Part shown: one piece after another, positions 1 to 64,000 of the stretch
Position numbering within the stretch: the stretch's first letter is position 1
How the letters are laid out: every line of letters begins with the position of its first letter
The notes under the pieces: generated by a model
Seen by the model: the letters and a program-made list of their open reading frames with translations, nothing else
Databases searched by the model: none
Told to the model about the DNA's origin: nothing
Source of the DNA: Pseudovirgaria hyperparasitica
Lineage: Eukaryota
Length of the DNA: 64,000 nucleotides
Assembly: GCA_010093815.1 (NCBI GenBank)
Contig: ML996568.1
Strand: one strand, 5' to 3'
Position numbers and translations under genes: made by a program

Positions 1-9495: not shown

Positions 9496-12443
9496 GAAAG
9501 GAGGACACAATCTAGGTAGCTGCCTAGACTAGTAGATTCCATACTCATGACCCCCCAACACCCCACATCCCACGCTCTACGCCACATTTATACGAGCCAC
9601 ACGCCACACGCCACACGCCACACACCGTACGCCACATCCCACGCACCCCCAAAGGGTTCCCGCGTGGCCAAAAGCCCGAGTCAGTTTGCCCCAGTCTCGC
9701 GAGTCATATTCCAGTCCCACGTGTTCTTAGTACAGTCAAGGGATTAAAGCATAGTATCTCCAGCATATATACTACACATACCAATATATAGAGATGTTTA
9801 ATATCACTCATCTTACAGATTCCATAACAACTCTCTCTGGAGTATCTCTATTAACATATAAGCTTAGTAGATTGATAGTCTTAGTAGGCATCCTTTCCGG
9901 CGCTACTACAGTTCTAGATCGGTACATAGCGCCTACCCTCCAGCCAATCAGCTGCCGTCCATCAACCCTGAATGCCAAAAGCCTCATTTCACTGCCCTTG
10001 CTTCACATCACTACTTGAACCATTCATCCACTCACGTGTCTTTCCATCCTCATCTTTGTTTGTGAGCTTCAAGTGGTGGGTAGTAATTAGCCTTGGTAGG
10101 TATGAAGATGGCCTGCCGTCATCTATTACCGGCAACTCAGGCCGGCTGGGTGGGTGCGACGGTAACGTGGTACAAACGGGGAAGACTCCCTCAACCTGCC
10201 CATCTCCCATTCCACCTCACCACCACACCACCACACCACTCTTCAGCTCTCGTCATCCATACCAGCCCTAGAGCGCTTCATCGCTCTCATTCTGGACTTT
10301 CCCGTCATTTCCAGCCTCCATTCTGCATCTCCTCTCCTCAACTGCCTCGGCTCACTCTCTCCCTCTCCCCCCTCTCCCCGTCTATACCGTCATGTTGATA
10401 TCTCTTCACATGGCAGGATACTTGACAATCTGCAGTCTGGAAGCTGCTTGGCTACCAGACTCTGCCTCCTCGGAATAAGTTATCATGCTTCATGCCTTGC
10501 CTACCATCACTAATTTCTCGTCAGCTATGTGTCCGACACTGTGGTTACTCCCGCAAAGAATGCTTGTATCCATGCCCTGTTTGGAGCATGCCGATTCGAC
10601 TCTTGAGCCCTTAAAAGGCCCTTCGTGAGCCTATCAAATTCTTCTCCTCGCCTTCATTTTGCCAGACATGTAGTGTCTACCTCCACGAGACCTTCATTTC
10701 TGTATCGCCTCGCTCTTGTGAGATTCGCTCTCCTTCCACCTCCCGCAGCGTTGCTCTGTACCGTTCACTGCTCCAGCTCGCTTGGTCCTTGTTCTCTTTC
10801 TGTTCCGATGCAGCATTCACCATGCCGACCGCCTATACAACCCTTTTGAGCTCTTATATTACTCCAACAGTTTTTGGGCCAATATCAAAAACTTTCTACT
10901 CCATTTCGTACCCGCGACGTCACCGCTACTTATCCTCACTGCGCCACCCTTCTGTTGCGCCTACAGCGTGGTGCTACACCCCTTGCTTCATGGCTGACTT
11001 TTGCGGTAATAGCTGCACACCGGCCAGAAGGAGATGCCTACGTTACGCCGTACCTCGTGGTATGCAGGGCTGTCCGTTCGACTACTGCACCGATTCTGTC
11101 CGCGATCTTGTCAAGCGATTTCTTTGCATATCAGCATTGCTGCCCTTGAATTTCCTGTCTCTTCCTGTCAATTAATATTGACCACACCTTTCCTTCTCTC
11201 TTTTGCCTACTATCTTCTGCTCCACCATCAGCCGTCATCAGCTCGCTATCCCTACCTTTCGTGTGCCTGTATAGTCAACTATACCTCCTTATACCCTCCT
11301 TGTCCACCAGACTACCCGGCATTCTTCTTTCTGTGAAGACTCACACGCGGCAGCCTTAGCGCACTCCTTCAATAGCCTATTCTCAATAGCTTCTCTGAAT
11401 GCTCACCGCAACCTCATTAACTCTACTCAGGGAGCTTCGTCTCCGACTGAGACCGCATTCTCTTCACGCTGCGATCTCGTCAACTATATTCAGCTCGCTT
11501 CAAGTGTTTATGAAGACTACTCAGAGCACTAGCGAAGACGATCCATTTCCACTCGTACATCTCCTTCGTCTTTTCATACCTTTTTCTTTCTTTTTTGTCT
11601 TTCCCACGGCCCAGCTATCGACAAAGTTGTTGCCTGGACCACACTGGCTATCCATTTTTGTGCCCTCTGAGTACTACGGAAAGATTCACGTATCCAAACA
11701 AGGCAGGCGTTTGAAGGCCACTTCTACGTCATCAGCACTACACGTCCGCAGTGCCGACAGAGAATAAGCCCATCCAAGCAAGTCTCTTTGATCGCGAAGA
11801 CCCAGCCACAGACGGAAACTGTGCGACGTGGGCCTCAGTTGTGCATATATGTCAACCCACCATTTCCGCATTCGGTTCTAAGAACGCTTTTCCTTTCGAG
11901 GCATCTCCAAGCATCTACACGCATTTATCATCATATATCAGACATCTCAGTTCATCTTTTACTTGCAAAACGTACGCAGAGCCGTGCTCAATATTTATTC
12001 AACCACACAAGTAAGTCAACACCATACATTCCTTGGCATATGTCGATTCACTAGCTCGCTCGCGCAACGCACGTACCGGCCCCAGCTGCCCTACTTCGGC
12101 GACCACCCCGGACCCACCAGAGTGGTAGAAGTGGGTCGGTCGCGAGAATGAACATGTCCATAACGACGACACAACCGCGTTTTGTGCCGCTGCCTGGTAC
12201 TGTTCTTCTCCAAGAAACATCACGTCAATATTGTGATGTTGTGGTCGTTGTTGTGACTCTGCTGCGCACAACTATCGTGGAATCGTAACGCTGGGGGCAT
12301 GCATCTGTTTTTGGATCGTGTTCTTCTTTCTTTGCTCCCTTGCTACTCGCATAACATGTATCGTTTTCATTCTCTACCTTTTCCTACCTTTCTGTTCCTC
12401 TTTCTTTTCCCGCGTCGCGTCTTTCAGGACCTGCTTTATTGAC

Positions 12444-13304
12444 ATGATGGACAGCAAGACCTCCTTCCCAGAACTCTCTACTTCTTCGCAGCGATCCAAC
12501 CCTTTGCTGCCCACACCTCCAATCAGCTCAGGCAGCGACCAGTCCAGGGCGGGTCTTTCCGAGCCAGCTCTAGCAATGCATCAGAAGGCCACAGGGTACA
12601 CCAACTCCATAACTTGGGAGTCAAAGTCGACAAAGGAGCGAAAGAACTACCTGGTTGCGCAGCATTCGCTTGAAAGACTCTGTCCACACTCTCCGGTCCG
12701 CTACATGGCGTTCAGAGAGTGGATGGAGCTCAGACAATACCATCACGGCAGAGAGCTCAGAAAGGAGCGCAAGCGCCTGTACGAGGCAGAGGAGAGAATG
12801 AGACTCCAGGCTCTCGGCATTCCTCCATTGATGCAGCCTTTTGGTGGCAAGATTTTCGAAGGAAACCGCACCGCCGTGCTATCCCAGCAGTCCATATGGT
12901 GTCGATGGGACTGGGACGCCAAGCCTGAGCTCGCGGAGTGGCCATGCAGTGAGGAGATGCGATACCAGGGCGACGGTCGCGCCCAGAGCAAGCTGGGCCG
13001 ATTCCTCGCTCTGCCACGTTACCAGCCAAACTTTACTGTTGGCTGGGATCAGTGCCGTATGACGGCGGTGTACCCGTTTGATGAAGTTAACAGAGTTCCA
13101 ACTGAAGAAGACGTGTGTGCCCCGGTGGACGAGATTCTGGAAGCCGACATTCCCATGCTACTGAATCAGAGCCTGCTGGATGCTCTGGATGACGTGGACG
13201 ATGAGCTCTATTTCGATCTCAAGGGAACACCGGATACCAGCTTGGACCTGAACGAGGGTACTGATATGATTGTTAGAATCAAAGAGAGCAACTCTTGGAA
13301 ATAG
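12444..13304 (+). CDS. Hypothetical fungal protein (~286 aa) with a WP-x-x-E-M-x-x-x-GD-x-R...RFL-x-LPR motif
   Basis: Long ORF in otherwise non-coding DNA; first ATG at 12444. It has a globular-looking core 'AEWPCSEEMRYQGDGRAQSKLGRFLALPR...YPFDEV' and an acidic C-terminus. No function recognised. Confidence 0.75.
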   Translation: MMDSKTSFPELSTSSQRSNPLLPTPPISSGSDQSRAGLSEPALAMHQKATGYTNSITWESKSTKERKNYLVAQHSLERLCPHSPVRYMAFREWMELRQYHHGRELRKERKRLYEAEERMRLQALGIPPLMQPFGGKIFEGNRTAVLSQQSIWCRWDWDAKPELAEWPCSEEMRYQGDGRAQSKLGRFLALPRYQPNFTVGWDQCRMTAVYPFDEVNRVPTEEDVCAPVDEILEADIPMLLNQSLLDALDDVDDELYFDLKGTPDTSLDLNEGTDMIVRIKESNSWK

Positions 13305-14375
13305 AAGGAATAATGGGGACTGAGGCTACCTGGAGTTTGGGAGTAGAGGCTTTGGCTGCTTGCAATCCGTGCATTGTAACTCATATCGAGTAGTTACACC
13401 TCGCCTACTTCGACATGCGACTCTCCACAATCACCTCTCAGCTTCGGCATGCTGTTTGCGACTTGCGACTTGCGACTTGCGGCTTTCGGTTAAGAGTACA
13501 CTCTTTTTTATTTCTTCGATTTGACTGTACTAATGTAACGGACTTGGCCATCCTTGTGACCTTGGGCCAAACTTACGAATCCCTTTTGTTTCTTCACAGC
13601 ACACTTTATGATGCATCATGGCGGCGGCGTTTCTTCACAGCAACGGGCAGGCGAACGTCTTCTTCTGGCATCTCCAACATCTGGGGATTTGTCCTGACAG
13701 GTTTGCACATGTATATATACATGGTGACGGAACCGGGGCGGCATCCATTCATTTTGCTTATTAGCGGCGAGGGCATGACCGGGTGATGGTCACGAGCGAG
13801 CATCCATCTCGCACATGGAGTTTCGGCAGTCATTAATCTAGAAAGACACACTTTGGCTTGCCAACTCTTTCGCTCACGCATGCTATACATGTCGCTGACT
13901 CTCGAGCATCCACTGACATTGTATCCGTGCATATGTTCTGACCAGATTGACTCCCATGTAAAGCGAATGAGGCTCTTCAAAAAACCTTTTTCGAATCGTA
14001 GACTGCACGTGCGTATCCGCATCTGAGCGCAGTTATGGGTACCTAGTAAATAGCGCTAGTAAGTGCTGCCGCTACGTCATGGACTTGTCTGCCGTAATTT
14101 TATACACGAGCGCTTTCCAGTCTGTCTGTATTATTTGCTGTGAGATATAGCTTTCTTCGTTTGTTTTTGTTGTTTCATCGTTTTATATTGCAATGTAGGC
14201 CTGAAAGATTGATACTATGTAGTGTGTAGTATATAATCTGGTATTCGTACCCCGCAATCAGCCTAATTCTTGTTGGCAGTACGGACGTGGTGGTCTTGGG
14301 TTCCCAGGAGATTGATAATGCCAGCTGGTGTATCAAAACCTCACTTTTCAGTCTCTCTCCCTCTCTCCACATACC

Positions 14376-14433
14376 TCACTCACTCACTCACTCACTCACC
14401 CCCTCATCCACCAGCACCAGCACCAGCACCAGC
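14376..14433. repeat. (CTCA)n and (CACCAG)4 microsatellites in the 3' region of the TauD gene
   Basis: ctcactcactcactcactcactca and caccagcaccagcaccagcaccag read directly. Confidence 0.9.
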
Positions 14434-14436
14434 AAT

Positions 14437-15913
14437 CTAAAGCTCCCCAACCCCAACATCATCCTCCTCAAACGGCGTCTCGTACGGCCGTTCCGCCTGC
14501 GGCGTGATGCGCGCCAGATGCCGCCTCGAGCCATCCTCCCAGTCCACCAACGCCGAGTGTCCCGTCACCCGGTTATCCCACACCACCACCGTGCCGGGCG
14601 CCCACTTGACCCGGGCCTGGAAGTCCGCACCGAGCGCAATATGGTCGAACAGGAACTTGAGCAGCGCGTCGGATTCTTCTTGCTTGAGGTCGAGGATGCG
14701 GCGTGTGACTGGCTCGCTTCCCCATCAGCCATACACAAAACAAACACAAAACAAACACACAGAACCAAGGAAACAGGGAAGAGAAAACTCACACTGCGCA
14801 TTAACAAACAACGCCTTCTCCCCCGTCACGGGATGCGTGCGCACAACAGGATGCACACTCCCCACCGCCTCCCGCCGCACCACACCCCCCCGTCCCAAAC
14901 TCTGCTCCGCCTGCTGCACCCCCGAATGCACCGCCCTCAACCCATGCAACCTGCGCCGAAACGCCGGACTGAGCCGCCGATACGCCTCCGCCGCATTGAC
15001 AAACAGCGTGTCGCCGCCCGCCTTGGTCTTACCGCCCGCCGAGGAGGGTCCCTCGAGCAGGTACAGGAACGTGGTGCCGGGCGGTTGGGCCTCGTATGTG
15101 ACGTCGGAGTGCCAGGCGACGGAGGTGGTGTGTTCGGTGAGGAAGTCTTGGGCGTGGGCGGATGAAGAGGGGGTGGTGCTGCTGCGGTATACGAGGTGGA
15201 TTTCGGGGTGGTTTGGGGGGTGGCCTGAGGTTGGGTGGATGTGGAGGCGGCCGAAGTAGGTGCCCAGGGTGAGGGCGGTGGGGATGGGGTGGGTGGATAG
15301 GTCTTGGTTGCGGAATGCTTGGGGGAGGTTAGGGTGGGGTGGTGGATGGATAGGGGTAACGGATGGATAGATAGGGGCTGGGGATGGGGATGATGGTGCT
15401 GATACTACATACCAACGACCTTCTTCTGCGCGACAAACAGCGCAAGCTCATCCCTCCCCTTATCCGAGAGCGCACTCAACTGCACGCCATGCACCTCAGC
15501 GCCGATATTTCCAGTCAGGTCCGAGACCTGACTCCGACCCGGCGGCAGCAAGTTCGGAAACGAGGGGTCTGCGTCCTTGCCGTGCTCGTAGTGCTCAAAG
15601 GGCTCGAGCGGTGGGTATCTGCGCGTTTACATCGTCAGCTCTCACCAGCACTATACTAATGGTGTGTGTCATGGAAACAAGGGAGGGAGGGTTGGTTCTA
15701 TATAGGCGCACACACGTACTTCACCTCCTTGTCCCAGACGGGCAGGTAGTGCGGATACTTTGCGCCGGCGTGGGTGCCGGTGCCGTGTTCTTCGGCGTGT
15801 CGGTTGAAGGTTTCGGGGCTGGTGCCGCTGGCGTCTTTGTATGCTGTTGGGCCTTTGTATGCTGGGAGTGCGGCGGCGGGTGGTGGGGATGGGTCGATGG
15901 CTTCGGGGGCCAT
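14437..15913 (-). CDS. Alpha-ketoglutarate-dependent sulfonate/taurine dioxygenase (TauD/TfdA family, Jlp1-like); exons 15913-15720, 15618-15413, 15317-14793, 14708-14437
   Basis: Spliced product: 'AKYPHYLPVWD..KYPPLEPFEHYEHGKDADP', 'VAQKKVVAFRNQD', 'FGRLHIHPTSG', 'WHSDVTYE.QPPGTT', 'HPVVRTHPVTGEKALFVN', 'VKWAPGTVVVWDNRVTGHSA', 'RRHLARITPQAERP'. The HxD...H triad is intact. Confidence 0.93.
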
Positions 15914-16985
15914 GGTTGCGTGTGTGTATGATTTTATGCTGTCGTCGCAGGTGCAAGGCTATACGTAGGAGAGATGGGCATACATACACACATATATATA
16001 TATGTATATCACACCCAGGACATCGATAACAGCGGCACGCCATACCCGGCCACAGCTCCACGTAGGCGGGTAAACTACGTTTCTGCTATCTATCTGTCTA
16101 TCTCATTATTCGGCCGGAATACCCACTGGTAATGTAATAGGTCAGTACGATTTGCCGTTTTCCCTATCGTTCTCTCCTCGCAGCTCATGGGCGCGTTGTA
16201 TGGCGTCAACAGCCTCCCCGCTCAGCATGATGGGGACAAGAAATATGGGGACTGTCGCACGTCTTTTCTTGTTGCGAGTGCATTGGGGACGAATAATTGC
16301 GTGGTAGATTATTGGCCGGGTTATGTGTTTGTGGGTGTGTGGTTGTTGCGATTGAATGGCGCAAAGCAAGATGGATGGATGTGCAGTTCGTGATTGGCGA
16401 GTCAGATAATGTATCCATCTTCGCTACAAACTAAACTTGGATCGACTTGTTTGCGCAACTACGTCGGCATATTTTTGTCGATCACGCAATTCCGCCCTTG
16501 TCGTAGCAACATCCATCCCATTCCGTCTTTTCTTCTCGACGCCTGTTGTCAGGTGAAGAGATTGATCATCGTTTGGCTTTTCGTTCGTCAGTTAATCACT
16601 TGTTCGGTTTTCGGCTTATCTCTAAGCTGTCGGATGTACCGACTAGTAATTATTCGTGAAGCGTGCGATGGATGTCGTCTTTTGCAAGCTCATGGGTTGG
16701 CGATATGGTGACATAGGACGCATGCAGTGCGCGATGTTGTGTGTGGCGTATCAAAGTACTGCAGGCTGTGGAGAGTCGGGTATCATTTTTTTTTCTCTGT
16801 GGTCATTCCGTTGTGTATAGATTCCGGGCGGCATGCAAAAACTCGTGTCGTGGTTCTTTGCCAGGACACACCGGCGCCTTGCACAACTGATGTGTTTTAT
16901 ATATGACGTGGATGCGGTTCTGGTGAGACATCTGGACGGTTAGTTGCGACTTTTGATTCTCTGGAACGTTTCTGTGTTCTCGATT

Positions 16986-18808
16986 ATGGCTGGTGTACTT
17001 GGGCATTCTATGCCGCTTCCTGGTGGTCAGGTTAAGGATGCTGCTCGATATAGTAGTGAGGAGGAGCCACAGAGAGACAGAGTCGGGGGAGAGGGAGACA
17101 CGTTTGTCTCGACGGGCTTCGACGTCTACCATAAACCGATTGAGAGTTACGAGGGATATCATCGATATGACCCAGACTTCCAGTGGACGGAGAAGGAGGA
17201 GCGCAAGATTGTTCGAAAGGTACCACGAAAGCATCTGCCGACTCCCTCGTTCAGTCCTGACTTTGCTACAGATCGATTATCGCATCTGCTCCTGGGTGTG
17301 TCTAATGTTCTTCGCATTGCAGCTGGACCGCAGCAACATCCAGCAAGCACTCAGTGACAACATGCTCCCCGATCTAGGCCTCACAACAAACGACTACAAC
17401 TACGGCCAGACGATCTTCTACCTGTGCTTCCTGTGTGCCGAGCTGCCATCGCAACTAGTTTCAAAGAAGATTGGCCCCGACAACTGGATACCGATCCAGA
17501 TGGTGTCGTGGAGTCTCGTCGCCAGCTGTCAAGCCTTCCTCACAGGCCGGTCTTCATTCTTCGCCTGCCGTGCGTTGCTGGGCCTGATTGAGGGCGGATT
17601 CATCGTATGTTCCCCCTCTCACTTCCCAGCTGCAACAGTAGATAACTTCCACCCAGCCCGATAACGTGCTATACCTCTCATACTGGTACAAGGGCAACGA
17701 GCTCCCCACCCGCCTCAGCTGGTTCTGGGTCTCCTACCAAGCAACCAACATCGTAGGCGCCTTTCTCGCCTTCGGCATCCTGCGTCTGCGCGGACACAAC
17801 AGCCTCGAGGGCTGGCGCTGGCTCTTCGCGCTCGAAGGCATGCTGACCGGCCTCATCGGCATCGTCTCCTTCTTCTACCTCGCCCCGTCCCCGACCCAGA
17901 CGGCAAGCTGGTTCCGCGGCAAGGACGGCTGGTTCACGGAGCACGAGGAGAAGATCATGGTCAATCGCGTGCTGCGCGACGACCCGTCCAAGGGCGACAT
18001 GCATAACCGCCAGGCGCTCGACTGGCGCATGCTGTGGGCTTGTATCGCGGACTACCATATGTGGCCCATCTACCTCATCGGTCTGTCCTGGCTCATCCCC
18101 AACCAGCCTGCCACCGCGTACCTCTCGCTCCAGATCCGCAGCCTGGGCTTCGGCACATTGCAAACTACCCTCCTCACCGTGCGTTTCCCCCCCCTTTTGT
18201 CTTTCCCACACACAGACACCCTTACTCCCCCCCAACACACACAACCACTAACACACCCCCAGATCCCCGCCTACGCCCTCTTCATCCTCCAACTCCTCTT
18301 CTGGACCTGGCTCTCCGAACGAACCGGCCAACGCTTCTACACCATCCTAACCGCCCAACTCTGGGCCCTCCCCCTCCTCCTCGCCCTCGAATTCCTGCCC
18401 GCCGCCCAACCCTCCCCCTGGCCCCGCTGGACCCTCTCCACCCTCCTCGTCGGCCACCCCTACATCCACGCCATCCTCGTCAGCCTCACCTCGCGCAACG
18501 CCGGCGCCGTCCGCACCCGCACCTTCGCCGCCGCGCTCTACAACATGGCCGTGCAGGCGAGCAATATCGTCGGGCAGAATATCTATAGGGATGCGGATGC
18601 GCCGCTGTATCGCGTGGGGAATAGGGTGTTGTTGGGGATTTGTGTGTGGAATGGGGTGTTGGTGCTGGGGGCGAGGGCGTATTATGTGCGGGTTAATGCG
18701 GGGAGGGAGAGGGTTTGGGGGGAGTGGGCGGTTGGGGAGAGGGAGGGGTATTTGAGGGGGACTACGGAGAGGGGGAATAAGAGGGTGGATTTCAGGTTTG
18801 CGATTTGA
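16986..18808 (+). CDS. MFS transporter, allantoate permease/ACS family (probable organosulfur uptake); exons 16986-17219, 17272-17604, 17657-18178, 18263-18808
   Basis: '[47 protein letters not shown]', '[19 protein letters not shown]', '[10 protein letters not shown]', '[13 protein letters not shown]', C-terminal 'GNKRVDFRF'. Three GT-AG introns restore the frame. Confidence 0.93.
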
Positions 18809-19430
18809 GGGGGATGGACGTGTTGATGGAACCTGGGGCCTTGGATTCATGGGTTCATGGATGAGATGAAGTTGTGGGATGGAGTCTTAGTAGTGATACT
18901 CCCAGGTTCAGTCTGCCCTCGTACACCTGACCACAACCTCCATACCAACCAACAACACTCCCACGGTGACGTGGCGACGCACTACAAAACGCCATCACAG
19001 TTCACAGAACCCAGCTAACCTGCTATCACCCCAACCACTACCACACAATCCTCAATACGAACAACCTAACCACAACCCCCCCAGCTCAGGGGTAGGAGGT
19101 AGATATATATCATTACACAGCCACCCGCGCAGCTCCCCGAGCACGAACAGCAGGCATAGCTAGACTAGACTATGTAGACAGAAGATGAAAAAAAAAAAAA
19201 CAAGAGTATAAGGCAGAACGAATGAATGACGGCGGTTGGATGATTACTTCCCCTTTCCTCCTCTCCCCTCCACATTAACCTCCTTTTTCCCTCATGACCT
19301 TCCTTCCTTCCAACTCATTAATAGCATCGTCTCAAATAGCTAACCACACACCCTCTTGACCATACACATACATTCAACCCGCCAACCACTCCACCCTCCA
19401 CCACCCCAAACCACAAACCCCTCAAACCCC

Positions 19431-21119
19431 TCAAAACGCAACCCCAACCGGCGTCCGCGGATTCATCCTCAGCGGATCAACCCGCCCATCCCTCCCTCCA
19501 ACCTCAACCTCCACCTCCTCCTTCCTCCCCCAAACCTCCCCCTCCCCCCACCCCAACCCCTTCCTCGCACTGCGCGGACTCAAACCACCAGGCGTCGCCG
19601 GACACCGCGCCGTCGAGCAACTCGTCCGACTCGTCACCAGACTAGGCACTGTAGTGGCGAGCGAGAGCGTTGATGCCGATGTGATTGTAGACGTAGACGT
19701 AGACGTAGACGCAGACGTCAACGCCGTAGACGCCGTAGACGGACGCTGCGCATGTCTGCCCTGCGCCCCAGCGCGCCCCATCCAGCCCCACACGCGCGGC
19801 CTGACACTCGCGAGCGACTCCTTGAGCACACTCACAACGTGCCTATCCGCCCTTTCCGTCCCTGCCGCACCTGCTTTCTCCGCCCCTGACGACGACGACG
19901 AAGAATAAAACCCAGGCGAATCAGGAGCCATGTAAAACGGCGTCCGCACCTGCACCTGCACCTGCCCCGGCGCAAGCGGGAGGGGCTTAGCACAGACCCA
20001 GGGGACGGAGAACGCGGAGCCGATTTCGGAGAGGGTTTCGGAGCGGGCGCGGATGCGGTGCGAGGGGGCGAGGGCGGGGATGTGGTGGCTTGGGGAGGGA
20101 GGGGGGCGGGATGTGGTTGTGGTTGTGGAGAAGGACGGGGAAGAGGAGGATAGGGTGGAGATGGAAGTGGAAGTGGAGGCGTGGGCGCGGCGTTCTTGGA
20201 TGATGGATTTGAGTTCGCGGATTGCGGCGTCGATTTCGTTGCGGGTGGAGAGGAAGGAGGGGCGGGTTGTGCGTTGGGGGTTGGAGCGGGCTGGGGTGGA
20301 TGAGTGGGTGTTGTGGTGAGATTGGGGTGGAGAGGAGGGGAGTGGGATGGTGGAGGATGAGGTGGTGGTGGTAGATGAGTGTTTGTCGGTGGTGGGTATA
20401 GGGGAATCGGGGATGGAAGGGAGTGTTTGCAGAGCGGTTGGACGGTCTTCGAAATCCGGGCCGTGAAGGAGCGAGAGGTCGATTAAAGGGTTTAGGCTAA
20501 GGCGAGAGCTGGACCTTCTGGTTACTGAAGTGGTGGTGGTGTTCTCTGATCTGACTGAGTCCCATCGTCCGCCAAAGCGTGATGTCGTCGTCGTCGAGGA
20601 GACGGAAGACGGTCGCGAATGAACCACGGCCTGTTCAGGAAACTCCAGCGACGGGAGCACCTTTGTCCAGTCTGATTCTGTAAAGTCTGGAAGTGGAGAG
20701 AGGCGGTTTTTGGGCTCATATATCGAGAGCTCAAGAGGCCTCAAGCTCGGAGGCCGCGTAGTCGAGCGACGCGGGGGTGATTCCTTGTTCGCAGGTCGGC
20801 AGTCTATAGACATGCTACCACTGAGTCGACTGGCTCGACTGATCGATCGATGACCGCTCGTTGTCGGCCATCGCGAGACGATCGTGCTCACGGTGTGGTG
20901 ATAAGGACGTGGTTGGTCGACCACAGGAACGACATCCTCTTCTTGAACTGTGACGAATCAGTGACTTGAACAGATGAGTATATCCAAGAGTCAGTTACCA
21001 TTACAGCGAAGCTCAGCTTCAGCATAATCCTCGTCGTGACCCCATGATGCACAGCATCCCAGCGTGACCAGCCAGTTGTTCTTCAATACAGCAGCATTGC
21101 TATGCCGCGCCTCGCCCAT
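19431..21119 (-). CDS. Ser/Thr/Pro-rich hypothetical protein; exons 21119-20999, 20947-19431
   Basis: 497-aa ORF with the motif 'RPLELSIYEPKNRLSPLPDF' and 'RARSETLSEIGSAFS.P'. ATG 21119 plus intron GTAACT..CTGAT..CACAG (20998-20948) joins in frame. Confidence 0.75.
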
Positions 21120-21902
21120 GGCGTCCGCAGGCGCAGAACTTCAAAGGGATCTGAGCTCACAAGCACACAGTCATCTCGTCTCTTCTCAGAAGATGTGGAT
21201 GGCAGAAAGGAATGGAAGTGTTATAGAAATATGGTAGTATGCAAATCCGGCCGACCAACAATGACAAAGAAGGGAAAATATTAGAAGCGAGACCCAAAGC
21301 AACCGGCACTGGGCACAGTATAACTTCAATATGACAGCAAGAAAAGAGATATGGAAATCCACAGAGAAGAAGCGGATGATGGTAGCTAAGTCATGCAGCA
21401 GCAAATTACCATGTCAACTTGTCAGTGAGAATAACCATCATATACGCGCTGACTGGTTGCACCGTTGGGTGTGTTGTTGTGAGGTTCTGGCCAATCATGA
21501 TTTCGTATCAGGTTTGAAGGCAAAATAGACTAACCTCACTTGGCTAGACCCATATCTGGCGATTGCTTATTCGCTAGGTGACCAGTCGCCCCTGCCCAGA
21601 GCGGCGCGTAAACAGAAACCCCTTCTCGAACAATTATCAAGGGGTCTCTCGCAGCCACTGGTGAGTGTATTGGTGACGCCAAGCAGTGTCCTCATCCGCC
21701 AACCATCCAACGAGCGCAGACATATGCTGTTACAAAGACATTTGCCTACGGCCCTGAGTGATACTCTATGTTTGTAGATTGCGAGTGATTGGCTTGAACA
21801 ATTCGCCTGAAACATCTATCCATGTTCACTGTCAAACGCCACATACTACCCCCGCTATGCAAATACCGTGTAGGGCCACTGTAGATATCTGTCAAAGTCC
21901 AA

Positions 21903-24168
21903 TCAGTCCTGGTCTTGCTCCTTCGCATTGCCCCAGACGTCGCGCTCTTCTCGGAAGCTACCAAAGTGCGAACTGCTGTGAGATGGCTCGTCTGTGTGGT
22001 CTCGCGTCTGCCACCTGAGGGCTTCATCAGATTGATGTGCAGAGAAACCGCCCACGTCTTCTTCGTTATCCCCATCCGCGAATGGCCGATCGAGATTGTG
22101 CTCATCCTCAGTATGAGTGTGAGGCGCATCCGGCTCAAAGCCTTCCCGTACTACTTCTGCTTCTCCCTCCTCTGGATATGTTTTACTGCCCTCGTGTTAG
22201 TTAAGGTGCTGATATGGTGAGTTAATTCTAGACGTACACGTAGTGCTTCGGTTCAGCCTCGTTCCAACCAGGCCCTCCTTCCTTGCGAGCTCGGACCCTC
22301 TCGATGTCTTCAGCCTCGTGGTCTTCCACTACAAGATCGACAAGCTGACTCCTGTCCGACTTGCCTGAACCTGAGGACGATGAGTGGTTCCGCTTCAACA
22401 TCTGTCCCACCGCTTGCAGACGAGATGGCGATTTGGAGTTGCTTGAACTCTCACTGTTTCTCCGATCCTCAGCCTCCTCCTGAATATGTTGTATTCGGCT
22501 CTTGCGACGTTGTTTGTTCTGTCTAGTCGGCTGTAAAACATGCCTGTTTGTGGACGCGGACACTATCGTGGGGCTACCATATAGTCTCTGTTCACGACTT
22601 GCAGTGTGTGCTGTAATGACCGGGTAATTGCAATCTCCAAATTCGAGTGCTCGAGCATTGGTATATAGCTGCTCTTCTTCAGGATCTAGACTCTCTTCCA
22701 TGTTGTCTTCTTCGGCAACGCCATAAGTATTTGTCTCGAGGGCTCGATGTGCACCAGGACTCATCGTGCGAGCCCGACTCTCCGCCGCTTTTTTCAGCAG
22801 CGGAGTCCGACTGTCGTCAGCATGCTCTCCTGGTTTCGGAATCCAATATTTGCCTTTGCCTCCTCGTTCGTATCTCATGCCTTCCATCATTCTTGCAGTA
22901 CGTGATGCTGATTGCTCGTGTCCCAGAACGTTGTCACGCGCGTCAAAGTAGCGATACTCATAGTTTTTCCCAGAGAAAGTTCCTTTGGTGTCTTCGATCA
23001 AATCTCGTGGTCCGAAAGCATCTCGCAGCGCATATTTGATCGGCATACGGGCAGATGAAATCGTGACGTCGGCATAATCGTGCCAAGAAAATGCGTACCA
23101 GTGCAGTATCGCAAAGAGGGGCATTTCAAAGCTGATCAGGGCATCCTGAATAGATGCTGCCAGATTGTCCGGTGTATAGCCTTGGACATCGTTGGGCAAG
23201 GCATTGAGCCAAACAAGAATCGACAAGAAGAAGCCTTGCCAGTAGGATGCGAAGATGATGCCCTTGACACAGAGGAACTTGGGCATAGGTCGGAAAGGTT
23301 GCAGATCGGCTGACATACACACCCAGAACAAGGCAAGGGCATATAGGCATACGGTGATGCTTACGTTGTATATCAAGCCACTCCAGAAGTAGCCAGAGGT
23401 CACGCCAAGATATCCTTCTTTATAGGTTCCGGTAGCTTTCAGAATGATGGCTGCTACCGCGAGTACAGGCTTCACCCAGGTGTACTGAAGAATACCACGC
23501 TTTATAGCAAGGAAAGTATGCGGATCGGAGATGTCGACTTTAGGGAGGCAATGGTTGAGGGGCCAGAGATGCGAGACTGGCCGTCGACCATGCATCATCA
23601 CGATGAGGGCTCGCTCGCCGCCAAGAAAGTTGATTAGGAGCTGGAAGAAGGTATATATAGTGAAGGCCTAGCTTAAGGTATCAGCATCCTGAATTATGTA
23701 TGAGCACTAGGAGACTCACTTCATATACATCCTGTACAGGCCTTACCCAGAATGCCACGGACAGTGATGTGAGGCTTGCCCATGATGCTGCCGAAAAGAT
23801 CGGAACCCTGGTCCACAACTCAGCACGTCTTCATAGAAAATCCATAGATGTATACAGACATCACAAGTATACGAACTACATATCGCTGTAAAAGAGGCTT
23901 GCGATAGTTTTTGCTGTAGAGTTTTAATGTTGATCTACGCAGCATGTTGGGGCGACATCATCACTCACGACTGAAGCCATACAGACCTGTAGCAATCTAG
24001 TCAGCGATGTCATATGAGTCTTCTAGAGCTGACTTACACGCATGTCAGTGCGGTTGCAACAAGAGCTGCAACACCAGCCACTATGATGACAGCACGATTA
24101 AACCTTGATCCAGTGCCATTGCCCGCCATGAGATGGATATCGCCGGCGTCGCGGCGAAGGGCGTCCAT
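21903..24168 (-). CDS. TMEM184/OST-alpha (DUF300) family membrane protein, Hfl1-like; exons 24168-24038, 23986-23969, 23913-23860, 23807-23720, 23667-22238, 22185-21903
   Basis: Spliced N-terminus 'SVWLQSKNYRKPLLQRYVVRILVMVPIFS...DVYEAFTIYTFFQLLINFLGGER', then 'KRGILQYTWVKP', 'PMPKFLCVKGIIFASYWQG', 'FEMPLFAILHWYAFS'. Alternative in-frame ATG at 24129. Confidence 0.92.
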
Positions 24169-24600
24169 GGCCAGTCGCGTCGAGCTACAACACGTAGCAG
24201 GTCGAGAAGGATGAATAGATCAAACAGGAAGCCTCATGATATCCAGTAGACGTCGTTGTTCAGGCGAAACCGTACGAGGTGTTTTGCAGTGTTTGAAGCT
24301 GCGGCCTAGAGCGCGCATGATCCTTGATCATCCATAGACCCTGACCAAGCTTTCTGCTCCAAATAAGTTTGCATGCGCAATGTGCATACCTAGGTGCGTG
24401 ACGTATTATACGCTAAACGACATCGGGCCAAGCGTAGGTACACAAGAATTCGAAGGCGCCCTTCAGGCTTCACCATCTTTATATACCACGGAGAGGTAGA
24501 ATCGGAGCCGTTGCATTGCTTGTTTCTGTACCTCAAAAGAGCTGGATGGTCTCAGAAACAACATGACCACCGCGCAGGAAACTTTGTGCACGCAATTACA

Positions 24601-27600
24601 ATGGCGAGCGGGCTGACCGGAGCTCCATTGCGCGTTGGCGATGGCTTTAACTGGTATGCACACGGCAGACGTGTATTGCACGCAATAATCACTAATTACC
24701 CACAGGATTTATTTCGTCGAGCTTCTTGTCTGCGCAGTGCTGACCATATTCTTCCTCTTCTACTTCAATCGGCTCTTTGGGACCATCGTTTCCTACGCTA
24801 TACGAGCTTTCACCTGGCACAAATACCAAGCGTACATCGACATACAGTCCCTACAGATCTCCTTACTAGCGGGTCGCATCTTCTTCAAGGACATTCGTTA
24901 CCACGCGCACAATCAGACCATTCTGGTACACGGTGGCTACATCACCTGGCAATACTGGTTGCGTACTGTTCAAGATACGGATGTCTTCGACCCCAGTCCA
25001 CACAGAGGTGGCCGAGGCAGGTCTGCGAGTTCCAGTCGCGCAGGAAGCCAGAGTAGGAGCCGAAGCGTGGACAGGGAGGAGAAAGCAGGTAGCCAAGAAA
25101 CGAAAAAGCTGCCATACCGTATCACTGTCAAGGTGTCCGGACTTGAAGCTTTTATCTATAATCGCAGTCCGGTATACGATTCGATACTGGCCAACATAAC
25201 AAAGAAACGCGAACATGGTCAGACAGCAAATGCCCCAAAAAGGTCGCAAGAAGACGAGATGCTGTCTCAGTTTATTTCCGAGACCTCGCGGGCCTCGCGG
25301 GATCACCGTCCGGGTCATGAAAAAGAGATGTCGGGCTACCCCGCTGGCTATGCGTCTCATCCAGAAGAGGACATTCTCAGGCAGCCGAATCCCCCACCTT
25401 CGTTCTTAAGGTTATTTCCTATTCACGTCGATTGTAATAAGGGAGCCGTTGCTCTCGGCAACGAGAATACAACCTCTGTCCTGACTGCACAGTTCGAGAA
25501 GGCGAGTGGAGAGTTTAGTGCTACCCACTCCGGTCCCCTTGATGTTTATCGGCAGCTCTTCAATTTCGAATTCATACATCCGGTCGTTCATATGCGCAAG
25601 AATCATGATTTCAAATCCCTTCAGCTCGCCACCGCAGCACGTTTGAAAAAGAACGCCGAGGATGGAGAGTTATCAGACAAGACCTTGAATCCCCATCAAG
25701 AAGACTCAAAACGGAAATGGCGCCCATGGAATCCTTTTGCTACGCTTTGGAACACGTCGACCGAATCTATCAAGATGATCGCGAGCAAGCATGGACAGTT
25801 CCAAGCAGGTCAGCCTTCCTTTCCCGGCCAGGAGCGCTGGCAAGGATTATCGAGATATGTACATGATAGCCAGAATGATGAGCATGATGAGTGGGATGGA
25901 GTAGAATATGGTAAAACTTCCCTCATCGCAGACGTCCCTCGGCTCCGAATGAGCTTTTATTGGGACGTACCTGGTCCTGTGTCAACGAAAACGGATCCAC
26001 CAGATTCTGGGATGTCTTCTGAGAATATTAATGGAGATTTACCTCCTGCGTACGGTATGGACCTGCAAGTATATGGCGGTACGATCAACTATGGTCCCTG
26101 GGCCGACAGGCAGCGCATCAATCTGCAGAACATATTCTTTCCAGCCAATCATGTTGACGCCATTCCAGCCACACCCCTCTCAAAGGGCCAGACTCGCGCT
26201 TCCACGATATTCAAACTTTTCATCAGTATCGAGCAGGATACTACGATACGCATTCCTATGCGTGAGGCTTCGAAAGATTGGAAATGGAAAGGCAAGGCCA
26301 GCGATATCCTCGGAGGCGACAAAAATGACCACAAAGACACGCTTCGCTCTAGAATACGACCTGGGCGCAATAAAAATGACAAAGGGGCCGGTGCTACTGT
26401 CCGACCTTTCGCTTGGCTTGACGTCAAGGTTCTGGGAAACACCACTGTCAATTACGATATGGATATGTTTGCCCGGAATGATGGCTATCGTAACCTTCTT
26501 GATGTTGACTTCAGTGGTACTGAGATCTCATCAAGTGTGAATCACGGCTTATTGTGGAGGACAGGGCAAGTCACGGTCAGCTCGAACATGTCGAACCCAC
26601 TGGTATGGAATAAACTTCGGAAATGGACGTTTGAAATCAAAATCAACGATCTTGACCTCTTTATTCTTCGAGATCACCTATTTTTGATAACAGATCTTAT
26701 AACAGATTGGAGTTCTGGACCGCCACCTGACTACTTCACATTCACCCCTATGCAGTACCTTCTCACAATTGACTTCAATCGCTTCAAGATGTACCTCAAT
26801 ACCAATGACTCAAACATCGTCAACAACCCGTCGGAACTCGAGGAAAACAATTTTGTCATCCTGTTTGGCAGACAACTGCATGGTGAAGTCACCATCCCCC
26901 TAGACCGCTTTTGTCCTGCTCAAAGTGAAATACCGTTCGACGTGAAAGGCCAAGATCTTGGCTTGGATCTCTCCATGTCCCCACGCAATACTCTGCACAC
27001 ATTTGTGCGCTCGCCTCACGTGGCACGCTTGGGCAATATCAGGATGCGTGGAAGCCACAGTTACTTTACCACAACTGCACCCAACCTTACTGATAGATTG
27101 CACTTTGATATAGACGGTTCCAACTTCTCTCTTACATTATATGGATTTCTCATTCGGCAATTGCTGGTCCTCAAAGAAAACTATTTCGGTGAAGACCTAC
27201 ACTTTAAAACTCTGGAAGAGTATCAGAGTCTGCAGCCAGGTGGCCTAGGCACTGGTGACCAGCCTGAAGATCAAAACGGACGTCATAATAAATCCAACGA
27301 CTTGGATGTCATACTTTGCATCACTGCGAGCGAATGTAATGCACTCTTACCGTCCAACATCTACTCCGCAGACCATGGCATTCGAGTGGATTTACCCTAC
27401 GCATCTGCCGATCTTCGTTTCACCAATTATTACATGGATTTGGAGACGAACTTCAGTCCTCTGAGTGTATCTCTTGGGAACATACCTACGGATCCCGATG
27501 GGCCTGCAGAAAATAGTGGCCAAACTGAAATATTCATCGACTCTGCCAGTATAGTCGGACACCGGCTCTTTGGTCTACCTCCGACTGAGCCGACTTACGT

Positions 27601-30600
27601 CTGCAACTGGGACTTCACCGTCGGTGAGACCATAGGCGAATGCTCAGTTGAGTTCCTCGATGAGCTTGCTAGCAGTGCGCAAGGCTTTGCATTTTCATTA
27701 GACGATTACGAGAATGCTTTGCCAGTGCTTAATCCCATAGAACTCCATGACGTCACATTTCTGCGCCTTAATACTTCGCTGATACGAATCTGGCTTCATA
27801 TCGGGCAAGAAGCATTGCTGATTAGCTGTGAGCCAGTGAAACTCGATTTCAACGATTGGGCGGGAAAACATTTCTCTCAACGCCTCAACGTACAAGTTCC
27901 CAAGTTAGTTATCGCGTGTGCAGATGCTAGCACAACCTCACGACATCGCACTTCCGATGGCCACCGTCAAAGTGTCATGACGCATGCATACTTAGACACG
28001 TCGATATCTCTAAGCATGGTCCGGCGCAAATTGGGATTCACAGCAGATCGACAGCTTCAACAAGATCATATTTACGAGCATGACAAGCGTACGAAACGCA
28101 CGGATTTCCTGCTTATTAACAACCATGCTGATTTGGCTCGGAGCAAGTCGATAAACAACACTCAGACCCCTGCATTGATATTCCCTCCAATGCCTCTGCC
28201 TGTTGGCGTCCAGATTGACTCCATGTCCACGAGCAGCCTACGGACACCGACTCAGTATGAGGCTTCTATCAAGGGTAGCATTCAGATGCAGAGAAACATG
28301 CCCACCGCTACCTTGTCTCGTTCATCTACTGAGAACTTACCTGATTGGCGCAAGCAACCATCAACAACAACAATGGTCTCTTCCAAAGGCGGTTGTTCAG
28401 ACGACTGGGTGAGCTCGATGACTACCGATCATCAGCTTGAGGGACAACCATGGCTTCCTGCGTCCATTGCATTGACCAGTTCCTTGGCTCCACCATACTT
28501 TCCGATGCACCAAATTGAACTCGACCTGGCTGACGTAGATCCTCTACCTGTACTCGAAACCCATCATGCAAATGAGACGCAAATTTCAGGGAAGATACAA
28601 ACGCCCGATGCCACGTATGACTTGGACGAAGACATGGTCCATACCAGTTTCGTTGTTAGCACAGGCCAAGGGATCCGCATATTCTGTACTCCTAAAGCGA
28701 TCTCAGTGGTAGCCAGCATACTCGAGCACATCCTTCCGAAGAATCCAGACTCAATCCTCGATGCTCTTCAAGTGTCGACTTTGTCAACAATACTAGACTC
28801 AAACAAGCGAGATGAGGGTAAAGGAAAGTCTAATGAAGTTAGCATCAGTGTACCGCAAATTCATGTGAGACTCTGTAACGAATCTTCCGTACGAACTGAC
28901 TATGGCGCCCACATGGAGACGGATCAATACGACATGTACATCAGAAACCCTCATCTTCTCCTGCGGAGCAAGTCCTTCCCGAGATACGAGGCTGTCCCCG
29001 AAGTGAAGCGATCTCTTTCTGTTCATGCAACGTTTTCGGTCTTCGACCTCTCCATTCGCCAGAAACAGAGCGGCATTGAATCAGACGACGTGGCCGTGTC
29101 TGCGCGTGTCAATGATTTCCTGCTTTGGATATCTCAAGCTAGGACCAACTCAATCAACGTAACTGTTAAGTGTTGCGAGATTGCTAATGCTAGTAAACAG
29201 ATCAACTACCTAGCATCATTGATACATCGCACTGCAGTCCTTGCCACAGAGGTCGAAAAGATATTCTCAGACCTCGCTAGCAATTGGCAAAGTCGACTTC
29301 GATACATGGTTTATTACCTAAGTAACCGCGGGAAAGACGTACCCGATCCTACTTTCCTCACCCGAGCTTCTTATGTCGGGCGGGTCGGTCCCGATCATCT
29401 TCGCAATTCAGATTCGTGGAAGATTCTATCGCGGCTCCGCTTTATCCTACAGAACTTAAGTCACAATGATTATGATCAACTATCATCTGCTTGTCGCGAT
29501 CAAGAGTTCATCTACCCCGAGGACTCACCACATGAGATTATATCCCTTTGGGACCAGTGGAGAGCTTGGGATCTGAAATCAGTCAAGAAGAGTCTCGTTA
29601 TGCAAAAGCTTTACGGTCCCTTCCAGGACGTTACTGTGTTGGACGAAGCTGCCGAGCTGCCTCTATATATCAACGTTAAAGCCGCCATCATCAAGGCAAT
29701 CATCGATCCGGGACCTAAACAAACAGACTTTTCAACTCAGCTCTTCTCTGCAGCAGTGAGATCCGACCCGCCGCCTCCCCCTTCGGGTCTGCATCTCGTA
29801 GAGCAAGAGTCGCGCAAAACAACCATCCAATTAAGCTCGAGAAACATGATGCTCAAGGTTAATTGGGAGGTTTGCGAACTTATAGAGAAGTTATTGACGA
29901 TGTTCAAAAACAGCAGTGCACGAAACCCCCAAAAAGAAACACGGGTCGTCTTAGGGCCCCCTAATCCCGGGCCGTCGAAGGCGACCAAAAGCCGTCATGA
30001 TTTTCATCTGGTATACGCCACAGAAATCGCTAGCATTGAGATGGACTGCATCAATGTCATGTTGACATGCGCATCTCAGGATGTCAAAATCTCACTAGCT
30101 GGGTACAAGGGTACGGAGTCCAATCAAGGTGTATTCGTCAGCGCCGTTGCCTCCGCCGATAATTCAGGGGCGCACCTTCGGTCACGTTCACGACTGCTTC
30201 TTCGCACCGAAGCTGAGTTCCCTTCCATCTACATATCTCACCACGGAAATCGCGAGACAGTGGACGAACTACGTATTATCGGTGCTTGTAAAGTCGCTGC
30301 CATTGAACTGACAGAGGAGATCCTTGGGCTGTTCGAAGTCGCGGATGCTGTATTAGTCGACGAAGCTGCCTTCGTGTTCCAGCAGATTCAGAAATTCCCG
30401 ACAGATAATAAGGAGCAGTCGAAACTTGATCAACGACGCTCGAACATTCCTAAATTAACTATTGCACTGCTGATGGACACATACTACATCGACGTCACTA
30501 TTCTCCCCACTCTGTCATATTCAATCGCAGGCGGTATAGGCCGCGTCTCCGTTTCTCCGCGCGTTGATAAGGAGCTAGACCTCACCGTAGAGTTTGATTT

Positions 30601-33600
30601 GAATGGCCACAAGCACAGCTTTTACAACAAGGAGACTAGTGAGTCGACAATAATCACTTCACTGGATATTCCTGCAGTCAATGGCCGCCTCAAGATAACG
30701 CAAGACGACGATATAACAAAACTGAGTTTGATCAGCACTTTAGACATGGTTACCTTCGAAGCTTCCTCAATCCATGGCCTACTGAACATTGCCAAAGACC
30801 CCGAAATGTCTCGCCTTACACACGCAATTCAAGAAGACGCTGAAGTGTTACGAGGTCACTTCAAGGAGATCTTTCCCAAAGAGAAAGATACTTATACCGT
30901 CAAGGCTCCAAAATCAGGGTCTTTCATCTACTATGTGAAGCTGACCATGGCCGGGCTACAAATTGTCGCCAATGCTCCTACACAGTATGCCATTTCTACC
31001 ACTGCAGCACTCGTGATAGGCATGGAGGACATGCAATTAAACGTGTCGAACATCTCTGCAAAGGATAGTCTCATTCTCGTTCTACCAGACGTGGCAGCTG
31101 ACGTGAGGCGAGTGGGTGTCAGTCTAGCGCTCTCCAACGAAGAGATTTGCCAACGCTCGGGCAATGTCACACTTGGTGTCAATATTCGAGTCACTTCCGC
31201 TGATCCCTCAAATATAAATGCGAAGCGTGTCATTCGTGTTTCCAGTTCAAATCTTGATGTCAACATCTATGCCGAAACGGCCTCGGCTATGGTGGATGTC
31301 ATGAACCATCTTCAGGATAGGCTCAAAGACATCGATCTGTCGCGACAGAGGAAGTACTTCCGACGACTACATCGATCAAAATTTCCACGATCCTCCTCCG
31401 CCATCATCGCAACGTCGGCTCAGGAAGAAGGGGAAGAGCGAGTCAAAACCGCCGGCGTGTTCACGTCGACTTATTCTCTCGAGCTGAACGAAATTCAGGT
31501 CAGTTGGGTAGTGGGACATTCTTCGCCGAGATATGGAAACCGAGAGCCTGAGGATCTCGTTCTCTCATTTCGACGGATAGATCTGTCAACAAGGGCCGAG
31601 GACAAGGCTCGGCTAATGATTGAAGACATGCAACTTCAAATGGTCCCTCCATCATTTGGGAAGAAAAAGCGGTCCTTGAACTCAGCCCTGCTTCCCGAGG
31701 TCGTATTCAACGTCGCCTACAGCTCATCTCAAGATGCCCGCAAACTTGCATTCCAAGCAGCTGGAAAGTCCCTGGATCTTCAATTAGAATCGAAGTTTAT
31801 CATCCCAGCAAAATGCCTGCACCAGTCTATAACACTGGCGACCGAAAAATTTCGAGCAGCAACTTCTAGCTGGCAGAAGACGCCCACCGTCAGCGGAGCG
31901 GAGCGCAAGAACCCCTTCGGTAACAAACGCTTGTCATCACTCCTAGTAGATGCCGACTTCGCTGGTGCAGTGGTCCATCTCCGAGCCGCTTCATACCAGG
32001 AACACCAGTCACCACAAGCTCATGCACGAGAAAATCCTGGGCAGCAAAAGGGCAAATATGGCCAATTTGTGACAGAGGACTCAGCAGCTAGCACGTCACT
32101 CCGGGCCCCCGGTGTTGCGCTCAAAGCAGAGTTCACCGACGACGGTGGGAAGCATCCGTCACTGAATGTTGAACTCAAAGTCGATGCTTCCAATAATGCG
32201 CTCTACCCTAGTGTAGTGCCTTTAATCGTTGACATATCAAATGCGGTCAAGCAGGTTGTGCAGGACAAAGACAACGATGGCGCAAAGGAGAACGTTTTGG
32301 GAAAGGCAAAGCCAGCTGGATCGAAATTGATCGATGAGGAAAGCCTCATGAATGTGGATCCCAGTACATATCTAGGGAAGACTCGCCTGAACTTTGGCTT
32401 TCGTATTTGCAGACAAGAGTTTAGCCTCAGCTGCCAACCTATTGCACGTGTAGCAGCCTCCGCACGACTTGACGAGATTTACATGACCATGAGCAGTGTG
32501 AAAACGAAAGACCATGGCCACTTCTTCGCCATTACTGGCGCATTTGAGAAATTGCAAGCCTCTGTTCAACATGTTTATTCGAAAGAGTCGACCTTCAGTT
32601 TCAAAGTCGATTCGGTCCATCTGTCAGTGATGAACAGTAAACATCTGAGTGGCAGGTCAGGAGTATCGGCAATTCTGAAAATAAATCCCACCCGGACACA
32701 GATCAATGCGCGACAATTACAGGACTTTCTACTCTTTCGCGAGATATGGGTGCCACCAGAAATTCGACAAGAGGCTCACCAAACACCTTCAGCTCCGTCC
32801 ACCGAACCTCAAGAGTATCTGGTTCAGCGCTATCACCAGGTCGCATCTGCCGCTGCATTCCCATGGAACGCTACCTTTGCCATCGCTGAGATGGCAGTCG
32901 AACTTGACCTAGGTCAAGCAATAGGGAAGTCATCACTTACCATCTCTAATATGTGGGCGTCATCCAAAAAGAACTCAGATTGGGAACAGAACCTTTGCAT
33001 TGGGGTGGATAGAGTCGGAATCAAATCAACGGGCAGAATGAACGGCAACGTCGACTTGACAAACGTCAAGGTGCGTACGTCGATCCGCTGGCCCGAACAG
33101 CAGGAGGCACCTCGTCAAACTCCATTCATTCAAGCTTCTGCTGGCTTCGGAAGGTTGAACGCCAAGATTGGATTCGATTATCAAGTGTTCGCCGTTGCCG
33201 ACATATCTGACTTTGAGTTTCTTATGTATAATGTACGCCAGGGCGTAGAGCGAGATCGCCTTGTTGCTATCCTGGACGGTGATAGGGTCCAAGTATTCCT
33301 GACATCAACGAGCTCAGCCCAAGTCGTCGCATTATATCAAGCTATTCAACGCCTGGTTCAGGAGAACCAATCTGCTTACGAGCAGTCTCTAAAGGATATC
33401 GAGCGTTTCCTACGGCGAAAGTCCGCAGTCTTGCCAGGACCATTGCTTGCTCCGCAAGCGCCGAGCTCATCTGAGGAAGAACATAATGCCGATAACGCGC
33501 CTAAAGCCCCTATCTCGCTAGGAACCGACGTAGTTGTGACATTGAAGAAACTCACGTTTGGCGCCTTTCCGAGCTCTTTGACAGACAGCCAAGTCCTTAG

Positions 33601-34312
33601 TCTCGAAGCTTCCGACACGCAGGCTCGTTTCGCTACTGCACTCACCGAAGATCCCCTCAAAGGTGCCCAAGTTCATAGCGTCCTAGGTCTGACTCTCGGT
33701 CGCCTCAGCGTTGCCCTCGCTGCCATCGCACAGACTTCGAAGAAGGATACGCCTGTCGACATCACGGTCGAGTACATCGTCAACAGCGTCGCTGGTGCTC
33801 GCGGCGGCACTATTTTGCGCGTCCCTAAAGTCCTCGCTACTATGCAGACCTGGCAGATCCCTAACACGAATACCATCGAATACCAGTTCAAATCCTCTTT
33901 TGAAGGCAAAGTCGACGTAGGCTGGAACTATTCGCGGATAAGCTATATCCGTAATATGTGGAGTGCACACACGCGTGCCTTGGCATCACGACTTGGTAAG
34001 CCATTGCCGGAACCAGCTGTAAAGATATCGGCACCAAAGGAAAGACCAGAAACAGCGCAAGATCGCGAGAAAGCGAAAATCACAGCCGTCGTGGACGTTC
34101 CACAGAGCAGATACGAGTATGCACCGCTAGGCGAAGTGGTTATCGAGACACCTCAATTGAGGGATATGGGCGAGGCGACACCTCCGCTGGAATGGATTGG
34201 ACTACATCGTGATCGGCTACCCAATGTGACCCATCAAATTGTTATTGTGCCGTTATTGGAGATTGCGAGAGAGGTGGAGGATGCGTATCAAAGGATCTTG
34301 GGGACGAGTTGA
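24601..34312 (+). CDS. CSF1: Csf1, bridge-like lipid transfer protein (BLTP1/KIAA1109 family), ~3200 aa; exons 24601-24653, 24706-34312
   Basis: 'FNW|IYFVELLVCAVLTIFFLFYFNRLFG...QISLLAGRIFFK', 'NYGPWADRQR', 'ENYFGE..HFKTLEEY', C-terminal 'PQLRDMGEATPPLEWIGLHRDRLP'. Intron 24654-24705 links ATG 24601 to the 3191-aa ORF. Confidence 0.95.
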
Positions 34313-35792
34313 CGGCATGCATAAGTGCACGTATGCATGATGTTTAGTAATGACCAATGTGCTCAATATTGATAGGTAGTATTGACTCTAGGGATCTGTA
34401 TCCTGTAATTCCTCGACCAATAAAGAGGGTACAATGAGCTATTCGGCGTTATACTTTACGCGAGGTCTCCCAAAATATCTTTATAGGTCTGTCTATTACC
34501 AAAAAGCTTCTCTTCATCCTTTAGACGGCAGGTTATACTTGGATCCATTACTAGGTATAGATCCTTTTTAAAAGAATCTTTCTCCGGAAACGAGCACTGA
34601 CAGAAAGGCCAAGACCTTGCCCCACTGACAAGTAGATATTTTTGTCTACTTCCTGACTCGGGTTTCATGTAGTGCTGACTTGCCGGAATTCTGATCCGTA
34701 CTTGAAGGATGTTTCAGGCAGGGTAAAGCACGTGGCGCATGCCATTAGTGGTGGTACGATTTGCGATCTTGTTCTGCCAGAGAAAACCCTGCGCAATGTC
34801 ATCGCCAACTGAAGCATCACTTGTCTAGAACATGATTCTCCTAGCACCCTCTTGTATGCGCGTCCTAGCTTAGAGCTCTTCATATCTAAATAATGCTTAG
34901 AAATGAGCAGATAAGGAGACTGAGAATGGTTCAGATGCTCTTGATAGAGACTGAATTAAAGTTTTGAAGAGTTGAAAACCATATAGCAGTGTTCGCCTTA
35001 TTTTATTCTATGAATCGATATCGAGCTAATCATGTAGAGACTTATATAGAGGTAGATCGGTCCAGTAAGCGTTAGGAAGACCGTTACCTGCACAGTCCGG
35101 TGCCAAAGGTTTGAGGTTCCGGGGAAGTCCATGGATGGGTCCACCTGCACTGCACGGGTGCGTGACTGATAGCGGTACCTCTTGGCGTGTTTGACAGCTA
35201 GACTTATTATTTTTAAAATGGTAACAGGGGGTGATAGAAATCCGCGACCACCTAACATAGACTAATTTATAGCGTGTAGAAGTGCCCTTCTTATGGTGGG
35301 GTGCTTTACGTCGCTCGCATCAGGGATTAGTGCGCTAATGTTACTGCCCTATAGTTGTGATTGAGGACATGTTATTACTAGTTATATATAGAGATGACAT
35401 TTTATAGGGTGTGGGCACAGACTTTGTCAGCCCCTGTAATGGCATGGATCCGCGACTGGCCACGACTTCTTCTCGGACATGGCAGGAATCTTTTAAGACA
35501 CTGAGCTTAACCTTTGCACATACAGTAACAAGAAAATTCACTCATGATTCTACTGCTTTCACGGACCAAAGAGGATCAAGTTTCGCTCGTGCTTCTTTAC
35601 CACGATCTTCTTATGAAATACGGGTCTGAGGTGAATTTTGGCTAAAGGATTATAGCATATCGGCGTGGCCTATACATTTTCGCACGATATATAGGGCCGA
35701 TAGAAGATGTTTTGAATCAGCAATGTAATATATAGTATACCACTTCTCTGTTTCTTTCCTCCAGACATCGTCTCATTTCCGCTACGATCAAC

Positions 35793-37038
35793 ATGGTGTC
35801 TTTGAAATTCACCCTTTTGGCTTGTATGCTATTTGCCCAGTCTTTAGGTCGGAGATACGAGTTTCCGTCACAGGACACTGCTAGACCGATGACTCAACCA
35901 GATGAACCACCACCAGAACCACGACGATCAATGATTAGGTATTCCACCGATCACACTTGTAACCGACGGATAGCCGCAGGTGCGGCTATTAGAGAGGCGA
36001 TTCTCATGGCGAAAAAAGCCTGGATCCGCCTAGAGAATTGGAGCATGAATCCACAGTCCGATGACTACGACATCGCGAGTCTCTTCAGGAATATCTTTAA
36101 AAGGGACTCCAGAGAAGATTCGGCTTCGGTTCACCGGGTTCTTGAGGCCCTGTATGGTGTTGCCACCGCTCAGTATACGGCACACGAGGAAGCAAACACA
36201 CATTTCTACTGCGACAACGATGATCGCTGGAAGCTTGCTAAGGATCGGCAAGAGTGGCAAAACGGTCGACGGCCATCGAACTGGCCACCAGCCATGGTCC
36301 CAAACTCTAGAGCGCGAGAGGTTGATCAAGTATGGCACGATATGTCCGCTGAAAATCAGATCAGGGTCGGAGCTGTAAGACTCCCCCTATTCAGTACAAG
36401 GGGCAAGCCCCTCTGTAAGGACCCTTTGCTCATGGAAGACGGTATATTTAAATGGGGCAAGGCGTACCACTCGAACGAGCATTACCGCACGCCAGGTAGA
36501 CGTTGGGCCACCACCATCACCCTTTGCTCGCCAATGATCAATTCTAGAATTTCGACGATAGCTGCAGATAGGAGCCGGGACTGGACGAAATTCTCGCTTA
36601 AGTACCAATTCGATAGGGAAAAGTTATATTATAGAAGAACACTGCCCGAGGACATGTTCGGGAGCGGAGAGCTGTCGGCTTATGCTAGTGTGGTAGCGCT
36701 GATTCAATTTTTGAGAGTGGGCGGCATTGGACGTAAGTTGCACCGACTTGACTCTATGTAAAATGAACGCTTATAGATTGTCGTTAGTGGCGCATGTGGG
36801 GTATACGTGGGAGAGTGTCATTTCAACTGGCCCGGATTCGGCCATTGAATATGCGGAGCACTATGGTACATATTCCCCGTGTGATCCAGCTTTCACAAGA
36901 TACTGACAAGAATGTCTAGCATACTTCGCCGCACTTGCATACATGGGATACATGGGATACAAGCTTGATGACCGTAATGGAGCCAGTGAGGGTAAACTGC
37001 TTAGAACGGATTATCGTCCCCCCGCGAATCGCCTATGA
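35793..37038 (+). CDS. Secreted protein with a zincin/M35 (deuterolysin-like) layout but no HExxH motif; exons 35793-36732, 36788-36865, 36920-37038
   Basis: Signal peptide MVSLKFTLLACMLFAQSLG; 'AIREAILMAKKA', 'FYCDNDDRW', 'TITLC'. Two GT-AG introns extend the ORF to '...SAIEYAEHYAYFAALAY...NRL*'. The fold assignment is from motif resemblance only. Confidence 0.7.
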
Positions 37039-37584
37039 ATCAGGCAGTCACAGTAAAGCACACAGCTCATGAGGCGATTAGGACGGGGCAGGTTCCTGCA
37101 CTAGACACAGACACTATAGTTTTAGACAACAGAAATTCTGTGTATGAAGTGAAAAGGACAGGGCGTCCCGGTTCAGAAAGGTTAACTTGAAATTATGGTT
37201 TTCAGATCGAAAAGTGCACCAAAGTGCACTTCATTAATATTGATCTATAATTCCATATTGATGCAAAGAAAACACCCTCTTTTCCGTGTAATAGCCTGAA
37301 GCACAAGCACGTCTATAGAGAGAGAAGAATTGCTTCACGCGTATAATATTCTAGAGTCAGTTGGGACCACAAATATAGGACTCTCCAGAATGCATTTCGG
37401 AATTTTTGGTTCATTATCCGGACCAGCGCAGAGCGGGCGAATGCTTTCGCCTTTTAAAATGTTACCAACTACTGATTGAGCATGGATGTAAGCTCGTAGG
37501 AGACCCCGAGAGATGATAATCTAGCATTGTATAGACTATATGCTGTGTGCATGTGCGATCTCTACGCATAATTGAAATCTAAAG

Positions 37585-37726
37585 GACTAGAAAGGGGGGT
37601 ATTCTTGGCTTTCTCGATGAACACGAGAGCCAACGCCCTTCCCTGAGCGGAACAAAACACTAGAAGACTGGAAAGGGGGGTATTCTTGGTCGTAGCAGCG
37701 CTACAAACCAACGCCCTTCCCTCAGC
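37585..37726 (-). repeat. Two direct-repeat hairpin units (37585-37648 and 37666-37726) downstream of xanA
   Basis: Shared arms GACT(A/G)GAAAGGGGGGTATTCTTGG and CCAACGCCCTTCCCT(G/C)AGC flank different self-complementary cores. Confidence 0.9.
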
Positions 37727-37828
37727 AAATCGAAAGACGTTCCGAGTCCACCATTCTCGCCCACTACTAGAAGTCTATCATAACTGACATGAACCCAAGG
37801 AGAATTTTGTAGGGATGAGGGCAACATC

Positions 37829-38938
37829 TCAAGCGCCAAGAGGTGCTGCACTTGCGGCAAGGTTACACTGCCTGAAAACGCGCACTTCATCCTCCTTGAA
37901 CGCACCCACGACACTGTGCAGACAGCCATGATTATTGAAGATGACCATATCTCCTTCTTCCCAGTCATGCGCGTATACCAGTTCTGGTGCAATGCCCGGT
38001 CGCTGAAGAAGATACACTATGTCTCTCACCTCCCGTAGCTCATCCATCACAGTCCCATCTGCAAGATGCAGTTTCCGCACTGCCGATGGGTGCACTTGCA
38101 GTGCCAAACGCCCAGTAACGGGGTTCTTCCACACCATGGGCAGGACCTGGATCTTGCTCTCGTCGACCGGTGGGAGTTGGTCCAGCGAGAGCTCTTTGCC
38201 TTCAGACACAAGTCCGAGGCCCGTGGAGCGGCTACGCGCGCTGCTCATCCAGACATACGGGTGTGGCGCATACTCCACTTTCGTCGTGCGGGCGAATGCC
38301 TTGTCGTCGTCCGACAGGATGTCGTACATGGTGTATCCCGAGACAAAAGCCGTCGTGCCGAGCGGGACGGTCAGTTCATCGCCTGTCCCGTCGTCGTAGC
38401 GCAGCGTCTGCGTGCGACCCTCTGGCACGCGAACAGCCATGAGGGTAGTGGCGCGTGGAGGGTTGAGGTCGTAGAGTGCGGCGTCGATGTGCCATCTGTA
38501 AAACCTCGTGAAGTGTTCGTCTTCCTCGGCGGGGATGCGCGTTGCGTGAAATGTGGCGTGATGTGGGTGCTTCAGTTTGATGTCGGTCAAGCCCTCGAAG
38601 CTGTCGAGATGGCCATTTCCGATGACTTGTACCTGCGGCTGGTGTGGGATTGTTTTGAGATCAGGATGCAGGATAGATTTCTTGGTGTCGAGCGTTTTGC
38701 CATGACCGTAGGAGGTAGAGGCGGGGTCGAAGCGGTTTGTGAGGGCGTACTGCGCGGCAGGCGTGCAGGCGGCTTGGTCTTTGACAACAATCACAGTATA
38801 CTCGTACAGCGCGGCACGGAGATGCTGGAATTCGATATCATTGAGTTTGTTGAGGTCGACGCCGGTGACTATAGCACCAAAGCTGCGGCCGTCGGTAGGG
38901 GGAAGAGGTGTGACCTTAATGTTAGACGCGACGGTCAT
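37829..38938 (-). CDS. xanA: Alpha-ketoglutarate-dependent xanthine dioxygenase XanA (369 aa, intronless)
   Basis: 'SILHPDLKTIPHQPQVQVIGNG', 'LKHPHH..FH', 'TRFYRWHIDAALYDLNPP', 'RYDDGTGDEL.VPLGTTAFVSG', 'YAPHPYVWM', 'LHSVVGAF', 'QCNLA' are XanA-family motifs. Confidence 0.93.
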   Translation of the reverse strand: MTVASNIKVTPLPPTDGRSFGAIVTGVDLNKLNDIEFQHLRAALYEYTVIVVKDQAACTPAAQYALTNRFDPASTSYGHGKTLDTKKSILHPDLKTIPHQPQVQVIGNGHLDSFEGLTDIKLKHPHHATFHATRIPAEEDEHFTRFYRWHIDAALYDLNPPRATTLMAVRVPEGRTQTLRYDDGTGDELTVPLGTTAFVSGYTMYDILSDDDKAFARTTKVEYAPHPYVWMSSARSRSTGLGLVSEGKELSLDQLPPVDESKIQVLPMVWKNPVTGRLALQVHPSAVRKLHLADGTVMDELREVRDIVYLLQRPGIAPELVYAHDWEEGDMVIFNNHGCLHSVVGAFKEDEVRVFRQCNLAASAAPLGA

Positions 38939-39124
38939 GATGTATTATGGTCACCTTTTAGCTCAAGAGAGTAAGTAACTAGCAATCCGTTCAGATGGAT
39001 ATTGAATCTCTTCTCGATAACCCCATGTCTCTGGATGTGCAGAGAAATTTATACAAGGCCTCATGGAGTGCACGTGTGGCTCTGGTGGAGGTCTCCGAGA
39101 ACTGTCTCCATATATCTGTGGTTA

Positions 39125-39138
39125 GCGGAGGTCGCCGA
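39125..39138. promoter_or_regulatory. Putative UaY/PCO-1-type Zn2Cys6 site (CGG-N6-CCG) upstream of xanA
   Basis: GCGG-AGGTCG-CCGA, ~190 bp upstream of the xanA ATG; one mismatch to TCGG-N6-CCGA. GATA cores lie nearby. Confidence 0.55.
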
Positions 39139-39750
39139 CGACCACGGAAAATAAAGTGGCAAGATGGTTTCTTTTGACGTGCTTTATGACCTGAATAAAT
39201 AGATGTATACTCAAAATCATATCAGGCTAGTAATGACTGAGCTCTATTACCACGGTTGTAGGTTTGACAGTAATATTATGTATTGATCTTATCAGTAGAA
39301 AGTGAGTGCTATCAGATCGCGGCGTCTAATTGGCCACTTTAGCCCAAATAAGCATTTGTACGGCGCAAGATCTTCGTGAAAACTCTAAAGTGATTACGCT
39401 TTCACTAACGGTTGAATAACGATTATTTCAGAAATGACACTTAGATTTCATTAGCGCTTATTTTGTTATTAACGGTTAATTCGACTGCGTTCTCCTCATC
39501 AGTGTGATGTGCTATTCACCAAATAGTCGACAGGTTTGGATTCACAAATAATAAAAATTAAGTGGAAGGAGGAATCGAGGTAATTTGAATTAGACGTTCA
39601 TTATATGCAATACGTCTCTCAAACTCATACTCGTACAAAACACCAGCCATCGAATACCATCCATTCACTTCCCTACATGACGTCGTAGCGCATGGCGACC
39701 GTGATAACTCCATATCCCAATACAGTAACAAACGTTGCATTCTAAAATTG

Positions 39751-41624
39751 TCACCGATAGAGTCCTGGGCTCCTACCCTCCTCCGCAACCTTTCCACTGA
39801 CATCACGTCTTCTCCAGTTGCCTATCAATCCATTACCTGCTCCGAGACCTAGATCTCCATCAATATCCAGCCCAGTCCGACTAACAACTCTGGGGCTTCC
39901 CTCGTGGCCTCTACGCTCACTCATCTCTGGCTCGGGAGATCGACTTTGCTTAACGCCTGTCGTTCTTGGCGGTGTGCTACTGACAGGGCGCAGGTTCGCA
40001 GTTGCTGATCTCAGATCGCCGTAAAACTTGCGCTTCGGTGTAGATGCGCGACTGATTGAACTGACATCACTGATTGTACTGAGTGACGTTGGCTTGCGCA
40101 GTCTATGTTCTGGGACAGGGGGCGGAGTTGGTGGGTTCATACGCAGCGGCGCTGGGACGTCCATGTAGGATACTTCCTCATCTTCTGAGAATTCAATCGA
40201 GTCACGGCGATCATGATATGCTTGCTCTTGCAGAGCAGGTGCTTGCGAGGGGAGTTGTTGATGGCGCAGAGTTTCGTAGCCATCTGTCGGAGTTTCAATA
40301 TTGACGAACCAGTTATCGGTATGGAGCTCGGATTTGGGCCTGTTTGTGCTGGGGCGCTTTGCGGGGCTACTACGTTGGATATTGCCAGATGTAGATGCCA
40401 GGGTGTTGCGCTTTAGCATTGAGGGAAGGGTGTCGCGCGAGATATCGGTTGGAGCCTTGGAAGGTCGCGAGTACTGCGACGTGGAGTCTAGAGTAGAGTC
40501 GCGCTCACTGTCATTGTCGTCATCGACGTGTTGGACGTTTGCGCGTGAGGCGCGAGTGGATGGTGGTTGAGAGTAGATCTGGGCTTGCTTTGCGAGGTTG
40601 AGTCGAGAATGGCGAGGGGATGCGGGATTTTGAGCAGACAGGTTCGAAACAGAGCCGGCGCGAGTATCAAAGAAGGATACTGGGCGAGTTTCGGAGACCA
40701 ATGGATCGTATAATTGACTTTCCCGTGTAGATCCCTCCATTGAGACAGACATGGTAGATGCACTTGCGCGCTTCTCGTTAAGTGTCATGTCGGATGCATC
40801 CGAGCTCTTGTACTTGTGCTTGGTCGATCGTCTAGATGTCAGGTTGTCCTCCAACGGATTCATGTCAGGAGGCAGATCAGAGATCCTGCGGAAGATGATG
40901 ACTAGCCACACATCTAAGAAGAAAGAAACCAGATGCAGACCGGCGACGCTTATAGCTGTCAACCAAGTGGCTGTCAGCACCTTCATTGTGGCCTCATCGC
41001 TGCTGAAGTACGTTCTCCATCTGCCATCCGCTCCAACGTCTTTGACTCGGTTGTTGTTCGACATTAATGCGGTGAAGACGTAGAAGGGAACAAATCCGGC
41101 GTCTAGGACAAGGGCGAAGAAGTGGTACGAAGCTGAACTTGCTGGGGTACGTCCTTTCGCAGGTCTGAAGAGGTGGTAAACTGCATATGTTGTTACGGCG
41201 ATATCTGCGCCAGGCTATCACATGTAAGTCAAACTTCTTATTTGAATCCCCGTTTTCGACTTACGGGTATCCTGATAATCCATCCTTCAGTATCCGCGGT
41301 ACCTCGAATGCATATCGTACATATGAGTAGCCCGATTGCGCCAACTAGCTGTAGTTGACGAAGGAGAAGTTGGATCCAACGAACCCATTTGATGGCACTC
41401 TTTGTTCTTGGGTTCATTTGCTTCGCATCGGTGTTGCCATACGGTAGGACGAGGTAGCTATCGGGGTGCCTGTTGAAATTGATTAGTGGGCCTTCTTGCT
41501 TCTTTGCGCGTGGAGGAATTTCGCGGCTTGCGCGAGTAATAGCTTTTGGGTCAAAGCCATTGAACGGATCATGCTCGTTGTATCTGGGAGTAGCTTCATA
41601 TAGATAGGGCGGAGTGACAACCAT
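39751..41624 (-). CDS. Conserved fungal membrane protein (about 4 TM) with a long Ser/Pro/Arg-rich tail; exons 41624-41265, 41214-39751
   Basis: 'MVVTPPYLY..FDPKAITRAS..GPLINFNRHPDSY', hydrophobic helices, 'LPPDMNPLEDNLTSR', 'RDVSGKVAEEGR'. Intron GTAAGT..TAG 41264-41215 restores the frame. Confidence 0.85.
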
Positions 41625-42136
41625 CGCGATGTCGAGTAGCAGCACTTGTCACCACGACGAAGGTAGGCAGAAGATGGTCAAGACGAGTCTGTACGCAGGC
41701 AAGGGGTACAAAAGAGTGACTCAAAAGTCTTGTAAGAAAAGAGCAAGAGAGCAATTATCGTAGCCCGGCTTGCAAGGGATACGCGCTTGTATGAGGTGTG
41801 CATGGTATTAGTGTTATGATGCTACGCGTCGGCGGGACAACCACTTCCGGCGCTTCTCCTCAGCGCACTCCGACGTTGGCGTGACATCGGAAACAAAATC
41901 CAATAATTAATTGCGCTCTGATATTGGAATTTGACTTGCACTCCGTACTGACCACGATCGGATTTCCTGTATCAGTCCTATGCTGAAGTGATTCATTGTA
42001 TACGATAAGGTTGCAACTGCATCTTTGCTGACACAGCGAAGCGGAGCTTAGGTCGGAGAAAGTCAGTCATTAGCTCTGCTACTTGGACCAATCTTCAAAA
42101 CTTCAAAAATATGACCACATTGATCCTGCTCGAATT

Positions 42137-43786
42137 ATGCAGCCTTTGCGCCGGCTACCATACACCTGCAAACATTGCGCAAGTACCGCTCGCGACACTA
42201 AACACACACGTACCCTCTCAAGCTATAGACAACTCGTAACACGAAGAAGCTATAGCAATGTCACTAAAACCTCGCGACCGTTTCGACTAGCTGTCATCGG
42301 CTCTGGGCCTGCTGGCTTCTACGCCGCATATCGATTTATGAACAAAGTACAAGATGCAATCGTTGATATGTATGAGCAATTGCCTGTACCATTTGGTCTG
42401 GTGCGCTTTGGAGTAGCGCCTGATCATCCCGAAGTCAAGGTGGGCCACCCACTTAGCTCCTGCAGCAAGAGTCAAGGCTGATACATAGAGTCGCAGAACT
42501 GTCAAGACAAATTCGAAGAAGTTGCCCTCTCTCCGCGGTTCAATTTTATCGGCAATGTTGCTGTGGGCCACGACATACCTCTCTCTTTACTTACACCCCA
42601 TTACGATGCCATCCTTTTCGCGTACGGCGCATCCGAAGACAAAGCTTTAGGTATCCCAGGGGAGCAAGGAAACGGCATATACTCGGCTCGCGCGTTCGTT
42701 GGCTGGTACAATGGACTCCCGGAGTATGCTGGGCTATCACCGGCATTGACCGGGGGAGAAGAGGCAATCGTTATAGGGCAAGGAAACGTAGCACTGGATG
42801 TTGCAAGGATTTTACTAAGTCCAGTAGAGGACTTGCAGAAGACTGATATCACCACTTATGCCGCAGACGCCCTCCGCCGCAGCACCATCAAGAAGGTCTC
42901 CATCGTAGGGCGGAGGGGGCCGTTTCAAGCAGCATTCACCGTAAAAGAGGCTCGAGAGCTCATCAATCTTCAATCCGCGCAGTTCCTGTCAGATGGTCTC
43001 AGAAAAGCTATACAGTGGGACGCACTACCGTCTGGGGGACCAAAGAAACTCCCTCGTGTACAGCGGCGCCTCTTCGAGGTGCTTATGAAGGGGATGGACG
43101 AAGGTTTAAAAGCAAACACAAGCAAGTACTGGGAGCTGCGGTACTTTTTGTCACCCGAGAGATTCGATTTGGACGCAGAGGGCGAGCTCGATAGCATCAC
43201 TTTCAGCCAAAATATGTACAGCGATGGGTCTGATCCCCTTTCTGTCGATGCAAAGGTCGCTACCTCCTCTGAGCACCCAATAACTCTCCCATCATCCGTA
43301 GCGTTCCGCTCCGTCGGCTACAAATCTGCTTCGATACCGGGTCTAGAAGATCTCGGGATCACATTCGATTCCAGAATGGGTATCATCCCAAATGATATTC
43401 ATGGCCGTGTTCTCAGCCCTACTGCTGGCCCAGGCTCGCTTACTGCCGGGCATGTACCAGGGATGTACTGCGCTGGTTGGGTGAAGCGTGGGCCGACAGG
43501 TGTCATCGCAAGTACGATGGACGATGCCTTTAGCTCTGCAGATGTGATTGCGAGTGACTGGGAGAATAGAGCACCGTTTCTCAATCATAACATAGGCAAT
43601 GGACAGAGTACGGCGCTAGGCTGGGATGGTGTCAAAGACGAGGCAGCGCGGCGGGGACTGCAGAGAGTATCTTGGCAGGACTGGAAGAAGATAGACCAAG
43701 TGGAGAAGGAGAAGGGTAAGCTCTTGGGAAAGGAGAGAGAGAAGTTCGCGAGTGTCGAGGACATGCTACGAGTCCTGAACTCATGA
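42137..43786 (+). CDS. ARH1: Mitochondrial NADPH:adrenodoxin (ferredoxin) oxidoreductase; exons 42137-42439, 42497-43786
   Basis: Arg/Thr-rich presequence, 'AVIGSGPAGFYAA', 'PFGLVRFGVAPDHPEVK|NCQDKF', 'SARAFVGWYNG', 'IGQGNVALDVARIL', 'GRRGP', 'GWVKRGPTGVIASTM', 'GKEREKF'. Confidence 0.96.
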
Positions 43787-44181
43787 TCGTTTACTGAGCA
43801 ACCATTAGTCCCAAGTAGCTGACCATGCGTGTGCTTCCCGACAGAGCTAATTCGCCGGAAATCTATGGTATATGAGCTGTGCTTATATGAAATGATCTGT
43901 AAATTATGCGCAGGCAGAGCCGAAAAAAAAGGCCAAAAGGAAGGGTGACAAGCATCAATGCGCTAAGCATGTATATTCGGCGCTTGACCTATTTGGGCCA
44001 GCTCCGAGGCCGAGAGTGATACAACACGGCGTTTAACGCTGATGCTCATTTCCAGCTCCGTATACCCAATGCAGTTTTTCTTCTCCAGTATATCACTACG
44101 CAAAGTATAACTCTCCTCGAGTACTGGAGCGTATACAGCGCGTCAGCACGTCTAGCTTCATGTGAAAGGTTTGTTTCATCG

Positions 44182-45443
44182 ATGTCTGCGAACGACGAAA
44201 ACGTCCCGCCGCAGCAGTGTGATGCTGGCTCCTCCAAGTTAGAGATAAATACCATTATCTTTGATCCTGATGGCGATCTGATGGTTCTTGTCGGGTCTCT
44301 AGACACGGAACATGATCTAGGACAAGAAGCTGAACAGGAATGGGCGCCGCGAGTGCCACTTGGTCCTCGACAGATTCACTCAGCTGTACATTGTCTACAG
44401 CGTCGATTTCAAGTCTGTCGAAGTAATTTGGCCCAGGCAAGCAAAGTCTGGAGACATATGCTCCGAGGTCCTTTCGCCGAAACCAACTCTACTGAGATTC
44501 CGTTCCCTGATGACGATCCTGTGGCGATGACACTTATTCTCGGAATCGTTCACTTACGATTCGATATAATCAGTCAGGATACGACATTTGATAACCTTCT
44601 TGATCTTACCATCCTGATTGATAAATATGAACTACAAGCAGTCGTGGCACCTTTCTGGCAAAATTGGGTTAGATCATGCTACGATACTCTGCTTCACCAG
44701 GGAAAGGAAGAGTGGCTTTTTATTGCGTGGGTGTTTGGCATGACTGAAGATTTCAAGACATTGGCTTTCCAAATTGCCCGTCGGACCCGGCTTTCGAAAC
44801 CAAAAGACCAGTACACCATTGATTTCAAGACCCTGGAGGACTCAGTCATGCCTTACGGGGCTTTGGGTGTGTTTACATCCCTGATTAGTTCCTGTAATCA
44901 GGCAGCTAATAATACTGCACAGATCGGCTGAAGAAATGGAGAGAAGCTATGCTTGCAGCGATCCTCAAGTATTGTAATGAACGCATACTCAATCCGTGCG
45001 GTCCGCCTCCGCCTCCTCCAGCAGAGACACCCGGTGTCCTACACGAAGATCCAATAAGCGCATGTGGCGAGTCCACATGCGAAGCCATGATGCTCGGCTC
45101 ACTCCTTCAAGGACTCAAAAAGAAAAAATTGTGGCCACTGCCAGATCCCAAGATTATGCAACATAGTGTTGACGAGCTTCTACGCATCATTAAAACTATC
45201 AGGATCAAAGCCAAGGACCATCATAGAGACTGCCCAGGAGCATTCTGGAAACCACCTCACCTGCTACCTTTCAACGCGGACTTTGGAAATATGGCGTGGC
45301 AACCTCTCACGCCGCGCTATTCCAGTAGCCAAGAAGAGGTCTTGAAGGAGCATGCTATGAAGTTGGGCTTCTATCAACATCCGGAGTCGTTTGATAAAAC
45401 GACTGCACCTAATCTTGCGCAAAATGAGGCTGACTTACTTTAA
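44182..45443 (+). CDS. BTB/POZ-domain protein; exons 44182-44866, 44923-45443
   Basis: 'IIFDPDGDLMVLVG', 'FQVCRSNLAQASKVWRHML.GPFAE', 'PDDDPVAMTLILGIVH', 'LIDKYEL', 'WLFIAWVFG', 'CEAMMLGSL...LWP'. Intron 44867-44922 joins the two ORFs in frame. Confidence 0.88.
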
Positions 45444-46545
45444 ATTTTCTCGGACGTGCGGATTGACGATCTGAGGGCTACTGTGCACTCCCGATGGAAG
45501 CGTCAGCACTAGTCAGAACATCGTACCCGGTCGGGACTTCATCACGGTCTTTGACCTGATGGTCACATGAAATCAGTACATTGATCCCTCAAGTTGTGGC
45601 ATCCGAGGGGGCAAACTCATCATGAATAGTGGCCTGTGAGCATGCAGACTGCGGATCAGACTTTACGCGCTCAACATCCAGATGATAATGGCCGCGTAGT
45701 TGTCGAGATGTGATACCAGAACGAGTATCTGTTCCCATAGGAAGGAATCAGATAAGCAAAGGCAAAGGTAGCCCACGTTAGTTCCTTGTTCATCGGCGGA
45801 GAAAACGTTCATGGGCTCTCAGAGTGCTCTGTTGCGGACATCTTAGGTCGGAGAGGGGGTTTGAACCGTCCGTTCTCGCAGGTTATAGCATGTCTGATGA
45901 ATCTCACTTTGCAGCTAGAAGTCTTCGTATGGAATTCGAACGAAGCTCATCCCTATAGATGAGTGAATCCCTAAACGTTCTCATAAGCAACAGCCTCAGC
46001 CGAAAAAGGCATTTATTGATGGTCTTGTGAATGTCCCGTTAGACTTTTGAAATCGACTTAGATTCAAGGTCTGACAGGGACGTGGCTTTCAGTTGCAAGG
46101 CTTTGTCAAATTCCCAGGACCTGGCGATCAGAGTATAAGGGTATTTTGGGTGACAGAATCTTGGGATTAGGTGCCTAGAAGACGTTGGATTAGTGCGTAG
46201 TGCGTTAGCTATCGACGATGCAATACTGGCAAGGAAAGAGCTGGGACAGTCAAGCAATATTAGGGGGGGGGGGTTGAAATGATCCTTATTCGCATGACCG
46301 TTGACTGAGTCCAGATCAATGATTAGCCAGGAACAAATAAAAGCCTACTTACGCATTCCAGTTAAAGTAGCGCTCAGTGTAGTTTTAGGAGTCAATGCCT
46401 CATGGTTGGTGGGACGGGATAAATTCATATGTTGTGTATCCTATGCGACGGGGTGAACGAGTTGATATTCGTTCATGGGAAAGAAATTAGAGTGTCTGAC
46501 TTTGAACAAAAGAAAGAAAAAGACTGAATTGCTGAGATGCATGAT

Positions 46546-47512
46546 TTAGGCAATCCCGCACTGATATAACGCCTTCAATGCGAAGCCTTCCTTCAACGCC
46601 CGCGGAATCACAGTATTAATGGCATATGTCACCGTCGGTTGCTCGATATCATGCTGCAAAGTAATAAACCCGTTCCCTCGGTTCCGACCTTGCGTCACCA
46701 GATCATTGAGATTCGCGTCCAAAGCTGCCTGGTTACCCGGATTGTCGACAAGCGTGTAGTCTTTCGTGTCGTATGGACCTGCTGTCCAGATAGTTGGAAT
46801 GAGCCCCATCTGGTGGGAAATTGCCCTCACACGGTCGTCGATGTCGCCAAATGGCGGGCGCATGAGACCAAGCTTAAGGTTACGGTTCGTTATCTGGTTG
46901 AGAACTTCGCGTGTCCAGCCAAGTTCGGCGACGACTTGTTCGTTGGTGAGGGTTGTGAGAGCGGTGTGGCTCCTGAATTTGTATAAGCTCTGAAGTTGGA
47001 GTAGTAAATAAAAGGAGATCTTACCATGTGTGTACACCAATCTGGTGACCTGTGTTTGCAAGGCGTATGGCGGTGTCTCGTACTTTAGTCGATTGGCTGC
47101 CGGTCAGGAAGAAAGTTGCCTTTACTCGTTGTGAGTCAAGATAGTCGAGCAGTTGGTTTGTGTATTGTGATGGACCGTCGTCGAATGTTAAGCCCCATTC
47201 ACCTCGATTTGGACAAGCCGTGGCATCATCTGGTCGTGTGCAGAGGTTGCACGACCACCAGCAGTTTGCTTGTGCGTTTGCAACGTTGTTTTGATTACTG
47301 GTGCGATCGCAGAGAGCCGAGCCAGAGGGACTGATGTTTGGGACTTTGGACCAGTCGATTTGTGACACCCATTGCCTGACTTCTGGGGAATTTGTGTCGG
47401 GTACTTGGTCGAGTGGTGGCCAACTAGACTGTCTTTGTATTATAGATGGTAAAGCTTCTGACAAAGGTATCAAATTGGCTAGTGTCGCCAAAGCTATGTA
47501 AGTGGTAAACAT
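46546..47512 (-). CDS. Secreted chitin deacetylase (CE4/NodB); exons 47512-47025, 46972-46546
   Basis: Signal peptide; catalytic motifs 'WGLTFDDGP', 'HTW|SH' (spanning intron 47024-46973), 'MRPPFGDIDDRVR', 'DTKDY', 'ITLQHD'. Confidence 0.95.
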
Positions 47513-50500
47513 TTCTGGTAGATCCTACCAAGTGAAATGTAGACACTGTTCAAAAACCCTTTTCCGATGGGCTGATCGACCTCTATAACATATTCTCCCT
47601 GTGGCTCTCATACCTGTGTCTTATTCTTCTTGGCTAGATTATGATCGTCGAAGAAGGATCGGAATGTTTGCCGCTGACATATGCGTCGATCAGATCAGCT
47701 ATGCATCCAGTGCTTGTCGTGAGTATGCGGCGTAGAATCAGAGCGTGGTCAATTTCAATTGGATACAAATCTGCGACTTTGTCGTATACCGAGCCAATAG
47801 CGAAGGCTGTTGTGCATAATCTCGGAGAATTTGGGTGTTGCTACAGCTGCTTTGCACTCAGACAAACTTGCCAAGCCCAGCACAAAAATCCTTCTACAGT
47901 GATAAGCATGCGACCGTAAGCATAGAGTTTTCAAAGCACGAGGACAGTATCTAAGCATTGAAGAACCTCTATGATCGTCGTCATGCGAGATGCTGCTGGG
48001 ATTATCCAGGTAAACATTTGCGAGGTTGCTCATGATATTACGGCATTACGGGCATTAAATGTTCGCATTCTCGGTCGTTCGGAAACCTAGAAATGTCGCG
48101 TAACATTGAGTCTTTGACAATGTCAAGTTGTGCTCGCCCTCATATTGTACGGTTGGTTGGGCGATCGCAAATGATTTACGGCTTATACTAAATGCCGTCA
48201 AGTGGCAAGTTTACTACTGGACCATCGAGTCTCTCCAGTGCTAGACATAGCCGCCCTGGGAGACCTCGCGACGCAGATTTCGCAATTGTGGCACAGTTGC
48301 CCTCTTGTCGTACCACGTAAGGTCTTGCTTGCAGTTACCGTTTCTAGTCCTGGAAACGTTAGTCCATGCTTTAGCCCCAGATCTGCGATCACAGAGGCAG
48401 GCGTATTATCTTTATAGACCCCATTTGCAATCTCAAATCACTATGCTCGAGAGTGTTTGCTCAAGATGGCACCTCTCTTGCTATAAGTACGGTGTAGGCT
48501 TAGACGATGGTCGGCGTAGGGCATTGCTAGCGAGAAATGCTCATACTCCTACGCATCGTATAGCTCTTTAGGTAGGCCTAGCCTCTAACGCCTTATAGTT
48601 TAGCATGATATAATCCTTTGGAAAAACAAGTTGAACATCAAGACTATTGAAAGATGGCTGAAAAGGGAGCTGTTATTGGTCAAAAATCTCACTAGCAGAT
48701 CTTCAGCATCTATCGAAATGACACGTTTTCGTACCTCTTAGCAGTGTTGCAAACGTTCAGCATGTATTTCTCACAAGACTGTGATAATTTTGCGAGAATA
48801 ATGCCAGCATCTCAGCGAAGCCCAGCAACTATGGTAGTCAATACCTAGTCCGAACAATTAGCTGCTCATTCGGGCATCACTTGAGCACTACATCTTTGCG
48901 TGCGACGGTGCGTCCACATGTTGGTGTCGCGTGCTCACCGACAGTTCCGCTGCCTTACCCTCCTCATTGTGTGAACTAGTGTCTATACAAACGCGTTCGA
49001 TCACGTAAGGTCGCAGTATCATATTGAAGACTCTCAGCGCCAGTTGTTGATGATACAGGTCGTCGTGGTGTTTAGTGTTTGAGATTGAATAGATAGTCAA
49101 GGTCTGACTGTACTAGGTAGCTTTTCACCCGTGCTTATTAATTCACCCATCCGGATGACTTCCGAGTCAATTGAGGTACCGTTCCATCCCCGGCCGCCTA
49201 GACATCCGTCAGCTGCCAAGCTTTCTTGGATTTCTTCCTCCTAGCCCCTACACTCGAGTCACCGTGCCGTCTCGACCATTGTCTGAGTACCCATTCGGCC
49301 GTGCTACATGCTCTGTTCTAAAGCAGAAGCTAGGAACCGATATTGTGTGCACTATTTTCAGTAATCTTTCTCTATGTCGCCCCCGATGTGTCTCTGGAGT
49401 TTTGTTGCATCGCACGCAATATTAGACCAAGTGACGTGCTGGAGGGTATAAAAACACCCTCACTCCTTGATGATATTTAGCCTGGACTGAGCAAAACAGG
49501 ATACTGTGGACTCTACTACCGATTGTTGAACTGTGACATAGTCATGACCAGTGCGACGAGGCATGAGCAAGAGCTTGGATGTGGCTAGTTTGACCAGGCT
49601 CCGAGGGTCCCCACCAAAACGCTTCAGCAGGTCTTCGAGATCCGTCACTACGTCACAGACCATGAGTTCCTTTCTTGACCAGGGGAACTTCAGCTACTTC
49701 GCCCAAAAGCATCTGACCGGCTTCTACAGGGGCCTTCCCTTCGCTCGAACGTCTAAGAGAACGAGGCTCCTTCCCTACAGTACGCCCTAATTATCCCGAA
49801 AATGTCGAATCAATCCAGCTCTCTTTTTGGTTCTGGCCAAGATGCAATGTGTTTTAAAATGGAGAACAGGAGCATTTGAATCCGGATGAGACCGAACACT
49901 CCGCGCGTTTGAGACTCATTCCGTGCTCTGTTGGTTGCCTCCACAGTCAGATGAACATGGGATTCAAGATATCGTACGTTTGGCAGCCTGACAGAACTTG
50001 CCAAGGCCTTATGGCCCATATATCACGTCTTGCACATTGCGCAGCGATATACAGCTTTGGATGAACATACTGGACCATATAAGACCAGGGGAAGCTATCA
50101 TGCAGACACAAATAAACCGCAAGGATCACGACGGATAATCTCTACTCACCAATCATGCAACACCAACCTACCCGCTGTGTTGGCATCGACTGTTTTGTGC
50201 AGGTCTACCATATGAGGGCCCTTGCAGCCCCGAAGGTACTGGACGATTGGTGAAGCCCCGCAAGCCATGTGTCTGAATTAAGCCTAAGGCGTAAGGCCTT
50301 TCTCTGAATGAGAAGGTGTTCGAGCTGCAGCAGGAGCCGCGCTCACTTACGCGGAGCTGAATCCTGTCTAGGACTACTTTTTCCGCTTAAGGCTTCATGG
50401 TTCCCCGCGATGACCACTCTCTTTACCGGGGCTGCGTCCAGATGAGTCTGACCAGGCAAAACCCTGCCCCTGCAGCTTACCGCATATACTATGTACGGAA

Positions 50501-51564
50501 CATGGTCTAGACGAGCACTCTTCTAATTTAGGTCCCCGGCCGGTTCGGGACGGTGGCTCCGCGGTGATCAAATCCGGCTCTTCTTGAATGGGTCCTGTAT
50601 CATATCACCCAATCCTTCGCTGGACGGAGGATCAGATATTGTCAATTTTTGACAGACTCAACGATGGAGCTTCAATACTTCTCCAAGATGAGCGAACAGT
50701 GGTCCTGTGCAAATTCATCCAGCTTCAAGACCGAACTCAGGTGCAGGCTCTCAGGAAGCTATATCAATTATCAGCGTCCTAGTCATCTGCGTCACCTCTT
50801 CGTGCCAAGCACCGCCGTTCGATCGTAAACTTGGCCTGCATTCCTGCAGGATAGCTAGTTATAGTTGTTTGTCACTTACCTGGGTCGAACAACGGCTCCG
50901 AGGGATTGCTTTATCGGCTGATGGCCTCGTGCGTTGCTACCCCTAAAGTATTGGACACAGGAAGCCGTAAATCTACGCCATGAAGCAATTCTTGACTTGT
51001 TCTTATGTTGCTGGTCATAGCAGCTGAACGACACACCTGGCAAAACTCATCTTGGATGGAACTTAAGCCGGAGTGAGTTCATGGCTTGTCGAACTTGTAG
51101 ATTGGCGCAGCATCCTGATGTGTGCAAACATCTAAAGGCCTGGCAATGTATCTAACTGGTAGAATCACCCTTACCTGCCATGCGGCCAACTTTCTGACAT
51201 ATCCTAAAAGTCCCCTTCACCTGCGATGAACGTTGCTTCGCTTATATGCTTGGAGACCCAGCCTACATGCAGATGTTGGCTATACGGGCGTCCTCGCTCA
51301 CACCGAGCATGGATCAGGACCAATACTAGACATAAAACCACCTTCAATCGATCAAAGCCGAATGATTCGATGACAAGTCCGACTCAGTCGCTTATGCTGT
51401 TTGCTAAAGTAGCGTCCAATAAATCGTGGTCCTATTCTGGCAATGTCCGTAGAACAGCTCGGGTGTTGGCAACAGGCGTCTCCTGAATATGCCAGGTCTG
51501 AGCCGAGAATGTCTTCGTCGGCTGAGTCTGAATGACCACAAGGAAAAGACAGGGCATAGGAATC

Positions 51565-51570
51565 TATAAA
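51565..51570 (+). promoter_or_regulatory. TATA box of the hydrophobin gene
   Basis: TATAAA ~120 bp upstream of ATG 51686, followed by a CT-rich leader and CAATCATG start context. Confidence 0.6.
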
Positions 51571-51685
51571 GTCAGCGCAAGATGCCCTTCTTCGTTATCA
51601 CCATTATACTCATCAATCTTCTCTCCCCATCTTCAGCAGCCAACAACTTTGAGATCCAAATCCCAACCACAAAGTCAGCACAATC

Positions 51686-52125
51686 ATGCAGTTCAATACC
51701 ATTCTTGTGGCTCTCTTCGCATCCATGGCCTTTGCCCTCCCTACCGATGGCGATGGCACCGAGCCCACCCCTCCCACAGAACCAACTTGTCCTCCCACAG
51801 GTCCTTCAGCTCCTTATGCTGCATGTGCCGGCCTATACTCTGAGGAACAGTGCTGTGCAACTGACGTCCTTGGCGTCGCCGACTTGAACTGTCTTACTCG
51901 TATGTATCGCCCTCGACCATGTCTGCGTCTCACTAACAGTTGCAGCTGGTGCCATCCCTTCGAGCCCAAGTGACTTCCAGAGCATCTGCGCTGCTGGTGG
52001 CCAGCGTGCACGCTGCTGTGTCATTCCAGTCGTAAGTGGTGTCGCTATCGAAAACGACTTGTACTAACAAATTTGCACAGGCGGGCCAGGCTGTTCTCTG
52101 TACCACCCCTATCGGAATCTCCTAA
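51686..52125 (+). CDS. Class II hydrophobin (cerato-ulmin family); exons 51686-51899, 51946-52031, 52081-52125
   Basis: Signal peptide MQFNTILVALFASMAFA. The spliced product has C-X8-CC-X11-C-X16-C-X8-CC-X10-C: 'CAGLYSEEQCCATDVLGVADLNCLTPGAIPSSPSDFQSICAAGGQRARCCVIPVAGQAVLCTTPIGIS*'. Confidence 0.96.
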
Positions 52126-52999
52126 ATGTGTGGTATCGCTATAAGGCTTTTGTCCAGGAAGGTCGTCAGCTCAGTCCAGCTGGGCTCCCTTGCTTGGGAG
52201 ACGAAATGAGAGGTTGCCCTTAACGCTACTGGATTTTGAGACGAGGGTTTTGGAGTAGTATTCAAATATAATATATGAGGCTGTCTTTACCACGTGCTTC
52301 TCCATTCAAAGTGTGCATAATAGTGAATGGTTCAAGACTTAAAGCTCTGAATACCTAGGTGCCTGAGAAGCTATTCGTGTGCAAAGTTTCAAGCCGAGGT
52401 CAGCATATCTATAGTCAGCATACTCATATAAATATAATACAAGATATCGAATTTTACCTACATGTTAGATCCACAAATCTTAAAGTTAATTGTCGGTAAT
52501 AAAGAAGAAGAAAAGGAGAAGTCCATGGACTATTTCTCTGCGAAGTGTGGTTTTCTCTCATTTTGCACTAGATTGAGGGAACTAAGGCTTGGAAAGATAT
52601 ACAGATCTAAGTACCTTATCTTACCCTAGAAGTCTATATATAAAAATCATGAGATCTTTTTAGAGGGTAAACAGATTTGGTATAGGTGATGGCGCGAAAA
52701 CAGTAATTGAGGTACTATAGAATGGTGCTAGAATAGATAAGCTTGGACCGATTGGACATGCGTAATAATAAGGAGGAAGCCAGGTAGAAACGAAATGCAC
52801 GGACATAAGTAGCCAGGATTGGAAATCTGTTGAAATCCGTGATGACATCCCCATGTGGTCTAGGCTCAGATAGGCCTAGCTTCCGCTCAGGCTCCACATT
52901 TAATGCAGGATGACTGTGGGCAACCGCGTTCCATTGTTTCCCTGCGTTGACTAATCTTCGCGTATACCTCTTACGAGCATCATGCCATCTTTATGCCGG

Positions 53000-53034
53000 C
53001 TCTATCGGGGCCTCTATCGGGGTCTCTATCGAGG
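53000..53034. repeat. Tandem 12-bp-period repeat CTCTATCG(G/A)GG x3 upstream of the desaturase
   Basis: ctctatcgggg-c-ctctatcgggg-t-ctctatcgagg read directly. Confidence 0.9.
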
Positions 53035-53428
53035 GGTTCGAAAGCCGTTAAACTATGTCCGGGTAGTCACAGAGCTGTCCAAGGGAAAACGTTGAGATTG
53101 GGCCAAGAAATGAGGATTAGACTTGACGCGGGTAAGGATGGATCCATGAAAAGCATAAGGGGCAGCCTCGAAACAGTGGGCCTGCATCATGAAAAAAGAT
53201 CTGTCCACAAGAATATTCATCTGGACTGTCGGACCCTGAAAGCAATGCTACTTGACCTATAAATCTCCTACGCGGCTTTTATTCTTCCTGGAATCAATTG
53301 AACTTAGATACTACCGGCGCCTCTACCACAACACTTCGCATGGTAATCTTGGACGTCTACTCGATCAAAGATCCGTCGACAAGTCTTCCACCCAGAAATT
53401 ATCCGCTAGTGCAGTCTCATCCTCTGTG

Positions 53429-54710
53429 ATGAAAGATTCTACGACAGTAGAAATGCCTCCGAGCCAAGATGTTCCGGACATGAAAGTTCTTCGAAGTCTC
53501 ATACCAAAACACTGTTTTAAGTCCTCATTCGTACGGTCTATGTCCTATGTTATTCGAGATATTATTTTAATGAGCATGCTGTTCTACGCCGGTTTGAAGC
53601 TCACATCTCTGGCTCCATCGATATCGCGCGCTGCCATGTTGACTGCATACGGATTCACTCAGGGCCTCGTTTTCACTGGAATTTGGATCTTGGCACACGA
53701 CTGTGGCCATGACTCGTTCTCACCGAACAAGAAGGCCAACTCCGTGGTTGGCTTCGTCCTGCATTCCATACTACTCGTGCCGTTCTTCAGCTGGAAGTAT
53801 AGCCATGCGAGGCATCATCGATACACGAACCATATGGAGAAAGACACAGTCTTCGTGCCGCGCAGGGAGTCGGACCAGCGCAAATCGCTCCTGTCGAGGT
53901 CGTTAGAGCTTTTAGGCTATGCAGAGGATGCGCCGGTCGTAAATGCTGGGACTTTGGTTATCCATCAGCTCTTTGGTTGGCCGGCGTATATCCTGCTCAA
54001 TGCTGGGGGTGGGCAGCGGAGTTTGGTGACATCGGACAGATCGAAGTCATTGCGACAAAGTCACCTGGATCCTGGTGCCGATCTGTTCTCGACGGCCGAA
54101 CACCCGTTTGTATTCCTGTCTAATGTGGGTATTGCGGTGGTTTTTGTAGCATTGTGGTTTGCCGCAAATGCTATTGGCGCCTACAACGTTTTCCTGCTTT
54201 ATGGAATTCCGTATCTGTGGATGAATCATTGGATCGGTGAGTATCATGCTGTCTTATATGTATTGTTAACTGACAAAGCTGCCAGTCGCAATTACGTATC
54301 TGCACCACACCCACCCTGAAGCGCCTCGCTACGAGCAAGAGTCGTGGACGTTTCAGAAGGGTGTTCTCGCAACAGTTGACCGTGATTTCGGGTTTATCGG
54401 ACGCCACCTCTTCCACGGTATCATTGAATACCACGTCATCCACCACATGTTTCCGTAAGAACTCCATCTTTGATTTGCGCACGTACTTCGACTAACACTC
54501 CATAGACGTATTCCCTTCTACCATGCTCAAGAAGCAACAGAAGCGATCAGTCCTTACCTAGGCAAAGCCTATATTCGGCAGAAATCGTCTTTCATCGGAG
54601 ATTTGTGGACGACATACTCGACATGCACTTACGTGGCTGAGAGAGAGAAAGCCTCGGGTGAGGTTTACTGGACGAGTGCAAGCCTTAAAGCTGCCGCCCC
54701 CATTCGCTAG
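53429..54710 (+). CDS. FAD2/omega-6-type membrane fatty acid desaturase (or hydroxylase-like paralog); exons 53429-54236, 54286-54454, 54506-54710
   Basis: 'IPKHCFKSS..RSMSYVIRD'; three His boxes HDCGH, HARHH, HVIHH; 'HWI|VAITYLHHT', 'TVDRDFGFIGRHLFHGIIEYHV', 'IPFYHAQEAT'. Start codon uncertain (53429 or 53453). Confidence 0.93.
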
Positions 54711-56886
54711 GACTGACGGTCAAACGTGTTGCCTTCTAAGTTACTATTATAGATTATAGAGAGCGGTGTATACATTTCGGCTCACATGTTCTAAGAAATA
54801 GGACAAATATAGAATTCTAACTTTATAGAGAGCTTGGGTGCCGCACGGGAAGCAGCTCTCCGACATTCTTACTTATATAGACGTACTCTTCACGGTTATG
54901 TCTACGTTTTGGTAGATATAGAGCATTGCTTAAAAACACCGTGCGATGCTACATCATTCACCTGCGGTAATCTACCATCAAAAGCTGAGATGAAAAGTGA
55001 GTAGCCACAGATCATATCGCGCTCATCCTGTCCCAGTCTGACGTTTTCTGTGGCCCCTTGTTTATAGACAGCAGTCTTTGGGGCCCATCTCGCCTCCTAT
55101 ACTTTTAAAATACAGTAGATATCTGCTGGTGCACATTGCTCTTCGCTTAAAAATGATTGCGTAAATCTCATGTTCTACAAAACACGTCCCAGATGGAATC
55201 CCAATGCATTCCCGGGTTTCTTTCACTCCATATAGGCATCTTTAGACGGACTTATTCAATCGAACTACTCCAAATATACCCACCAAATCATAGATCTGAA
55301 AGGGCCTCTTAGGGAGTTCTACATCATGTTCGTGGCCACAAGCTACGGAGATTTGTGGTGACGTCACACCGCTTCACCGTCATCCCTCATCTATACCATC
55401 AATAACGATATAGAGAGCATCATCAAAGCTGCACGTCTATGCAGTCCATGAGCTCACACGAGGTAAAGTCCTCATGTTGGGCTCCCAACATAATGCTTGG
55501 TTCTCTGTTCTTCTAGTCCGGCGAAAAGGACCATATCATTATCTTCGCCACATGGCCTGATCTCCTAAAAGCATGTAGTGAACCTAGGCTTGCTGTAACA
55601 TCGCTTATGGACTAGTCTAGGAGGTTTAAGTAGGCTATAAGGTGATACTCCTATCGCCCTATTGGTCGATTACTGAAATAGACTATAACCATAGCTGGGG
55701 TTCAACTTCGGGACCTTGGATTCCTGATCTACTTTACTACAGCGACGGCGCATAACGTTATAGATTCCATGGCCATTACTCCGACACTACTATAGGTATA
55801 GGAACCTTGAAAAGTTTGAAGGAGCAGGGCCTGGTTCAGTCGATTTTCGTCCACGGTGTTCTCTTAGACTAAAACAAGACAGAAATTAGCCCGCGTTCAC
55901 GATGATAACACCAAATGCACGACTTGAAAGGTATACAAAATTCCACAAAAATAGCTTTCGATCCCTGCTCCGACAATATTTGCAGATTACCAATTCGTGT
56001 ACTTGGACAGATGTTGAGTCGACCATTATTACATCTTGTGTAGCTCTCTATCGATGATGACTTAATAATATATCATTTGGCGATATTGGCGAGTCGATCT
56101 GATGGCGCAATCAGCACCATGACAGTCTTTTAAAAGTCTTTGTCATGGGTGCCTTGCACATTGTGGGCTGCGTACCCTTGAACACAGTCTCGACACTCCT
56201 GGGCACAGAGAATAAGAATTGTACTCTTGGCGACGAGGGAGAGAAGGTATGCCGTTGATGTGATGGGACTTCCTTACTGACTTGCGTGATGTCCACGTCT
56301 TGCTCACTTTTCTTCCCAGGAATTCATTTCGGTAGAACGGTCTGTCTGTTGGCGGTTGAGCAGACTCTTTGTTCTCTCCACGTTGTCATGGGCGCCTGCT
56401 GGTACTCTCCTATGGCGTGCTCGCGCTGATACTATTCCTCCTTGTGCAGCTGTGAGTAGGTCCACAGTGACTTGGCTTCGCCTCCCCATTGTATAGCAGC
56501 ATGTTGTCTGCTCGTATATCATTGCCACTGAGTTATCGGTAAGGCTCAGAATTGAGTAAAAGGGAGTAGCGCTGCACAGTCCACAACACTGTGACTCGGA
56601 TGACTTCAACAGGACGTGTAACGCTGCAAATGTCTGGCGTATCGTGCAAGCTAGAAACACTCCCAAGAATTGTGTAGCATTCGTTCGACTTTGGCTGGTC
56701 ATAAGAGGCAATGCCCTCAAAATTATGTTCCGTGTCTCATATATTTCTATCATTTGTTTCAATGATTCCCTTATCTCTTCCTGAAGATCTCTTTAACTTG
56801 TCTCTTACTATCACTTGTCTGCAATCTGATGCTTCGACCAGGCGGCTGCTGTATCCACGGGGCATGCAGTCTCTTTCTTAGTTACC

Positions 56887-56928
56887 TTTTCCAGTCCCTT
56901 TTTCCAGTCCCTTTTTCCAGTCCCTTTT
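56887..56928. repeat. 13-bp tandem repeat (CCAGTCCCTTTTT) x3
   Basis: ttttccagtccctttttccagtccctttttccagtccctttt read directly. Confidence 0.9.
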
Positions 56929-59556
56929 GTCTGATGGTCTTTTCTACGCCGGTACGAATATAAGCCCTCTAAGCTCCAAGCACCGAACCTTTCGCCTTCC
57001 CTGCGCGCGAAACACTCTTCTAGCCCTCTGGCCACTCCACCCCCGCTCACAGAGTCAGCAAGGAAGAGCAATACTCTTCGACAGAGGATGCTCATCGAGC
57101 TGTACTCACAATGGCTCATAGTGCTCTTTATGCCGTCTAGAAATGTTCGAATTGGAGCGACACGTGTCGGCATACTTTGCTTCGTGGTGAACCTGTAATG
57201 CTGTTACTCTTGGACCTCGACGCCTAGAAAAGGGGATATTAGTCTGTATTTCCTGTTACTCTGTTTGGTACATGGTATGGGGTTGGTCTGGCTCGCATTC
57301 GGCTGCGTGCGTGTGAAGATCAGGAGTAACGGAAATCTTGCCCATCCTAGGCTGCTTGAATGTGAGTAGGCAGGAAGAGAGCCAAGAGGGCGACCGGGTA
57401 CTAACAGCAGTCTTAGTAGCGCCGAGTGTTGGATCTGCCCTCTTGCTGCGAGGTCGAATTATCGCTAAGTTGTGTTGGGAGAGGCTTTCCGCTTGTTGAT
57501 TCTGAGATGCGGGACGCAAATAGTCAGGGAGTAACTGGGATAAGGATCTCGTACTCAGCGCGACAGAGAGTATAGAAGCTTGCGATACTCGATTTGCTGT
57601 TGGCCTACAGAGAGACCGACTTGTAATTATGATCAATAGTAGAAAGGTGGATGCCGATGGTTGCTTGGGTTGCACGGATGTGTCCAAAAGTACAGGAAAC
57701 GAGTTCCTCTGTGGGCTCCAAGTCGGAAAAGTGCTGTTGCTGTGCTCTGCCTAACAAGGGGTGTGTGCATTGTGAAACCCTGACAACTGTTGTTTGCTTG
57801 AACGGCTATAAGTCCGTGCGTACGTTCTGTATATCCGTAGCTCATGCTGACTTGGCTTGCTTTAAATCCCTTCACGGCATCGTCGCCTTTGAATTGTTTT
57901 AGCGTACCTTCCGTACTACCTTCATCTTCTATTTCTCTTGCTGCTCAGCTGAGATGTCACAAATTACATCATATACAGTGTGATCACCTCACAAAAAACG
58001 ATAGCTGCTTGCTGATCTGCAAGGGGAGTCTTATCCAAGGATCTACACGATAACGTCCAAAGATGATCTTGCGACCAGCAACATCAAAGGACTCGCGTCT
58101 GCTGTATCTCACCCATCTTCAAGTCGCAATTCTAGCCTGTCCAAGGACCAAGGTGGATGAGCTTCTCCTCTCTCCAGGTGAAATTTAAGCGCGGTAGATC
58201 CGTCCCATTCAACTGCCCTACTCGAATTGATCTCCTCGTGCTTCTGATCCTTGACCGTTCAGTCACCGGGTCTAGTGAGCATGGCTAACCCGTGTCATAT
58301 CCAGGGCATCCATTCCATGACTACGAAGACTCGCCATGTAGCGAGCTGCTGTAGCTAATCTGCTTTGGCTGAACTGGTAGGTACGGTCGCAAATTAGGAT
58401 GGTACAGGTTGTGTGTCGATTCGAAATCAGTATCATGATGCACGCTTTCTGCCAGTTACGTCCTACTGTGCAGCTTACACAAAAGGAGGACTGGTTAATT
58501 CTATAAGGTGTGTATGGAAAGGAACTCATGGAATGCAGGTATATAATAGATGTAAGAATAAAGAGCAAGAGGAGGCTGGAAGATTAACGGCAAGGAGTCG
58601 AGGCGTTGGCTCTTGACATGACACAACCAAGGTGAGAACCTCAGGTATTACCAGACTGGTCTATGATACATCAGGGATGCGAGATCTACTGGAGAATTAC
58701 GAGTCTCTGGCGGGAGTTCATTATATCAAATCAGGCTAGTTAATGATTTGTGCACCTCTTGATATTGTGGTCGTGTAAAATCGTGTGTGCGATGTGACGT
58801 AGGCTGCCCGGGAACTTTGAAGCTTCACGGGGGGCCAAAGAGATCCCCAGATGGTGCCAGACTCCTTGAGTGTCAATTACCTTGATATAGTAATCAAAAG
58901 ACGAGTACTAAAGTCCCACTGCTTTGTATCTCTCTTCCTGGAAAGCTAACATGCCGAAGTAAAGAATCAGTAGCTGATGTCCATGGCCCTGGGACACGTC
59001 CAAGATCCTCACCCGCACGCAAGGATAAAAACAAAAAGAGGTGTACCGCTGGGAGCTTGAACCCGGAGCCAAAAGCAAAAAAAAATGTTGTTATCTCTTT
59101 GATTAAGTCATAGTCATCCTTGTGCAGGGGCAATGCTAATCTTCTCTGTATCGTTTCATATTGATCAAATGCCCGAAGGCGAAGGATTGTAGAATAAAAT
59201 AATATATAAAGGCCATGAGACGTGGTTGTAGTGTGGGTGGGGATCGAAACTTGGGACTAGCGCTGTTGTGAAGTCCTGCCAGGTACGCAGTTCTCATGTC
59301 ACTTGCACGGGCCCCTACTTCTGCACTTCTCTCCTCATCCACCATCTTCTCTCCCCTCCAAAATATCGAAGAGAGATCTGATTTCTCTCTACCTGCAAGT
59401 CTTACTCTACTAGATTCTCTGTCCTTTCAAGTGTGAGCTAACTCTAAGAAGCATCTACAAGATAAAAGCATACCAAGATCCCACCAACTCTCACTCAACA
59501 AGTTCGTTCTCTAATCCTCACATCTATAGATCCATTCAAGCTAAAGAAATCCTAGA

Positions 59557-60141
59557 ATGGACTCCAGGGCGTCAACCCCGCTGTCTGATATCGACGAGGC
59601 CATCATTGCAGCCGGAGATCCCTCAACAAAACATGAATCTCCTGCTCAGGGAGAACGCGAAAAGGGACCGGGAGGTAAAACTCCACTCGTAAGTAACCTC
59701 AATGATGCACAGAATAGTAGTACCAAGCACAGTGAACAGCCGTACTCTCACCTTTCAATACCTTACTATCATATCTCCTGGAGAAGGTCTGCCTGTTTCC
59801 GAGGCTTGCTAACGTTTATGGTATCTAGGTCGTCGCGTCAAAGGATTCTAAGACGCAGGATGCGGAGGAAAAGAATGTGTTAAACAGAAAATTTGATTAC
59901 ACGGAAGTGGATAAGAAGAATATCCTACCGGATGGCTTCAAGCGCCCTAAGCCGCCTCTCAGGGGCGATCTTGTTTCAGGCATGGCAAGCGATAAAGAGG
60001 TGAGACTTCTCTAATACGGACGTTTACAGGTGCTAAAGATTTTGATAGGTCGCACGTAGTGGCACTGATGAGGAGAAAAGATGGGTTGAGCGTAAGAACA
60101 GTCGCCTCACCGGTCAGGGCAGCAGCTCAAAGCGCCAGTAA
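59557..60141 (+). CDS. Small charged, probably disordered hypothetical protein (~130 aa); exons 59557-59688, 59829-59999, 60049-60141
   Basis: ATG follows a CT-rich leader. Introns GTAAGT..GCTAAC..TAG and GTGAGA..GCTAA..TAG give a continuous frame 'MDSRASTPLSDID...KTPL|VVASKD...YTEVDKKNILPDGFKRPK...DKE|VARSG...KRQ*'. Confidence 0.6.
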
Positions 60142-63100
60142 GTCGACAAGTCAGATGCTAGGTGCTTGGAGGGCGCAGCTACATGGTCATTTCATGTCAA
60201 CAATTGTTGGGCCTGCAATTACTCTATGATTGTTTGAACAATAAGGACATCTGTGAGCAGTTTGGTGGGAAAGGGATAGTCATTTGCAGAGAATGCGAGA
60301 TACTCGGACCAGACCCGGCGAGCTTGAAGCTTGCCACCTTACAATGGAATATATCTGCATCTATGGCATAATCTTTATGACTCCAAGTTTTCTGTGACAA
60401 ACAGTGTATCTACCACGCGTGTGCCTTTACACGCCGTATTGAATATTTGAGTGTTGTCCGTGCCCAGTCAAATCTGGCCGACCTCTGAGCTTTTCCTTTC
60501 CTCCACCAACATTTGCTCCATCTCTACCTTAATGCATCGCCGCCTGTTGCCGCCTTACCGCAGCGCTTGCTCTTTTTACTAGGCACGCTCCCCTTGAATG
60601 TGAGTGCTTCAAGCATCTCGAAACTCTGACAGTACTGCCTCAAGAAACGAAACATCTCGAATCTCTCGACCGAGGTCATTTGGACTCTAAAGTATCTCAT
60701 GGTAGTACCTACACTGATCCTAGCAGCTCTCCACCGTATTGGAAGACTTCCAGCAAGCAAGCCTGTCCTTTCCTTTTGCTCTTGTGCGATTCTCGTCACG
60801 GACTTTGCTCGAAACAAGCTTTACAATCACTAAAACCATCACAGCATGGAGGAATATGCGACGAAGTATTCTTAAGACCTACTAACAGCCGCAGGTTGGT
60901 GACGGAGCGTAGCTCACTCGTTAGGAAGTATTGTAGAAATGGGAAACAGACAGTGAGTGTAATCTACATCTCACTGAACTTGCTAACACCTATTCTTGCC
61001 GTGCGAGCACGTCTGCTGGAGAACAACCAAGAACAACCTCGGCCAGTCTACCGCCGAGATCCGCCATCAAAAAGAGACAGTCTTTGCGACTGGCGGTGGT
61101 AGACTCTAAGCTGCAGCGAAACACAATCGTGTAGCACATATCCATTGGTATCAGGCCTTGTCATACTAACTTCCTTGCAGAGACTCGTTTGAGGCATTCC
61201 GTTCGGCGTAAGATACATATGACTGGAAGTGTCACTACAATTAACATTGTACATGACCGGATCGCGGTAAGAGAATATGCAACCTTACGAAGCTTAAAGA
61301 CATCGACAACACCACAGGGGACGGACAGCCAGCTCTTCAAATCGAGTAATTTGACCTTCGAGTACTGTAGTGGACACTCCCTAATATCTCCGCTTTTTGG
61401 ATAGAACACGCGAGCACAGCAACGGCCGTTTGCCGACTTCAAGCGGACGTGTGTTCTCTCTTCTAGTAACACCCTAACTCTCTGTAAGTCTGTAAGTGTC
61501 TCACAATCCTTCCACCGAGATGCCTATACTAACGATATTTCAAAGCATCTCGAAAATATTAGGAACACACATAACCATACCCCAACCTCCTACACAAAAA
61601 TCACAGCTTTCCTGCCCCCATTGGGAACCAATCCAAACCTCTCGCCGTCCTCTCTCCTACAGCGCCCTGCATACATACAGATAACTAGAATGGGTCAAGG
61701 TAATATTGTTACAATACATAAAAGGCTACACAACAGACCATGCATCTGCTTCGAAGAGCCTATAGCTAGAAAAGAATGGCACCTGTGCCGCAGTGTAAGT
61801 GCTGAAGCGCACCCGAACCGTCACCCACAACAAACACTCGCACCGCATAGGCCGCTCTGCTACACAAGTAAACATCTTCTAGGCATTCATCAAGGACAGT
61901 TGTAAGAGCCATGCCGGCCAAACTACCAGCGTGCAGTGCCAAACCCAGCGGAGCCTCAGGGGGGGTGGTAGGTCGAAGGAGTCCGCCACACACAGCCTAT
62001 AAAAGAACAAGAGACCGACTCACACAGGGCAGACTGTAATACAGCGCTATACTCCCATTCAAGATGCTGTGTATTCCCTCGAATACTAGCATCCGCACGA
62101 GAGTGTCCACACCGACTGGCAAACCCAGCCCGGCACATGACTACCAAGCAGACTGAGCAATACCTTGTACATGTATCACAACTCGATGAAGACTGATGAA
62201 TTGTTTAGCTCGCTACCTCCCACTGAGTCCTGGATAACAAAGTTAAAGAGCGGAGTGGGTATATTCCGTGGCGGGACGAAAGAGACGGCATGGAAGGGGT
62301 TGAGCATCACTCACTCGTCATGTCAAGCATGACGAGCTGCTGGGCACATTGATCTACAGTGTCTCAGTATCTGTGAGTAGATGTAGAAACTTGCGACCTC
62401 TATGCGTGTCACTGTTTTTGAAACTCCTAGCATCCAAAAGCCTCGGTCGTCGAACTAGGTAAGTCCTCCAAGGGCATACATCTCAACATCATAGCGTAGC
62501 ACGGTGGGACATGGACACGCTTCTTCCTAAGAGACCCCAGAGCGCCGACAGAACAGATACATCAAGACCACAACGACTGCCTCCTTCATCTGCGTACCGC
62601 CCGCCACATCGCCGCACCCGCCATCCCATCCTACCTTCCGCCTCATATATCCACACTCCTCAAGTCAAAACGGTATCTAGCTAGGTACGTACAACAGAAC
62701 CCAATCCACCTAAAAGCGCGTGCATAATGATGATTCATATATTATGTTGAGTTCCATGAGAGATATTTCTTCGTTCTGATAGTGCGGTTACTTATTAGGA
62801 AGTGGATTGGATTTGTGTTGGGTTGCTTGCTAATGGTTTCTATAGTCCGTCGATCATGGGGAGGTGGAGTAGGGATTGGTGTGATGTGGTGTAGGGATGA
62901 TGTACGGTGGATGGGATGCTAGGTTGGTGTTTTGAGAGAGCATGAAAGGAGGTTGGTTTGGTGTGATGCCGGGAGTGGATGCGCTTGGCTACGCACACCC
63001 TATCTTTACTATTTAAGGAACTGACTCTTGATATAGTATAATATATAAACGAAACAAAATCCTCTCCACGCCTCAAGATCCCATAAATTCAAGACTTCAC

Positions 63101-63257
63101 TAGTCTGATTCCTCCGCTCACACCCTCATCCTCATACCTCCCACATCACCACCACCAAACCCACAAGTCCAACACAGTCCACACACAACCCCCCAAGCAC
63201 TATCCAGCCACCACCTCCCTCTACAACTACATACAATATAACACGCTACACATCTCC

Positions 63258-64000
63258 TCACACCCCACGCCTCGTAAGACCATAAAAATCCCTCCGCTGA
63301 GCCTCCGTCACAGGCGGCGCATTAACACCCGGGAGACGCAGGGCCGAGAGACTAGATATAATGCTATGCACAGCACTACCACGAGCGCGAGTCTAGCAGT
63401 TGTCAAGAGGCGGCAGGCGAGAGGAGGGGCGCGTACCTACCTACCGGCTGATGAGCAGGATCGTGCGCGTGGTACCGACGTTTTCGTCTGCGTGGGTGGA
63501 CATGTATATTGTCATAGGATGCGTCGGCATGGCGCTCGGTGGATGCGGTGTATCGTGTCGGCGTGCTATCCTCATACACGAACCTAGTCCTGCCTCGCTC
63601 GTCGCGGTAACTGTGGCTTTGTGCATCTCGTCTGTGTCGTGCGCGGCCACGCTGTCTGTCGGACTCGGTACCACTCTCTGCGTATCCGTGCTCGTATCCT
63701 TCGTCCTTGCTCGCGCGGTCTTCATTTTCACCCGTCCCACTGCCCTGCTCACTGCCACCGCCCCTGCTCGCTCTCTCCTCCTTCTTCTGCGCATGCCGCA
63801 CCTTATCTACTTCCCATGCCACTGTCTCGCGCACAAACGCGCCTAGCCCCTTTCTTACGCTGAAGCGCGGCGGTGAAGGCCTCTTATACCGTCTGCTTCT
63901 GCGGCGGCGGCGGTGCTGTCGAGATTGTGTCACGAACCCATCGTCGTCGGCGGAGTGGGGTTGAATAGGGCCTGTGGCGCGGGGGTCGTCGGCGGCGAGG
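63258..64000 (-). CDS. 3' portion of an Arg/Ser-rich hypothetical protein (start outside window)
   Basis: The frame is open from the window edge (LAADDPRATG...) through 63403. A probable intron GTAGGT..TTGAC..TAG (~63444-63393) adds a last exon ending at TGA 63258. Confidence 0.55.

Follow-up and report, generated by a model that had tools for sequence, protein, structure and literature searches.

In this study we demonstrated that the 3' flank of a xanA-like gene carries a two-copy tandem repeat with a period of 81 bp, which has so far been found only in this lineage. The repeat lies within a 64-kb stretch of DNA (the window), where its heads, arms, cores and tails together occupy positions 37575-37736 on the minus strand. 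Each copy holds a unit of ~61 nt, and the two units, located on the minus strand 102-244 nt past the stop codon of the xanA-like ORF, are those that the initial annotation had placed 100-245 nt after the stop; their sequences, coordinates and spacing were confirmed. We propose, tentatively and with a probability of about 0.35, that the units represent a sequence-constrained hairpin module of the xanA 3' region, probably one that is bound by a protein.

The gene upstream of the units is a genuine gene of the xanthine dioxygenase type. The intronless ORF (37829-38938, minus strand; stop codon at 37829-37831) encodes 369 aa of the TauD/TfdA family (family match E = 3.9e-38), and several of its nearest relatives with a name carry, in the protein collection, the annotation alpha-ketoglutarate-dependent xanthine dioxygenase. 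In the accessible text of PMC5611559, XanA is given as a fungal xanthine dioxygenase. The window's own protein aside, the nearest relatives in the collection belong to the Pezizomycotina and show at most 74% identity; since nothing above this value was found, no closely related genome is represented. On the far side of the units lies a convergent orphan ORF of 322 aa (35793-36761, plus strand), which bounds the 1,067-bp spacer (36762-37828) that contains them. This ORF, the translation of which has a signal-peptide-like start, matched no Pfam family. Its single homologue, which is distant (36% identity), belongs to another ascomycete, and the collection also contains a version of the ORF product from the same genome with a length of 251 aa.

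The spacer contains no ORF with coding signs. A coding origin of the units was rejected, as the ORFs lying over them are just 33-110 aa long, lack such signs and, in the case of the 110-aa ORF, represent an out-of-frame overlap with xanA. We also rejected a tRNA or SINE origin (no tRNA gene was found within 35000-40000) and the context of a purine gene cluster, the window genes being ordinary or housekeeping ones (Csf1/BLTP1-like, MFS, RFC, Vps39, desaturase and orphan ORFs). The Csf1/BLTP1-like gene is a single, apparently intronless open frame of 3,191 codons (24737-34312, plus strand) for a predicted bridge lipid-transfer protein.

Unit A (37726->37666, minus strand) is composed of the 5' arm GCTGAGGGAAGGGCGTTGG, an 18-nt core (37690-37707) with the stem GTAGC/GCTAC and the loop GCU, and the 3' arm CCAAGAATACCCCCCTTTC followed by CAGTC. 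Unit B (37645->37585, minus strand, with a GCT prefix from 37648) has the 5' arm GCTCAGGGAAGGGCGTTGG, a 21-nt core (37609-37629) with the stem TCTCG/CGAGA, a 7-nt loop and an AA bulge, and the same 3' arm, CCAAGAATACCCCCCTTTC, followed by TAGTC. In a repeat search the arms were spaced 81 and 78 nt from start to start, the 3-nt difference being due to the unequal length of the cores (18 versus 21 nt). The 19-mer 3' arm occurs twice in the window when up to three mismatches are allowed (0.03 occurrences expected), and the 14-nt 5' arm GGGAAGGGCGTTGG has exactly two perfect occurrences; the other seven of its nine matches carry three mismatches, which is the chance level (4.61 expected). Each core, on the minus strand, was found once, and no further copy of arms or cores is present in the 64-kb window beyond the two units. 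A covariance model built from the units (R1) scored 91.1 bits for unit B and 88.9 bits for unit A, the next-best match in the window reaching 10 bits. Tandem Repeats Finder did not call the pair. A separate array of an 8-nt unit, GGCAGTCA, is present at 9443-9498 (~6-7 copies, judging from the coordinates).

A short motif, ACTAGAAG(A/T)CT or a close variant of it, occurs three times in the xanA 3' flank (37766-37776, 37659-37669 and 37579-37590). Two of these copies are found at the tails of the units, and the third (37766-37776, recorded without strand) stands alone, 107 nt from the next, with no hairpin unit adjoining it. This lone motif could be what is left of a third unit or, alternatively, an empty target site. 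The presence of a degenerate third unit between the stop codon and unit A was considered and rejected, as the alignment was unconvincing beyond the tail motif.

Each copy folds into one unbranched, imperfect hairpin of ~50 nt. The inner helix, in which UUGGY...RCCAA and an apical stem of 5 bp add up to 10-11 bp, is robust; it is followed by a conserved, asymmetric internal loop, in which CG lies opposite GAAUACCC (2 nt versus 8 nt), and by a weaker outer helix made of G and C runs. When the units were folded in a 451-nt context, the pair probability of the inner stems was 0.86-1.0 on the minus strand and 0.92-1.0 on the plus strand, with the exception of the unit B core on the latter (0.50). 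The outer-stem register given in the initial annotation received only 0.21-0.25 on the minus strand and 0.00-0.02 on the plus strand, because the G and C runs permit other registers. The stem architecture described there was upheld as regards the inner helices, the shared arms and the internal loop; the outer stem is only one of several possible registers.

On the minus strand the units reach minimum free energies of -23.0 (z -2.2) and -21.1 kcal/mol (z -2.5), and on the plus strand of -20.6 (z -1.5) and -21.3 kcal/mol (z -2.3). As these values are nearly equal, the strand preference is small. It had been argued that the outer-stem imperfections, G-U wobbles on the minus strand and A-C mismatches on the plus strand, point to the xanA transcript; this is true of one register, but it is not reflected in the folding energies. 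Folding, being so similar on both strands, does not establish which of them is the RNA strand.

For comparison, we collected 80 metagenomic loci with xanA relatives (248,996 nt in all), the best of 315 that were confirmed among 391 pattern matches; 62 of the 80 have at least 250 nt of 3' flank and were usable, and the relatives are distant (up to 74% protein identity). A search with R1 for homologues associated with xanA recovered the two units in the window alone and nothing credible in the 80 loci, where it gave three matches (E 0.11-0.9), none of them in a sense-strand 3' flank. Fuzzy searches revealed no locus among the 80 with both arms, blastn of the whole spacer against the loci produced noise (best E = 0.21), short arm motifs showed no enrichment in the 3' flanks of the xanA relatives, and a gapped two-arm pattern scan of JGI metagenome contigs yielded 0 matches. 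Failure to find the structure at orthologous loci, which the initial annotation had named as counting against its proposal, was indeed the outcome: the element is present in 0 of the 62 examined 3' flanks, all belonging to relatives with no more than 74% identity.

Two loci, L031 and L033, which appear to be one sequence seen in two metagenomes, carry at 2738-2757 (L031:2738-2757 and L033:2738-2757) the string CTCAGGGAAGGG-GG-CGTTGG, which corresponds to the 5' arm interrupted by two additional nucleotides and lies on the sense strand, ~190 nt past the stop codon. We rejected it as a case of conservation: there is no 3' arm, and the segment folds differently, pairing with an upstream CCAATG. 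The 12-mer concerned is among dozens of chance blastn matches (E = 13), and the likeness is probably due to chance. A 13-mer match in L074 was also discarded, as it is part of a C-rich, hairpin-free stretch of the opposite strand. Further downstream of the xanA relative, L031:2895-3100 (also present in L033) contains a long inverted repeat with ~50-nt arms, CTATCGCTATCGCAACTGTATCGTACAATAGG... and its complement, enclosing ~100 nt, which looks like a MITE.

The stability of the hairpins is not in itself informative. They rank in the top 1.8-4.0% among the 31,970 windows of 62 nt in the 64-kb window, in which at least 40 other places fold better. The best 62-nt hairpins in the 62 flanks of xanA relatives have a median of -18.7 kcal/mol, and in 11 of these flanks the hairpin is at least as stable as -23.0 kcal/mol, so a strong hairpin after xanA is nothing special. 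Unusual stability was for both these reasons abandoned as an argument.

Shuffled cores folded at least as well on the minus strand in 100 of 2000 trials for unit A and in 66 of 2000 for unit B, and chimeric cores reached -13.7 and -14.9 kcal/mol compared with -19.0 and -19.3 kcal/mol for the real ones (a loss of 4-5 kcal/mol). These figures bear out the earlier claim that the apical stems, unrelated in sequence, are each paired; the pairing of the cores is only moderately above chance. In the shared structure of the two units, 34/34 cells pair and three pairs change on both sides, namely the fifth closing pair (U-A -> C-G) and two pairs of the core; the sole difference in the outer stem is a change from G-C to G-U on the minus strand. 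A shuffle control, weak with two sequences, reached the observed values in 52 of 500 shuffles, and the covariation has no statistical force, because there are only two copies.

The unusual feature of the repeat is its mosaic conservation. The arms together with YAGTC are identical at 41 of 43 positions, the remaining head and tail spacers of the 81-nt repeat at 13 of 22 (0.31 is expected by composition, P = 0.005), and the cores, in their best ungapped match, at 7 of 18, which is the chance level. The difference between arms and spacers gives a Fisher p of 5e-4, and arms so alike would arise at the spacer rate with P = 7e-8, although these p and P values are generous, because the boundaries of the arms were drawn after the data had been seen. 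Judged from this alignment, the combination of fixed arms and loop, a replaced yet paired apex and half-diverged spacers is not like the uniform neutral decay of a duplication. Given arms at 41/43 next to spacers at 13/22, and cores that are unrelated yet paired, a module of RNA or DNA that is constrained by protein binding is still a plausible explanation.

According to the model that we propose, the arms and the internal loop would be held constant and the apical stem would be free to vary provided that pairing is kept, which is the pattern to be expected of a site read by sequence plus shape. It is for this reason that we take the pair as two candidate binding sites for one protein, situated on the xanA 3' UTR or on read-through RNA. 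The putative binder may be a protein that binds RNA or an enzyme of the RNase III type, and the putative sites would influence 3'-end formation or mRNA stability. We do not regard the pair as an aptamer that senses a metabolite. The duplicated protein- or ligand-binding RNA module suggested in the initial annotation is retained as to its hairpins, its conserved arms and the candidate role in protein binding, but not as to a purine-responsive (riboswitch) element.

The units resemble the general class of protein-bound stem-loops of eukaryotic 3' UTRs, which have sequence-specific internal loops and sequence-free apical stems and are sometimes arranged in tandem; they differ from that class in that no known recognition motif was recognised in them by eye. 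A K-turn, a Vts1/SRE loop, an Rnt1 AGNN loop, Puf sites and an IRE were all considered in this by-eye comparison, and none of them fits.

Alternatively, and this we consider possible if somewhat doubtful, the units might be copies of a small foldback repeat that is mobile and either resembles a MITE or originates from the 3' end of a Helitron. The units would then result from separate insertions or from local re-insertion, with their hairpins riding passively in the transcript, their arms being kept by the transposition machinery and their cores differing by subfamily. Conserved ends and a variable interior are the usual anatomy of MITE and foldback families, and arms identical at 41 of 43 positions around unrelated cores are what would be expected of two different family members. 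The lone third tail motif without a unit is like an empty target. The 3' end of a Helitron has a subterminal hairpin, then CTRR within about 10-20 nt, and then a host T; here, CTAG and then T come after each unit on the minus strand, 14 nt (unit B) and 22 nt (unit A) past the inner hairpin, which recalls such an end. In the accessible part of PMC3695323, MITEs are reported to insert preferentially in clusters, and PMC5611559, in the portion of its text available, cites a paper whose title places the xanA promoter of A. nidulans inside a helitron.

The likeness of the units to MITE and foldback elements and to Helitron 3' termini, which are likewise short sequences able to form hairpins, conserved at the ends and variable inside, and common in gene flanks and UTRs, has clear limits. 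No other copy of either arm exists in the 64 kb, which are repeat-poor and contain no transposase or Rep/helicase gene. The terminal inverted match is poor (8 bp with G-U wobbles plus 4-5 bp, with a 6-nt offset), no target-site duplication or other direct duplication flanks either unit, and the outermost parts of the repeat are the least conserved, which is the reverse of what is seen at transposon ends.

Sequencing runs provided additional information on the locus and on dispersed copies. The stretch is contained in four runs, none of them recorded as RNA, of which X1 and X2 are DNA-like, and X3 and X4, from one sample and one study, are of unrecorded kind. Both X1 and X2 hold it on a single 22,943-nt contig, identical over the stretch, and no other contig of either run aligned to it at 80% likeness or more (1 of 592,746 records in X1 and 1 of 180,325 in X2), with the aligner's sensitivity to 61-nt pieces being uncertain. 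This speaks weakly against near-identical dispersed copies and, to the same modest extent, against a mobile repeat; this DNA may itself have come from X1 and X2. In X3 and X4, single contigs of 2,639 and 2,104 nt span the xanA coding region and both units with no differences. They cover 37000-37828 and, by extrapolation from their sizes, extend down to ~36842 and ~36341. At the other side they end 7 and 41 nt upstream of the xanA start codon (ATG), whereas the contigs of the DNA runs X1 and X2 continue past these points. These early ends are at most a weak hint that X3 and X4 are RNA. The spacer (36762-37828), spanned in part by these two contigs of unrecorded kind, may hold a long 3' UTR or an unannotated transcript.

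It is also conceivable, albeit unlikely, that the repeat arose by neutral tandem duplication of a quasi-palindromic segment, the cores having been rewritten by template switching or fold-back repair, and that it has no function. As far as the accessible text of PMC8794818 (Monttinen and Loytynoja 2022) goes, template switching can make a perfect stem in a single event and can fix pairing in existing stems, so stems may become paired without selection. Because complementary halves would be made in one event, the pairing of the cores would need no selection. The earlier view that neutral duplication would not easily give paired cores is thus weakened by this neutral route, but the conserved arms are left unexplained by it. 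Several features would suit such an origin: both apical stems are short, perfect 5-bp inverted repeats, the arm junction without the cores reads TTGGCCAA, a palindrome, no other xanA flank that was examined contains the element, and its stability is unremarkable. However, if divergence were uniform and neutral, arms identical at 41/43 positions would not adjoin spacers with 13/22. Moreover, neither half of a core resembles the other unit (7/18 in the best ungapped match), so at least two complex events would be needed, and no donor sequence for either core was found in the window. The stems described in the available part of PMC8794818 share with the units perfect short inverted repeats and multi-base "compensatory" differences made in one event; they are located in established RNA genes, whereas the two copies present here permit no reconstruction of a donor or of the ancestral state.

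We regard as quite improbable the possibility that the units act at the level of DNA (as palindromic protein sites, a cruciform or a barrier between the convergent genes) or that they are a Dicer/RNase III small-RNA precursor giving rise to microRNA-like RNAs from the arms. The about equal folding of both strands, expected of a functional double-stranded palindrome, and the position between convergent genes are consistent with it. Paralogous microRNA-type hairpins show conserved arms with a diverged apex, as do the units, whose 3' arm has a length of 19-24 nt. On the other hand, large asymmetric internal loops are atypical of Dicer substrates, and the sites of the purine and nitrogen regulators (UaY, TCGG-N6-CCGA; GATA), taken as these consensus sequences, do not occur inside the units. 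We also rejected an H/ACA snoRNA. Such RNAs carry an H box in their hinge region and the triplet ACA at a distance of 3 nt from the 3' end, and each hairpin has a different guide pocket; here the internal loops are identical, the minus-strand spacer lacks ANANNA, and on the plus strand there is no ACA afterwards. The sole snoRNA-type match in Rfam, to the trypanosomatid TB8Cs4H2, reached 20.1 bits compared with a gathering score of 50.

The same TB8Cs4H2 match was the best of only five, all of them weak, obtained on 176 nt at E<=10, and none of the five is a riboswitch of any class, whether purine, xanthine (NMT1) or TPP. With cmscan on 1401 nt, Rfam 15 (4227 families) gave at the same threshold no purine, xanthine or TPP riboswitch and only ROSE_2 (E = 8.6); the NMT1 (xanthine-I) family is presumably included in this release. 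Neither the three-way junction of the guanine/adenine purine riboswitch nor the TPP riboswitch was matched on either 1401 or 176 nt, and the units are single unbranched hairpins. Conservation of an aptamer across species in the xanA context was not seen in the 80 distant loci (up to 74% identity).

These results make it extremely improbable that the units are tandem aptamers of a lineage-specific fungal riboswitch that senses purine, xanthine or urate from the xanA 3' UTR and whose outline is convergent with NMT1. What had made the idea attractive was the presence, beside the gene of an alpha-ketoglutarate-dependent purine dioxygenase, of a hairpin whose asymmetric internal loop is conserved and whose apical stem varies. 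This outline resembles the bacterial NMT1 motif of Proteobacteria, which, in the accessible parts of PMC7373994 and PMC8266621, is a rod-like hairpin with a highly conserved internal junction and variable distal helices, linked to dioxygenase genes of purine oxidation; adjacent NMT1 copies occur in one species, and the units are likewise adjacent. The architecture is nevertheless different: according to the same portions of these papers, NMT1 has the layout P1-J1-P2a-J2-P2b, with a large junction, conserved bases on both junction strands and a second junction, J2, and lies in 5' leaders, whereas the units have one junction (a loop of 2 nt versus 8 nt), lie 3' of the gene and not in its leader, and are known from one fungal genome. 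The purine-responsive element of the initial annotation, which we abandon, is not supported in view of this difference together with the Rfam results and the absence of the element from the 62 flanks and of its pattern from the JGI metagenomes. As far as the available text of PMC5882874 shows, TPP is the only riboswitch class reported from fungi, and a literature search joining xanA, xanthine dioxygenase and UTR found no paper.

To conclude, an outcome in favour of a mobile element, neutral origin or constraint would be of local interest, and only a riboswitch, extremely improbable as it is, would change the field. Should a foldback repeat or template switching turn out to account for the units, they would serve as a caution that paralogous hairpins with "swapped" stems can mimic covariation without selection on RNA structure. 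If the arms are truly constrained, as assumed in the protein-binding model that we prefer, the pair would exert post-transcriptional control on a purine-catabolism mRNA as an element that is young and arose within one lineage; to our knowledge, accounts of how fungi regulate purine catabolism are limited to transcription. The pair would likewise offer a clean natural case, at a single locus, of evolution in which the sequence of the loop is fixed and the apical stem is free.
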